Part shown: one piece after another, positions 1 through 64,000 of the stretch
How positions within the stretch are numbered: position 1 is the stretch's first letter
Layout: every line of letters starts with the position of its first letter
Source: Pirellulales bacterium
Lineage (GTDB): Bacteria > Planctomycetota > Planctomycetia > Pirellulales > PALSA-1355
DNA length: 64,000 bases
Direction of reading: 5' to 3'
Assembly (NCBI GenBank): GCA_963733035.1
Contig: CAVTBU010000010.1
Span: 32,001-96,000, forward strand
Translations under genes and position numbers: made by a program
The notes under the pieces: model-generated
The model's input: only the letters and a program-made list of their open reading frames with translations
What the model was told of the DNA's origin: nothing
Database searches by the model: none

Positions 1-564
1 CACGACTCGCTCAACCATCTCCGGCGGATAGGGGCGCATGCTCACGACCAGGTTGCCCGCGAATCGGCCGGCCGGCTGGCAGCGAAGCTGCGTACGGTAC
101 ATCGGCACGTTGCGCCGCTCGGCAAGGTGCCGCACGGGCAGACCTTCGCGCTCCAGTGCATTCTCGAAGGTAAACGAGCAGCCGAGCAAAAAGGCCACCA
201 GATCGTCGCGCCACAGCGAGCGGATGTCGGTGAGTTCCTGCGGATCGAGAATCCCCTGGCGGAATACGCGGTAGCGCGGCACGTCGGTGCGCAAGTCGGC
301 GCCGGGCGCGGTTATGTGGGGCTCGGGGTCACCGGCGGCCGTTTGTTCGAGTAGCGGGCAAGGGCGGTCGTTCGAGCGGCAAAACTCCGCGAATTCCGTC
401 GCCGCCTCGGCCGGCAAGATGACGAGGTTGGCCTGCACATAGCCCCGCGCCAGTCCGGCGGTCGGACCGGTCCACGTTCCGGCCCGAATGGCTGCGCGCA
501 ACTGCGCTGCGTTCGCGTCGACCAGCTGGCTGCCGGCTAGTTGTGTTTGGGTGTCGGGTGACAT
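1..564 (-). CDS. Putative hydro-lyase, DUF1445/YcsI (D-glutamate cyclase family); 3' end runs off the window
   Basis: Not in the ORF track. Hand translation from ATG 564: MSPDTQTQ...LRAAIRAGTWTGPTAGLARGYVQANLVILP...FCRSNDRPCPLL...DLRTDVPRYRVF...DLVAFLLGCSFTFE...RNVPMYRT...GNLVVSMRP, the characteristic family motifs. Overlaps the end of the upstream ligase gene. Confidence 0.88.
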   Translation of the reverse strand, partial: MSPDTQTQLAGSQLVDANAAQLRAAIRAGTWTGPTAGLARGYVQANLVILPAEAATEFAEFCRSNDRPCPLLEQTAAGDPEPHITAPGADLRTDVPRYRVFRQGILDPQELTDIRSLWRDDLVAFLLGCSFTFENALEREGLPVRHLAERRNVPMYRTQLRCQPAGRFAGNLVVSMRPYPPEMVERVV

Positions 565-1852
565 CGCTCGTCGATGAATCGTTTACCTTTGCCCTCAACC
601 CGTGGCAATGTGCCGAGCGGCACCGCCAGGACTTCGACCTTGAGCCCCAACCGCAGGTGAAGTTCCGTGGCAACCCGATCGGGCTGGCTCAGGCGATCTT
701 CGATCTCCACGACCAGGTGATCCATTTCGCCGAGTTTGCGGGCGGTCATGCGATATTCGATTAACTCGGGAAAGCTCCGCAGAATCTGCTCGACCGAGCT
801 AGGGAAAACGTTGACGCCGCGAATGACCATCATGTCATCCGCGCGCGACAGTACTCCGCCGGGCAGGTAGACGAAGCGATTGTCGCCGCCGTGTTGCCAA
901 CTGGGGCGCACCAGGTCGCCGGTTCGATAGCGAATAATGGGGCTGCCGGCTCGGCCAAGGTTCGTGAGCACGAGTTCGGACAACTCGCCTTCGGCGGCGC
1001 CGGTGCCGGTTTCGACATTGAGGAACTCGGCGATGAAGTCGTGTTCGTTGACGTAAACTCCACCGCCTTGCCAGTCGCCGTAGCCCCAGGGGCCGACTTC
1101 GGTGGCGCCGCTGTGATCGAGCACGCGGGCTTGCCAGGCTTGTTCGATACGAGCACGAGTGGCGGGCACCGAACCGCCGGGCTCGCCGGCCAGGATGAGC
1201 GTGCGAACGTCCAGTTCGCCAACGTTGATTTGATGCTCGGCGCCCACCTCGGCCAGGTGCAGGGCGTAACTGGGCGTGCAGAAGACGGCGTTGGCTCCCG
1301 TGGTCCGCATCAGTTCAAGCCGGGCGAGCGTCGTCAAACCGCCGCCCGGCACGGCCAGGCAGCCCCGCGGCAGGCGGCATCGAAGGCGCTCCAGAAGCCG
1401 ACGAACGGTCCGAACGAAAACGCCATGAAGACGCAATCGCCGGGGTTGATTTCGGCGGCGTCCATGACGAACTGCCAACAATTGAGCCACCAGTCCCAAT
1501 CTTCGGCCGTGTCGAGCACGACCAGCGGCCGGCCGCGCGTGCCCGAGGTTTGATGAAAGCGAATGTACTTCTCGCGCGGATACGTCAGGTTCGCGGCGAG
1601 CTGATTGGGGCCCGAAGAAAGCAACTCTTCCTTGAACGTGAAGGGTAGCTCGACCAGTTGGTCGAGCGAACGGAGCGGACCGTCGGGGTGCGAAAGCGCA
1701 TCGGCGGGCAGCGCCAACTTTTCCGCGTAAAAGCGATTGTGCGGCAGAATCGTCTTCAGCAGCCCGTTGAGACGCCGCAACTGATGCACAGCGAGCTGCT
1801 TGGCACCCAGGGCCTCAAATTGGCGGCGTTGTTCGAAAGTGGTGGAAATCAT
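537..1852 (-). CDS. Phenylacetate-CoA ligase-like (PaaK family) adenylate-forming enzyme; one frameshift near 1370
   Basis: ORF 1334..1852 gives LPFTFKEEL and HQTSGTRGRP; ORF 537..1499 continues with CTPSYALHL, LAGEPG, DHSGATE, IIRYRTGD, RADDMMVIRGVNVFP. The frames join at about 1365-1373. Confidence 0.85.
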
Positions 1853-1995
1853 CCTTCAAATCATAAAGTTCGGCGCGTCGCTCGGCCAGCGGGCACGCCG
1901 CGCGGGATTTGTCATTTGGCCTGGGGGCCTTCGGCCGCGCTGCTAGAATAGCTCAGGTCGACTTTTTACGCCCCGTTCGAAGTAGAATCCCGCCC

Positions 1996-3297
1996 ATGAC
2001 GGACACACCCCGCAAAGGCTCGCTGCTGGTTATCTTTCTGACGGTCTTCATCGACCTGTTGGGATTTGGCATGGTGATTCCGCTGTTGCCGATCTACGCC
2101 AAGGATTTCGCGGCGCAGATGGACCTGGAAGTGGGGCACGCGCGGGTTGGGGTGGTGATCGCGCTGTTGATGTCGAGCTTTTCGGCAATGCAGTTCTTGT
2201 GCGCGCCGCTGTGGGGGCGGCTTTCCGATCGCATCGGCCGGCGGCCGGTGCTGATGTTCGGGCTGATGAGCTCCGTGGTGTTTTACACGCTGTTCGGCAT
2301 CGCCACGGTGATGAAGAGCCTGCCGCTGCTGTTCGTCTCGCGAATCGGAGCGGGAATTGCCGGGGCGACGATTTCGACCGCGCATGCCTACATTGCCGAC
2401 GTGACCAGCAAGGAAAACCGTGCCAAGGGAATGGCCCTGATCGGCGCCGCCTTTGGACTGGGGTTTACGTTCGGACCGCTGTTCGGTTTTTTTGCCGTGC
2501 CCAGCGGCGAGGGCGATCCGGGACCAGGGCCGGGCTATGCCGCGGCGGGCTTGTCGGCCATTGCCCTGGCGCTGGCGTATTTCAAGCTGCCGGAAAGCTT
2601 GGGGCCCGACAGCCAGGCGGCGCGGCGCCATTGGTTCGAACGCAAGGCACTGGCCGACGCGCTGCGCACACCGGCGATTGGCGTGCTGCTGTTGGCGACG
2701 TTCATTTGCGTGTTCTCGTTTGCCAACCTGGAATCGACGCTCTCGCTGATACTCAAGAACAAGGATACCGGCTACGAGTTTTCGTTTCGGCAGATCTGCC
2801 TGATCTATGCCTACATCGGCATCGTGTTGGCTTTCGTGCAAGGTGGCATCGTGCGTCCGCTGTCGACGCGCGTGAGCGAACCGGTGTTAGCGGGTTCGGG
2901 CACGCTGGTCGAAATCGGCGGGTTCCTGCTGCTCGCCTATTCGACGACGCAGGCCTCGCTCACGCTGCTGTTGGTGGGCTTGGGAATTGTGGTGAGCGGT
3001 TTCGCGTTCATGACTCCGTCGCTCAATGCGATGCTCTCGCGGTGGACCGACCCGGCCAAGCAGGGCGGAATTCTGGGCATCGGCCAAAGCATTTCGTCGC
3101 TGGCGCGCATCATGGGGCCGATGGCCGGCGTGCCGCTGGTTGAAAACCAGCTTTTGGCCGAGCGGCTGGGCGTGAAAGCCGCGGTGATGCCGCTAATGTT
3201 GGCCGGCACGATGATGGCGGTGGGATTGCTGCTGATCGTGCTCGCCGCGGTGCGCGGACGCGACTACGAACAGCCGGCCGCCGAACCGGCGGCTTAG
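1996..3297 (+). CDS. MFS transporter (TetA/DHA1-like)
   Basis: FLTVFIDLLGFGMVIPLLP, motif A GRLSDRIGRRPV, AYIADVT...RAKGMALIGAAFGLGFTFGP; about 12 hydrophobic segments. Start taken at ATG 1996. Confidence 0.9.
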   Translation: MTDTPRKGSLLVIFLTVFIDLLGFGMVIPLLPIYAKDFAAQMDLEVGHARVGVVIALLMSSFSAMQFLCAPLWGRLSDRIGRRPVLMFGLMSSVVFYTLFGIATVMKSLPLLFVSRIGAGIAGATISTAHAYIADVTSKENRAKGMALIGAAFGLGFTFGPLFGFFAVPSGEGDPGPGPGYAAAGLSAIALALAYFKLPESLGPDSQAARRHWFERKALADALRTPAIGVLLLATFICVFSFANLESTLSLILKNKDTGYEFSFRQICLIYAYIGIVLAFVQGGIVRPLSTRVSEPVLAGSGTLVEIGGFLLLAYSTTQASLTLLLVGLGIVVSGFAFMTPSLNAMLSRWTDPAKQGGILGIGQSISSLARIMGPMAGVPLVENQLLAERLGVKAAVMPLMLAGTMMAVGLLLIVLAAVRGRDYEQPAAEPAA

Positions 3298-3309
3298 GCC
3301 ATCGCCGGC

Positions 3310-7113
<3,804 letters not shown>

Positions 7114-7179
7114 GCGCGCTTTCGCGATGTTGCGGGAAAGAATTGGTTTGTCATTCCCATGCCGCGAGGCTCCCTTCGC

Positions 7180-7968
7180 TCAGCCGGCTGGAACCTCGAC
7201 CGGCAGGACGCCTCGCAGATCGTGCGGCAGGCTACTGTGCACGCAGATCATGTTGATCGAGGCCGTATTGGGAAACACGTTTTCCGCGTTACGCAGGAAA
7301 TTGTTCGGATTGTAATACGCGGGACGATGCCAATACATCTTGTAGTCGAGCGAGTGCAGATGACGCACCAGCGCCGCGGCGCGCTCCTGGCGATCGTTTT
7401 CGATGTAGATGACGGGACGAAAACGACCGATGAGCTTGCTGGCGCCTTGCAGAACCGCGAGTTCCATCCCCTCGACGTCGACTTTAAGAAAATGGCAACC
7501 CGGGAAATTGAAATCGTCGAGCGTCGAGACCGGCACGCGTTCGCCCGACTGGTAGCTGCCGAGGGCCAATCCGCCGAAGTTATTGTCTTTCGTATAGTCG
7601 AGCGAAGGCACGAACACCGCACCCGCCTCGGCGCCCAACGCCTGCTGGAAGGCATAGACGTTGGGCACGCTGTTCAACGCCAGATTGGCACATAGCGTTT
7701 GAAACAGAATTCGCTGGGGCTCGAAGGCAATCACGACGCCGCTACGGGTCACCAGCCTGGCGAGCGTGAGCGTGTGCGCGCCCATGTTGGCTCCGGCTTC
7801 GATGACGATGCTGCCTGGCTGGAGGGTCTGGCGAAAGAGATCCACCTCGCCTTCGGAGTATTCGCCGTACAGGTCGAGCGAACGGCCAATATAGGTGTCG
7901 TGCACGTTGTACAGCATCTGGCCATAGCGGCAGGCCTTCTGATGATTGAATACCTGGAATTGTTCCAC
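7180..7968 (-). CDS. FkbM-family SAM-dependent methyltransferase
   Basis: D.YIGRSL..YGEYS, IEAGANMGAHT, AFEPQ, FLKVDVEGME..VLQGA; GTG start with GGGGGAG RBS. Confidence 0.9.
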   Translation of the reverse strand: MEQFQVFNHQKACRYGQMLYNVHDTYIGRSLDLYGEYSEGEVDLFRQTLQPGSIVIEAGANMGAHTLTLARLVTRSGVVIAFEPQRILFQTLCANLALNSVPNVYAFQQALGAEAGAVFVPSLDYTKDNNFGGLALGSYQSGERVPVSTLDDFNFPGCHFLKVDVEGMELAVLQGASKLIGRFRPVIYIENDRQERAAALVRHLHSLDYKMYWHRPAYYNPNNFLRNAENVFPNTASINMICVHSSLPHDLRGVLPVEVPAG

Positions 7969-8163
7969 GTCGTGGCGTCTCCCCCTGTCTAGAGAACTGG
8001 CAGCGATTCAGCACCATCCGGGTAAAGCGTGTATTTTAACGGGCCGTTCGAAAATGTCTGCCGCGCATTTTTTATCTTGCCGGGCACGAGCGTTCGTGGT
8101 TGGCCGGGCGCCATTCTATCATTGCGCCGATGCAATCGCGCGTCCCAACGATAAATAGGGTTG

Positions 8164-10353
8164 TTAACCACCCGCGGTTCGTTTTTGCGAGAGAGCGGCC
8201 AGCTCAGTTTGCATGCGCGCGAATGCGTCGGACCAGTCGCCGGCAGTCGTTTGTCGAAACAGACGCATCGTTGGATACCAAGGGCAATCGTCGCGGTCGA
8301 GCATCCATCGCCACTCGGGAACTTTGGCCAGCGCGAGCCAGACTGGAATGCCCAAGCCGCCGGCCAGGTGGGCGGCCGCGGTATCCGAGGTGACGACCAG
8401 ATCCAGGCTGCTCATCACGGCGGCGGTGTCCATGAATGCGCCGGACGCTGTATCGAACTCCCCGCCCAATTCGATGGGGTCGAATTGAGAAGCGACTTCG
8501 GCCAACTGCTCGGTTCCGTGTCCCTTTTGCAAGCTGACGAGCGTTACGCCCTTGACGTCGGCTAGCGGCGCGAATTGGGCCAGCGGGATCGAGCGAAAGT
8601 GATCGAAGGCATAATCGGGGTTTCCCTGCCAGTTGATGCCGACCTTGATTCCCGGCAACTTGCGGAGCGCGCCGCGCCATTGTTTGATCAACCGCGGATC
8701 GGCGGCCAGATAAGGCACGTCGGCCGGAAGATTCTCGAGCGTGGTTCCCAAAACCAGCGGCAGGCTCAAGAGGGGAACCTCCAGATCGAACCGCGGCAGC
8801 GGCGAGCCACCGGGAATGACGCCCGTGATGCCGGAGGCTTTGAGCAGCGGCACCAGTGCCGGCTGCACCTCGACGAACACCGAGCCGCCCAGCCGCTGCA
8901 CGTGCTTGATGTAGCGAATGAAATGCAACGTGTCGCCGAGTCCTTGTTCGGCGTGAACGAGCATGGTGTGCCCTTCCAGCGACGAACCGTTCCAGCGGGG
9001 CACGTTGAATCGGCGTCCCTTGTAATCCTTGCACTTGAGCCGCCACTCGTAGTCCTGCCAACCGGCCGCCAAATCGCCGCGCGACAGATACACGAACGAG
9101 CGGTTGTAGTGAGCCTCGGCGTAATCGGGGTCCTGGCGAATTGCTTCGCCGTAGGCCGCCAGAGCGTCCGTGTCGCGCCCCTTGGTGTGCAGTGCGGCGC
9201 CGAGGCAATAGTGGGCCCGCGGAATGTTCGGATCGGTGGCAATCGAACGCTCGTAGGCCGCGATCGCTTCGTCCACGTGTCCCTGCATTTGCAGCGCCGA
9301 GCCGACGTTCAACTGCGCTTCGGCCGATTTCGGCTCGAGTTCCAACGCTTTGCGATAGCAGGCCAGCGCCTCGTCGAAACGCTTCTGGTCTTGATAGACC
9401 GTGCCCAGATTGTTGTAGGCCTCGGCGAAGTCGGGTTGGGCCTCGATCGCGCGGCGAAACAGATCGGCCGCCCCATCGTAGTCCTTGCGGTCGTGCAGCA
9501 CCGAGCCCAGATTGCTGAGTGCCGCGGCCAAATTGGGTGACTCGTGCAGCGCCAAGCGAAAGCACTGCTCGGCCTGATCGAGCCGGTTCATCGCCCGAAA
9601 CACGCAGCCAAGATTGTTCTGGGCCTCGACGTGCCGCGGGTTGCGAACCACGGCGGCTTGCAGTTCCGTGGCGGCCTCTTCCAGGCGTCCTTCGGAGTTG
9701 AACAACGAGCCGAGCCAATAGTGTGCGTCGACGCTCTCGGGATCGATTTGCAATGCCAGTCGATAGGTCGATTCGGCGGCCGTGCGTTTGTCGAGCCGCA
9801 GTTGAATGTTGGCCAATGCCATGGCCGCGCGCAGGTAGTCGGGCCGGCCGGCGAGTGCCGTGGCGTAGCAACGTTCGGCCTCGACGAATTGGCCTTCGTC
9901 GCGGAGCAAGTTACCGAGGTTGAATTGAGCTTCGACGAATTTCGGTGCCAACGCGATGGCCCGCCGGTAACTTTCGATGGCGTCGGACTTCTGACCGCGC
10001 AGGGCCAGCAGCGCCGCGAGGTTGTAGTGTGTCTGCGGATCGTTGGCGGCGAGTTGACATGCCTGGCGAAAACAGCGCTCGGCATCGTCCAGCTTGTCGA
10101 GCGCGGCGTAGGCCGCTCCCTGGTGATTCAGGTACGTGGAGTTGGGGCCGCTGATGGCCAAGGCCCGCGAGATGTGTTCGATCGCCTCGGCATGCCGTCC
10201 CGCCTGGTGCGCGGCCACTCCCATCAGGTGCCAGGCATCGGCATGGTTGGGTTCGTGCTCGATGATCTGGCGATAAATCTGTTCGGCCTGCGCAAGTTCG
10301 CCCCGTTGGTGGTGCGTGAAGGCAATCGACAGGGCTTCGGGGATCGTGGGCAC
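8164..10353 (-). CDS. TPR-repeat protein with C-terminal GT-B (GT9-like) glycosyltransferase domain
   Basis: Roughly a dozen TPR units (AWHLMG, HYNLA, QFNLG, QNNLG, YNNLG...), then AEQGLGDTLHF, LLSLP, WQGNP, SLQKG, LDLVVTSDTAAAHLAGGLG, WYPTMRLFRQ. Confidence 0.9.
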   Translation of the reverse strand: MPTIPEALSIAFTHHQRGELAQAEQIYRQIIEHEPNHADAWHLMGVAAHQAGRHAEAIEHISRALAISGPNSTYLNHQGAAYAALDKLDDAERCFRQACQLAANDPQTHYNLAALLALRGQKSDAIESYRRAIALAPKFVEAQFNLGNLLRDEGQFVEAERCYATALAGRPDYLRAAMALANIQLRLDKRTAAESTYRLALQIDPESVDAHYWLGSLFNSEGRLEEAATELQAAVVRNPRHVEAQNNLGCVFRAMNRLDQAEQCFRLALHESPNLAAALSNLGSVLHDRKDYDGAADLFRRAIEAQPDFAEAYNNLGTVYQDQKRFDEALACYRKALELEPKSAEAQLNVGSALQMQGHVDEAIAAYERSIATDPNIPRAHYCLGAALHTKGRDTDALAAYGEAIRQDPDYAEAHYNRSFVYLSRGDLAAGWQDYEWRLKCKDYKGRRFNVPRWNGSSLEGHTMLVHAEQGLGDTLHFIRYIKHVQRLGGSVFVEVQPALVPLLKASGITGVIPGGSPLPRFDLEVPLLSLPLVLGTTLENLPADVPYLAADPRLIKQWRGALRKLPGIKVGINWQGNPDYAFDHFRSIPLAQFAPLADVKGVTLVSLQKGHGTEQLAEVASQFDPIELGGEFDTASGAFMDTAAVMSSLDLVVTSDTAAAHLAGGLGIPVWLALAKVPEWRWMLDRDDCPWYPTMRLFRQTTAGDWSDAFARMQTELAALSQKRTAGG

Positions 10354-10757
10354 GGGTTCGTCCTGAAAGGCGCTCGCTCGTTGTCGTAACTCGTGGGCCG
10401 AGGGGGTAAATATTGCGGTGCGGTGCCCGGGGGGTGAAGACCACGGGCCGAGCGATGCCGATGGAATCGGCGTTTCCGCTCCGTTTCGCTACCTAAATTT
10501 ACGACGCGAATTCCCGCTCGGAGCGTCGAAATCTGCTGAATTCCCGGGCATTTTTGAGAGTCAGCCGGTGGACGGCCGGGCACGTTGGCAAGCGGGGCAA
10601 GTAAGGCGAGCGGGAGCAGCCAATTGTGCCACTCACATCAGAAACGAGTTCACTGCCATGGCAGAGACTATCGGCCTGTGGGACGGCGCAGCGACATCGG
10701 CGGCGAAATCGCAATCGACAGCTCGTGGGTTGGATTGTCATCGCGAAGTGACGGCGG

Positions 10758-12050
10758 TCATTGCTTGCCGACGGCGACCAATTGCGATTGGCTCCGCAAG
10801 AACATGCGGCCGTCGGCCACGGCGGGTGTCGAGCGGCTCGTTTCGCCGAGCGGACTGCGTCCGAGAATTTCGAACTCCTTGGAAGCGGCGATGGCGACGC
10901 ACTCTCCTTCAGCGGAAAGACAATAGATGACGTTGCCAACCCTCACGGGCGAACCGAAATAGTCGCCGCCCACGCGCTTTCGCCACAAGATCTCTCCGTT
11001 GTCGCCGTTCATGCAGCTGACCACACCGCGGTCGCCCCACAGGAACACGAGGTTGCCCTTGGCCACCAGCGAGGGCACGTAAGGCGCGCTGGTGCGGTCG
11101 ACCTGATACTCCACCTTGGGGGTGCTGCCCTCGGCGTAGGGCTTGATGGCGACCAGGTTATTGTTTCCGCCCCCCTGGCCGCAGGTCGCCAATACCAGAC
11201 CGTCGACGACAATCGGCGAGCTGACGGGGCGCCGGGTTAGCACGTCTGGCTCTTCCCAGCGGACCTGGCCGGTCAATGGATCGAGGCCCGTTACGCCATG
11301 TGCCCGGCTGCATAGAATCAACTCGGCCGGGCGTCCGGGCGGACGGTAGATGCAGGGCGTGGCATAGCAAGTGTTTTGCTCGGCGAGATGCTGGCGATCG
11401 ATTTTCCATTTCGTCGCACCACTTGTGCGGTCGACCGCCACGACAAAACTGTCGGCGTCCTGATCGTTGGCGATGATGACCAACTCACCGAACAAAATGG
11501 GCGACGTTCCGAATCCGTGCTGGCTGGCAAATGGGCCCAGATCCGCTTTCCAGACGGGCTCGCCGTCGTGCGTCAGTGCGAGAAGCGTGAATTCATCAGG
11601 CGTGCTCCAAGCGCAGTACACGCGATCTTCGTCCACGCAGGGTGTGCTCGAGGCCAAGGTATTGAGCTGGTGAATCGGGTGGACCTGCGATGGATACTCG
11701 CGCTGCCAGAGGACTTTGCCGTTCGTAGCCGACAAGCAAAGGACGTAGCGCGTGCCATTCTTGGGGTCGGCGCTGAGCAAAAAGATTCGCTCGCCCCACA
11801 GCACGGGCGACGAATTGCCCGCGCCCGGCAGTGTGGCCTTCCACAATTCCTCGCCGTCGCTCCAGGAGACCGGGATGGCGTTGGCTTCGCTTTCTCCGGT
11901 GCCGTTGGGTCCGCGGAAACGCGTCCACTGCTGGGCCGCGGCGTGGTTGGCCAAAACAAGGAACAAGACGAAGGTCACGATGCTTGGGAGCCTGTGCTTG
12001 ATCATGTCGCTTGGTTTCTTTCGCTGTCCGCAGTGCTGTTGAACCGTCAT
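10758..12050 (-). CDS. Secreted PQQ-binding-like (BamB-like) beta-propeller protein; start 12050 or 12005
   Basis: Signal peptide ending AAA-QQ, then WTRFRGPNGTG, GNSSPV, ASSTP, FGTSP, YATP, VSSP, FGSPV, RSTPA repeats typical of the planctomycete-expanded family. Confidence 0.88.
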   Translation of the reverse strand: MTVQQHCGQRKKPSDMIKHRLPSIVTFVLFLVLANHAAAQQWTRFRGPNGTGESEANAIPVSWSDGEELWKATLPGAGNSSPVLWGERIFLLSADPKNGTRYVLCLSATNGKVLWQREYPSQVHPIHQLNTLASSTPCVDEDRVYCAWSTPDEFTLLALTHDGEPVWKADLGPFASQHGFGTSPILFGELVIIANDQDADSFVVAVDRTSGATKWKIDRQHLAEQNTCYATPCIYRPPGRPAELILCSRAHGVTGLDPLTGQVRWEEPDVLTRRPVSSPIVVDGLVLATCGQGGGNNNLVAIKPYAEGSTPKVEYQVDRTSAPYVPSLVAKGNLVFLWGDRGVVSCMNGDNGEILWRKRVGGDYFGSPVRVGNVIYCLSAEGECVAIAASKEFEILGRSPLGETSRSTPAVADGRMFLRSQSQLVAVGKQ

Positions 12051-13885
12051 GGGGTCGACGTCAGCCCGTATTGCTTGACCTTATAATACAAAGTTGCGCG
12101 GCCGATCCCCAATAGGTTGGCGGCTTCGGGTACGTTGCCGCCGGTGCGGCGGAGGGCCTCGCCAATGAGCCGCTTTTCCCAGTATTTTAGTTGTAGCGAC
12201 TCCAACTCGTCTCCCACGGGCTCGTGCAGGCCGAGGTCGCCGACTTTGATTTCCGCGTCTTCGGCCAGGACGACCGCGCTGTCGAGCACGTTGCGCAGCT
12301 GCCGCACGTTGCCCGGCCAGCTATAGGCCAGAAGCTTTTGTCGGGCTGCCTGCGAGAGCTGCAAATTCGGCCGCCCGTGTTGCCTGCGAAAGTGGTCGAG
12401 AAAGAATTCGACGAGCATCGCGATGTCGGTTCCGCGGGCCCGCAGCGGCGGAGCTTGCAGTTCGAACACGGCCAGTCGGTAGAACAGGTCCTCGCGAAAC
12501 TTTCGCTCGCGGACGTAGGTCTTGAGATCCTGGTTGGTGGCCGCGATCACGCGCACGTCGACGCTCACTTCCTGCTGCGCGCCAACTGGCAGAAACGGAT
12601 GTCCCTCGAGAATGCGCAGCAGCCGCGCCTGGCCCTCGAGTGTCATTTCGCCGACTTCGTCGAGAAACAGCGTGGCCTGATCGGCCTGCTGGAAATAGCC
12701 GACGTGATCGCGATCGGCGCCGGTGAACGACCCTGCCTTGTGACCGAAGAGCTGGCTATCCATCAAGTCGGGCGGAATCGCGGCGCAGTTGACGCAAAGC
12801 ATCGGACGATCCGCCCGAGGACTGGCATGGTGCACGGCCCTGGCGATGAGCTCCTTGCCGGTTCCGCTCTCGCCGGTGATCAGCACGGCTCCGCTGGAGC
12901 GGCCGATACGCACGATCTTGCTTTTCAGTTCGCGCATGGCCGGGCAATCGCCGATGATTTCCCCCTGGTCGGGAAGCTTGGCCACCAGGTTCTGGTAGTC
13001 GGTGCTGATCGTTCGTTCGCGCAGCACGCGAACCAGCGCCACGGTGGTGATGCTGGCGATTGAGATTGAAAAGTCGAAGTCGCTTTGTCGAAAGCGGCCG
13101 TGTTCGAGGTAGACGTGCAGGGCGCCGAGCACCGTGCCTTCGTGCACCAACGGGACGCAGAGCGCGTCGGCATAGTGTTCCAGGCTGTCGGTCGTCGCGC
13201 CGGCACGTTGGTTGGCGATCCAGATGGCTTGCTTCTGCTGACACACCAGCTCGGTCAGCCCCTTGCTCAATTCGGCGTGCGTGGCCGAGTTGTTCGGCAC
13301 GACAAACCGCGGCTTCAAATCGCCCTGGTCGGTGAGCGACAGATAACCGACCACCGTGGCCTTGGTCCACTCGTGGACCAGTTCCAGCGAGCTTTTGACG
13401 ACCTCGTCGGGCGCGTCGCAGCCCAGCAGCTTGATGCTGAATTGGTAGAGCAGCAGAAGCTCCTGCGCGCGGCGGGTGTCGGCCAGCGCCGCCAGCGGCT
13501 GCGGTTCCAGGCTGCCGCCGTGAATGGGAAAGTTCTTGATGACCGTTTCGGTCAGTTCGCCGTCGATTTGCGAGGCCAGCGTCGGAGGTTGATCAGTAAG
13601 GTGGAACTCGAACTCGGTGCTGCCGATGCGCAACGAATGTCCGTCGGCCAGCGTGGCGGTATCAATCTTCTGGTCGTTGACGAACGTGCCGTTGCGGCTT
13701 TCGCAATCGCGCAGCTGCCATACGCCCTGCTGCTGACTCAGGATGGCATGGACCCGCGAACAGAGCGGATCGCTGAGCGTGACGGTGCATTCCGGATCGC
13801 GGCCGATCGGATTCTGATCGGTGGGGTCGAGCAAAAAACTGGTGCCCGCCCGGCTACCGACAGTCATGGTGAGATAAACATACAC
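12047..13885 (-). CDS. Sigma54-dependent transcriptional activator, FHA-GAF-AAA+-Fis HTH
   Basis: FHA: IGRD, CSRVHA, SRNGTFVN. GAF: ALCVPL...LGALHV. AAA+: ITGESGTGKE, LFGHKAGSFTGA, LFLDEVGE, RVIAATN, FREDLFYRL, WPGNVRQL. HTH: AANLLGIGRATLY. Confidence 0.92.
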   Translation of the reverse strand: MYVYLTMTVGSRAGTSFLLDPTDQNPIGRDPECTVTLSDPLCSRVHAILSQQQGVWQLRDCESRNGTFVNDQKIDTATLADGHSLRIGSTEFEFHLTDQPPTLASQIDGELTETVIKNFPIHGGSLEPQPLAALADTRRAQELLLLYQFSIKLLGCDAPDEVVKSSLELVHEWTKATVVGYLSLTDQGDLKPRFVVPNNSATHAELSKGLTELVCQQKQAIWIANQRAGATTDSLEHYADALCVPLVHEGTVLGALHVYLEHGRFRQSDFDFSISIASITTVALVRVLRERTISTDYQNLVAKLPDQGEIIGDCPAMRELKSKIVRIGRSSGAVLITGESGTGKELIARAVHHASPRADRPMLCVNCAAIPPDLMDSQLFGHKAGSFTGADRDHVGYFQQADQATLFLDEVGEMTLEGQARLLRILEGHPFLPVGAQQEVSVDVRVIAATNQDLKTYVRERKFREDLFYRLAVFELQAPPLRARGTDIAMLVEFFLDHFRRQHGRPNLQLSQAARQKLLAYSWPGNVRQLRNVLDSAVVLAEDAEIKVGDLGLHEPVGDELESLQLKYWEKRLIGEALRRTGGNVPEAANLLGIGRATLYYKVKQYGLTSTP

Positions 13886-14018
13886 AGGGAGCGCCGCCTG
13901 GTGGCAAAGCCGCGAAACGCATCACAGACGAGCGCGGATGGTGGCACGCGCCGCGCAATCGACATTAGTATACCAGTCTAGATTGTTGACTCACACCGCG
14001 GGCCTTTACAATTGGCGC

Positions 14019-14847
14019 ATGCGAGATTTGTCTAGCGCTTGTGGGGAAGTTTTGGCCAGGGTCGGAGTGAATCTGCCGCGCGACGCCGGTTTGCTGCTCG
14101 TGGGACACGGTTCGCGCGAGGCCGCGGGCGTGGAGGAGTTTTTGGCCACGGCGCGACTGGTGGCCGCGGCGGCGGGCGATGTGCCGGCCGAGGCGTGTTT
14201 CCTCGAATTCGCGCGACCGACCATCGCCGAAGGATTCCGGCGTCTGGTCGCGCGCGGCGCAAAGCAAGTCGTCGTCGTGCCCGTGCTGTTGTTTTCCGCG
14301 GGTCACGCCAAGCGAGACATTCCCGAGGCCGCCTGCCGCGTTGCGCGGGAATTTTCGGGCATCGCGGTTTGGCAGGCCCAGCATCTGGGGTGTCAGAGCG
14401 ATCTGGTCGCGCTTTCACAACAACGTTACGAGGAAGCGATCGTCGGCCAGCCGTCGGACTTGACGCCGGCCGACAACTGGCTGGTGCTGGTTGGCCGGGG
14501 CAGTTGGGATGCCGGCGCCACCGCCGAGATGCATGCGTTTGCGGCGCTGCGCAAACGGAGTTTGCGGCGGTCCAGTTGAAGTCGGCTTCGTCGCGATGGC
14601 GGCTCCCAAGTTTACCGACGTGTTGGAATCTGCTGCTGCGTCTGGGGCGCGGCAAGTCGTGGTTCAGCCGCATTTGCTATTTGGAGGTGTCCTGTTGGAT
14701 CGTATTGCCGGCATGGTCGCTGAGTATGCAGCGCGGTTTCCACACGCTCGCTGGATCGTCACCGGTCATTTGGGTCCCGCGCCGTCGGTTGCGCGCGCGA
14801 TCCTGGCTCGTGCGGGTGAGAAGCTATCACCCGTGAATGGCTGTTGA
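14019..14847 (+). CDS. cbiX: Sirohydrochlorin chelatase (CbiX/SirB family); frameshift near 14550
   Basis: LLVGHGSR, ACFLEFARPTI, PVLLFSAGHAKRDIP, LVGRGS; the second frame gives VGFVAMAAP, VVVQPHLLFGG, HLGP. Confidence 0.8.
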
Positions 14848-15124
14848 TCGACCATGGTGACGAAGCTGAAGATGCCGACAGGGGGCGGTAATGGCTTACC
14901 TTGCACGTGGTTTGCGACCGATCAAAAGGGAGAGAGCCATCCACGCGTCCAATCGGGGTGGGGTGCTCTGCCTGTCTCGGCAAAATCCCGTCAAAATCGT
15001 CTTTGCGCGACCCATGTTCGCCGTCGTGTCGTAGGTATGCATTGGTAGCTTAATGGCTTTGCGTGTCGCGGCTTTTGGAGCCGCGCGGCAAGTTGAGCGA
15101 TACCAGCAGGCCGCGCCGCTGATC

Positions 15125-15153
15125 TTGCATTCGGAAGCAGAGGCGTATACGAT
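15125..15153 (+). promoter_or_regulatory. Sigma70-type promoter for prc
   Basis: TTGCAT-N17-TACGAT, 63 nt upstream of the ATG. Confidence 0.55.
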
Positions 15154-15216
15154 CTGTTTAAACCTTTTCGTTTGCGGAACTTAGGTCTTCTACGAAACAT
15201 ATTCCGAGAGGTTGTG

Positions 15217-17313
15217 ATGAACCGAGATACCGCCCGAACTTGCCGTTTGCGAAAAACGCAATGGGTCCTAGGTGGAGTGGTTTTGGCGGTGATTTCGGCA
15301 GCCGTCTTGGTTGCCGCCCGGCCTAGCTCGGCGGAACCGACCGGACCGGTCGGGACGGATAAGCACATCACGCGGGCGATCACGATTCTGATGAACCGCG
15401 AGCACCTCACGCGGCATCCGCTGGACAACGAAATCAGCGAGCGCTGGCTGAACAACTACCTGAAGATGCTCGACCCGCGAAAGGTGTTCTTCACGCAAGC
15501 AGACGTTGACGGCTGGAACGCCTATCGCGACCAGTTGGACGACATGGCCCTGCGAGGCGACACGTCGTTCGCGTATCGGGTATTCAATCAGTTCCTCGAC
15601 CGCATCGACGAGCGGGCGAAGCTGGTGCAGGATTTGGTTCGCCAGCCGCAAGACTTCACGATCGATGAAGTTATGGAAACCGATGCCGACACGATCGGCT
15701 ATGCGAAGAACGATGCGGAAATGCGCGACCGCTGGCGCAAGCGCGTGAAGTATGAATTGCTCGACCTGGAAGTCGACAAGGACCTGACGGGCAAAGAGGC
15801 CGCAGACAAAATTGCCAAGCGCTATGAGCATTTGGCCAAGCGGATGCGGAAGACAGACAACGACGAACTGCTGGAAATGTATCTGACGGCTCTGACCACC
15901 GGCTACGATCCGCACACGACCTACATGTCGGCCAGCTCCTTGGAGAATTTCGAAATCCAAATGCGACTGAACCTGGAAGGAATCGGCGCGGCCCTCGAAG
16001 CACCCGAGGGTGAGACCGTGGTGAAGAAGATTATTCCGGGTGGCGCCGCCGCGAAGGACGGCCGGCTGAAGATCGACGATCGTATCGTCGGCGTCGGCCA
16101 GGACGAAGATGGCCCGATCGTCAACGTGAGCGATATGAAGCTCAATGATGTCGTGCAGCTCATCCGCGGTCACCAGGGAACCACGGTCCGGCTGCAGGTG
16201 ATTCCCAAGGATCAAAAAGATCCCAAGATCTACAATATCGTCAGGCAAAAGATCGAGCTCACCGACCAGGAGGCCCGTAGCGACATCCTGGAAGCGGGCA
16301 CGAAGCCGAACGGCATGCCTTACAAGATCGGCGTGATTAATCTGCCCAGCTTTTACATGGACATGAGCGGCGCCCGGAGTGGTCGCGACGACTACAAGAG
16401 CACGACCCGCGACGTGGCGAAGCTGCTGGAAAAATTCAAGGCCGAGCACGTCGACGCCGTGGTGATCGATTTGCGGTGGAACGGCGGCGGCTCGCTGACC
16501 GAGTCGATCAACCTGACCGGTCTGTTCATCGATACCGGTCCGGTCGTGCAGGTCAAGGACTTCGACGGCCAAAAGACCCAATACGACGACACCGAGCGAG
16601 GTGTCGCCTGGGACGGGCCGCTGGTGGTGCTGACGAGCAAGTTTAGCGCAAGCGCCAGCGAGATCTTCGCCGGAGCCATTCAGGACTACAAGCGAGGGCT
16701 GATCGTGGGAGACGAGGCCACGCACGGTAAAGGCACCGTGCAGAGCCTGCTCGATCTGAGCCAGCGGTTGTATCGGGGCATCAGCAACGCTCCGCCGCTC
16801 GGCGCGCTCAAGATCACCATGCAGCAGTTCTATCGTCCGGACGGCGACAGCACCCAGAATCGTGGCGTGCTGGCCGACATCGTGCTCCCCTCGATTACGA
16901 GCCAGTTGGATGTGGGCGAGGCGAGCCTGGACTACGCGATGAAGTTCGACCGCGTCGATCCGGCCCAACACGCCCACTACAGCATGGTCGACGCTCCGCT
17001 GCTGCAGGAACTGCGCAAGCGGTCGGCCGAGCGAACGGGCGAGTCGAAGGACTTTCAGAAGGTGGTCCGCGATATCGATCGCTTCAATAAGCAGAAGGAA
17101 CGCAAAGCCATCTCGCTCAATCGCGAAAAGTTCATCGCCGACAAGGGAGAACTTTCGGCCGAGAAGCAGGAGGAAAAAACATTGGAAGAGCTGAACGATC
17201 CGAATCAACCGGTCGTGAAGCGCGACTACTACTTCGACGAAGTCCTGGACATCACGACCGACTACGCGAAGATGCTCAGCGGCGGCCCCCAGGCCGCGGC
17301 GGTTAAGCGGTAG
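15217..17313 (+). CDS. prc: Carboxy-terminal processing (tail-specific) protease, S41A
   Basis: N-terminal hydrophobic segment, YDPHTTYMS, LEGIGA (PDZ), LPSFY, DLRWNGGGSL, SASASEIFAGAIQDY, GKGTVQ, FYRPDGDSTQNRGV. Confidence 0.92.
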   Translation: MNRDTARTCRLRKTQWVLGGVVLAVISAAVLVAARPSSAEPTGPVGTDKHITRAITILMNREHLTRHPLDNEISERWLNNYLKMLDPRKVFFTQADVDGWNAYRDQLDDMALRGDTSFAYRVFNQFLDRIDERAKLVQDLVRQPQDFTIDEVMETDADTIGYAKNDAEMRDRWRKRVKYELLDLEVDKDLTGKEAADKIAKRYEHLAKRMRKTDNDELLEMYLTALTTGYDPHTTYMSASSLENFEIQMRLNLEGIGAALEAPEGETVVKKIIPGGAAAKDGRLKIDDRIVGVGQDEDGPIVNVSDMKLNDVVQLIRGHQGTTVRLQVIPKDQKDPKIYNIVRQKIELTDQEARSDILEAGTKPNGMPYKIGVINLPSFYMDMSGARSGRDDYKSTTRDVAKLLEKFKAEHVDAVVIDLRWNGGGSLTESINLTGLFIDTGPVVQVKDFDGQKTQYDDTERGVAWDGPLVVLTSKFSASASEIFAGAIQDYKRGLIVGDEATHGKGTVQSLLDLSQRLYRGISNAPPLGALKITMQQFYRPDGDSTQNRGVLADIVLPSITSQLDVGEASLDYAMKFDRVDPAQHAHYSMVDAPLLQELRKRSAERTGESKDFQKVVRDIDRFNKQKERKAISLNREKFIADKGELSAEKQEEKTLEELNDPNQPVVKRDYYFDEVLDITTDYAKMLSGGPQAAAVKR

Positions 17314-17330
17314 TTGGCGGAAACACTGAG

Positions 17331-17364
17331 AAAGCCCAGGGAACGCATTCCCTGGGCTTTTTTT
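17331..17364. terminator. Intrinsic terminator between convergent prc and the MBL hydrolase gene
   Basis: AAAGCCCAGGGAA-CGCA-TTCCCTGGGCTTT followed by a T run. Confidence 0.85.
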
Positions 17365-17372
17365 GTGCGCGA

Positions 17373-18176
17373 CTAGGAAAGCGGCAACCGCAGCCCGTCA
17401 TAGGCCAGCTCCATGCCCTCGGGCAGGGCCTGGTTCGTGGCTTCGTGCTCGAGGTCGTGCGACATGTGCGTGAAGAAGGTCCGCTTCGGCGCGAGCTCTT
17501 GCGCGGCCTGCACCGCCTCGTCCAGGCTGAAATGCGTCGGATGCGGAGTCCGCCGCAGCGCATCGACAATCAAGACGTCGAGACCCTCGAGCAGCGCCTT
17601 GCTTTCGGGGGGAATGCGATTGGTGTCTGTGCAATAGGCGATGTTGCCGAAGCGGAATCCTAATACGCGAAATTTTCCGTGTTCCAGCCGTAGCGGAATG
17701 ATTTGCATTCCCAGTAGTTCGAACGGCTCGGTGCCGATGCGGTGGAACTCAATTTGCGGCACGCCGCCGGCGTAGTTCTTGGCTTCGTGCAAAAACGCAT
17801 AGTCGAACGACTTGCGAATCCGCGCTTCGACCTGCTCCTCGCAAAACACGGGCATCGCGTGCCCCAGGTAATAGGGGAACAACCGCAGGTCGTCGAGGCC
17901 GAAGACGTGGTCGGCATGGTCGTGCGTATAGAGGGTGGAGTGCACCACGCCGATGCCCTCGCGCAACAGCTGGGTTCGCAAGTCGGGCGTGGTGTCGACC
18001 AGCAGCGTGCCGCCGGGCAGACCGAGTGCCAGCGAGCAGCGCAGCCGCTTGTTCTTCGGATTGGCACTGGTGCAAATCGCACAGCCGCAGCCGACCACTG
18101 GCACGCCGACGCTAGTGCCGGTTCCGAGCATGATGAGCTGGCCGTGGATGTCGGCGGTGACGAGTTGTTTTGGCAA
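17373..18176 (-). CDS. PhnP-like MBL-fold phosphodiesterase
   Basis: LGTGTSVGVPVVGCGCAIC, DTTPDLRTQLL, THDHADHVFGLDDLR, AYCTD, HPTHF, THMSH, AYDG. Confidence 0.9.
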   Translation of the reverse strand: MPKQLVTADIHGQLIMLGTGTSVGVPVVGCGCAICTSANPKNKRLRCSLALGLPGGTLLVDTTPDLRTQLLREGIGVVHSTLYTHDHADHVFGLDDLRLFPYYLGHAMPVFCEEQVEARIRKSFDYAFLHEAKNYAGGVPQIEFHRIGTEPFELLGMQIIPLRLEHGKFRVLGFRFGNIAYCTDTNRIPPESKALLEGLDVLIVDALRRTPHPTHFSLDEAVQAAQELAPKRTFFTHMSHDLEHEATNQALPEGMELAYDGLRLPLS

Positions 18177-18301
18177 GGGAGTTTCCAGTGCAGGGGCGCC
18201 GAGTCGGTTGCCTGGAGCGTCGGCGGCGTGAGATTGCGAAAAGTCTTGCAGGTATCCAGGTTACGCCGCATGCGCGTCACTTTGTGCGCGAACAACCGTT
18301 A

Positions 18302-18330
18302 TTGACCCTTCGTAAAAATCGTTATAAATT
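18302..18330 (+). promoter_or_regulatory. Sigma70-type promoter for secA
   Basis: TTGACC-N17-TAAATT in an AT-rich intergenic patch. Confidence 0.55.
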
Positions 18331-18456
18331 AAGGCACTTGCGACTCTTACGCCTCTTTAACCTGCGCTCGCGAGTGGCACCCCGGAGGGGGCGCCGCGAC
18401 ACCGCTTGAGCGCCGCTTTTTCAGGGGTTCACTAGGAACTTTTTGTCGGGCCTGAC

Positions 18457-22141
<3,685 letters not shown>

Positions 22142-22209
22142 GGAAAAGGGGCCGCGACGCCTGGCGTTGCCAAGGGCACGAGTTTTTCGTTGGGAAAGGA
22201 GTCCCCGCG

Positions 22210-23523
22210 ATGCCGTATCTGCTCAATGTCGTCTACCTGCTGATGCTCATTGTCGCCGCTCCGTGGCTGGCGTGGCAGGCCGCTCGCACGGGAAAGTATC
22301 GCGAGGGCTGGGGCCAAAAGCTGCTGGGGCGGGTGGCCACGCGCAAGTCGGATGCGCGCTGCGTTTGGGTGCACGCGGTGAGCCTGGGCGAAGTGAGCCT
22401 GATTGGCTCGCTCGTCGCCGAACTCAAACGCCGTCATCCCGATTGGGAAGTCGTGATTTCGACGACCACGCTCACCGGTCATGCGTTGGCCAAGACGCGC
22501 TACGCCGAACACACGGTGTTCTACTGCCCCATGGACTTTACCTGGGCCGTGAGAAACGCGATGCGTCGCATCCGGCCGGATCTGCTGCTGCTGGCCGAAT
22601 TGGAACTCTGGCCGAACCTGATTGCCGCGGCTCGGCGGCAGGGAGCCAAGGTCGCCGTGGTGAACGGGCGACTCAGCGAGCGGAGCTTTCGCGGCTATCG
22701 GCGGCTGGGTCGCGTCGTTCGTGGTTTACTGGGACGAATCGATTTGCTGGCCGCGCAGAACGAACAATATGCCGAGCGGTTTCGCAAACTCGGCGCCCGG
22801 GCCGATCGCGTAGTCGTGACCGGGTCGCTGAAATTCGACGGGGCGCAGACCGACCGTGCCAATCCGGCCACGACGCGGCTGCGAGCGCTGGCGGGCTTTG
22901 CCGATAGCGACGTCGTGTTTCTGGCCGGCAGCACGCAGGAGCCCGAGGAACGGTTGGCGATCGAGGCCTATAAAGAGCTGTCGCCACTCTATCCGCGGTT
23001 GCGGTTGGTGTTGGTGCCGCGGCATCCCGAGCGGTTTTTGGAAGTTGCGCGGCTGCTGTCGACGAGCGGGCTGATTTGGGAGAAGCGGAGCCAATGGAAT
23101 GAGCGGGGGGGCAACGCCCAGGTACGAGTGCTGCTGGTCGATCAAGTGGGCGAACTGGCGGCCTGGTGGGGCACGGCGGCGATTGGCTACGTCGGCGGCA
23201 GCATGGGCGAGCGGCAGGGGCAAAACATGATCGAGCCGGCCGCCTACGGCTGCGCGGTTTCGTTCGGTCCCAAGACGCGCAACTTTCGCGACGTGGTGTC
23301 GGCGCTGCTGGCTGAAAGCGCGGCGGTCGTTGTCCATGACGGCGCCGAGCTGACGGAGTTCGTCCGGCGCTGCCTGGCCGACGAGAAGTTCGCCGGGGAG
23401 CTGGGCCGACGAGCGGCCGCGGTGGTGGCATCTCAATTGGGAGCGACGGGGCGGACCGTGGATCTAATCGACACACTGCTGAGCGAGAGTGGGTTGTCGC
23501 TCGAAGGGCGGTGCGCGGCGTAG
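22210..23523 (+). CDS. waaA: 3-deoxy-D-manno-octulosonic acid (Kdo) transferase
   Basis: WVHAVSLGE, ISTTTLTG, ELELWPN, NGRLSERS, GSLKFD, AGST, VPRHPERF, YVGGS, GQNMIEPAAYG; AAGGAG RBS. Confidence 0.93.
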   Translation: MPYLLNVVYLLMLIVAAPWLAWQAARTGKYREGWGQKLLGRVATRKSDARCVWVHAVSLGEVSLIGSLVAELKRRHPDWEVVISTTTLTGHALAKTRYAEHTVFYCPMDFTWAVRNAMRRIRPDLLLLAELELWPNLIAAARRQGAKVAVVNGRLSERSFRGYRRLGRVVRGLLGRIDLLAAQNEQYAERFRKLGARADRVVVTGSLKFDGAQTDRANPATTRLRALAGFADSDVVFLAGSTQEPEERLAIEAYKELSPLYPRLRLVLVPRHPERFLEVARLLSTSGLIWEKRSQWNERGGNAQVRVLLVDQVGELAAWWGTAAIGYVGGSMGERQGQNMIEPAAYGCAVSFGPKTRNFRDVVSALLAESAAVVVHDGAELTEFVRRCLADEKFAGELGRRAAAVVASQLGATGRTVDLIDTLLSESGLSLEGRCAA

Positions 23524-23738
23524 TTGCTTTTCAATTGTGCAATGTGCTGACGCCGTAGAATTGCACGCACCATCCGCAAAAATGGGTAGTGGTTCACTTG
23601 AAATCCCCGCACTGAGATGCGGCGGGCAAGGAGTTGTTCAGGCCGCAATCCTGGCGGCATTCTCGTCGGCGTCCGGTTGTTGCGGGCGGTCGCGTGTCGT
23701 GTCGAAGTCGTACCGAGCCGCCGCGCGAATGTCAGACT

Positions 23739-24431
23739 TCACATATGCGTCCGCCGATAGCGTCCGACAAATCCAACAACGGCCACGGCAGCCAGAACGA
23801 AAGCGCTCGGTTCGGGGATCGGGGTCAGTGAAACTTGCATGAGATTGCCGACGTACGATTGTCCGTCGAAATCATCAACGTAGAGGGTGATCTCCCCTCC
23901 GGTCGCTACCCGCGTACCTAGGTCGAACTCTCGGACCTGGAATTGTCCCTGTGCACCTGGCCCATCACTGCCGGTAGCGATGAGTGTGCCGCCGCTGGAA
24001 TAGAAATAGGATTGGAGCTGCCCGCTGGAGAACCCGAATCGGCCTCCGTAAAAGTCGAAGCCGGTATTGACCATCGTTTGGACCTCCACTTTGTAGGGCA
24101 GGTCAGGGACAAGCGAGCCAACCGTCAGTGCGAACTCTGGCGAATTCTCATAGATGTGCCGTGAGGTCAACGCCGTGACCCCTGTGCCGCCATAATCGGG
24201 AGATACGCCAAACTTGTTGTCCGATTGAACGTCGGAGTTGGGCTGCTGGAATCCAATCTGGGGGACTGTCAGATTGATCGCGTCGGCGGGTGAGTAAGAA
24301 ACGGTCGAGCCGGGCGTTACTGCAAATGGAGGGTCGGAAAACGGCGGCTGAATGGTGACGATCACTTCTGCCGATGCCGTGGCGCACAGGCAGATAGCCG
24401 CCAGCGACGCCAGAATGGTTGTCGGTCTCAT
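23739..24431 (-). CDS. PEP-CTERM sorting-domain surface protein
   Basis: Signal peptide MRPTTILASLAAICLCATASA; C-terminal IPEPSAFVLAAVAVVGFVGRYRR (PEP, TM helix, basic tail). Confidence 0.85.
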   Translation of the reverse strand: MRPTTILASLAAICLCATASAEVIVTIQPPFSDPPFAVTPGSTVSYSPADAINLTVPQIGFQQPNSDVQSDNKFGVSPDYGGTGVTALTSRHIYENSPEFALTVGSLVPDLPYKVEVQTMVNTGFDFYGGRFGFSSGQLQSYFYSSGGTLIATGSDGPGAQGQFQVREFDLGTRVATGGEITLYVDDFDGQSYVGNLMQVSLTPIPEPSAFVLAAVAVVGFVGRYRRTHM

Positions 24432-24549
24432 TAGACTTTTCTCTTTCGGCGGGGGTGCGTTGGACTCATGCGGACTACCCCGCCATGATAGTCCAGGGCC
24501 GGGCTGGTTTGGTCTCTCTGAAGTGAACCACTACCCAAAAATGCTATGG

Positions 24550-24579
24550 TTGCGAGGCCGGCTTGCCAGGGCCTATAAT
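24550..24579 (+). promoter_or_regulatory. Sigma70-type promoter for metK
   Basis: TTGCGA-N18-TATAAT (perfect -10). Confidence 0.6.
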
Positions 24580-24653
24580 GCGAAATCACCTTCTGGGACC
24601 GAGCTGGATTGTAATGCAGGCCGGTCCGTTGTCTTGCGAAAGGAGATTGCCAC

Positions 24654-25841
24654 GTGGCCTCGGGAAAATACCTCTTTACCAGCGAATCTGTCAGCATGGG
24701 CCATCCAGATAAGTTGGCCGATCAAATCTCCGACGGCGTGCTCGACGCACTGCTGGCGCAAGACCCGTATAGCCGCGTGGCCTGCGAGACGATGGTGACT
24801 ACCGGCGTGGCGATCGTGGCCGGCGAAATTACCACCAAGGCGGTCGTTGACTATTCCAGCGTTATTCGCCAGGTGATTCGCGACGTGGGCTACACCGACG
24901 ACGAGGCCGGCATCAATGCCGACACCTGCGCGGTCATGGTGAGCATCGACAAGCAGAGCGCCGATATTGCCCAAGGCGTCGACGAAAACGCCGGCAGCGG
25001 CAAGGAGATTGGGGCTGGTGACCAGGGCCTGATGTTCGGCTATGCGTGCAACGACACACCGGAATTGATGCCGCTGCCGATCGCCCTGTCGCATCGCATT
25101 CTCAACCGCCTGACCGAGGCCCGGCAGCAGGGCGAAGTCAAGTGGCTGCGGCCCGACAGCAAAAGCCAGGTGACGGTGGAATACGACGGCGCTCGGCCGG
25201 TGCGTATCGATACGGTGGTCGTTTCGACGCAGCACACGCCGGAGGTTTCGAACGAGGAAATCCGCAAGTTCGTCATCGAGAAGATCGTCAAGCCGTCGCT
25301 GCCGGCCGACCTCGTTACCGGCGAAATCAAGTATCACATCAACCCCACCGGCCGCTTCGTGGTTGGCGGCCCGCATGGCGATTGCGGTTTGACGGGCCGC
25401 AAGATCATCGTCGACACCTATGGCGGCTGGGGCCGTCATGGCGGCGGCGCCTTCAGCGGCAAGGATTCGACAAAGGTCGATCGCAGCGCGGCCTACATGG
25501 CGCGGCACGTGGCCAAGAACATCGTGGCGGCCAAGCTGGCGGAACGGTGCGAAGTACAGTTGGCCTATGCGATCGGCGTGACCGAGCCGGTGAGCGTGCA
25601 CGTCGACACGTTTGGCACCGGCACGGTCGACGATGAGCGAATTTGCGAAGTCGTCTGCGAGATGTTCCCGCTCTCGCCCGGAGGAATTATCAAGTATCTC
25701 GATCTGCGGCGACCGATCTTCCGTAAGACGGCTGCCGGCGGACACTTTGGTCGCGAGGATGCCGACTTTACCTGGGAAAGCACCCACCGCGCCAAGGAAC
25801 TGGCCCAGGCCGTAGGCGAGACCGCGGCGGCCCGCGCCTGA
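24654..25841 (+). CDS. metK: S-adenosylmethionine synthetase
   Basis: [66 protein letters not shown] and GTG start. Confidence 0.98.
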
Positions 25842-25908
25842 GCGGCCGGCCACGGTAGTGTGCTAAGCGATTGAACGGTTACCGATTCCCTTTATCCGAT
25901 GGAGTCGC

Positions 25909-26778
25909 GTGCGCATGGAGGCGGTCGGTCTCTTAGCGAGTGGTCAGGCGGCCGCATTTCGGCCCACGGCGCCCGTTGTGCGGCTCGGGCGTGCGATTGT
26001 CGCGTCGGGTCTCGCTCTCCTCGCGCTGGCCGGCCTTGTGCTATGCGCTCGCCGGCTGCAAGGTGCGCTCGTTGAGCCACTCGGTCCGGCGACGCTGGTC
26101 GCGGTGGCGATTTGCCTGGCCGTCGCGGCGCTTGTTTTTCGCCGAGTCTGCACGACCCGGGCGGCTGCCGGCCCGACACACTACGCCATCTGGGTCGCGC
26201 CATCGCTCGTGCTCGTGCTTTGGATATCGGCACTTGCCCTGCCGGAAACGGGGAGTTTCAGCCTGGCGCTGTTTTCGGGCATTGTGCTTCTCGAGGAAGG
26301 GTGGAGTTGGGGACGCTTGCGACTGCCAGGGTTGGTGTCGATCGCCACGAATGCAGTCGAGTCAGTGGTCGATGCCGAGCCTGCAGCCTTGGGGAGCTTG
26401 TCGCTCGTGCATGGCGATGACCAATTGCTCGAACCTGATGAAGAGTTGGGGGGGCAGCACGACGCGTCGACGAGCCAGCAGCTCGTGCGCCGCACCGAGG
26501 AGGGGCGCGAGATGATCGAAGGCTGGACGCGGGTCGACTTTGCCGTCGGCCAGCGGCACGCGGCGGCGCACCTGGCGATTTGTCCGCCGCTTGTCCGCAC
26601 GCCCGTTTGCTATGCCGAGCAAGCCGACGGACCATCTGCCCAGGTGAAAGTCACGCAAGCGATGACCTACGGCGTGCGCTGCGAAGTGAAGCTTGACGAA
26701 CCGGCGCGGGAACCGACCAGCGTGATCGTCGAGTTTTCGATCCAGGAGCCCGCATCCGCCGCGCGGTCGGGAGCCTGA
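25909..26778 (+). CDS. Hypothetical membrane protein
   Basis: About four N-terminal hydrophobic helices plus a soluble C-terminal domain (HLAICPPL); fills the gap after metK. Start uncertain. Confidence 0.6.
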   Translation: MRMEAVGLLASGQAAAFRPTAPVVRLGRAIVASGLALLALAGLVLCARRLQGALVEPLGPATLVAVAICLAVAALVFRRVCTTRAAAGPTHYAIWVAPSLVLVLWISALALPETGSFSLALFSGIVLLEEGWSWGRLRLPGLVSIATNAVESVVDAEPAALGSLSLVHGDDQLLEPDEELGGQHDASTSQQLVRRTEEGREMIEGWTRVDFAVGQRHAAAHLAICPPLVRTPVCYAEQADGPSAQVKVTQAMTYGVRCEVKLDEPAREPTSVIVEFSIQEPASAARSGA

Positions 26779-26789
26779 CCGCTAGGAGT

Positions 26790-27830
26790 CTAGCGATTCG
26801 GCACTTCGCGATCGAGTTGCCGCTGGCTCGCGGAGCGAAAGACCTCGCCCATCCGCTTGACGACTTGCGGTGAGGGGAGATCCTGGCGGCCGTCGATGAG
26901 AAACACGAAGTTATCGGCCAGCACTTCCTCGGGATGGATGATGTACTTGGTGTTGCGGCCGATCTGCTCGTGGTAGCCAGGAACCGCTTGCGGATCGAGC
27001 AGCACGGGCTGACCGCCAGCCAGCACGGGCCGGCGATTGCCGTCGACATCTTCGACCTGCATCAGGCGGAACGTCAGATACGAGAATAGACTGCCGCCGC
27101 GCGCCGCGTCGTAGCGCGGAGCATTGGCATAGAGCACGGGCATCAATTCGATCGTCCGCCCGTCTTGGGTCACAGTGATATAGTTGTTGTTGAGCGGGGC
27201 GTCGGGATTCGTGATCTTGCGCGGGGCGATTGAATCGGGCAGCGGCACTTCGTTGCAGGGATGGAAGCCGATCGTGGCATAGAGGGCCTTGCGAAGCTGG
27301 GGATTCTGATTGCTGATCACGTGGAATAGTTCGTGCGGCAGCACGCGGCTGAGTGTTACGGCTGGACCGTCGATCATGTTCTTGGGCAGTACGATCACGG
27401 GTCCGCGGCAGTACGCGGCGGCGCCTTCCTCGCGTCCGTTCGTTTTTACCAGCAGCACCACCGGTGGCAACGGCAGCTTCCACGGCGCGATTTTGCGGGC
27501 CACGTCGGTCCACAGCGGCGTCAGTTTTTGGATGTCGGCTTGCGTCCAAGGGAGCACATGTTTGCCGAGGAACTCCAAAAACTCCGCTTCGCTCACGTCG
27601 GCGTCGGTTCGCGGACGGACCTGCCGGTCGAACGGGCTCAACTGCCGGATGTAGTCGTCGCGAGCCGTGATGGCGGCAACGCCCTGCGGCACGTCGGCAA
27701 AGCGAAGCACGCTGCCGGGCCCCAATGGAATGTCGGTGGCGGCCCAGGCCGGCGAGCTTGCGGTGAAGACCATTAGGACGACGAGCATCGAGGTATGCAG
27801 TTGATTCGCGCTGCGAACAGAGGCAGACAT
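26790..27830 (-). CDS. Secreted putative zinc metallopeptidase (HExxH)
   Basis: Signal peptide ending AWA; LPHELFHVIS, and a downstream HPEEVLADNF as candidate third ligand. Confidence 0.65.
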   Translation of the reverse strand: MSASVRSANQLHTSMLVVLMVFTASSPAWAATDIPLGPGSVLRFADVPQGVAAITARDDYIRQLSPFDRQVRPRTDADVSEAEFLEFLGKHVLPWTQADIQKLTPLWTDVARKIAPWKLPLPPVVLLVKTNGREEGAAAYCRGPVIVLPKNMIDGPAVTLSRVLPHELFHVISNQNPQLRKALYATIGFHPCNEVPLPDSIAPRKITNPDAPLNNNYITVTQDGRTIELMPVLYANAPRYDAARGGSLFSYLTFRLMQVEDVDGNRRPVLAGGQPVLLDPQAVPGYHEQIGRNTKYIIHPEEVLADNFVFLIDGRQDLPSPQVVKRMGEVFRSASQRQLDREVPNR

Positions 27831-28279
27831 GGGAGTTCTTCTCGGCAAGTGACGGTTTCAATTCGTGGTCGACAACCCAATCGTACGCCGTGCCGGATAA
27901 GTTTGCTTTGGATCGCCCGAGAGCGGATTGGCACGGTCTCAGCTTAACATTCCCAGCCCGCGAATGGTGAGCTAGGTGGGGGGCCTGCTCAGAGAATCGC
28001 GCCGGCCCGTTAGGCCTTTGCCTGGGGCCGGTGTAAGCAATAATAGAGTGCAGCGCGGCGATGACCGCGCCGCTGCCGCAATCGGTTCTCGAACCCTCAT
28101 TGGGACGCTCACATGGCACGTTGGCCGCGACACGTTTGGACCTCGATCATCACTTACGGGATGATTTTTGGCCTGTTTCCGCTCCTTTGCGTGCTGGCCG
28201 TGGCCTACGTGCGCGGTTGGTTTTAGCCGATTTCGAACCGGCCGCCTTGATTGCCATTTCGCCCGGAGACCGCGTCACC

Positions 28280-29689
28280 GTGACACTCAGCAAGGATGAA
28301 TTGCAGGCCCGCCTGGCGCCGTTCGACCAGGAGCACGTGCTGGCATTTTGGGACGAGCTCGACGAGGCCAGCCGCCAGCGCCTGGCGTCACAGTTGGCCA
28401 ACATCGACTTCCGATTGCTCCGCGGGTTGTATCAGGGCGGCGTCGTGGCCGAGGACTGGACCGCGCTTGCGCTCCGCTCGCACACGCCGCCGGCCCGACG
28501 GTTGCACGAGCCGCAGGCCTCGGTCACCGCGGAACAGGCCGAACAGCTGGGGCTTGAGGCCTTGGCCGCTGGACATGTGGGCGTGGTCATCGTGGCCGGA
28601 GGGCAGGGGACTCGACTGGGCTTCGAACACCCCAAGGGGATGTACAAGATCGGTCCGGTGTCGGGGGCGTCGCTGTTTCAGATACTATTGGAGAAGATTG
28701 CCGCTCGGGCGCGCGTGGCCGGCATGCGGATTCCGCTTTACTTGATGACCAGCCCCGCCACGCACGATGAAACCGTGGCCTATCTCGAAGAGCAACAAAG
28801 GTTCGGGTTGCCCAGCGAAGACGTGAAGGTATTTTGCCAGGGAACGATGCCCGCGGTTGATGCGAGCACCGGTCGCTTGCTGATGACTTCCAGGAGCGAG
28901 TTGGCGCTCAGCCCCGATGGACATGGCGGCACGCTCCGCGCGCTATCTACCAGCGGCTGCCTGGCCGACATGCGAGCCCGCGAGCTCAAACAGTTGTTTT
29001 ATTGCCAGGTAGACAATCCCCTGGTGGAAATGTGCGACCCGCGGTTTGTCGGTTATCACTTGCAGGCCGGATCGGAAATGTCGACCCAGGTAGTGGCCAA
29101 GCGCCACGCGCGCGAACGGGTTGGCAACGTGGTGTCGATCGATGGCCACCTCCGAATTCTGGAATATAGCGATCTCAATCCGTTGGACGATGAGATTGTT
29201 GAACGCCGCGCCCCAGACGGTTCACGCGTGTTTTGGGCGGGTAATACCGCGTGCCACGTATTCGACGTGGCGTTTCTGGAGCGGATGGCGGCCAGTGGTA
29301 CGGCGCTACCGTTTCATGTCGCCCGCAAAACGGTTTCGCACATCGACGCCTCGGGCAGCGCAGTCGAGCCGCGCGAGCCGAACGCGATCAAGTTTGAGCG
29401 GTTTATCTTCGATCTGCTGCCTGAGGCCCGCCAGGCGATCGTGGTGGAAGTCGATCCGCAGCTGACGTTCGCTCCGATCAAGAACGCACCAGGTGAGTCG
29501 TTTGACAGCCCCGAGACGGTGCAGGCACAGATGATAGCGTTGCACGCCGACTGGCTGCGGTCGGCCGGCTGCAAGGTGACCGACGGCGTCCCGGTCGAAA
29601 TCAGCCCGCTGTTTGCCCAAAACGCGGCGGAGGTCGCCGCCCAGATCCGGCCGGGACTGGCCGTGACGGCACCGCACTACTTCTGCTAG
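28280..29689 (+). CDS. UDP-N-acetylglucosamine/UDP-hexose pyrophosphorylase (UAP1/UDPGP family)
   Basis: VAGGQGTRLGFEHPKG, YLMTS, FCQGTMP, SPDGHGG, QVDNPL, EYSDL, KFERFIFD, FAPIKN. GTG 28280 chosen because of an upstream GGAG. Confidence 0.9.
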   Translation: MTLSKDELQARLAPFDQEHVLAFWDELDEASRQRLASQLANIDFRLLRGLYQGGVVAEDWTALALRSHTPPARRLHEPQASVTAEQAEQLGLEALAAGHVGVVIVAGGQGTRLGFEHPKGMYKIGPVSGASLFQILLEKIAARARVAGMRIPLYLMTSPATHDETVAYLEEQQRFGLPSEDVKVFCQGTMPAVDASTGRLLMTSRSELALSPDGHGGTLRALSTSGCLADMRARELKQLFYCQVDNPLVEMCDPRFVGYHLQAGSEMSTQVVAKRHARERVGNVVSIDGHLRILEYSDLNPLDDEIVERRAPDGSRVFWAGNTACHVFDVAFLERMAASGTALPFHVARKTVSHIDASGSAVEPREPNAIKFERFIFDLLPEARQAIVVEVDPQLTFAPIKNAPGESFDSPETVQAQMIALHADWLRSAGCKVTDGVPVEISPLFAQNAAEVAAQIRPGLAVTAPHYFC

Positions 29690-29876
29690 CCTATCGGGCG
29701 GTTGGTCTGATAACGCGGAAGTTGGTTTGCCACCAAAGTCAGGGTCGACCGAGAGGAACGCAAGAGCAGATCGAATCGCGCATAGCAGGTCGACTTTGCT
29801 TTTCTCAGTGACCTCCGTGGCCGACCTCTCTTAGTCTCTTTCGCGGTTGCTTCAATTTCAGGGCGATGACTTCAAT

Positions 29877-30944
29877 ATGTTGCATGCGGTGATCATGGCG
29901 GGCGGAAGTGGGACGCGGTTCTGGCCCGAGAGCCGAGGTTCGCGGCCGAAGCAGCTGTTGCGCCTGGTGGGGGAGCGGACCATGATCCAGTCGACGGTCG
30001 ATCGACTGGAGTCATTGGTGCCGGCCGACCGCGTGCTGATCGTAACCAACGCCGGCCTGGTCGATGAGATTTGGAACCAACTTCCGCAGTTGTCGCCGCG
30101 GGCTTTGATTGGCGAACCGTGCCGACGCGACACGGCACCCTGCATCGGCCTGGCCGCCTTGGAAATTGTGCGCCGCGACCCGGAGGGGATCATGGCCGTG
30201 ATGCCCTCGGACCAGGTCATCTCGCCCGACGATAAATTCCGCAGTGCAATTTTGCAGGCCCAGCGACTGGTCGAACAGTCGCCCGAGCGAATCGTGACGT
30301 TCGGCATCAAGCCCACGTATCCGGCCGAATCGTTCGGATACATCGAGCGGGGCGAGTCGTTGGCCGACGGGGTGTATCGCGTGCGGCAATTTCGCGAAAA
30401 GCCGCAGGCGGATATCGCCCGCGGATACGTGGCGACGGGAACCTTCTACTGGAACTCCGGCATCTTCGTTTGGAAGGCGGCCACGATCTTGAGCGCGCTC
30501 GAAGCGCGGCAACCGGCAATGGTGGCACGATTGCGCACCATTGCCGGGGCGGTCGACGGTGCGAACTATCAGGAGGTGTTCGAGCGCGAGTTCGCGGCGA
30601 TCGAGGGTATCTCGATCGACTACGCCGTGATGGAACACGCCACGGACGTGGCCGTGATCGAAGCGCCGTTCGCCTGGGACGACGTCGGCAGTTGGCAGGC
30701 CATCTCTCGGCTGCAAGGCACCGATTCCGAGGGGAACACCGTCTCGGCCAGGCATCTGGGTTTGCACACTCGAGGTACGATCGTGCGCGGCCGGCCAGGC
30801 CATCTGGTGGTGACGCTGGGGGTGGAGGACCTGATCGTGGTACATACGCCCGACGCCACGCTGGTGGCCAACAAGCACGACGAAGAAGCGATCAGGCAAC
30901 TGGTGAAGCTGATTGCCGAGCGCGGCTGGCAAGAGTACCTTTGA
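29877..30944 (+). CDS. manC: Mannose-1-phosphate guanylyltransferase
   Basis: IMAGGSGTRFWP.SR..PKQ, EPCRRDTAP, FGYIE, FREKP, WNSGIF, ISIDYAVME, WDDVGSW; no cupin PMI domain. Confidence 0.9.
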   Translation: MLHAVIMAGGSGTRFWPESRGSRPKQLLRLVGERTMIQSTVDRLESLVPADRVLIVTNAGLVDEIWNQLPQLSPRALIGEPCRRDTAPCIGLAALEIVRRDPEGIMAVMPSDQVISPDDKFRSAILQAQRLVEQSPERIVTFGIKPTYPAESFGYIERGESLADGVYRVRQFREKPQADIARGYVATGTFYWNSGIFVWKAATILSALEARQPAMVARLRTIAGAVDGANYQEVFEREFAAIEGISIDYAVMEHATDVAVIEAPFAWDDVGSWQAISRLQGTDSEGNTVSARHLGLHTRGTIVRGRPGHLVVTLGVEDLIVVHTPDATLVANKHDEEAIRQLVKLIAERGWQEYL

Positions 30945-30954
30945 AGGTGAAGCA

Positions 30955-32001
30955 GTGAACCGACGCCATTTTACCGCTACCTTTCTGGCCGCCCTCGGCA
31001 GCCTTTGGCACGTGCGCAACGTGGGAGCGCAAGACGTGGAACTCGACCAATCGTCCACTGGCCGCTTCAATGCCGTGGCGCCCACGCTGGGTGGCAAACA
31101 GTTTTGGGCTGACGAATTGTTCTTTCACGACTGGCACATCCAACGGAATGTCTTTTCGGGCCACTGTCGCCTGCTCGACGGTTACAATCTGCGTCATGCC
31201 TGGGGCACGTTCGACGAGTGCCGCAACAAGTTGGAGGCGATCAGGCTTGAGCGCCACTTGGAACCGATGCGCGGCCGGGCGGTAGTCGTTTTGCACGGTT
31301 TGTTTCGCACGCCCTCGTCGATGAATCGCCTCTGCCGCTACTTGCACGAAGAAGGCGGTTACTCGGTGTTCAACGTGAGCTATCCGACGACCCAGGGCAG
31401 CATGGCTGATCATGCCCGCTCGCTCGATCGAATTGTGGAGAACCTGGACGGAATCGAGGAAATTAACTTCGTGGGGCACAGCCTGGGCAATCTCGTGGTG
31501 CGGCACTACCTGGGCGATCACACGCAGCCGGAGGCGGGCATATCGCCCGATCCGCGCATTAAGCGGATCGTGATGTTGGGTCCACCCAATCAAGGCGCCG
31601 AGATTGCCGACGCGCTCTCCGGCGTGGGCTTGTTCCACAAGGTGACGGGGACGGTGGGGAGCGAGCTATCGAGCAAATGGCAACAACTGGAACCAAAGCT
31701 GGCGATTCCGGCCTGCGAGTTCGGCATTCTGGCCGGCGGCCGCAATGAGAAGAAGGGCTTTAACCCTTGGCTCACGGGAGATAACGATCTGGTGGTGAAC
31801 GTCGAGACGACCCGATTGCCGGGAGCGACCGATTTCGCCGTGCTGCCGGTGTTGCATTCGTTCATGATGAACGATCGCACGGTGCTCGAGTACACGCTCC
31901 GGTTTCTCGAGTTCGGCTACTTCGTGTCGGCCCAGGCCCGCCGGCCCATTCCGCGCGAGGCCGAATCGCAACTGGTGCGCGAGCCCCACGGCACGCATTG
32001 A
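30955..32001 (+). CDS. Alpha/beta-fold hydrolase (lipase/esterase-like), probable Tat substrate
   Basis: N-terminal NRRHF twin-arginine motif; VVLHGL, FVGHSLG nucleophile elbow, LGPPNQGA, DNDLVV, LHSF. Confidence 0.82.
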   Translation: MNRRHFTATFLAALGSLWHVRNVGAQDVELDQSSTGRFNAVAPTLGGKQFWADELFFHDWHIQRNVFSGHCRLLDGYNLRHAWGTFDECRNKLEAIRLERHLEPMRGRAVVVLHGLFRTPSSMNRLCRYLHEEGGYSVFNVSYPTTQGSMADHARSLDRIVENLDGIEEINFVGHSLGNLVVRHYLGDHTQPEAGISPDPRIKRIVMLGPPNQGAEIADALSGVGLFHKVTGTVGSELSSKWQQLEPKLAIPACEFGILAGGRNEKKGFNPWLTGDNDLVVNVETTRLPGATDFAVLPVLHSFMMNDRTVLEYTLRFLEFGYFVSAQARRPIPREAESQLVREPHGTH

Positions 32002-32004
32002 TCC

Positions 32005-32485
32005 ATGGGCACCTCGTCGCAACCTTCGCCGGGACGAATCGCGGGCATCGACTACGGCACGGTTCGCGTGGGCATTGCCATCTCGGATCCGGATCAGACG
32101 CTTGCCAGCCCGCTGGAAACCTACCAGCGGCGCAACGACGCACTCGACCGTGAGCGGTTTCGCCGGCTCGTGAGCGAAGAACGGATCGTGCGGTTTGTGG
32201 TGGGCTTGCCGGTGCATCTTGACGGCCGAGAAAGCCAGAAATCGGCCGAGGCCCGGCAGTTTGGCAAATGGTTGCAAGAGACCACCGGAGTTGAAGTAGA
32301 GTATTTCGATGAGCGTTTCACGACGCACGAGGCCGAAGTGTATTTGGCCGGCGCAGCTCAGCAAAAAGAAACGCAAGGCGCGACTCGACAAGCTGGCGGC
32401 CCAGATCCTGCTCACGGGCTATCTGGAACGTCAACGCAGCGGGATGGAGCACCGCGACGATTCGTTGCAAGGGCTAGACGACTAA
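32005..32485 (+). CDS. yqgF: YqgF/RuvX pre-16S rRNA nuclease; frameshift near 32353
   Basis: GIDYGTVRVGIAISD, VVGLP, FDERFTT; the shifted frame restores LSKKKRKARLDKLAAQILLTGYLE, stop 32483-32485. Confidence 0.88.
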
Positions 32486-32527
32486 GCGCGCTGGCGCGGA
32501 CCAAGTCGAATTGACGGCGACCGAGTC

Positions 32528-33418
32528 ATGACGAAACTGATTTTTGGTTGCGGATACCTGGGTTCGCGAGTGTCAGCGCTCTGGAAAGCGCAAGGTCATG
32601 ACGTGTTTGTCGTCACGCGCAGCGGCGAGCGAGCGCGACAGTTCGCGGCCGACGGTTACCGGCCGGTCGTGGCCGACGTGTTGCGTCCCGAATCGCTGGC
32701 CGGCTTGCCGTGCGCCGAAACGGTGCTGTTTGCCGTGGGATACGACCGCAGTTCCGGCGCCTCGATCTACGACGTGTATGTGGCGGGCCTGCGCGATGTG
32801 TTGGCTTCCCTGGGCGACCACGTGCGGCGGTTTATCTACATCAGTTCGACCGGGGTGTATGGACAGGCAAATGGCGAGACGGTGGACGAAACGTCTCCGA
32901 CGCGGCCGCGCCGCGATGGTGGCCGTGCGAGCCTGGCGGCCGAACAAACTCTGGCCCGCGATCTGCTGGGCGAACGGGCCGTCGTGCTGCGGTTGGCGGG
33001 CATCTATGGTCCGGGGCGGATTCCGCTGGCGGCCAAGATTCGCGCCGGCGAGCCGATACCGGCTCCGGCTGCCGGGTCGCTCAATCTGATTCACGTGGCC
33101 GATGCGGCGCGCGTCGTGCTGGCGGCGGAGGAGATCGCCGATCCCCCGCGCACGTATAACGTCTCGGACGGCCATCCCGCGGTCCGGCGCGAGTACTACA
33201 AAGAGTTGGCACGTTTGCTCGATGCGCCACCGCCGACGTTCGAGGAGCCGGCAGCCGACTCACCCGTAGCAGCTCGCGCCGGGGTTGACAAACGCGTGGA
33301 CAATCGGCGGATGATCGCCGAGCTGGGCGTGCAGCTCGAGTACCCCACCTACCGCGATGGCCTGGCAGCGATCGTGGCGGAGGAAGCCAAGGGAGCCGAG
33401 AGAACGCGAAGTGAATGA
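32528..33418 (+). CDS. Atypical SDR / NAD-dependent epimerase-dehydratase (YeeZ-like)
   Basis: IFGCGYLG, YISSTGVYG, LRLAGIYGPGR, NLIHVAD, YPTYRDGL. Confidence 0.88.
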   Translation: MTKLIFGCGYLGSRVSALWKAQGHDVFVVTRSGERARQFAADGYRPVVADVLRPESLAGLPCAETVLFAVGYDRSSGASIYDVYVAGLRDVLASLGDHVRRFIYISSTGVYGQANGETVDETSPTRPRRDGGRASLAAEQTLARDLLGERAVVLRLAGIYGPGRIPLAAKIRAGEPIPAPAAGSLNLIHVADAARVVLAAEEIADPPRTYNVSDGHPAVRREYYKELARLLDAPPPTFEEPAADSPVAARAGVDKRVDNRRMIAELGVQLEYPTYRDGLAAIVAEEAKGAERTRSE

Positions 33419-33659
33419 GTCCGAGCTGACCGGTGGCGGCGAGCCGATGCGCCCCAAACGAGCTGGTGGTTTTGGTCGCTTGACGCTACTGGTGTTTCCG
33501 ATGGCAGGCCTTGCCGCGTTCGGCGGTGCGTGCGCGGCAATTGGCGAAATCCGCGGAAAACGCCAGGTCGCCCTCCCCAGCTATGGATTTCTGGGTTTGG
33601 GGTTTATCACCATCGTGGCAGGCCTTTGGTTGTTGTCGGTGTTTTTTGGCAAGCGATGA
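33411..33659 (+). CDS. Small hypothetical two-TM membrane protein
   Basis: GTG start overlaps the SDR stop; two hydrophobic segments. Confidence 0.5.
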   Translation: MNESELTGGGEPMRPKRAGGFGRLTLLVFPMAGLAAFGGACAAIGEIRGKRQVALPSYGFLGLGFITIVAGLWLLSVFFGKR

Positions 33660-33913
33660 TCGACGGGCCGGCAAGGCCGTCCAGGGGACGACTCGCTGCC
33701 GGGGCCCTTTACCGCTCGGTGCCACCTCTTATCCCGCTCCTTGCCGAGTTGGGCGGGGGTCTTTAGAATTCGAGGCTCTGAAAGAGTTCCATTCGATCCG
33801 CCGATTCTTGCGAGAATTGCCCCCAGAGCAGCGACCCCTGCGTTAGCTCCGCCAAACGGTACACCGGACTTGCCCGGACCGGCGTGGCGCCCAGGCAGGA
33901 AGGATTTTACGCC

Positions 33914-34696
33914 ATGCTTCAACGGAAGCCCGTCTTCCCGAACGTCATCGAAATGAACTACCAGGCCGGAGAGCGGCTGGGTTGCAACGTCTATTTGATC
34001 TACGACGGCGCTGAATGGGTCATGATCGACGTCGGGTATGACGAAACGGTCGACGAAATCGTCGAGCTGATTCGCCAGCTCGACTTCCCGCTGTCGCACT
34101 GCAAGATGCTGATTGCCACGCATGCCGACGTGGATCACATCCAGGGATTGGCCAAGATCAATCAGTTGCTTAAAACGAAGATCGTCGGCCACAAGTTGGC
34201 CGCCGAACCGTTGGCCACTGGCGATCGCATCAAGACGTTTGCCGAGATCGATGCCCAGAACATTCACCTGGAAATGCCGCCGGTAAAGCTCGACGAGTTG
34301 ATCGGCGAAGGGGACAAGATCCAGGTTGGCAAGCTGGAGTTGGAAGTCTGGCACACGCCGGGACATACCGACAGCCAGCTTTCGTTTCGCATGGGCAACT
34401 TGCTGTTCAGCGGCGACAACATCTATCGCGACGGCTGCGTGGGCGCAATCGATGCCCATCACGGCAGCGACATTCAGGCATTTCTCAAATCGCTCCGTCG
34501 CATTCGCGAGAGCGACGTGGAGTGGCTGCTGCCGAGCCACGGCCCGATCTTCCGCAAGAACAACACGCTCATCGACAAGGCGATCGCCCGGCTGGAAGGT
34601 TACTTGCACATGGCCGACTTCGGCACCTGCGCCATCGACTGGCCCCTGATGGACGAATGGGACAAGGAACTGGAAGCCGGCAAGATGCCCCAATAA
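33914..34696 (+). CDS. MBL-fold metallo-hydrolase
   Basis: [39 protein letters not shown]. Confidence 0.88.
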
Positions 34697-34881
34697 CGGC
34701 TGCTAGCACGAGTCGACACAGCCGGCCGTCTGCGAAACCCTGCGGGTTCTAGCGGATATTCCCTCAATGCCGCTTGTGACGCGTGCCGATGGATGTTGGT
34801 AGACCCAAGCTGCCGGACGATCGCGGTCCCGTAAATCACGCGACGCCGGTGTGATCGACATTTCTCAGGGGGGAATCTGCG

Positions 34882-35223
34882 ATGGTCCGCCGAATGCTTC
34901 TTGCGCTTTGCTGCGCGGCGGGTTTGAGCGTGCTGGTCTCCGCCGAGGCCCAGGCCCAGCAGCCCATGACCGGGCAGCAGGCTTTTGGCCGGCAATGGGG
35001 AGGCAGCTACAGCACCCAAGACTGGAACCGCTTGTACCACTACCCGTACGTCTACTACCCGCAAAATTTCTGGTCGAGCGAGTACTACCAGAGTTCGAAC
35101 GATCTGTACTTCCGCTATCCGCCCGAAATGCGGATTCCGGTCTACAACAAGCAGTGGATGAACATGTATCCCGAAGGTCGGCTGTATCACTCGGGCCACC
35201 ACTTCATACTCGATACGTTTTGA
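34882..35223 (+). CDS. Small secreted Tyr/Trp-rich hypothetical protein
   Basis: Signal peptide ending AQA; mature part DWNRLYHYPYVYYPQNF...YPPEMRIPVYN...GHHFILDTF; AGGGGGG RBS. Confidence 0.75.
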   Translation: MVRRMLLALCCAAGLSVLVSAEAQAQQPMTGQQAFGRQWGGSYSTQDWNRLYHYPYVYYPQNFWSSEYYQSSNDLYFRYPPEMRIPVYNKQWMNMYPEGRLYHSGHHFILDTF

Positions 35224-35404
35224 ATTGGCTGAGAATTCTCAGCTTGCGGTGGAACGACAGTCGGGAGGTTGGCCCGAGCGGATGTGACGCCCTTGTCGCG
35301 ATGAAAGCGAACGGAAGCTGGCTTGCGGCAAGCATCCACGAGGGTCGTCGCTTTGCGGCGCCGTAACCGAACTTGCCTGACGTGAAACGGGGTCGGACCG
35401 CCGG

Positions 35405-35439
35405 AAAGGGGTCTGGAGTCTTGAACTCCCGACCCCTTT
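35405..35439. repeat. REP-like palindrome / bidirectional terminator, copy 1
   Basis: AAAGGGGTCTGGAGT-CTTGA-ACTCCCGACCCCTTT, 15-bp stem with one mismatch, between convergent genes; homologous to 59862-59892. Confidence 0.7.
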
Positions 35440-35447
35440 ATTATTGA

Positions 35448-36641
35448 TCAGGCGAGACCGCGGGCGGCGAAGCGATACAGTGCCTCGCTGGCGGCCTCGA
35501 GGCCGTCGAGCGCGAGCCACTCGTCGGCCGTGTGGGCCTGGGCGATCGAACCCGGCCCAAACACGATGGACGGGACTCCGGCTGCGGAAATGGCCGCGGC
35601 ATCGGTGCCGTAGGGGACGCCGATTTTTTCGCTTTCCAGCCCCATCGACCTCGCCGCCCCTTGCATCGCGTTGGCAAGTTCGCCATTCGTTTCGTCGGGC
35701 AGCCCGACGCCGATCAAGAATGGTGGATCGTGCTGAATCCGCACCTCGCTGCCGACTTCGCGCGAAAGGTAATCGATCACGTGCATGTACGCTGCTTGGG
35801 GTTCTTCGTGCGGCAGCAATCGGCGGTCGATTTCGATCGTGCAGCGGTCCGGCACGGTATTGACGCTCAAACCACCGGTGATCGTGCCCACGCTCAAGGT
35901 GGGCCGCCCGCAGAGCGGATGCTCACCTAGCGTTGGCGCCACGTCGCGCTGATAGCGCTGGAGCGCCGCCAGCACTGGCCCCATGCGAAAGATTGCGTTC
36001 TCGCACAAGTGGGGCTGCGAGCTGTGCCCCGCACGTCCCAGGGCATGGCATCGCCAACGCACCACGCCCTTGTGCGCGACCACGACCTGCAGTTCGGTCG
36101 GTTCGGCGATCACGGCGGCGTCTGGCTGCCGGGGCACGATTGCATCGGGCTCGGACCAGAGCTTGGTGAGTGCCGTGGCGCCCGAGTAGCCATGTTCTTC
36201 GTTTACGGTGCAGGCCATGACGATGGTCGGCATGCCTTTGGGGCGATCGGTGGCCAGCCGGGCCAGGGCGCCAAGCATGGCGGTCATGCCTCCTTTGATG
36301 TCGCAGGCGCCGCGGCCATAGAGGCGGCCTTCTTTCACGACCGGTGTCCACGGCTCGATCGTCATGCCGTCGACCGGAACGGTGTCTTGGTGGGCCTCGA
36401 ACATGATCAGCGGGCCACCGGCCGTGTGCGAAACGGCCCCGTCGAGCCGAGCGATGATGTTGTCGCGTTTCGGTTCGACCGGCTGACGCTGGTAGGGGAG
36501 TTTCAGCGAGCGGAACAGCGATTCGAGGTAGTCAGTTACGCGGTATTCAAAGTACTCGGGCCCAGCCACGGGCTTGCCCATGGGGTTCACGCTTGGCAGT
36601 GCGACCAGTTCGCTGAGCGTCCGGTTTAGATTCAGGGTCAT
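35448..36641 (-). CDS. M20 family metallopeptidase (ArgE/DapE-like deacylase)
   Basis: FEAHQDTV, GRGACDIKG, NEEHG, AEPT, GGLSVNTVP, YGTDA, AHTADE. Confidence 0.9.
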   Translation of the reverse strand: MTLNLNRTLSELVALPSVNPMGKPVAGPEYFEYRVTDYLESLFRSLKLPYQRQPVEPKRDNIIARLDGAVSHTAGGPLIMFEAHQDTVPVDGMTIEPWTPVVKEGRLYGRGACDIKGGMTAMLGALARLATDRPKGMPTIVMACTVNEEHGYSGATALTKLWSEPDAIVPRQPDAAVIAEPTELQVVVAHKGVVRWRCHALGRAGHSSQPHLCENAIFRMGPVLAALQRYQRDVAPTLGEHPLCGRPTLSVGTITGGLSVNTVPDRCTIEIDRRLLPHEEPQAAYMHVIDYLSREVGSEVRIQHDPPFLIGVGLPDETNGELANAMQGAARSMGLESEKIGVPYGTDAAAISAAGVPSIVFGPGSIAQAHTADEWLALDGLEAASEALYRFAARGLA

Positions 36642-36976
36642 GACTATCTCGGCGGTTCTCGGCTGGGGTATTGGTGGCGGGCCAGTCCGCGGTGGTCATC
36701 ATAGCGGTTGATTGGCGCCAGTTCTCCCCGCATAGCGAACACACCGCCGGCGGCGGCGGGGCAACATCGGCTTTGATGCTCGTGGCCAACAAGCGAGAGC
36801 ATTACCCCGGACGAGCAGGTGCCGGCGGCGATGAGCGGTTTTAGGGCTGCCACACGTCCGCTTGACCGTCTGGTAGGGGCTCGATAGGATCTTTTTTGCG
36901 TCGCGAGCCCAAGCGTGGCCTGAATTTAGGGCGTTTTTAGGCGAGAAGACCCCCAGGCGGGTCTTTTCCTTGGGCT

Positions 36977-37020
36977 CACTTTGTGACAAGATTCACAAAG
37001 TGCCCTGAATGCCGTAAATT
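36977..37020 (+). promoter_or_regulatory. Rex-like (or CRP/FNR-like) operator overlapping the putative -35 of the nuo promoter
   Basis: Perfect inverted repeat CACTTTGTGA-CAAGAT-TCACAAAGTG; TTCACA(36992)-N17-TAAATT(37015). Confidence 0.7.
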
Positions 37021-37073
37021 ATCGCCATCGTTTACCTGACCCTCAACTCGCACTCCCGCCAAAAGCGCACGCC

Positions 37074-37472
37074 ATGGAACTGGCCGTCCTGCCGATTTTC
37101 CTGTTTGGCGCCGCCGCCATCGGTTTGGCGATCGGGCTGTTGGCAGTCAGTTCGCTGATCGGCCCGCACAAGAACGGGCGCGTGAAGGAAATGCCGTATG
37201 AGAGCGGCATGGATCCGATTCACGACACGCATCGGCGGTTTGATGTGCGGTTTTACCTGGTCGCGATCGCGTTCTTGGTGTTCGACGTCGAATTGTTGTT
37301 CCTCTATCCCTGGGCCGTCGCGAGCCGCAATCCCCAGGGCATTGATCATGCCGTCGAAGCCGGCTGGGTGGCGAGCCGGGGGTTGGTGTTTGGCGAGGTG
37401 CTGGTGTTTCTGGCGCTGTTGGCGGCTGGCTTCGTCTATGCCTGGCGGAAAGGGGTGTTCCGATGGCGATAG
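37074..37472 (+). CDS. nuoA: NADH-quinone oxidoreductase subunit A
   Basis: PYESG, FYLVAIAFLVFDVELLFLYPWAV, YAWRKG. Confidence 0.95.
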   Translation: MELAVLPIFLFGAAAIGLAIGLLAVSSLIGPHKNGRVKEMPYESGMDPIHDTHRRFDVRFYLVAIAFLVFDVELLFLYPWAVASRNPQGIDHAVEAGWVASRGLVFGEVLVFLALLAAGFVYAWRKGVFRWR

Positions 37473-38044
37473 AAGTACCCGAGAACGTGGTGGTCAGCCG
37501 GCTGGATGAATTGGCCAGTTGGTGCCGCAAGAACAGTCTGTGGCCGATGCCGTTCGCCACGGCGTGCTGTGGCATCGAGTTGATGGCCACTGGCGCAAGC
37601 AAGCACGACTTGGCCCGTTTTGGTGCCGAGGTGATGCGGTTCAGCCCGCGGCAGTGCGACTTGATGATCGTGGCGGGCCGGGTGGTGATGAAGATGCTCC
37701 CGGTGTTGCAGCGAATTTGGCAGCAGATGCATGAACCGAAATGGTGCATTTCGATGGGCGCGTGTGCCTCGACGGGCGGCGTGTTTGACACGTATTGCGT
37801 CGTGCAAGGCATCGACCGCTTTATTCCGGTGGATATGTACGTGCCCGGTTGTCCGCCGCGGCCCGAGCAGCTGATTCAGTCGATTATCGATTTGCAAGAG
37901 AAGATTCAAACGGAAGGCACGATTGCCGGGCGGGAATTCGCCACCCGTAGTCGCCAGCAAACGAAGCGGGCGTTGGTTGAGCTTCCGGTTGTCACACTCC
38001 CCCGCGGCGTAAGCCATTTGTCTCAAGGTGTCCGCGTCGAATAA
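37463..38044 (+). CDS. nuoB: NADH-quinone oxidoreductase subunit B
   Basis: TACCGIE, SPRQCD, ISMGACA, YVPGCPPRPE. Confidence 0.96.
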   Translation: MAIEVPENVVVSRLDELASWCRKNSLWPMPFATACCGIELMATGASKHDLARFGAEVMRFSPRQCDLMIVAGRVVMKMLPVLQRIWQQMHEPKWCISMGACASTGGVFDTYCVVQGIDRFIPVDMYVPGCPPRPEQLIQSIIDLQEKIQTEGTIAGREFATRSRQQTKRALVELPVVTLPRGVSHLSQGVRVE

Positions 38045-38092
38045 GGCGCAGAGGAAGCGGCCTGGCCGAGTTCAGGCGTCGAAAAGTTGCAA

Positions 38093-38590
38093 ATGATTGC
38101 CCCCGAAACGATCTCCGCCGTCTCCAGCAAGTTTCCCGCCGTGCGGTGGAGCGAGTTTCGCGCGCAGCATCGGGCCGCCGTACCCCGTGAGTCGCTGGCC
38201 GAGGTATTCCAGTTCGTGCGCGCCGAGTTGGGATTCGATCTGTTGGTCGACGTCACTTGCGTCGACTATTTGAATTACCGTGGCGCCGAAGACCGTTTTG
38301 GGCTCGTGTATTTGCTGGCCAACACCAAAACCAACGAGCGTCTGACGCTGCGGGTGTTTCTGAATGAGCCGGACCTGACGGTGCCGTCGGCCTGCTCCGT
38401 TTGGCCGGGCGCCAACTGGTTCGAGCGAGAAGTGTACGACATGTTCGGCATCGAGTTCGAAGGCCACCCCGACTTGCGACGCATTTTGCTCCCCGACGAA
38501 TTCGCGGCGCACCCGTTGCGTAAAGACTACCCGCTACAAGGCCGCGGCGAGCGTCATAACTTCCCGGTGCTGCACCGGGACGAAAGCTAG
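38093..38590 (+). CDS. nuoC: NADH-quinone oxidoreductase subunit C
   Basis: ANWFEREVYDMFGI.F.GHPDLRRIL, HPLRKDYP. Confidence 0.95.
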   Translation: MIAPETISAVSSKFPAVRWSEFRAQHRAAVPRESLAEVFQFVRAELGFDLLVDVTCVDYLNYRGAEDRFGLVYLLANTKTNERLTLRVFLNEPDLTVPSACSVWPGANWFEREVYDMFGIEFEGHPDLRRILLPDEFAAHPLRKDYPLQGRGERHNFPVLHRDES

Positions 38591-38650
38591 CCCCAGGAAG
38601 GATGAAGTCAAAAGGATGAAGGATGAGTAAGACTTCATGCTTAGATACTC

Positions 38651-39883
38651 ATGTCCGTCGCTGAAACCAAAAAGAAGACGATTGCCGACCTGGCCGCTGC
38701 CGAGGCCCACGATTATCGTTGGACCTTGAACTTTGGCCCACAGCATCCGGCCACGCACACCACGTTGCGGCTGGTGCTGATGCTCGATGGCGAACGCGTG
38801 GTCGACGCGATTCCGGACATCGGTTACCTGCACTCGGGCTTTGAAAAGATCGGCGAGCACCTGGACTACAACCAGTACGTGACGGTCACCGACCGGATGA
38901 ACTACATCTCGCCGATGGCCAACAACATTGCCTGGCACAACTCGGTCGAGCGGTTGCTGGGTCTGGAACTGACGCCGCGCTGCAAGTACATCCGCACGAT
39001 TCTGGCCGAGCTGGCCCGCATTAGCGATCACCTGCTGTGCAACGGCGCGGTGGGGCTTGATGTGGGAGCCTTTACGTTCTTTTTGTACGGCTTCTACCAG
39101 CGCGAAGTGCTGTACGACATCTTTGAAACGCTGTGCGGTGCCCGATTTACGAACAGCTACACGCGTACCGGCGGCGTGATGTATGACTTCACTCCCCTGG
39201 TGGTCGAAAAGATCCGCGCGTTCGTGCGCAACTTTCCCAAAACGCTCGACGACATGGAGCGGCTGCTCAACCGCAACCGCATTTTCATCGACCGCACCAA
39301 GGGCGTCGGGTTGTTGAGCAAGGAAGACGCGATCGGCCGCAGCGCCACGGGGCCCATTGCCCGCGCCAGCGGCGTGACCCGCGACTTGCGGAAGGACGAG
39401 CCGTACCTGTCGTACGCCGATTTCGACTTCCAGGTTTGTTGCATGACGGCGGGTGATTGTTTTGCGCGCTACCTGGTCCGCATGGCCGAGATGCGCGAGA
39501 GCCTGAAGATCGTGGCCCAGGCGATCGAGAATCTGCCGACCGGGCCGGTGAACGTGGGCATCGACGAGCGGACGGCGCTACCCAATAAGCAGCAAGTTTA
39601 CAGCACGATTGAGGGCACGATCTCGCACTTCGAGCTCGTGATGGCCAACCGGGGCTTCGTGGTGCCGGAAGAAGAATCGTACGCCGCGATCGAAGCGCCC
39701 AACGGCGAACTGGGTTTTTATCTGGCTGGCGACGGATCGGACGTGGCCTATCGGGCTCGCTGCCGGCCACCGTCGTTCATTCATTTTTCGCTGTTCCCGC
39801 AATTGATCCGCGGACACACGCTATCGGACGTGGTGGCCGTGTTGGGAAGCTTGAACATCATTGCCGCCGAGCTGGACCGTTAA
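38651..39883 (+). CDS. nuoD: NADH-quinone oxidoreductase subunit D
   Basis: NFGPQHPATH, GYLHSGFEK, DRMNY, ELARISDH, EAPNGE, ELDR. Confidence 0.96.
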   Translation: MSVAETKKKTIADLAAAEAHDYRWTLNFGPQHPATHTTLRLVLMLDGERVVDAIPDIGYLHSGFEKIGEHLDYNQYVTVTDRMNYISPMANNIAWHNSVERLLGLELTPRCKYIRTILAELARISDHLLCNGAVGLDVGAFTFFLYGFYQREVLYDIFETLCGARFTNSYTRTGGVMYDFTPLVVEKIRAFVRNFPKTLDDMERLLNRNRIFIDRTKGVGLLSKEDAIGRSATGPIARASGVTRDLRKDEPYLSYADFDFQVCCMTAGDCFARYLVRMAEMRESLKIVAQAIENLPTGPVNVGIDERTALPNKQQVYSTIEGTISHFELVMANRGFVVPEEESYAAIEAPNGELGFYLAGDGSDVAYRARCRPPSFIHFSLFPQLIRGHTLSDVVAVLGSLNIIAAELDR

Positions 39884-39901
39884 CCTTTAGCCGAACGAAC
39901 C

Positions 39902-40414
39902 ATGGCGACTGCCGAGCGCATTCTGACCGATGATATGATCGCCGCGATCAAGGACTACTTTCCGCGCTATCCGACGCGGCAAGCGGTGACCTTGCCGGCG
40001 CTGCACGTCGTCAACGAGCATCTGCGCTATGTCCCGCTGCAGGCGGTGGTCGAAATTGCCGAATTGCTTGGACTCGCACCGGCCGAAGTGCAGGACACGC
40101 TGTCGTTTTACGGATTCTTCAAGCAAGACAAGCCCCACGGCGAAACGCGTGCCTGGGTTTGCCGCTCGGTCAGTTGTGCGTTGCGCGGTGGCGAGCAAGT
40201 GCTGGAGCAGATGTGCCGCGCGGCTGGCATCAAACCGGGCGAGACAACCGCCGACGGCAAGTTGACGCTTGAATTCGGCGAATGCCTCGGCGGCTGCGAC
40301 TTCGCCCCCTGCATGCTCGCCGGCGATACGCTGCACAAGAACCTGACGCCCGAGTCGGGCGAAGCATTCGTCAAGAAAACCTGCCAAGGCCCCTCCGGCA
40401 ACGGACAACAATAA
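39902..40414 (+). CDS. nuoE: NADH-quinone oxidoreductase subunit E
   Basis: SFY, CRSVSC and ECLGGC [2Fe-2S] ligands. Confidence 0.94.
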   Translation: MATAERILTDDMIAAIKDYFPRYPTRQAVTLPALHVVNEHLRYVPLQAVVEIAELLGLAPAEVQDTLSFYGFFKQDKPHGETRAWVCRSVSCALRGGEQVLEQMCRAAGIKPGETTADGKLTLEFGECLGGCDFAPCMLAGDTLHKNLTPESGEAFVKKTCQGPSGNGQQ

Positions 40415-40443
40415 CCACCGCTTTAAAAGCATCGTCAAACCGC

Positions 40444-41795
40444 ATGCCCTTCGAACCCGTACTGCTGGCGAACATCAACAAACCCGACAGCCATACGCTG
40501 CGCGTGTATGAAGAGGGGGGCGGTTATCGGCGCTGAAGAAGGTGCTGGCCGAAATGGCACCGGCCGACATGATCGAGCTGGTCAAGAGCAGCAACCTGCG
40601 GGGCCGCGGCGGCGCCGGTTTCCCCACCGGGCTAAAGTGGTCGTTCCTGCCCAAGGATCACCCGGGCCCGGTCTACATGTGTATCAACGCCGACGAGAGC
40701 GAGCCGGGCACGTTCAACAATCGCATCCTGATGGAGGAGGATCCGCACCAGGTGATCGAGGGCGTGATCCTCAGTTGCTTCGCCACGCGTGCGGTCACGG
40801 CCTACATCTACTTGCGTTTCGAGTACCCGCTGTGCTACCAGCGGCTGCAAGCGGCCATCGACGAATGTTACGCCGCGGGATACCTGGGCAAGAACATTCA
40901 GGGGAGCGATTTCTCGCTCGACATTTACTTGCATCGCGGTGCCGCCGCCTACATCTGTGGCGAAGAGACCGGCCTGATCGAGAGCCTGGAGGGCAAGCGA
41001 GCCTGGCCGCGCATCAAGCCGCCGTTTCCGGCCGTCGAGGGCGTGTTTCGCAAACCGACCGTGGTCAACAACATCGAAACGGCCTGCTGTGTCACGCAGA
41101 TTGCCGCGCGTGGAGCGGACTGGTTCAAGAGCATCGGCGTGCCGGCCGATCCAAACAACCCGCGCGACGCGGGCAGCTATGGGCCGAAGCTGTACTGCCT
41201 GAGCGGGCACGTCAACAAGCCGGGCTGTTACGAAGCGCCGTTGGGCATTACTTGCCGGCAGCTAATTGACGAGTACGGCGGCGGTGTGTGGAAAGACCGC
41301 AAAGCGAAGGCGGCGATTCCCGGCGGCATCAGCATGGGCCTGCTCACCGAGGCGGAACTCGACACGCCGTTGGATTTCTCCGGGCCAGGACGCGTTGGCT
41401 GCCTGGGCCTGGGAACCGCGGCCGTGGTGGTGATCGACGAAACCGTGCCAATCGTCGACTTCCTGCACAATAGCTGTCGCTTCTTCGCCCACGAGAGTTG
41501 TGGTCAGTGTACACCGTGTCGCGAAGGGACGGCCTGGTCGCTCACGATGCTCGAGCGGATCAAAGCCGGCCGCGGTCGACTCAAGGATCTGGATCTGCTG
41601 CTGGAGATTGGCGACTCGATCGGCATCATGCCCGGCACGACCATTTGCGGCCTGGCCGACGGCGCTGCGTGGCCCATCAAGAACGCGATTCGCAAGTTTC
41701 GCGACGAATTTGAAGAGTACATCAAGCGGACAAATCCCACGGGATACATGGTGACCGAAGCAGTCGAAGCGTTGCCGATTTTGGCGGCCCACTAG
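40444..41795 (+). CDS. nuoF: NADH-quinone oxidoreductase subunit F; frameshift near 40531
   Basis: MPFEPVL...GGY, then LRGRGGAGFPTG.KW, NADESEPGT, YICGEET, ESCGQCTPCREG, TICGL. Confidence 0.94.
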
Positions 41796-41808
41796 AAAAA
41801 GCGCGATC

Positions 41809-43434
41809 ATGCCTATCGTTATCGTTGACGGAATCGAAGTGGAATTGGCCGAAGGGGAGCGGATCAACGGGATCCAGGCTGCCGAGCGAGCCGGCATCGA
41901 CATTCCGCGCTACTGTTGGCACCCGGGGCTGACGGTGGTGGCAAGTTGCCGGATGTGCCTGGTGGAAACCGGCACGCGCAACCCCGAGAACGGCGAAATT
42001 CGGATGGTTCCGAAGCTGGTTCCAGCCTGCCAGACGCCCGCCACGCCCAACACGGTGTTTGTCACCAACAGCGAAAAGGTCGAGAAGAGCAGGGCGATGG
42101 TCGAGGAAGACCTGCTCATCGATCATCCGATCGATTGCCCGATTTGCGACAAGGCGGGCGAGTGCTACCTGCAGGACTACCATTTCAAGTACGGCCAGGA
42201 CCAGCGCCGCGCGGACGTCCGGCCGTTCACCAGCCGCCGCCGCGACATGGGCGACACGGTCACGCTGTTCGTCGATCGTTGCGTGATGTGCACCCGTTGC
42301 GTGCGGTTCACACGCGAAATCAGCGGTACGAGCGAATTGTTCGTGATCAACCGCGGCGCGCACGAAGAGATCGACATCTTTCCGGGCCATCCGCTGGAAA
42401 ACAAGATGTCCGGCAACGTGGTGGACATCTGCCCGGTGGGCGCACTGGGCGACAAGGACTTTCTCTACCAGCAGCGCGTCTGGTTCATGAAGAAACACGA
42501 GGGCGTTTGCACGGGCTGCTCGACCGGCTGCTCGATCTTCGTCGAGGAAAACCAGGACACGGTCTATCGGCTCAAGCCGCGCGAGAACCCGCACGTCAAC
42601 CAGTGGTGGATGTGCGACGAGGGGCGCTACGGTTTTCATCACGTGCACAGTGACCGCCGGATGATGAACGTCGAGCGCCGCGACGGAGCAAACTGGACGC
42701 TGCTCGAATGGTCGCAGGTGGTCCGAGAAATTGATGAACGGTTTCGCGAGATCGGACGGTTGGCCGTGGTGCTCTCGCCGCACTTGACGGTTGAAGAAGC
42801 CTACCTGCTGGGCAAGTACGCCCGCGGCGTCGATCCGACCGCCATCGTCGTAATGGGACCGGTGCCGGTCGCGGGCGAGGACGAGACGTTCAAGAACGGC
42901 TTTACAATTCATGCCGAGAAGTGTCCGAACCGCCGCGGAGTGGAAGAAGTTGTCACGCACTTCATGGGCCAGGTTTCAACGCTGGAGAATCTGCTGGTGG
43001 CCTTGGGAGGTGACGAGCGGTTCGGCGTGTGGGTGAGCGGCGGCTACAAGGGCGACTGGATTGACGAAGCGACGGCCGAGGAACTGGCCAAGGCCGAATG
43101 CCTGGTCGTGCACGACCTGTTCGACTCGCCGCTGGGCGAGAAGGCCAACTACCGGTTGCCGGAAGGGGCGTTTGCGGAACGCGAAGGGTCGTACGTCAAT
43201 GCCAACGACCGTTTGCAAAGCGTGCCCTGGGCCATTCGTCCGCCGGCCGGCGTACGCGTGGCGGCGGGCGTGTATTGGGAATTGTTGGGCGAGCGGGGCC
43301 TGGTGAAGGCGCGCCGCGTGCTCGACGAAGTGGCCGAGCGGATTGTGTTCTTTAGTGCCGCGGCCGAACCGGTGGGACCGTTGGGCGTGGATCTGAAGAC
43401 GCCGGTGTTGGAAGAGGCCTCGACGACGGGTTGA
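41809..43434 (+). CDS. nuoG: NADH-quinone oxidoreductase subunit G (short, 541 aa)
   Basis: IPRYCWH, CRMCLVE, ACQT, HPIDCPICDKAGEC.LQD, CVMCTRCVRF, ICPVGAL, CTGCSTGC...MCDEGR. Confidence 0.92.
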   Translation: MPIVIVDGIEVELAEGERINGIQAAERAGIDIPRYCWHPGLTVVASCRMCLVETGTRNPENGEIRMVPKLVPACQTPATPNTVFVTNSEKVEKSRAMVEEDLLIDHPIDCPICDKAGECYLQDYHFKYGQDQRRADVRPFTSRRRDMGDTVTLFVDRCVMCTRCVRFTREISGTSELFVINRGAHEEIDIFPGHPLENKMSGNVVDICPVGALGDKDFLYQQRVWFMKKHEGVCTGCSTGCSIFVEENQDTVYRLKPRENPHVNQWWMCDEGRYGFHHVHSDRRMMNVERRDGANWTLLEWSQVVREIDERFREIGRLAVVLSPHLTVEEAYLLGKYARGVDPTAIVVMGPVPVAGEDETFKNGFTIHAEKCPNRRGVEEVVTHFMGQVSTLENLLVALGGDERFGVWVSGGYKGDWIDEATAEELAKAECLVVHDLFDSPLGEKANYRLPEGAFAEREGSYVNANDRLQSVPWAIRPPAGVRVAAGVYWELLGERGLVKARRVLDEVAERIVFFSAAAEPVGPLGVDLKTPVLEEASTTG

Positions 43435-43438
43435 TGCG

Positions 43439-44737
43439 ATGAACTGGGAATCCCTCATGCAGCCGCTGATTTTGCCGTTAGTCAAGATCGCGCTGTTGAC
43501 CTTCGCCCTGATGACGGCGGCCGCCTACCTGGTGCTGCTCGAGCGGTGGATCGCCGCCTGGGTGCAGGACCGCAAGGGCCCCAACCGGGTCGGCATGCCG
43601 CTGACCAAGCTGAAGCTGTTTGGTCTGGGGCAACCGCTGGCCGACGGCTTGAAGTTCATCTTCAAGGAAGAATACACGCCGGCGCACGTTGAGAAAGTGT
43701 TGTACACGCTCGCGCCGATTTCCATTCTGGCGGCCGCGATTGCCGTGTTTGCGGTCGTTCCGTTTGGCAGCACTTTGCCCATCGAAGTGCCGGGCGTCGA
43801 AGGGCCGATTCATCTGATCGTCGCGCCGGGGCTCGACGTGGGCATGATCTACATCTTTGCGCTCAGCAGTATTGCCGTGTATGGCGTTATCCTCGGTGGC
43901 TGGTCGAGCAACAACAAGTACGGATTCCTGGGCGCCTTGCGTTCGAGTGCGCAGCTGATCGCGTACGAAATTCCCCTGGGGTTGGGCATTCTGGGCGTCG
44001 TGTTGGCGGCCGGTTCGTTGCGGCTGGAGAACATCATTTACCAGCAAGCCGAGACGGGTGTGTGGAACGCCTTTGCCCAGCCGTTGGGTTTTTCGGTTTT
44101 CCTGGTGGCTGCGTTCGCCGAAGCCGCGCGATTGCCGTTCGACTTGCCCGAGGCCGAACAGGAGCTGATTGGCGGCTATCACACTGAGTATGCCGGTATG
44201 AAGCTGCTGTTGTTTCTGATTGCCGAGTTCCTCCACATGGTGATGGCGGCATTCTTGATCGTGATTCTGTTCTTCGGCGGCTGGCACTTTTGGGGCATGC
44301 CCGCAGCCGCGGGCGAGACAATTGGCTGGCCGCTGGCGCTTGCGCGGGTTGCCATTTTGCTGGCCAAGGTGTTGTTGGTGATTCTGTTCTTCATGATGGT
44401 GCGTTGGAGTTGGCCGCGTTTCCGTTTCGATCAATTGATGAATCTGGCCTGGAAGGTGATGCTGCCTTTGGGCCTGATCAATCTGGCCGCCACGGCGATC
44501 TTGTTTGAATACGAGCACGTTCACGATATGACGGGCACCTCTCGCGGAGCCTGGTTGGCGATTGGCACCGGCTGGGGCGTGGCGCTGGTCTCGTGGCTTC
44601 TGGCGGCCGTGTTGGCACCGCTGAGCACGGACAATCGCCCTCGGATCGACGACCTGCAATTCCCTGAGTTTGAGCCCGACGCGATGCGTGAATTGCTCGC
44701 CACCGGTACCGATCGTTACACCGCAAGCGGAAAGTAA
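43439..44737 (+). CDS. nuoH: NADH-quinone oxidoreductase subunit H
   Basis: QDRKGPNRVG, QPLADGLK, AQLIAYE, PFDLPEAEQELIGGY.TEY, PRFRFDQLM. Confidence 0.96.
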   Translation: MNWESLMQPLILPLVKIALLTFALMTAAAYLVLLERWIAAWVQDRKGPNRVGMPLTKLKLFGLGQPLADGLKFIFKEEYTPAHVEKVLYTLAPISILAAAIAVFAVVPFGSTLPIEVPGVEGPIHLIVAPGLDVGMIYIFALSSIAVYGVILGGWSSNNKYGFLGALRSSAQLIAYEIPLGLGILGVVLAAGSLRLENIIYQQAETGVWNAFAQPLGFSVFLVAAFAEAARLPFDLPEAEQELIGGYHTEYAGMKLLLFLIAEFLHMVMAAFLIVILFFGGWHFWGMPAAAGETIGWPLALARVAILLAKVLLVILFFMMVRWSWPRFRFDQLMNLAWKVMLPLGLINLAATAILFEYEHVHDMTGTSRGAWLAIGTGWGVALVSWLLAAVLAPLSTDNRPRIDDLQFPEFEPDAMRELLATGTDRYTASGK

Positions 44738-44744
44738 AGCTGCC

Positions 44745-45278
44745 ATGCAAGCGGACGACCCGAACGTGAAGTGGATCGAAGAGCCCAAGCTCGGCTTGGC
44801 GGGCAAGATGTATTTGCCGCTGTTCGTGCAGGGACTGACCACCACGACCAGGCACTTGTTTGGACCGAAGGTGACGGTTAGCTACCCGGAGACGCGACCG
44901 CAAATCGGCAACCCGCTGATCTATCGCGGCGTGCACCGGCTGAACAAGGACGAGCAGGGTCGGGTCAAATGCGTGGCCTGTTTCCTGTGCGCCACGGCCT
45001 GTCCGGCCCACTGCATCGACATCGTGGGGGTTCAAAGTCCCTGGCCCGATCGGGAAAAGTATCCCGAGAGCTTTACGATTGACGAGCTGCGGTGCATCTT
45101 CTGCGGCATGTGCGAGGAAGCTTGCCCGGTGGACGCGATCGAGTTGACGAGCCTGTTCGACCTGACGGGCCGCAGCCGCGAGGAAATGATTTTCGATAAA
45201 GAGAAACTATTGAGCGTGTACGACCAGACGAAAGACGCCGAGCCGATGAAATCGACGGCCATGGGAGGCACCCTGTGA
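44745..45278 (+). CDS. nuoI: NADH-quinone oxidoreductase subunit I
   Basis: CVACFLCATACP and CIFCGMCEEACP. Confidence 0.95.
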   Translation: MQADDPNVKWIEEPKLGLAGKMYLPLFVQGLTTTTRHLFGPKVTVSYPETRPQIGNPLIYRGVHRLNKDEQGRVKCVACFLCATACPAHCIDIVGVQSPWPDREKYPESFTIDELRCIFCGMCEEACPVDAIELTSLFDLTGRSREEMIFDKEKLLSVYDQTKDAEPMKSTAMGGTL

Positions 45279-46002
45279 ACGCGATGCTGTGGATGCTAGG
45301 CCTGGCGACGCTGCTGCTGGCGGTTGGCATTTGGCTATCGCTTCCGCGTGGCCGCGCCGGTGGTCGGGCGTCGGCGCGGTGTTGACGGCCGCGGGGCTCG
45401 GCTTGTTTGCCGCGCAGACGGCCACGCTCGGCAATTGGCTGGCCGACGCGGTGTTTTACCTCCTGGCGGCAGTAACCGTGTGGAGCGCCGTGGCGACGAT
45501 CACGTTTGCCAACCCGGTTTATTCGGCCATTTGGTTTGCCTTGGCACTGCTGGGAACGGCTGGGCTCTTTCTGTACGACGGCGCGCAATTTCTGGGCGTG
45601 GCCACGATCGTGGTCTATGCCGGCGCGATTCTGGTGACCTTCCTGTTCGTGCTCATGCTCGCGCAACCCGAGGGTCAGGCCCCGTACGATCGGGTGAGCT
45701 GGGGCGCGCCGTTGTCGGCCGTCAGCGGTGCCTTGATGGTGGGCGTGCTGACGCTCGCATTGGCCGGCGTGTTTCAAAATCCGACGCCGGAAAATCGACC
45801 CACGGTCACGCACGATCGCTCGGCTCTCGAGGAGCAGGTGCTGGCCGATCAGCACATGGCCCATTTGGGCGGGCAACTTTTCAGCCGCCATTTGTTGGCC
45901 GTCGAAGTGGCGGGCACGCTGTTGCTGGTCGCGCTGGTCGGCTGCGTTGCGGTTGTGGCACAAATTCATAAACGCGAGCGGGGAGGGTCGATGCATGGAT
46001 GA
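45275..46002 (+). CDS. nuoJ: NADH-quinone oxidoreductase subunit J; frameshift near 45350-45372
   Basis: GTG overlapping the nuoI stop with GGGAGG RBS gives MNAMLWMLGLATLLLAVGIWLSLP; the next frame gives NPVYSA, VYAGAILVTFLFVLML, EVAGTLLLVALVG. Confidence 0.9.
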
Positions 46003-46438
46003 GCTGGCCCTTCTGGAAAAGTATCTATTCGTCGGCGCGTTGCTGTTCGGCATCGGCCTGATCGGCTTTTTCAGCCGGCGGAACATGATCGTGATGTTCC
46101 TGTCGGTCGAGATGATGCTGCAGGGCGTTTCGGTGAGCCTGGTGGCCTGGGGGCGTTATCACAACGACTGGGGCGGCCAGATGCTGGTGATCTTCATCCT
46201 CACGGTCGCCGCCTGCGAAGCGGCCATCGCCTTGGCGGTCGTGCTCACGCTATTTCACAAACGCGGCTCGCTCGACATCGTGCTTTGGCAAAGCCTGCGC
46301 GAAGACAATCAGCCGGCCTACTCCGACCCGCGCATGGCCGAACTCACGGAAAAGGAACCCGAGTGGCCGAAGCTCACGCCCTCGGGCATCGAGCCGGAGC
46401 CCGACTTGGAAGAGGTTTCGCACCGGATGCACGTATGA
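45995..46438 (+). CDS. nuoK: NADH-quinone oxidoreductase subunit K
   Basis: RRNMI, SVEMML, VAACEAAIALA; acidic/Pro-rich C-terminal extension. Confidence 0.93.
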   Translation: MDELALLEKYLFVGALLFGIGLIGFFSRRNMIVMFLSVEMMLQGVSVSLVAWGRYHNDWGGQMLVIFILTVAACEAAIALAVVLTLFHKRGSLDIVLWQSLREDNQPAYSDPRMAELTEKEPEWPKLTPSGIEPEPDLEEVSHRMHV

Positions 46439-46485
46439 GCAACGGCTAACAAGAACCCGCGGACAACGGACGAACACGACCCCAG

Positions 46486-48592
46486 ATGACCGGCACGATT
46501 CCCACACTGCTCGTACTGATTCCGGCGTTGCCGCTTTTGGCGGCCGTCGTCACGGCGGTGTTTGGCGCTCGCCTGCTCAAAGCGCGGAGCCACTTGCCGG
46601 TGGTGCTGGCACTCGTCGGGGCGTTCGGTTGCAGCCTGTTGCTGTTGGCAGAAGTTCGCAAGGCGGCCAACGAGGACACTTCGATGGTCGGCTGGGAGCG
46701 GACCACGGTGCTTTGGAACTGGGCGCAGCTGGACGGGGCAATTGATACCGACAGCGTTTCGCACGCCGCGCCGGCCGCCGGCGCTGCCGCATTGCCGGAG
46801 AGCTTGCCGTTTGCGGTTGACATCACGCTGCGGGCCGATGCCCTCACGGCGATCATGCTTTGCATGGTGACGTTTGTGTCGTCGCTGGTGGCGATTTACG
46901 CCGGCGGATACATGCATGGCGATCGCGGCTATTGGCGGTTCTTCAGCTACATCGGCCTGTTCGTGTTTTCGATGACGATGCTGGTTTCGGTCAGCAACTT
47001 CGTCCTCTTATACGTGTTCTGGGAAGCCGTGGGCCTGTGCAGCTACCTGTTAATTGGCTTTTGGTATGAAAAGCCCGAGGCGGCGGCCGCAGGCAAGAAG
47101 GCGTTTTTGGTCAATCGCATTGGCGACTTTGGCTTTGCGCTGGGACTGTTTCTTATCTGGACGACGTACGGCACGCTGAATTTTCACGACGCTGGCGGCG
47201 TGGCGGGGGTGCTGGGACAAACTCGCTTGGCGGCCCCGGCACTGTTGGCCGGCTTCAGCGACGACTATACGACCCTGGCCACGGCGATCTGCCTGCTATT
47301 GATGCTTGGGGCGTGCGGCAAGAGCGCCCAATTTCCGTTGCACGTGTGGTTGCCCGACGCGATGGAAGGTCCCACGCCGGTCAGCGCTTTGATTCACGCC
47401 GCCACGATGGTCACGGCCGGGGCCTACATGGTGGCCCGCTGCACGCCGCTGTTCATGGCTTCGCCCGATGCACAGCACGTCGTGGCCGCGATCGGCGCTA
47501 CGACTGCCGCCATCGGCGGAATCATCGCCCTCACGCAAACCGACTTGAAGCGGGTGCTCGCCTATTCGACGATCAGCCAGCTCGGCTACATGTTTCTCGG
47601 ACTGGGGCTCGGCACGATGGCTGGCATCACGTCTGGCATGTTCCACCTGTTCACGCACGCGTTTTTCAAGGCCCTGCTGTTCCTGGGGGCCGGCAGCGTG
47701 ATGCATGCGATGGGTAACGTCATCGACATGCGCCGCTTCAGCGGCTTGCGAAAGGTCATGCCCACGACGCACTGGACGTTTCTGTTCGGCTGCCTGGCGC
47801 TCGCCGGCATGATCCCGTTTGCCGGGTTCTGGAGCAAAGACGCGATCATCGCGGCTGCCTACGAGCGCGGCTTCCACGAACAGATTGGGTTGTTCAAAAC
47901 GCTGTACTGGGTGGCCACGATCGTGGCTTTCCTCACGGCGTTTTACACCTTCCGGGCGTTCTTCATGACATTTTACGGGCCGGAACGCGTGCCGCACGAA
48001 GCCGGACATCACGCCGCACGAGTCGCCCCGGTCGATGACGATTCCCTTGATGATTCTGGCTCTCGGTTCGCTTGTCGTCGGTGCGTATTTTTCCTGGACG
48101 GGCAGCTTCAACGCGTTCTTGCAACAGACCCCCTCGCTGGCCTTCGCTCCGCTGCAGGGCACGGTTGATCATTCGGAGTATGCTCACGAGGCGCACCAGA
48201 CGGTGAGCATGATCGGCACGCTGGTCGCGCTGGCCGGCATTGGGCTGGCTGCTTTCCTGTATCTTGGCGAAAGATCGCTCGTGCTGACACTACAGCGTCT
48301 TTTGGCTCCCCTGTATTGGCTGTCGCACGGCAAGTTGTTCTTTGACCAGATTTACTATGCCCTGGTCGTGTGGCCGCTGGAGCTGTTGGCCAGCTTCAGC
48401 TACTGGTTCGATCGGCGAGTCATTGACGGCCTGGTGAACTTCATCGGGCGGATTCCGCCGTGGATCGGAGCCGGCATGCGGCCGCTGCAGAGTGGGCTGG
48501 TGCAGTTTTACGCGTTGGCGATGGTGTGGGGCGTGCTCGTATTGGTGCTGACGCTACTAATTTGGCCGGCGCTTGGCGCGGCCTTCAAATAA
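46486..48592 (+). CDS. nuoL: NADH-quinone oxidoreductase subunit L; frameshift near 48015
   Basis: WEAVGLCSYLLIGFW, NRIGD, GKSAQFPLHVWLPDAMEGPTPVSALIHAATMV, HAFFKALLF; the second frame gives HESP.SMTIPL, DGLVN, QSG.VQFY. Confidence 0.94.
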
Positions 48593-48608
48593 CGGGAGTT
48601 CGTTCGCC

Positions 48609-50261
48609 TTGGATTCGACGTCGACACTGTTGCTCGTGACGATCCTGCTGCCGTCGATCGGCGCGCTGGTCGTGCTCGCGCTGGCCGATCAGGGACCGAG
48701 CGGCGCCCGTCAGTCCGCGCTCGTCACGTCGCTGCTGACGCTTGCCGTAGCGGTCGCGCTCGTCTGGAACTTCGATCCGAGCGCGGAAGTTTACGCTCCG
48801 GTGACGATGAGTTGGCTGGGACCATCATCGGGCGTGGACGTCCAGTTCAGCCTGGGGCTCGACGGGCTGAGCATCTGGCTGTTCGCCCTCTCGGCGCTGC
48901 TGCTGTTCACCTGCGTACTGGTGAGCTGGGAGGCGATTACCGATCGCCCGGCCGTGTTTTATTGCCTGCTGCTGCTGTTGGGCAGCGGCATGCTGGGCGT
49001 ATTTGCCGCCCGCGATATCATCCTGTTCTATGTCTTTTTCGAGTTTACGCTCATACCGTTGTTCTTTCTGGTTGGCGTGTGGGGCTCGGAAGAACGCCGC
49101 TACGCCGCCATCAAGTTCTTTTTGTACACGCTGGCCGGCAGTCTGCTCACGTTTCTGGGGCTGCTCACGATCGTGCTGTGGGACTACAACCACTCGGCGA
49201 CCGGCGTGATGACGTTTTCGATTCCCGCTTTGACGGCCGGGCTGGCCGAACATCCGCTGGCACAGCCGTATCAACTGTGGGTCTTCCTGGCGTTGTTCGC
49301 CGGCTTTGCGATCAAGGTGCCGCTGTTTCCGCTGCACACCTGGCTGCCGCTGGCGCACACGCAGGCGCCGACCGCCGGTAGTGTAATTCTGGCCGGCGTG
49401 CTGCTGAAAATCGGCACTTATGGTTTCGCCCGCTTCAGCATTCCGATGTTGCCCGAAGCCACCGCGATGTGCATTCCCTGGATCCTGGTGCTTTCAGCCG
49501 CCGGCATTATTTATGGCGCCTTGGTGGCCTTGGCGCAAACCGATCTCAAGCGATTGATTGCCTATTCCAGCGTTAGCCACCTTGGGTTTTGCATGCTGGG
49601 GCTGTTTGCCCTGACGACGCTCGGCGTCGAGGGGGGCGTGCTGCAAATGGTGAATCACGGCCTCTCGACCGGCGGGCTGTTCGCCGTGGTGGGCATGATT
49701 TACGAGCGGTACCACACCCGCGAGATTCGCCAGTTCGGCGGGCTCGCGCGGCGGACGCCTGTGCTGGCTTTCTTTTTCCTGCTGTTCACACTGTCCAGCA
49801 TTGGCTTGCCGGGCATGAACGGTTTCGTGGGCGAGTTCATGGTGCTGGCCGGCATGTTTCAGCGGGCCTGGACCACGGCTCCGGCCGGATTGGAGATACT
49901 GTACAAGGTGATCGCGGTCGCGTCGGTTTCCGGCGTGGTGCTGGGGGCGTGGTACATGCTGTACCTGGTGCAACGCGTGTTTTTCGGTCCGCTCCGCGAG
50001 CCACACCATGGGGGCGAGCAGGGGCATTCGGCCGTGCGCGATCTGGGCTTTCGCGAACTGGCTGCCCTGGTGCCGCTGTGCGTATTCGTGTTTTGGATCG
50101 GTTTGCAGCCGGATTTCTTCTTGAGCCGCATGCAGAACTCGCTCAAGCCGCTAAGCCACGGGGCACAACAGGCGCTGCTCGAGCGCAACCAGGACATCGC
50201 GCCGGCGGCGCTTGCCCAGCAAACTTTGAGTGCCAAGGGGGAATCGCCGCGTGTCGAATGA
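48609..50261 (+). CDS. nuoM: NADH-quinone oxidoreductase subunit M
   Basis: LGLDGLS, FFEFTLIP, KVPLFPLHTWLPLAH, LLKIGTYG, AYSSVSH, GLPGMNGFVGE; TTG start with GGGAG RBS. Confidence 0.94.
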   Translation: MDSTSTLLLVTILLPSIGALVVLALADQGPSGARQSALVTSLLTLAVAVALVWNFDPSAEVYAPVTMSWLGPSSGVDVQFSLGLDGLSIWLFALSALLLFTCVLVSWEAITDRPAVFYCLLLLLGSGMLGVFAARDIILFYVFFEFTLIPLFFLVGVWGSEERRYAAIKFFLYTLAGSLLTFLGLLTIVLWDYNHSATGVMTFSIPALTAGLAEHPLAQPYQLWVFLALFAGFAIKVPLFPLHTWLPLAHTQAPTAGSVILAGVLLKIGTYGFARFSIPMLPEATAMCIPWILVLSAAGIIYGALVALAQTDLKRLIAYSSVSHLGFCMLGLFALTTLGVEGGVLQMVNHGLSTGGLFAVVGMIYERYHTREIRQFGGLARRTPVLAFFFLLFTLSSIGLPGMNGFVGEFMVLAGMFQRAWTTAPAGLEILYKVIAVASVSGVVLGAWYMLYLVQRVFFGPLREPHHGGEQGHSAVRDLGFRELAALVPLCVFVFWIGLQPDFFLSRMQNSLKPLSHGAQQALLERNQDIAPAALAQQTLSAKGESPRVE

Positions 50262-51906
50262 GACCGTCATCCTGCTGCTGCCAGAAATCATTCTGGTGCT
50301 CGCCGGCACGCTCATCTACCTGGGCGGGGCGTTTCTGCCGTCACGCTCCGTGTGGGGCGGATTGAGTGTATTGGCTATCTTCGCGGCGCTGGCGATGCTC
50401 TATCATCAGGGGACGACCGAGGGGGTGCGCGAAGCATGGGCTACCGGCAGCGTGAGCGGCCCGATCACGATCGATTGGTTTTCCACGGCATTCCGCTATG
50501 GCGTGCTGGCAGTGGGCCTGGTGTTCGTATTGACTGGCTCGCGCTGGTCGCATGCGGGGCAGGGGGATGCCTCGGAATTCCAGGGCTCGCTCTTGATGAT
50601 CCTGGCGGGGCTGAATCTGGTGGCTTTGGCCAACGATCTTGTGATGGTGTTCGTGAGCCTGGAGCTGATTTCGATTCCCACGTACGTGCTGTTGTATCTG
50701 GGGCGCGGCACCAACCTGCTGGAGTCAGGCACGAAGTACTTTTTCTTGAGCATCCTGTCGAGTGCGCTGATGCTCTACGGGTTCAGCTTTCTGTATGGTG
50801 CCGTCGGCTCGACGAGCCTGCTGCGGATTCGCGAGGTGCTGGCCGATCCGGATGCCAACGCGGCGGCCATGGCTTCGTTCAGCCAACTGGCGTTGATTTT
50901 GATTTTCGCCGGATTGGCTTTCCGCCTTACCGCCGTGCCGTTCCACTTTTATGCTCCCGACGTCTACCAGGGGACGAGCAACGCCAATGCCGGCGTGCTG
51001 GCCGTGGTGCCGAAGATCGCGGCGCTGGCCGTGCTGGTACGAATCGTCTACGTGGCCATGCCGGGCCTGGAGCAGTTGGGTTGGCAGCTGACGCTGGCCG
51101 TGGCGATGGTCACGATGACGCTCGGCAATCTGCTTGCCCTGTGGCAGGCGAACGTGCGGCGGATGATGGCCTACTCGTCGATCGCCCATGCCGGCTACAT
51201 GCTGATCGGGCTTTCGGTTGGGTTTGCCGTCGCCGGCGGTGCGACCGAAGCGGAAGCGTTCGACGGCGTGGGCGCGACGTTGTTTTATCTGTTGGTGTAC
51301 GCCGTGGCGACGGCCGGCACGTTTGCCGCGCTGACGTACTTGAGTGGAGATCGCCGGGCCGTGAATGCCGTCGACGATCTGGCCGGTCTGAGCAGCACCT
51401 ATCCCAAAACGGCCGCCGCGATTTCGCTGTTCATGTTCTCGCTGACGGGCCTGCCGCCGCTGGCCGGCTTCTGGGGCAAGTTTGCCCTCTTCACGGGCGC
51501 GCTGGGCGTGGATGCCAAGAATCCCGAGGCGGGAAATCTGTGGCCGTGGTTCCTGGCACTGGCGGTGGTCGGCGTTGTGAATGCCGCCATCTCAGCCGGC
51601 TACTACCTGCGGATCATCGGCGTGATGTATTTCCGCTCGATGGAGAATGAAGCGCCCGAAGGCCGCGGCGGGATCGGAGCCGGCTTCGCCACGGCCCTCT
51701 GTGCGCTGGCCGTGCTGGGCATCGGCGGTTTTCCCGGCCCGTTCGTTGAGTCGGCGAAGGAGGCCAGTCGCTCAGCGAGGGGGGCAGTTGCGCCTGCCGA
51801 AGCAGCGACGGTCGACGCCTCGCGTGTCGAAGATGCTCCGGTAGTACGGCCACCGGCGGAAGCAGCCTCGGTCGTCACGCCGGCGACGCGCCGATCGAGC
51901 CGTTGA
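50251..51906 (+). CDS. nuoN: NADH-quinone oxidoreductase subunit N
   Basis: LLPE, LELISIP.Y, KYF, AVPFHFYAPDVYQG, AYSSIAHAGY, GLPPLAGFWGK, YYLR. Confidence 0.94.
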   Translation: MSNETVILLLPEIILVLAGTLIYLGGAFLPSRSVWGGLSVLAIFAALAMLYHQGTTEGVREAWATGSVSGPITIDWFSTAFRYGVLAVGLVFVLTGSRWSHAGQGDASEFQGSLLMILAGLNLVALANDLVMVFVSLELISIPTYVLLYLGRGTNLLESGTKYFFLSILSSALMLYGFSFLYGAVGSTSLLRIREVLADPDANAAAMASFSQLALILIFAGLAFRLTAVPFHFYAPDVYQGTSNANAGVLAVVPKIAALAVLVRIVYVAMPGLEQLGWQLTLAVAMVTMTLGNLLALWQANVRRMMAYSSIAHAGYMLIGLSVGFAVAGGATEAEAFDGVGATLFYLLVYAVATAGTFAALTYLSGDRRAVNAVDDLAGLSSTYPKTAAAISLFMFSLTGLPPLAGFWGKFALFTGALGVDAKNPEAGNLWPWFLALAVVGVVNAAISAGYYLRIIGVMYFRSMENEAPEGRGGIGAGFATALCALAVLGIGGFPGPFVESAKEASRSARGAVAPAEAATVDASRVEDAPVVRPPAEAASVVTPATRRSSR

Positions 51907-52080
51907 TACGGCATCGGTTTTTGTTTACGGCGACCCGAGCAAGGATTGGCCAATTGTCACCACAGACGGTGGGAATTGCCGCTTTTTTCTCGTCGCGAGC
52001 TGCCGTTGCTGGCAGTTGGTGGAGCTTTTCGGCATAAGCGACTATGCTGGAGGCGGGGCGGAGCTTCACAGAGAAGTCGC

Positions 52081-53448
52081 ATGTCTTCAATTCGACAATC
52101 CGCGACGGAGCTGTCCAGGTTCTTGGACAGTGGCGCGGCGCCGGTTTACGTTCTCGACGAGGACCGGCGAATTATTTTTCTGAACGCGGCTTGCGCCGAC
52201 TGGCTCGGTGTACGGGCCGATGCGCTTGTGGGGCAACAGTGCAACTATCATGCGCCGGTTGCCGACGGTTCGCCGGCCACCGTTGCCGCAGGCTTGTGCC
52301 CGCCGCCGCAGGTCTTTTCGGGCCAGGCGCAACAGGCCGTGGTGAGTTGCCCCCGCGCCGGAGGCGGCATGGTGCATCGCCGCGGATACTTTTTGCCGCT
52401 GGCCCCGGGGGAAGACGAAAGCGCCCCGGTGATGGCGGTACTTGAATGTGCGGATTGCGCGGTGGACGCTCATGCCGAAGACGGCGATTCGCCGCATGTG
52501 TTGCATGAGCAACTGCGCCGTTTCCGCCAGCGGATGGCCGGACGGTTTTCACCTGACCGGTTGGTCGGTCGGCATCCGCTCGTCAATCGTGCCCGCTCGC
52601 AAATCGAAGCGGCGGCTCGCAGCGGGGCCAGCGTGCTGATTGTCGGGCCGCCCGGATCCGGGAAGGAACACGCCGCGAAGGCGATTCACTACAGCCAAAG
52701 CGAGCCGGGCTTGCTGGTGCCGATCGATTGCGCCGTGATGGAAGCGAACCTCGTCCGCTCGACGCTGCGCACGTTGTGTGCACGCCGCGGCAGCCGACCG
52801 CCCGGCAGCACGCTGCTACTGGAAAACGTGGCCCAGTTGGCCGTCGATGCTCAGGAAGAGCTGCTGGAGATTCTTCGTGGTGGCGCTCTGCAAATGCGAC
52901 TCACGTCGACCACGTCCGTGCCGCTCGCGGAGCGGATGGCCGAAGGAATGTTCTCGCAGGAGCTGGCCTGCGCCTTGAGCACGCTGGTGCTGGAATTGCC
53001 GCCGCTGGCCGACCGGATCGAAGACTTGCCGCTGTTGGTGCAGTCGCTCGTCGAGGACTTGAACGTTGGCAAATTGCGGCAGGTCGCCGGTTTCTCGCCT
53101 GAGGCATTGGATCAACTTGCCGCCTATCCGTGGCCCGGCAACATCGACGAGCTGGGGACGATCGTGCGCGAAGTGCACGAAAAGGCGCAAGGCGTCGAAG
53201 TCTCACCGCGCGATCTTCCCAAGACGATTCAATGGGGTGCCGAGGCGGCCAGCCAGGCCAATCGCGGCGACGATGCGATTGTGCTGGAGGAATTTTTGGG
53301 CCGTGTCGAGAAGGAACTCATTGCCCGCGCCATGCGACGTTCGAAGGGAAACAAGAGCCGGGCGGCCAAGCTGCTGGGGCTCACACGCCCCCGGCTCTAT
53401 CGGCGGCTGGTCCAGTTGGGGCTCGAACAGCCCGGTGGTGCCAAGTGA
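52081..53448 (+). CDS. PAS - degenerate NtrC-type AAA+ - Fis HTH regulator
   Basis: PAS-like PVYVLDEDRRIIFLN; Walker A GPPGSGKE; WPGNIDEL; GNKSRAAKLLGLTRPRLYRRL. No GAFTGA; Walker B reads LLLENV. Confidence 0.82.
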   Translation: MSSIRQSATELSRFLDSGAAPVYVLDEDRRIIFLNAACADWLGVRADALVGQQCNYHAPVADGSPATVAAGLCPPPQVFSGQAQQAVVSCPRAGGGMVHRRGYFLPLAPGEDESAPVMAVLECADCAVDAHAEDGDSPHVLHEQLRRFRQRMAGRFSPDRLVGRHPLVNRARSQIEAAARSGASVLIVGPPGSGKEHAAKAIHYSQSEPGLLVPIDCAVMEANLVRSTLRTLCARRGSRPPGSTLLLENVAQLAVDAQEELLEILRGGALQMRLTSTTSVPLAERMAEGMFSQELACALSTLVLELPPLADRIEDLPLLVQSLVEDLNVGKLRQVAGFSPEALDQLAAYPWPGNIDELGTIVREVHEKAQGVEVSPRDLPKTIQWGAEAASQANRGDDAIVLEEFLGRVEKELIARAMRRSKGNKSRAAKLLGLTRPRLYRRLVQLGLEQPGGAK

Positions 53449-53551
53449 TGTTCAACAGCCGGCTCGACCGGCATGAGAACACGTTGGACGGCCGGTTTCG
53501 CATTCCGATTGCTCTTCTCACTGCTTGTCAAAGCCCGGCGGTATTCCTACC

Positions 53552-54028
53552 ATGAAACGCGACCTGCAACCGTTTCCGCCATCCGCGATGACCGCCAAAC
53601 CCCGCCTGATTATTTACGAAAGAATGGGCACCTGGGCCGCTCGCATGCGACCCCACGTGCCGAGCGACATGCAATTGCGCCAAACGCGCTCGTTGGACGA
53701 GTGCACCGGCGAGCTCCGGCAGGCACCCGGTAGTCTGGTGGTGGTTGAAGTGACTGACGTGAACCTCGATGAGGTGCTCGACTTGGCGTCGGACCTGGGA
53801 CAGCGGTTTCCGCACGCGCGGCTAGCGGCGGTGTCGAAACGCGGCAACGAGGCCTACGAGATGCTGTTGCGGGAAGCTGGCGCCGTGCACTTTACCACGT
53901 CGCCGCGAACGGCCGACGTCCTGGCGCGGATGGCCGTGCGACATTCGGCGCGGGTGCCACGGCCACGAACGACGCTATCGTCACAGATTTGGGAGTCGCT
54001 TCCCTGGCACGAAGCGGCCACAAGCTGA
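53552..54028 (+). CDS. Hypothetical receiver-like (pseudo-REC) protein; start 53552 or 53588
   Basis: Alternating strand/helix pattern LIIYE...LVVVE...FPHARLAAV...LREAGAVHF resembling the CheY fold without the phospho-Asp or Lys. Confidence 0.55.
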   Translation: MKRDLQPFPPSAMTAKPRLIIYERMGTWAARMRPHVPSDMQLRQTRSLDECTGELRQAPGSLVVVEVTDVNLDEVLDLASDLGQRFPHARLAAVSKRGNEAYEMLLREAGAVHFTTSPRTADVLARMAVRHSARVPRPRTTLSSQIWESLPWHEAATS

Positions 54029-54148
54029 CAGGGTCGGCCGGACGCAGCCGGGTGTCGGAGGCGGCGACAAAACACGGCGGAGGCGGCGTTGCCGGTCGCT
54101 TCAGCGGTGCCCGACAGTTTTTGACATTCAACGAGGGAAGGATTTTTT

Positions 54149-55228
54149 GTGATGGCTGAAAGCCAACTCGATCGGGCCGCCGTGACCGCGGCGCTGGACA
54201 GTTTCAACGATCCCGAGTCGGGGCGAAGTCTGGCGGCCAGCGGGCAAGTCGGCGATATCGCGATCGACGGGGGAAGCGTTACGGTGACCATTGGTTTGAC
54301 TTCGCACTCGGCGATCTTGCGAGAGGAAACCCTCGCCGCGCTGGAGAAACACTTGCGCGAGAAGCTTCCGGCCGTGGGGGACGTCTCGATCAAGGTGACC
54401 GAACACCAGCGTCCACCAGCGAAGCTGGGGCAAATCGGGCTGACGGCCAAGTCGGTCGTGGCCGTCGGATCGGGCAAAGGCGGCGTCGGCAAAAGCACGA
54501 TTGCCGCGTCGCTGGCGTTGGGACTGGCCCGCGCGGGGAGCAAGGTCGGGTTGATGGATGCCGACGTTTACGGTCCCAGCATTCCGCATCTATTGGGCGT
54601 CAATCAGCGACCGGAAGTTCAAGACGGCCGTATTCAGCCGATTGAAGTCTCGGGGCTGAAAGTCATCTCGATGGGCTTTTTGGTGCCGCCGGGCGAAGCC
54701 GTGGTTTGGCGGGGTCCGATGCTGCACGGGGCGATCACGCAGTTCTTGCGCGACACGGCCTGGGGCGATTTGGACTATTTGATCATCGACATGCCGCCTG
54801 GCACGGGCGACATTGCCTTGACGCTCTCGCAACTGTTGCCGCTCTCGGGCGCGGTGATCGTGTGCACGCCGCAAGACGTGGCGCTGCTCGACGCGATCAA
54901 GGCGGTGGCCATGTTTCGCAAGGTAAACATCCCGATCCTGGGGATGGTCGAAAACATGAGCGGTTTCGTGGTGCCCGAGACGGGTAAGCGATACGACATC
55001 TTCGGCGCCGGTGGCGCAAAGACCAAAGCGGCCGAACTTGGCATTCCGTTTTTGGGCGAAGTGCCGATCACGATCAGCATCCGCGAAGCGGGCGACGAGG
55101 GACGAACCGCGGCGAATTTCGACGACCCGCAGGCGCGGCCTTATCTGCAGACGCTGTGCGAAAACCTGGTGCGAAATCTGGCCGGATCGCGAGACCGGGC
55201 GGGCATTTTGCCGACGCTGACGCTGTAG
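54149..55228 (+). CDS. mrp: Mrp/ApbC/NBP35 Fe-S cluster carrier ATPase
   Basis: GSGKGGVGKST, DADVYGPS, WRGPM, DMPPGTGD, TPQDVAL, VENMS. Confidence 0.94.
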   Translation: MMAESQLDRAAVTAALDSFNDPESGRSLAASGQVGDIAIDGGSVTVTIGLTSHSAILREETLAALEKHLREKLPAVGDVSIKVTEHQRPPAKLGQIGLTAKSVVAVGSGKGGVGKSTIAASLALGLARAGSKVGLMDADVYGPSIPHLLGVNQRPEVQDGRIQPIEVSGLKVISMGFLVPPGEAVVWRGPMLHGAITQFLRDTAWGDLDYLIIDMPPGTGDIALTLSQLLPLSGAVIVCTPQDVALLDAIKAVAMFRKVNIPILGMVENMSGFVVPETGKRYDIFGAGGAKTKAAELGIPFLGEVPITISIREAGDEGRTAANFDDPQARPYLQTLCENLVRNLAGSRDRAGILPTLTL

Positions 55229-55301
55229 GGCTAAGGTGTCTGGTGGCAGTGGTTTAGGAGGATGCCCGGGGGCTTTTGGAAGGGTCTCGTTGAGCGGGCA
55301 T

Positions 55302-55344
55302 AAAAAACTAGAGCCGTTCGGATCTGAGGGACCCGAACGGCTCT
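55302..55344 (-). terminator. Intrinsic terminator (minus strand) downstream of the Lys-rich microprotein
   Basis: 12-bp stem AGAGCCGTTCGG / CCGAACGGCTCT; A6 at 55302-55307 gives the U-tail on the minus strand. Confidence 0.75.
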
Positions 55345-55415
55345 TTCTCGTTGTATTCAGTGCCGCTTTTTCAAGCGGACTTCCGCGGCGAAATGTGCCG
55401 CGAGAAGAGGCGCTG

Positions 55416-55490
55416 CTACTTCTTCTTCTTCTTGGCGGCCTTCTTCTTGGGAGCCTTCTTCGCAGCAGCTTTCTTCTTCTTCTTGGCCAC
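55416..55490 (-). CDS. 24-aa Lys/Ala-rich basic microprotein (MAKKKKKAAAKKAPKKKAAKKKKK)
   Basis: AGGAGG RBS 7 nt before GTG 55490; TAG at 55416; own downstream terminator; AT-rich upstream region. Confidence 0.72.
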   Translation of the reverse strand: MAKKKKKAAAKKAPKKKAAKKKKK

Positions 55491-55851
55491 AGTCCGTCCT
55501 CCTAAAAAAATGTTGGCAAGATCCGTCTCGGTGACCTCCAAGTCACAAAATTGCTCCGAGCGAGTCCTACCTGAACAAAAAACAAAAGCCTTCTCGCCGC
55601 GAAGCAACAATCGCTTCGCAATTGAGAAAACTTCAAACACACCCAAGTTCAGGAAAGATCATGAGTATTATTTGTACACATTCCGAAGAAATGTGCAACA
55701 CGAATCTTGACACGAACGCAAAATTTTTTTGCGTTCGCCAGACGCCCTCGCGCGGTCAGTGATGTGCGTTTCAACAACGATCACATCGTTGCACGCGCGC
55801 TTGTTGTTCGGCGCGAGTTGCAAAGCTTGATTGCATCGCGCGAAGCCGCGC

Positions 55852-56658
55852 TTAATAAATCGCGATCGAAGTTCCATCGGCAAACGTTGCCGTTGGTTTT
55901 TTGCCGCGCTGTGGCAACCACAAAAGATGCCGTTGGGCCGGCGTGCGCGTGCGAAGGTAAAGCGTGCGAACGATCGCGCTGCTCGCCGGCGCGTGCGATG
56001 GACCTTCGCTTGTCCAGGTGCCCAAAATATCGCGCCATGCCCGGCCCCGATGGCGAAAACGTATGTGGATCGGATCGAATCCGTACCAGGTCGGGCAATG
56101 CTCGGCGGTCGCACAGCCGCGCTCGGCCGTTAATCGCCGCACCACCTCGTTGAGCGCGAAAGCGCGTCGGGTAGCTTCGGCCAACGTGATACGGCTCGAC
56201 GGAAAAAACAGCGTGCGCAGCATGCCGAATCGTGCCGGCCCGAGCGCGTGCAGGTTGTCGACCGGCAGCAGCGTGACCGTGGTTTTTGCCTCCAGCGCGG
56301 CGAGCCGATCGAGGCATCTCGCAACCCACTCGGCGATTCGAGCGACCGGCTCCTCGTACAGCAAGTCGTTGCCGATATCGGTCACCAGGGCGGCTGTCGG
56401 CAGGGGATCGGCGGCCGTCAAATCGGGCCACAGGTCGCACGATTCGATACCCGGCAGCCGCATGCCGACGAAACGCGTGGTTCGGCCGTAGGAGCGTCCG
56501 TGTCCGAGGGCGGCAAAAACTTGTTGCGGGCCGCCCCACACCCGATCGGCCGTTTCCAGCACCGTGCCGATGCCCTTGGTCAGATTGCTCGCACCCAGGA
56601 GCACCACGCGCCGCTTGGGGGCAGGTGGCCGCGGCGCGCCTTTTCGGCGGCGGATCAC
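55852..56658 (-). CDS. SGNH/GDSL-hydrolase-like hypothetical protein
   Basis: VVLLGASNL (block I variant), TDIGNDL (block III), FDPIH (block V DxxH); GTG overlaps the upstream stop (GTGA). Confidence 0.7.
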   Translation of the reverse strand: MIRRRKGAPRPPAPKRRVVLLGASNLTKGIGTVLETADRVWGGPQQVFAALGHGRSYGRTTRFVGMRLPGIESCDLWPDLTAADPLPTAALVTDIGNDLLYEEPVARIAEWVARCLDRLAALEAKTTVTLLPVDNLHALGPARFGMLRTLFFPSSRITLAEATRRAFALNEVVRRLTAERGCATAEHCPTWYGFDPIHIRFRHRGRAWRDILGTWTSEGPSHAPASSAIVRTLYLRTRTPAQRHLLWLPQRGKKPTATFADGTSIAIY

Positions 56659-57401
56659 CGATAGCCTCCCCAACCGCCACCGCGGCCGCTGAAGGCCTGA
56701 ATGGCCATGTAGCTGTTGTAGGCCAAATAGCCACAGAAGAAGGTCAGGAAGGCATCGTGCAGTCGAACCCAGGCCAGCACGCCGGCACCAGCCGCTACGA
56801 AGACCGACAGCCAGAGCGACATCTGCAGACCGTCGCGCGGTTGGATCGATTGCAGAATCTCTTGCGAAATCTTGCCGCCGTCGAGCGGCCAGATCGGCAA
56901 AAGGTTCACGAGCCCCCAAAAGATGTTCACGTAGAGCAAATCGACGATGAGCCGATTGAGGTTGTCGTTGCTGAAATATACGAAGCGAACGGGCAGGATT
57001 GTTTCCGGCCAACCCATGGCCACTCGATGACCCGAAGCGACGATTAGCGCCACGATTAGTCCCGCGAAGAGAAAGCCGGCCAACGGCCCCGCAAACGAAA
57101 TGGCGATCTGCTTAAGCGCGCTGCGATCGGTGGGACGATAGGACGCCAGTCCGCCAAAACTATAGAGCGTGATCCAGGGTGCCCAGCCGTAGGCCCGCGC
57201 CACCAAGGCATGACCCATTTCGTGGACCACGACGGAGACGAAGACCGCGCCCACCCACAGGATCATCTCCAGCGGTTGTTCGTTGGCGCACACCCCGAGG
57301 AAGGCGGCCACCAGCCAGAACAGCGGATGCACGCGAATCGGAATGCCGAACGCGCGGAACCGCAGGTCGTAGGCGGTTTGTGGGGGCTCGTTGAAGATCA
57401 C
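56655..57401 (-). CDS. Site-2 protease (M50) membrane metalloprotease
   Basis: GIPIRVHP, VVHEMGH, AGPLAG, NLLPIWPLDGG. Confidence 0.92.
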   Translation of the reverse strand: MIFNEPPQTAYDLRFRAFGIPIRVHPLFWLVAAFLGVCANEQPLEMILWVGAVFVSVVVHEMGHALVARAYGWAPWITLYSFGGLASYRPTDRSALKQIAISFAGPLAGFLFAGLIVALIVASGHRVAMGWPETILPVRFVYFSNDNLNRLIVDLLYVNIFWGLVNLLPIWPLDGGKISQEILQSIQPRDGLQMSLWLSVFVAAGAGVLAWVRLHDAFLTFFCGYLAYNSYMAIQAFSGRGGGWGGYR

Positions 57402-57502
57402 GCTTGGAGAATCTCCCTGGAGAGTGCGAGCGAATGAGATGCTTATGATCAGACGCCAAGAATGGCTCGCCGCCTGAATTGTACACCACCTCGAGTTTCA
57501 GT

Positions 57503-58777
57503 TCAGGCGGCGGCCGAATGCTCCGCGGTGTGGGGTGCTGACGTGGCCGTGGGTGCGGGGGGCACGAAATGCGGCGTAGGCACCGGCGCCGGTCGTCGGG
57601 CGAGCTCGGCCAAGATATGTCGTGCCGCGGCCTGCGTGGCGCCGCCATGAGCTACTTCGGTTTTGAGCCTGGCGAGTCGCTCGACGAGCGCCTGGCGCTT
57701 GGGACGATCGGTCAGCCACTCAACGACGTGCGCGGCCAATTGCCGAGACTTGTCCTCGCAGGTCACGTACTCTGGAAACAACACCTCGGCGTTTTCGCCT
57801 GCATCGGGATCATAGGTCGTGGCGTCACCGTCGAACGCATCCTCGGCCGAGAGCAGATTGACCAGCGTGATGTACTTCACGCGGCGGTAGCGACGTTGCA
57901 GGGCGTACCCCAGCGGCGAAATCCAATACAGGATCGCCGTTGGCTTGCATTGGTAGAGCAGCTCCAGCGAAACCGAGCCCGAGACGGCCAGGCAACAGTC
58001 GGCCAGGCGAATCAGCTCTGGAGTCCGTTTGACAAATACCGGAATCTCGAGCCCGCTGGCGGCCACGGCAGCCCGCGCCATTTCGGCCTGGTGCGGTTTG
58101 AAGGCCGCAATCGCGAAGCGCACCGTTGGCACCTGCGCTTGGATCAGCCTGGCGGCCTGCAAAAAATGCCTGAGGTTGTGCTCGACTTCCTGCGTTCGCG
58201 AGCCTGGCAGAATCGCGACCAGCGGCCGCTGAGGATCTTGCCGCGCGGCCAAGAATTCCGCGTCGAACTGCTGTCGGCGGACTTCGTCGAAATAGGGGTG
58301 GCCGACAAACGTGGCGTTGGCGCCGCGCTCGGCATACCAACGGGCTTCGAACGGCAGGCTGCAAAGCACGTGATCGACAAACTTGCGCACCTTGCGAATT
58401 CGCCAGGAGGCCCAGGCCCAGATTTGCGGCGGCGCGAAATAGAATACGGGAATGCCGTGCGCCTTGGCCCGCCGCGCGATCCACCAATTGAAGCCGGGAT
58501 AGTCGACGAGCACGACCGCGTCGGGGCGTTGATGGCGGAAGTAGCGGTCGGCCCGGCCGGCCAAGGCCAAGAACTTATGGATGTTAAGAATCACCCGCAA
58601 GATCCACATCACGGCCAGGGCCGTCAGGTCGGTGTGCAACTTGCACCCGGCGGCGGCCATTTCTGGTCCACCGTAGCCGACCGCTTCGATGCCCGGGTCG
58701 AGCTCGCGCAGTCTGCGAATCAAATTTGCGCCGTGCAAATCGCCGCTGGGTTCGCCGGCCGAGAAAAAGATCTTCAT
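57503..58777 (-). CDS. lpxB: Lipid-A-disaccharide synthase
   Basis: SAGEPSGDLHG, VDYPGFN, PPQIWAW, LPFE, VGHP, LPGSR, SGSVSLE. Confidence 0.95.
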   Translation of the reverse strand: MKIFFSAGEPSGDLHGANLIRRLRELDPGIEAVGYGGPEMAAAGCKLHTDLTALAVMWILRVILNIHKFLALAGRADRYFRHQRPDAVVLVDYPGFNWWIARRAKAHGIPVFYFAPPQIWAWASWRIRKVRKFVDHVLCSLPFEARWYAERGANATFVGHPYFDEVRRQQFDAEFLAARQDPQRPLVAILPGSRTQEVEHNLRHFLQAARLIQAQVPTVRFAIAAFKPHQAEMARAAVAASGLEIPVFVKRTPELIRLADCCLAVSGSVSLELLYQCKPTAILYWISPLGYALQRRYRRVKYITLVNLLSAEDAFDGDATTYDPDAGENAEVLFPEYVTCEDKSRQLAAHVVEWLTDRPKRQALVERLARLKTEVAHGGATQAAARHILAELARRPAPVPTPHFVPPAPTATSAPHTAEHSAAA

Positions 58778-58849
58778 CGCGTGCTCGAGGTGCTCAACAG
58801 GGATGCCTTGCAGGAAAATCGTGCCGGTGAAGGTTTGCCGAGCCGTGGG

Positions 58850-59647
58850 TCACGCCGAATCGTGCGGTTTCTTTTCCACCGGATGAACGAACGGTTGCAC
58901 GAAGGGGCGCGGCTGCGCGACGTCCAGCCTGGGGGGCACCGAATCGGGCGTGGCGCCGCCGTCGTCGAAGTCGCGCGGCAGCTCGCTGGCCAGATGCGGT
59001 TCGAATCGCCGCGCGAACCACCAGGCTGCCAGTCGATCGACGATGCCGGCGTGATAGGTGGTTCCCTGCGGCAACAGTCCATCGGCCAGGGTGACGCGGC
59101 ACACACGCTGACCGCGCCGCGCCATCAAAGCTTCAAAACAGCGGAACGATCCGGGCGCGAGCGACATTCCCTGGACCGCCGGACGCTTGGCAGCCCACAG
59201 CAGTTCTTCGCCGGCATGCAACCGCGACGAGCCGGTCAGCAAGCGAACCCACCGCAGCAGACATTGCCAGGTATCATGGATGAGCGTGCCTTGCCGACTG
59301 GTTACGGCCACGTCGTAGCGCGACAGCCGGGAGAGAAGCTGAGAGACGAGTGGCTGGTGTTCGCGAGGCCCCATCGCCATCACGATTCTGCCTCTGGCCG
59401 CCGCCATTCCCGCGGTAAGAGCGGCCGCCAGGCCTCGCGGCTCGTCGAACCGCAAGATTCGCAGATGCGCATCGCGCCGCAACAACTCTTGCAGGCGCTC
59501 GATAGCTGGCTGCGATGATGCGTCGTCGATGCAGATAATCTCGTAGGGCAGAAGCAGGTCGTCGAGCGTCTGGCAGAGTTGCGGCAATCGTTGGCCGACG
59601 TCGTCGGCCGCGTCCCGCTGGGGGATTAAAACCGAGTAGTGAACCAT
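58850..59647 (-). CDS. Degenerate GT2 (ArnC/DPM1-like) glycosyltransferase
   Basis: YSVLIP, YEIICIDDAS, RGLAAALTAGMAAARG; the expected DxD is replaced by MAMGPR. Confidence 0.7.
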   Translation of the reverse strand: MVHYSVLIPQRDAADDVGQRLPQLCQTLDDLLLPYEIICIDDASSQPAIERLQELLRRDAHLRILRFDEPRGLAAALTAGMAAARGRIVMAMGPREHQPLVSQLLSRLSRYDVAVTSRQGTLIHDTWQCLLRWVRLLTGSSRLHAGEELLWAAKRPAVQGMSLAPGSFRCFEALMARRGQRVCRVTLADGLLPQGTTYHAGIVDRLAAWWFARRFEPHLASELPRDFDDGGATPDSVPPRLDVAQPRPFVQPFVHPVEKKPHDSA

Positions 59648-59855
59648 AATGCAGCCCTGCCACTCATTAGGGTGCCAAGTCCGTTGGCGAGTCGTGGCGC
59701 GACGGGGAGTATCCCAAATCCGTGCGGCGGTCGTAAAGTGCAGTTTTTGTGCCGCCCGCTGCTTTGTGTGAGGTGCAGGTGAAAGAAAAAATCGCTGAAA
59801 AGCGTGACGCATTGAGTGGAGGACAACAGGGCGGAACGAAGCAGGGCAAAGTCAC

Positions 59856-59892
59856 AAAAAAAGGGTCGGGAGTCTTGGCGACTCCCGACCCT
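59856..59892 (-). terminator. REP-like palindrome used as terminator, copy 2
   Basis: AGGGTCGGGAGTC-TTGGC-GACTCCCGACCCT, perfect 13-bp stem; A-run 59856-59862 is the U-tail for the upstream minus-strand gene. Confidence 0.75.
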
Positions 59893-59917
59893 GTCGGTAT
59901 TTCGGCACACTGGGTGC

Positions 59918-60355
59918 TTACTTTTCGGCGGTCTCGAAGCCCTTGCTGGTGTTCTTGAACAGCAAGCCAATCAGTTCGTCGCCTTCGACCTTCTTGGCCT
60001 TGGCCAAGCAGCCGCCACAGCAGAGCTTCACCTTGACGCCCTCAACGGAGACGACTTTGTCGTCGGCCATCGGACGGCCCGTCAATGGGCACTTGACCTG
60101 CTTCAGTTGACCGCTTTGCACCAATTGCAGGTTGGCTTTGGCGGCAAACTTCTCAGGGTTGGCGTTGAAGGCCTTCGGGCAATTGGGACAGCAGAATTCC
60201 ACTTCGCCGCCATTGAACGCCACCTTGTGGTCGGCACTGGCGGGCTTTCCCGACACGGGGCACTTCAATTCGGCCTTTTCGTCGGCCGCTCGCAACGTAC
60301 TCACAGCAAACATCGATACGACCGCCAAGGCGGCCAACAGCATACGCGTCTTCAT
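59918..60355 (-). CDS. Secreted tandem YHS/TRASH-like metal-binding protein
   Basis: Signal peptide; two units CPVSG...FCCPNC...F.ANPEKF and CPLTG...LCCGGC; AGGAAAGGA RBS. Confidence 0.78.
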   Translation of the reverse strand: MKTRMLLAALAVVSMFAVSTLRAADEKAELKCPVSGKPASADHKVAFNGGEVEFCCPNCPKAFNANPEKFAAKANLQLVQSGQLKQVKCPLTGRPMADDKVVSVEGVKVKLCCGGCLAKAKKVEGDELIGLLFKNTSKGFETAEK

Positions 60356-60553
60356 AGAATCGTCCTTTCCTAACAGGAGAAGATAAGTTCAACCGCACGG
60401 TCTTGGCCAAATACGGCGCCGACAAGTTCGAGTCAAACGCGACAACTCAGCCAGAGACCGACAACCGATTTCGAAACGAAATTACCACAATAGAGCTGTC
60501 CCGATCTTGGACTGCGCCCGCAATTGCGGGGGCAAGAGCCGGGACGAGAAGCG

Positions 60554-61024
60554 TCAAACTGTCCAGCGACAGTAGATCTTGTGCAGGGCAATGTCGGGCG
60601 GTTCGACCTGATGAGTCACCCAGGCTCCCGCGACTGCGAGCTGCGAAGCGGTGCCGCAGAACCGGGCGACGGCAATCACGCTTGAATGCTTCTGGTGGGT
60701 TTCGACTTGGTCTTTGCCGGTGACGATGGCCGGCTCGAGGCTGATCGTCTTGCAACTACACGGGGCGTCAGTCGCGCGAGGCGACTCGTTGGCGACCGAG
60801 TCGGTCGTGGTCGTTTTTCCAGCTTCGGCACAGCAGGAACGTTGGGTTTCCTGACAGCAGGCCGGGAGCTCCTCGGTTTCGGTTCGAGGGCCGCAACAGC
60901 AACTTCCGCCGCCGGCGATCGCTCCGGTTTTGCAACAGCGGGGCATGGCGCCCAGCACGGGCGCGGCGATCAGGCTGACAGCCAGCAGCGCCACGCCAAA
61001 TTGCCGAACCAGTCGAGTGAGCAT
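60554..61024 (-). CDS. Secreted Cys-rich hypothetical protein
   Basis: Signal-like N-terminus; RCC, SCCC, ACC, SCC, CSC clusters; C-terminal EPPDIALHKIYCRWTV. Confidence 0.62.
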   Translation of the reverse strand: MLTRLVRQFGVALLAVSLIAAPVLGAMPRCCKTGAIAGGGSCCCGPRTETEELPACCQETQRSCCAEAGKTTTTDSVANESPRATDAPCSCKTISLEPAIVTGKDQVETHQKHSSVIAVARFCGTASQLAVAGAWVTHQVEPPDIALHKIYCRWTV

Positions 61025-61176
61025 ATGTGCGATTATTGCATTGTTGCCGGTGTGTTGAGCACAGCGGCAGTATTGTCGGCCAGTTTAACCCGCAAAGTCA
61101 AGCAACTTTGCCCTACCTGACGCGTTTGTTGGAAAAAGCCGCCACGTGGTTGTCCGGCCGGGGCCGCCCGGGGGCG

Positions 61177-61728
61177 TCAGCGTTTTGCGAGCAACAGCTC
61201 CAAGTAGCTGCGGCGCTCGCTGTTGCGCAATTCGAGCCGGGTTGCCAGCGCGGCCACGGTCGCCTGCGCTGACTGCATGTTACGTTCGTCGACCAGCAGT
61301 TCGAGTTCAACGAAATCCCCCAGGCCGTCAATGTGGTCGAGTGCCACGACAACCACGTGTCCTTGCCAGGGGAGCGATAGGTGACGGCGACGCTTGCGAA
61401 CTTCCATCACCCTTTGAAACGATAGCACTTCCAGCAGCGACGCTGCCTCGGCGGCTGAACGCTCGCCGTCGGGCAGGGCAATTTCGATCTCTCGGCGGGT
61501 CTTGCTCAGGGAGTCAAGCTTGGGACCCTTGTAGGTAATATAGTTGTGGGGCCCGACGCGGCGCAATCGCAGGGCTTCATCCGTGGCCGCAAAGTCGCGA
61601 AGCGGGTGAGCATAATAGCAGTCGACCTGCACCTGCTCGTCGCCGGCGGTGGCTCCCAATTCGACCAGCTTCTGTTCGAGGGCCGGCAGGTCGTTGACCG
61701 GGAATTTTTGTTCGACTTCGATGGCCAT
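61177..61728 (-). CDS. cyaB: Class IV adenylate cyclase / CYTH protein
   Basis: IEVEQK, Q.D.YY, DEALRLR, ITYKGPK, RREIE, LGDFVELE, RRSYLELL. Confidence 0.88.
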   Translation of the reverse strand: MAIEVEQKFPVNDLPALEQKLVELGATAGDEQVQVDCYYAHPLRDFAATDEALRLRRVGPHNYITYKGPKLDSLSKTRREIEIALPDGERSAAEAASLLEVLSFQRVMEVRKRRRHLSLPWQGHVVVVALDHIDGLGDFVELELLVDERNMQSAQATVAALATRLELRNSERRSYLELLLAKR

Positions 61729-61789
61729 GATGCCGCTCAGTTGTCGTTAGTGTTTCATTTGGCATGGCCCATTCTGCGAGACTCACCTG

Positions 61790-62425
61790 ATGGATGCAAC
61801 GGGCGAAGGTGCCACTCCCTCGGCTCGGCCGACAAGCTTTTGGGTCTCGCTGGCGGTGCTGGCGGCCGTGATTTTCGTTTACGTGTTGCTGATGACGAAT
61901 CGCGGCCGCACGCCGCAAGGCACGACCGGCCCGGCGATTGGCCGCGGCCTGGCGTATCTGCAACTCGAACCGCTCACGAGTGCCGACCCGGCCGTGACGC
62001 TCAAGGACTTGCAGGGGCGCGTTTCGCTGATCAACTTTTGGGGAACCTGGTGTCCTCCATGCATTCGCGAGCTGCCGCAGATCGTGGAACTGGCCGAGCG
62101 GTTTTCCGATCGCGAGGATTTTCGTCTCTACGCGGTGTCGTGCGGACAGGGGAGCGACGAGCAGCTCGATCCGCTGCGAGAGCAGACGGAAGCGTTTCTC
62201 GAGGCGCGTGGCACGAACCTGCCGACATATGCCGACCAGAATGCCGCTACCCGCCAGGCCATGACCATCAAGCTCGGCGTTTCGATAGCTTACCCGACAA
62301 CGCTTATCCTGGATCGCGCTGGAACGATTCGCGGCTTTTGGCAGGGTTATCAAGGACGTGCCGTCGACGAGATGGGAAGCGTTGTTGAACAACTGCTCGA
62401 CGAGAATTCGCAGGCCGCACGCTAA
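61790..62425 (+). CDS. TlpA-family membrane-anchored disulfide reductase
   Basis: N-terminal TM; LINFWGTWCPPCIRELP, YPTTLILDRAG. Confidence 0.9.
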   Translation: MDATGEGATPSARPTSFWVSLAVLAAVIFVYVLLMTNRGRTPQGTTGPAIGRGLAYLQLEPLTSADPAVTLKDLQGRVSLINFWGTWCPPCIRELPQIVELAERFSDREDFRLYAVSCGQGSDEQLDPLREQTEAFLEARGTNLPTYADQNAATRQAMTIKLGVSIAYPTTLILDRAGTIRGFWQGYQGRAVDEMGSVVEQLLDENSQAAR

Positions 62426-62440
62426 AACCTGCGCGTGCGG

Positions 62441-64000
62441 CTAGCCGGCGATGAGTCGGGCCTGCAGCTGTCGCGCGGCAGTTGCGGGATCCTGCGCCGC
62501 GGTGACGGCGCCGCTGACGGCGATTCGCGAGAAGCCGGCGTCGAGAACCTGGTCGACGTTTGCGGCCGTGATGCCGCCAATGGCAAATGCCGGTAAACGG
62601 ATCTCCGCGGCCACGGCGCGGAGGAGTTCTGGACCGGTGAACTCGGCGAATTGTTTCGTGTGCGAGGGGAACGTGGGGCCAACACCGATGTAGTCGGCGC
62701 CGTCCAGCACCGCGGCTCTGGCTTGTTCGAGCGAGTGGGTCGAGAGGCCGACGAGCCCGCGTGGCCCTAGAATTCGCCGTGCGTCCTTGACTGTGAGTTC
62801 GTCCTGGCCGACGTGAACGCCGTCGGCGCCAGCGAGCAGCGCCACGTCGGGACGATCGTTCATGATGAACAACGTCTCTGTGCCCGTGCTGATGTCGCGC
62901 AACAAGCGAGCTCGCTCAAGGAGTTGGCGATCCGCCAGATTCTTATCGCGGAGCTGGAGCACGGATACTCCCGCGCCGATGAGCGACTGAACTGTGCCGC
63001 GAAACGAATCGATCGATGGTCCGCCGTCAATCAGGACATAGAGCTGGGCGCCCGCCAGGCGCTCGATGCCGTGGTGCGTGGTGCCCGTGACTTTTTCGAG
63101 CGTGTAAACGCGATAGCGAAGTTGCTCGATCGTGGCGGCCGTTTCCGGTGACATGGTCTTGGAGAACTCTTCGAGGCTGCGGAGCGACTGTTCGACACGC
63201 TTGAAACTTGCCGACAAGACCGCGGCGAGATTGCTCCGTGTCTGTTCCGCCGGCAGGCTGACGCTGGTGCCGACGTCGGCCTGCGTTTCGCGAGCCGCAT
63301 GCCGCTCGCGATCTCCATAGATGCGGAGGGTGGCGGCGAGTTCATGTCGAATTGCTTTGCACAGCCGCGTCAGATGGCGATCGTCGAGATGAAAGCGGAG
63401 ATAGTCTTCAATGACCCGCAGGCCCTCTCCCGCCCGATTGGCGGCGGCATCCAGGATGCGCAGCGCCGCGATCTGTTCGCTGGGCCCGTTGGCCGCCGGC
63501 TCTTGCGCCGGTGTGTCGGTCGCAGCGACTCGTATCCACTCGCTTGGCGCCGCCGCGGTCGGTTCGATCGGGTCGACCAGTAGCGGTTCGTCTAGATCAT
63601 CGAGCGGCAGCGGGCCGGGTTGATGGCCTGATAAGCGGTGGACTTCCGCTTCGAGCGCATCCGAATAGAGACCGCAATCGGCCAACCACGAAGAAACGCG
63701 GTTCTCGGTGGCGACAAGTCCGAGCAACAGGTGTTCGGTGGCCAGTTCCAGCGGCCGGGGATAGTCCTCAAGGAGTCGTTCAGCCGCATCCAGACAGGCA
63801 TTCCACTCGTTCGAAAATGACCGGGCGTTGCAATCTCGAGGCGCCGACAGTTGTCGGAGCTTGGGAAACTGCCGGCGAACGGCCGCCTCGTCGATGTGAA
63901 AGCCAGCCAGCAGGAGCGCAGCGCGACACTCGGGCTCGGCCAACAAGCCGAGCAAGACCTCGGGCAGGCCCAGGTCGTCAGATTCGTCACAACTGATCCA
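62441..64000 (-). CDS. thiE: Thiamine-phosphate synthase with ClpN-like and ThiD2-like N-terminal domains; 5' end outside the window
   Basis: Frame open to 64000. LLGLLAE and TEHLLLGL (ClpN-like); RILDAAANRAGEGLRVIED...KRVEQSLRSLEEF...RYRVY; then QLRDK, MNDRPD, GVHVGQDE, STHS, YIGVGP.F...TK, AIGGI. Confidence 0.9.
   Translation of the reverse strand, partial: WISCDESDDLGLPEVLLGLLAEPECRAALLLAGFHIDEAAVRRQFPKLRQLSAPRDCNARSFSNEWNACLDAAERLLEDYPRPLELATEHLLLGLVATENRVSSWLADCGLYSDALEAEVHRLSGHQPGPLPLDDLDEPLLVDPIEPTAAAPSEWIRVAATDTPAQEPAANGPSEQIAALRILDAAANRAGEGLRVIEDYLRFHLDDRHLTRLCKAIRHELAATLRIYGDRERHAARETQADVGTSVSLPAEQTRSNLAAVLSASFKRVEQSLRSLEEFSKTMSPETAATIEQLRYRVYTLEKVTGTTHHGIERLAGAQLYVLIDGGPSIDSFRGTVQSLIGAGVSVLQLRDKNLADRQLLERARLLRDISTGTETLFIMNDRPDVALLAGADGVHVGQDELTVKDARRILGPRGLVGLSTHSLEQARAAVLDGADYIGVGPTFPSHTKQFAEFTGPELLRAVAAEIRLPAFAIGGITAANVDQVLDAGFSRIAVSGAVTAAQDPATAARQLQARLIAG

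Follow-up and report, generated by a model that had tools for sequence, protein, structure and literature searches.

A conserved lysine/alanine micro-gene of Pirellulales with a structured leader and a candidate polycationic product

Planctomycetes are known for their condensed nucleoids, and the proteins responsible are poorly defined. In the 64-kb stretch of Pirellulales DNA analysed here (the window), a reading frame of only 24 codons, rich in lysine and alanine, raises two questions: is so short and so repetitive a frame a gene, and, if it is, what might its product do? The original prediction had answered the first in favour of a separately expressed micro-gene with strong expression signals, overlooked by gene callers, and had offered for the second either a protamine-like peptide of the nucleoid or a tiny ribosomal protein.

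Read directly from the sequence, the frame is present as predicted, with two particulars that had gone unmentioned: it starts with GTG and not ATG, and it lies on the minus strand (Table 1). Translation on that strand gave 24 residues comprising 15 Lys, 7 Ala and 1 Pro with no acidic residue, exactly the composition that had been claimed. The ribosome-binding site was found where it had been expected, directly after a run of seven T residues, and the 3' end of the host 16S rRNA carries the matching anti-Shine-Dalgarno (anti-SD) sequence CCTCCT. The stem of the dedicated terminator, which had been placed about 70 nt downstream, begins 71 nt past the stop codon. The impression of an AT-rich upstream region was borne out as well: both the lowest-GC 200-nt stretch of the window (55537-55736, GC 0.415 against a window mean of 0.622) and its lowest-GC 100-nt stretch (55627-55726, 0.36) lie there.

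Table 1. Features of the micro-gene locus, and metatranscriptome contigs aligned to it, in window positions.
Feature	Position	Strand	Detail
apbC/mrp, Fe-S cluster carrier ATPase	54149..55228	plus	PF10609, 321.5 bits; convergent neighbour
Intrinsic terminator	55302..55344	minus	15-bp stem (55344-55310), loop of 5, T6 run (55307-55302); tail AGTTTTTTAT
3' box	55343..55351	minus	ACGAGAAAG, nearly invariant; abuts terminator stem
Two small 3'-UTR hairpins	55363..55402	minus	predicted fold; CGCGGC/GCCGCG 55402-55384, CCGCTT/AAGCGG 55378-55363
Micro-ORF	55416..55490	minus	GTG start (55490-55488), 24 codons, TAG stop (55418-55416); product MAKKKKKAAAKKAPKKKAAKKKKK
T7 tract and Shine-Dalgarno AGGAGG	55498..55510	minus	AGGAGG at 55503-55498, 7 nt before GTG start
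Leader hairpin 2	55515..55571	minus	three helices, covariance model R1; ends 11 nt before SD
Leader hairpin 1 and U-rich tract	55575..55634	minus	predicted fold; TTTTGTTTTTTGTT
Conserved 5' box	55647..55660	minus	GATCTTTCCTGAAC; from alignment of 28 loci; just downstream of promoter-like box
Promoter-like bipartite box	55671..55698	minus	TTGCAC 55698-55693, 16-nt spacer, TACAAA 55676-55671
386-aa hypothetical protein, Planctomycetota-specific	55852..57012	minus	upstream, same strand
Metatranscriptome contig, 275 nt	55384..55596		8 differing letters, gaps uncounted
Metatranscriptome contig, 307 nt	55397..55587		3 differing letters, gaps uncounted
Metatranscriptome contig, 199 nt	55421..55586		5 differing letters, gaps uncounted
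Metatranscriptome contig, 165 nt	55450..55594		5 differing letters, gaps uncounted

DNA from 55230 to 55800 was matched in 40 of 41 related genomes (its own included): in the genus 425-450 nt are 83-84% identical, and in other genera a stretch containing the leader and the ORF has about 80% identity. A Lys/Ala ORF was present at every one of 32 loci, 31 from relatives plus that of the window. An invariant GGAGGA, a spacer of 6-7 nt, the start GTG-GCC-AAG-AAG and a length of 21-28 codons are common to 28 of them, and three loci from other families (L030-L032) carry forms of 78-86 codons. In the alignment GGAGGA is invariant across the 32 loci. Among 24 other genomes of the family, 23 yielded a locus with such an ORF. 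When one genome per species was scanned for exact occurrences of the SD-GTG-GCC-AAG pattern, at least 119 loci, each in a species genome, were recovered. Among the matches listed, the 80 with titles were without exception from Planctomycetota (Pirellulales, Pirellulaceae, Thermoguttaceae or Mariniblastus). The pattern was found in none of 400 other genomes sampled evenly across the phylum, of which no more than 3 belong to the order and 20 to the class of the source organism. It occurs once in the 6.6-Mb genome of the source organism, which also contains other Lys/Ala-rich frames, including one of 46 aa on contig C5. In the genomes searched, the micro-gene was limited to a single planctomycete order.

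Variation within the ORF is of the coding type. The entropy at codon positions 1, 2 and 3 was 0.51, 0.53 and 0.92, respectively, among 55 distinct short forms, the third position varying most, and in the aligned loci the leader of relatives shows indels of 1-2 nt while the frame of the ORF is kept. Alignment of the short forms also revealed a recurring KKAAPKKKA core. A search for a conserved ribosome-binding site and ORF in relatives had been suggested as a check on the original prediction, and the loci described above supply both; the micro-ORF is a real, separate and unannotated gene of Pirellulales.

The surrounding gene order is M50 peptidase, 386-aa hypothetical gene, micro-ORF and convergent apbC. 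The apbC gene adjoins the micro-ORF at 25 of the 32 loci, and a homologue of the 386-aa gene was found in full at 27 and in part at 2, the loci with the 78-86-aa forms (L030-L032) being included. The 386-aa protein has no Pfam match, and its nearest clusters in the ESM Atlas are unnamed Planctomycetota proteins only. Seen from apbC, 4 of 9 further loci of the same order carry a nearby Lys/Ala ORF with another start context; read from an upstream start codon, which may not be the true one, these four remain open over 39-106 codons. In other orders of the class, 20 loci were inspected and no Lys/Ala ORF was found near apbC.

These results bear on the suspicion that the frame encodes a classical leader peptide that senses lysyl-tRNA for attenuation, or that it arose by chance in simple-sequence DNA. 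Fifteen Lys codons with hairpins and a terminator after them would suit the former, and the AAG/GCC repeats, in which several frames of the two strands are open, would suit the latter. However, the next gene is convergent (apbC ends at 55228), leaving none downstream on the same strand, and conservation of the ORF, SD and GTG, with variation of the coding type, extends to at least 119 species. The gene arrangement and the conservation data together largely refute this pair of explanations, which we regard as highly improbable. Two plus-strand frames antisense to the micro-gene, 55236-55505 and 55351-55710, are likewise open, but among the 40 short-form loci listed the antisense frame measures anything between 15 and 159 codons, a length that is not conserved, which speaks against a chance origin of the micro-ORF and led us to reject the antisense ORFs as genes.

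Evidence for transcription was sought in public RNA libraries. The 24 runs listed, 22 of them recorded as RNA, contain 5-6% of the sampled words, and none of those listed contains the source organism itself. When contigs of four metatranscriptomes from four studies were aligned to the locus at 80% likeness, each of the four gave a short contig that spans the leader hairpin and the SD and takes in the ORF partly or completely (Table 1). The contigs derive from relatives and are silent on strand, transcript ends and expression level, and DNA can be carried over into RNA libraries; they hint that close relatives transcribe the locus. The uncovered stretches 55100-55380 and 55600-56000 are uninformative, as the flanks of relatives may be less than 80% alike, and the very high depth at 55410-55471 is due to cross-matching Lys/Ala-coding repeats of many organisms.

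Signals that could start such a transcript lie upstream of the ORF. Below an A/T tract at about 55730-55720 is a bipartite TTGCAC-N16-TACAAA box, which we consider a putative promoter. A canonical sigma-70 scan of the region gave no match. In 69 of 131 distinct upstream regions the pattern TTGCR-N16-19-TAYAM lies 188-257 nt before the GTG (in one case 330 nt), compared with 1 of 144 in the reverse-complement control, and the box has no second occurrence in the 6.6-Mb genome. The conserved 5' box that follows it, a string with two occurrences in the genome, is by its position likely to be the start of the transcript. From these elements we infer an mRNA of about 360 nt, which would extend from the promoter-like box through a structured leader of about 170 nt, the SD and the GTG with its 24 codons to the 3' UTR, the 3' box and the terminator. 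The whole predicted transcript folds better than shuffled sequences (z = -3.97).

The leader is predicted to form two hairpins. The first varies in sequence among relatives, with a hairpin and a U/G-rich tract kept in alignments inspected by eye, and in the predicted fold it looks like a terminator or an attenuator. The second consists of an outer helix P1 (GGTAGGA pairing with TCTTGCC), P2 (TCGCTCG with CGAGaCGG) and P3 (GTGAC with GTCAC), the last enclosing the loop TTGGAG, and RNAalifold detected A-U/G-C exchanges in the outer helix. Seventeen family sequences went into covariance model R1, which at E <= 0.01 recognised 48 of 100 loci and which has only a single match in the source genome. 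In the R1 alignment, which was fitted to the model and therefore favours the structure, 89.5% of cells were paired; shuffles gave 73.3% and slid partners 37-45%. Changes on both sides were seen in 17 of 19 pairs, and the 94 compensatory cells, against 22.6 expected, were reached by none of 500 shuffles. The slid controls argue that the covariation signal in the leader is real.

The position of GGA motifs in hairpin 2 offers a lead on how the leader could act. One GGA lies in the P3 loop, another in the inner junction ACGGAT, and a further GGA overlaps the SD (AGGAGGA) about 35 nt downstream of the loop GGA. The loop GGA is present in 20 of the 25 sequences with an assigned P3, and the sequence of the stem changes among them. 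Binding sites of CsrA follow the rule of a GGA in a hairpin loop and a GGA at the SD. Both are found here, and a profile search of the genome recovered 14 CsrA genes above the cut-off, so that at the level of motifs the leader sites look like CsrA-type binding sites. The loop, junction and SD motifs together with the 14 paralogues make CsrA-type repression a concrete guess. In a second leader subfamily the loop reads CCCCAGC and contains no GGA. A leader this elaborate suggests that the dosage of the peptide matters and is set after transcription, and in combination with the GTG start it could mean that expression is usually low. Of the strong expression signals originally proposed, the SD and the terminator are real, but the conserved leader, the promoter-like box and the 3' box point to expression that is controlled rather than simply strong.

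Downstream of the stop codon, the two small hairpins are conserved within the genus and variable beyond it. The motif [AC]CGAGAAA followed by a hairpin and a T-run was found in 97 of 117 downstream regions, and ACGAGAAAGRGCC occurs once in the 6.6-Mb genome. Of the 15 pairs in the terminator stem 9 are G-C, and the upper stem covaries among relatives. Terminator-like sites number 2 in the 700-nt region against 1.3 +/- 1.3 in shuffles, a count that by itself is within chance; we credit the terminator on the conservation of its hairpin. It probably ends the convergent apbC transcript as well. No Rfam family matched the leader or the 3' box at gathering score. The best match, L20_leader on the 3' UTR, scored 26.2 bits against a gathering score of 58.7 (all others E > 1), and we set it aside as a generic likeness to a hairpin plus terminator. 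Pairing of the 5' box or leader with the 3' box was also considered and rejected, there being only 4-7 complementary bases and, by eye, no covariation.

Both UTRs are conserved strongly enough to allow a function at the level of RNA. The RNA could be the main functional unit, a dual-function or regulatory RNA such as a protein sponge or target (through GGA and (AAG)n motifs) or a small RNA derived from the 3' UTR and carrying the 3' box ACGAGAAAG, with the ORF secondary or regulatory. Both UTRs are indeed stricter than most intergenic DNA, and the covarying hairpin, the widespread 3' box with its single genomic occurrence, the better-than-shuffled fold, the terminator-like hairpin and U-tract inside the leader and the many CsrA paralogues would all find a place in such a scheme. 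It accounts poorly for the ORF, however: the SD, the GTG and the frame are invariant, third-position variation dominates, and the Lys/Ala composition is kept through expansions to more than 100 codons. The sub-threshold Rfam results lend it no known family, and with apbC convergent there is no downstream gene on the same strand for regulation in cis. We therefore consider a primarily RNA-level function unlikely.

What the peptide might do follows in the first place from its charge. With 15 Lys and no acidic residue it is unable to fold alone and is expected to be intrinsically disordered, with a net charge of about +15, and binding of such polycations to polyanions is established polyelectrolyte behaviour. 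At the pattern loci, of which there are at least 119, the positional orthologues span a continuum of lengths, 16-104 aa, with the mode at 21-28 aa and an unchanging composition. Among the matches listed, 48 of 119 fall at 21-28 aa, 4 of 119 are cut by the ends of the locus, and all products are Lys/Ala(/Pro/Thr/Val) repeats. Within the family the length is held to 21-28 aa; the long orthologues of other families (70-104 aa) are KKKAA/KKKVA/KKKAT repeat proteins. None of the positional orthologues has aromatic or hydrophobic anchor residues. In seven relatives there is a second, non-syntenic paralogous copy of 21-28 aa preceded by a different conserved leader.

Because length drifts freely while composition is held, charge neutralisation and compaction of nucleic acid driven by composition is probable. 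We would put even chances on the product being an oligolysine polycation, genetically encoded and under the control of its leader, with nucleic acid, most likely DNA, as its binding partner. Such a peptide would bind the phosphate backbone, neutralise its charge and compact the nucleic acid, and its amount would be set post-transcriptionally by the conserved leader hairpin. Chromosomal DNA would be the most probable target, because the positional orthologues include longer Hc2/H1-like repeat proteins.

The last point rests on searches of protein families. The 24-aa peptide itself had no NCBIfam match at E <= 10, no Pfam match at E <= 0.001 and no PDB chain at E <= 10. For eight long orthologues the best Pfam match was Hc2 (PF07382) at 18.4 bits and E 0.0025, with a cut-off of 40; they also fell short of the cut-offs for Hc2 NF038052 (11 bits against 135) and the Burkholderia-type H1-like family NF038053 (at best 11.1 bits against 80), and four of the eight matched no family at all. 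A HMMER search with a 51-aa orthologue scored 8000 candidates and gave no relative at E <= 0.01, for which the low-complexity correction is the probable reason. Ten family members were absent from a collection of 15 billion proteins in an exact look-up. One 51-aa member is in the ESM Atlas as a "hypothetical protein", where its nearest clusters are unnamed "hypothetical proteins" of 38-49 aa and, of the clusters to which a Pfam family is assigned, the nearest carries HC2 in 17% of its proteins. By sequence, then, the long forms look like Hc2/H1-tail repeats at scores below the family cut-offs, a resemblance of composition that could be convergent. The protamine-like or H1-tail reading of the original prediction fits both the Lys/Ala repeats and the sub-threshold Hc2 likeness of the long orthologues, and its link to DNA and the nucleoid is drawn by analogy.

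The other function originally offered was ribosomal. bTHX and eL41 are tiny basic ribosomal proteins, and the micro-gene could likewise encode a lineage-specific ribosome-associated micro-protein, comparable to these or to bS22 and bL37, that occupies an rRNA pocket or the surface of the ribosome, with the leader exerting autogenous control of the kind known from operons of ribosomal proteins. The strong SD, the T-rich enhancer-like tract, the gene's own promoter box and the structured leader beside the SD would all be in keeping with this, as would its presence in nearly every genome of the family, the narrow length range there and the recurring KKAAPKKKA core. Moreover, tiny and very basic ribosomal proteins escape annotation: a published account describes them as a blind spot, with bS22 (61% Lys/Arg) and bL38 found only by cryo-EM, in Borrelia (PMC10618245). 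On the other hand, no ribosomal family of NCBIfam or Pfam and no PDB chain was matched, no planctomycete ribosome structure was found in the literature searched, and seven relatives have the second copy with its different leader. Above all, low-complexity products of 16-104 aa devoid of anchor residues are unlike proteins of a fixed rRNA pocket, which would not tolerate so variable a length. The ribosomal alternative is weakened accordingly, and we hold it to be possible but rather doubtful.

A polycation need not act on DNA. H1-like AlgP of Pseudomonas has reportedly been proposed to have a link to polyphosphate granules, and the micro-gene product could by analogy serve another polyanion of this kind or be a general polyamine-like counter-ion with no specificity for DNA. 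The composition and the plasticity in length would be the same in that case, and the data do not discriminate between polyanion targets. Against it, no polyphosphate genes or similar are linked to the locus, whose neighbours encode the M50 peptidase, the hypothetical protein and ApbC, and the proposal is pure analogy. We judge it quite improbable.

A micro-gene that is conserved across an order, probably expressed and yet invisible to gene callers implies that a whole class of polycationic micro-proteins can escape detection, and its product is a concrete candidate for the management of charge in the nucleoid or the ribosome. We found no description of it in the literature searched, the scope of which left out subscription journals and bioRxiv supplements. 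The GGA-loop leader hairpin, the promoter-like box and the 3' box are three conserved non-coding elements with no Rfam match at gathering score, and are possible regulators. A more speculative extension, to which we assign little probability, is that of a "protein polyamine": an abundant oligolysine of 21-28 residues, its level set by a dedicated riboregulatory leader that is perhaps read by CsrA, which would tune nucleoid compaction or the charge balance of ribosomes and RNA through the life cycle. Were this true, the peptide would be the smallest known architectural protein of a nucleoid or ribonucleoprotein, and both the conserved leader and the 3' box would count as novel cis-regulatory RNA elements.

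The micro-gene resembles several known systems in part. In size it resembles bS22, bL37 and bL38, which are 24-35 aa long, more than 60% basic, missed by annotation and encoded by stand-alone genes (PMC10618245). The length of those proteins is fixed, and their sequences are specific, Arg, His and hydrophobic residues holding defined positions. The micro-gene family, in contrast, is pure Lys/Ala low complexity, and neither a fixed length nor position-specific residues were found, the products measuring 21-28 aa in the family and 16-104 aa across positional orthologues. In its leader, the micro-gene resembles mRNAs controlled by CsrA/RsmA in having a GGA in a hairpin loop and another at the SD, and differs from them in that its second leader subfamily has no GGA loop and the leader no Rfam match.

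With chlamydial Hc2 (PF07382, NF038052) and Hc1 and with NF038053 the family shares an extreme Lys/Ala(/Pro/Thr/Val) low complexity and the lack of acidic residues. Repeat number differs between lineages in Hc2 also, and the orthologues here are likewise built of short Lys/Ala repeats in variable number, the form in the window having about four units. They differ in that the window form has 24 residues and Hc2 about 150-200; to our knowledge, every characterised bacterial H1-like protein is far longer than 24 residues. The micro-gene also has its own conserved promoter-like box, structured leader and 3' box, and in the genomes searched it is confined to one planctomycete order. Bordetella BpH1/2, Pseudomonas AlgP and the tail of mycobacterial HupB are further Lys/Ala(/Pro) proteins of the H1-tail type.

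Eukaryotic histone H1 differs more widely, since the micro-gene product is bacterial, far shorter and has no globular domain, and for sequences of this kind homology is undemonstrable. The resemblance to the C-terminal domain of H1, and to protamine-like and oligolysine condensers in general, lies in AKKA/PKKK-type motifs and the KKAAPKKKA core. The tail of histone H1 is disordered and highly positive, and by analogy the expected disorder and high positive charge of the peptide would be alike.

The 24-codon Lys/Ala micro-gene and the convergent apbC probably share one terminator hairpin, since an A-rich box lies to one side of it and a T-run to the other. The A-rich box, ACGAGAAAG, shows almost no variation throughout the order, a near-invariance that termination alone would not require. 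A match to the Rfam L20 leader that spans the 3′ UTR and terminator is sub-threshold (26.2 bits versus a gathering score of 58.7, E 0.007) and is probably a generic resemblance. The 5′ leader of the micro-gene contains a long hairpin with TTTTGTTTTTTGTT directly after it; this resembles an intrinsic terminator or attenuator, and it could also be the 3′ end of a small RNA of about 90 nt that starts from the micro-gene's own promoter-like box.

Features in the window and elsewhere in the genome that holds it (contigs C5, C6, C8 and C10)
Feature	Location	Strand
Terminator hairpin with flanking A-rich box and T-run	window 55302-55351	both
Sub-threshold L20 leader match	window 55299-55433	-
Leader hairpin, then TTTTGTTTTTTGTT	window 55575-55634	-
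386-aa protein gene	window 55852-57012	-
CsrA homologue (example)	C8:224484-224639	
CsrA homologue (example)	C5:401551-401706	
46-aa Lys/Ala/Thr-rich ORF (MATKKSTKKATKTPAKK...)	C5, about 2457068-2457208	+
Lys-rich tail	C10:201083	+
Lys-rich tail	C6:814389	-

Conserved beside the micro-gene across the order is the gene for a 386-aa protein (35-58% identity) in which no Pfam domain was found; its closest Atlas clusters are unnamed Planctomycetota proteins. Elsewhere in the window (46486-53448, +), three antiporter genes lie in succession (Proton_antipo_M, Mrp/NADH-dehydrogenase type), and after them, at 51946-53448 (+), comes the gene of a sigma-54-dependent activator that has PAS domains.

CsrA homologues (PF02599) occur at 14 places in this genome, all above the curated cut-off. 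Such an unusually large set suggests that GGA-based post-transcriptional control is expanded here.

Seven relatives carry a second, non-syntenic Lys/Ala micro-gene with a product of 21-28 aa (loci L156-L162), which is also present at L026 and L028. It carries AGGAGG, its start codon is ATG or GTG, and it has a conserved leader of its own containing AACCAAACGAGTTGGTTTGG and a CCGTCCCCAGCTCGG element. This pattern was not found in the genome that holds the window. The 46-aa ORF of contig C5 (also locus L155:2169), accompanied by the Shine-Dalgarno-like motif GAGGAG, is a candidate for a further small protein of that genome resembling histone H1 tails.
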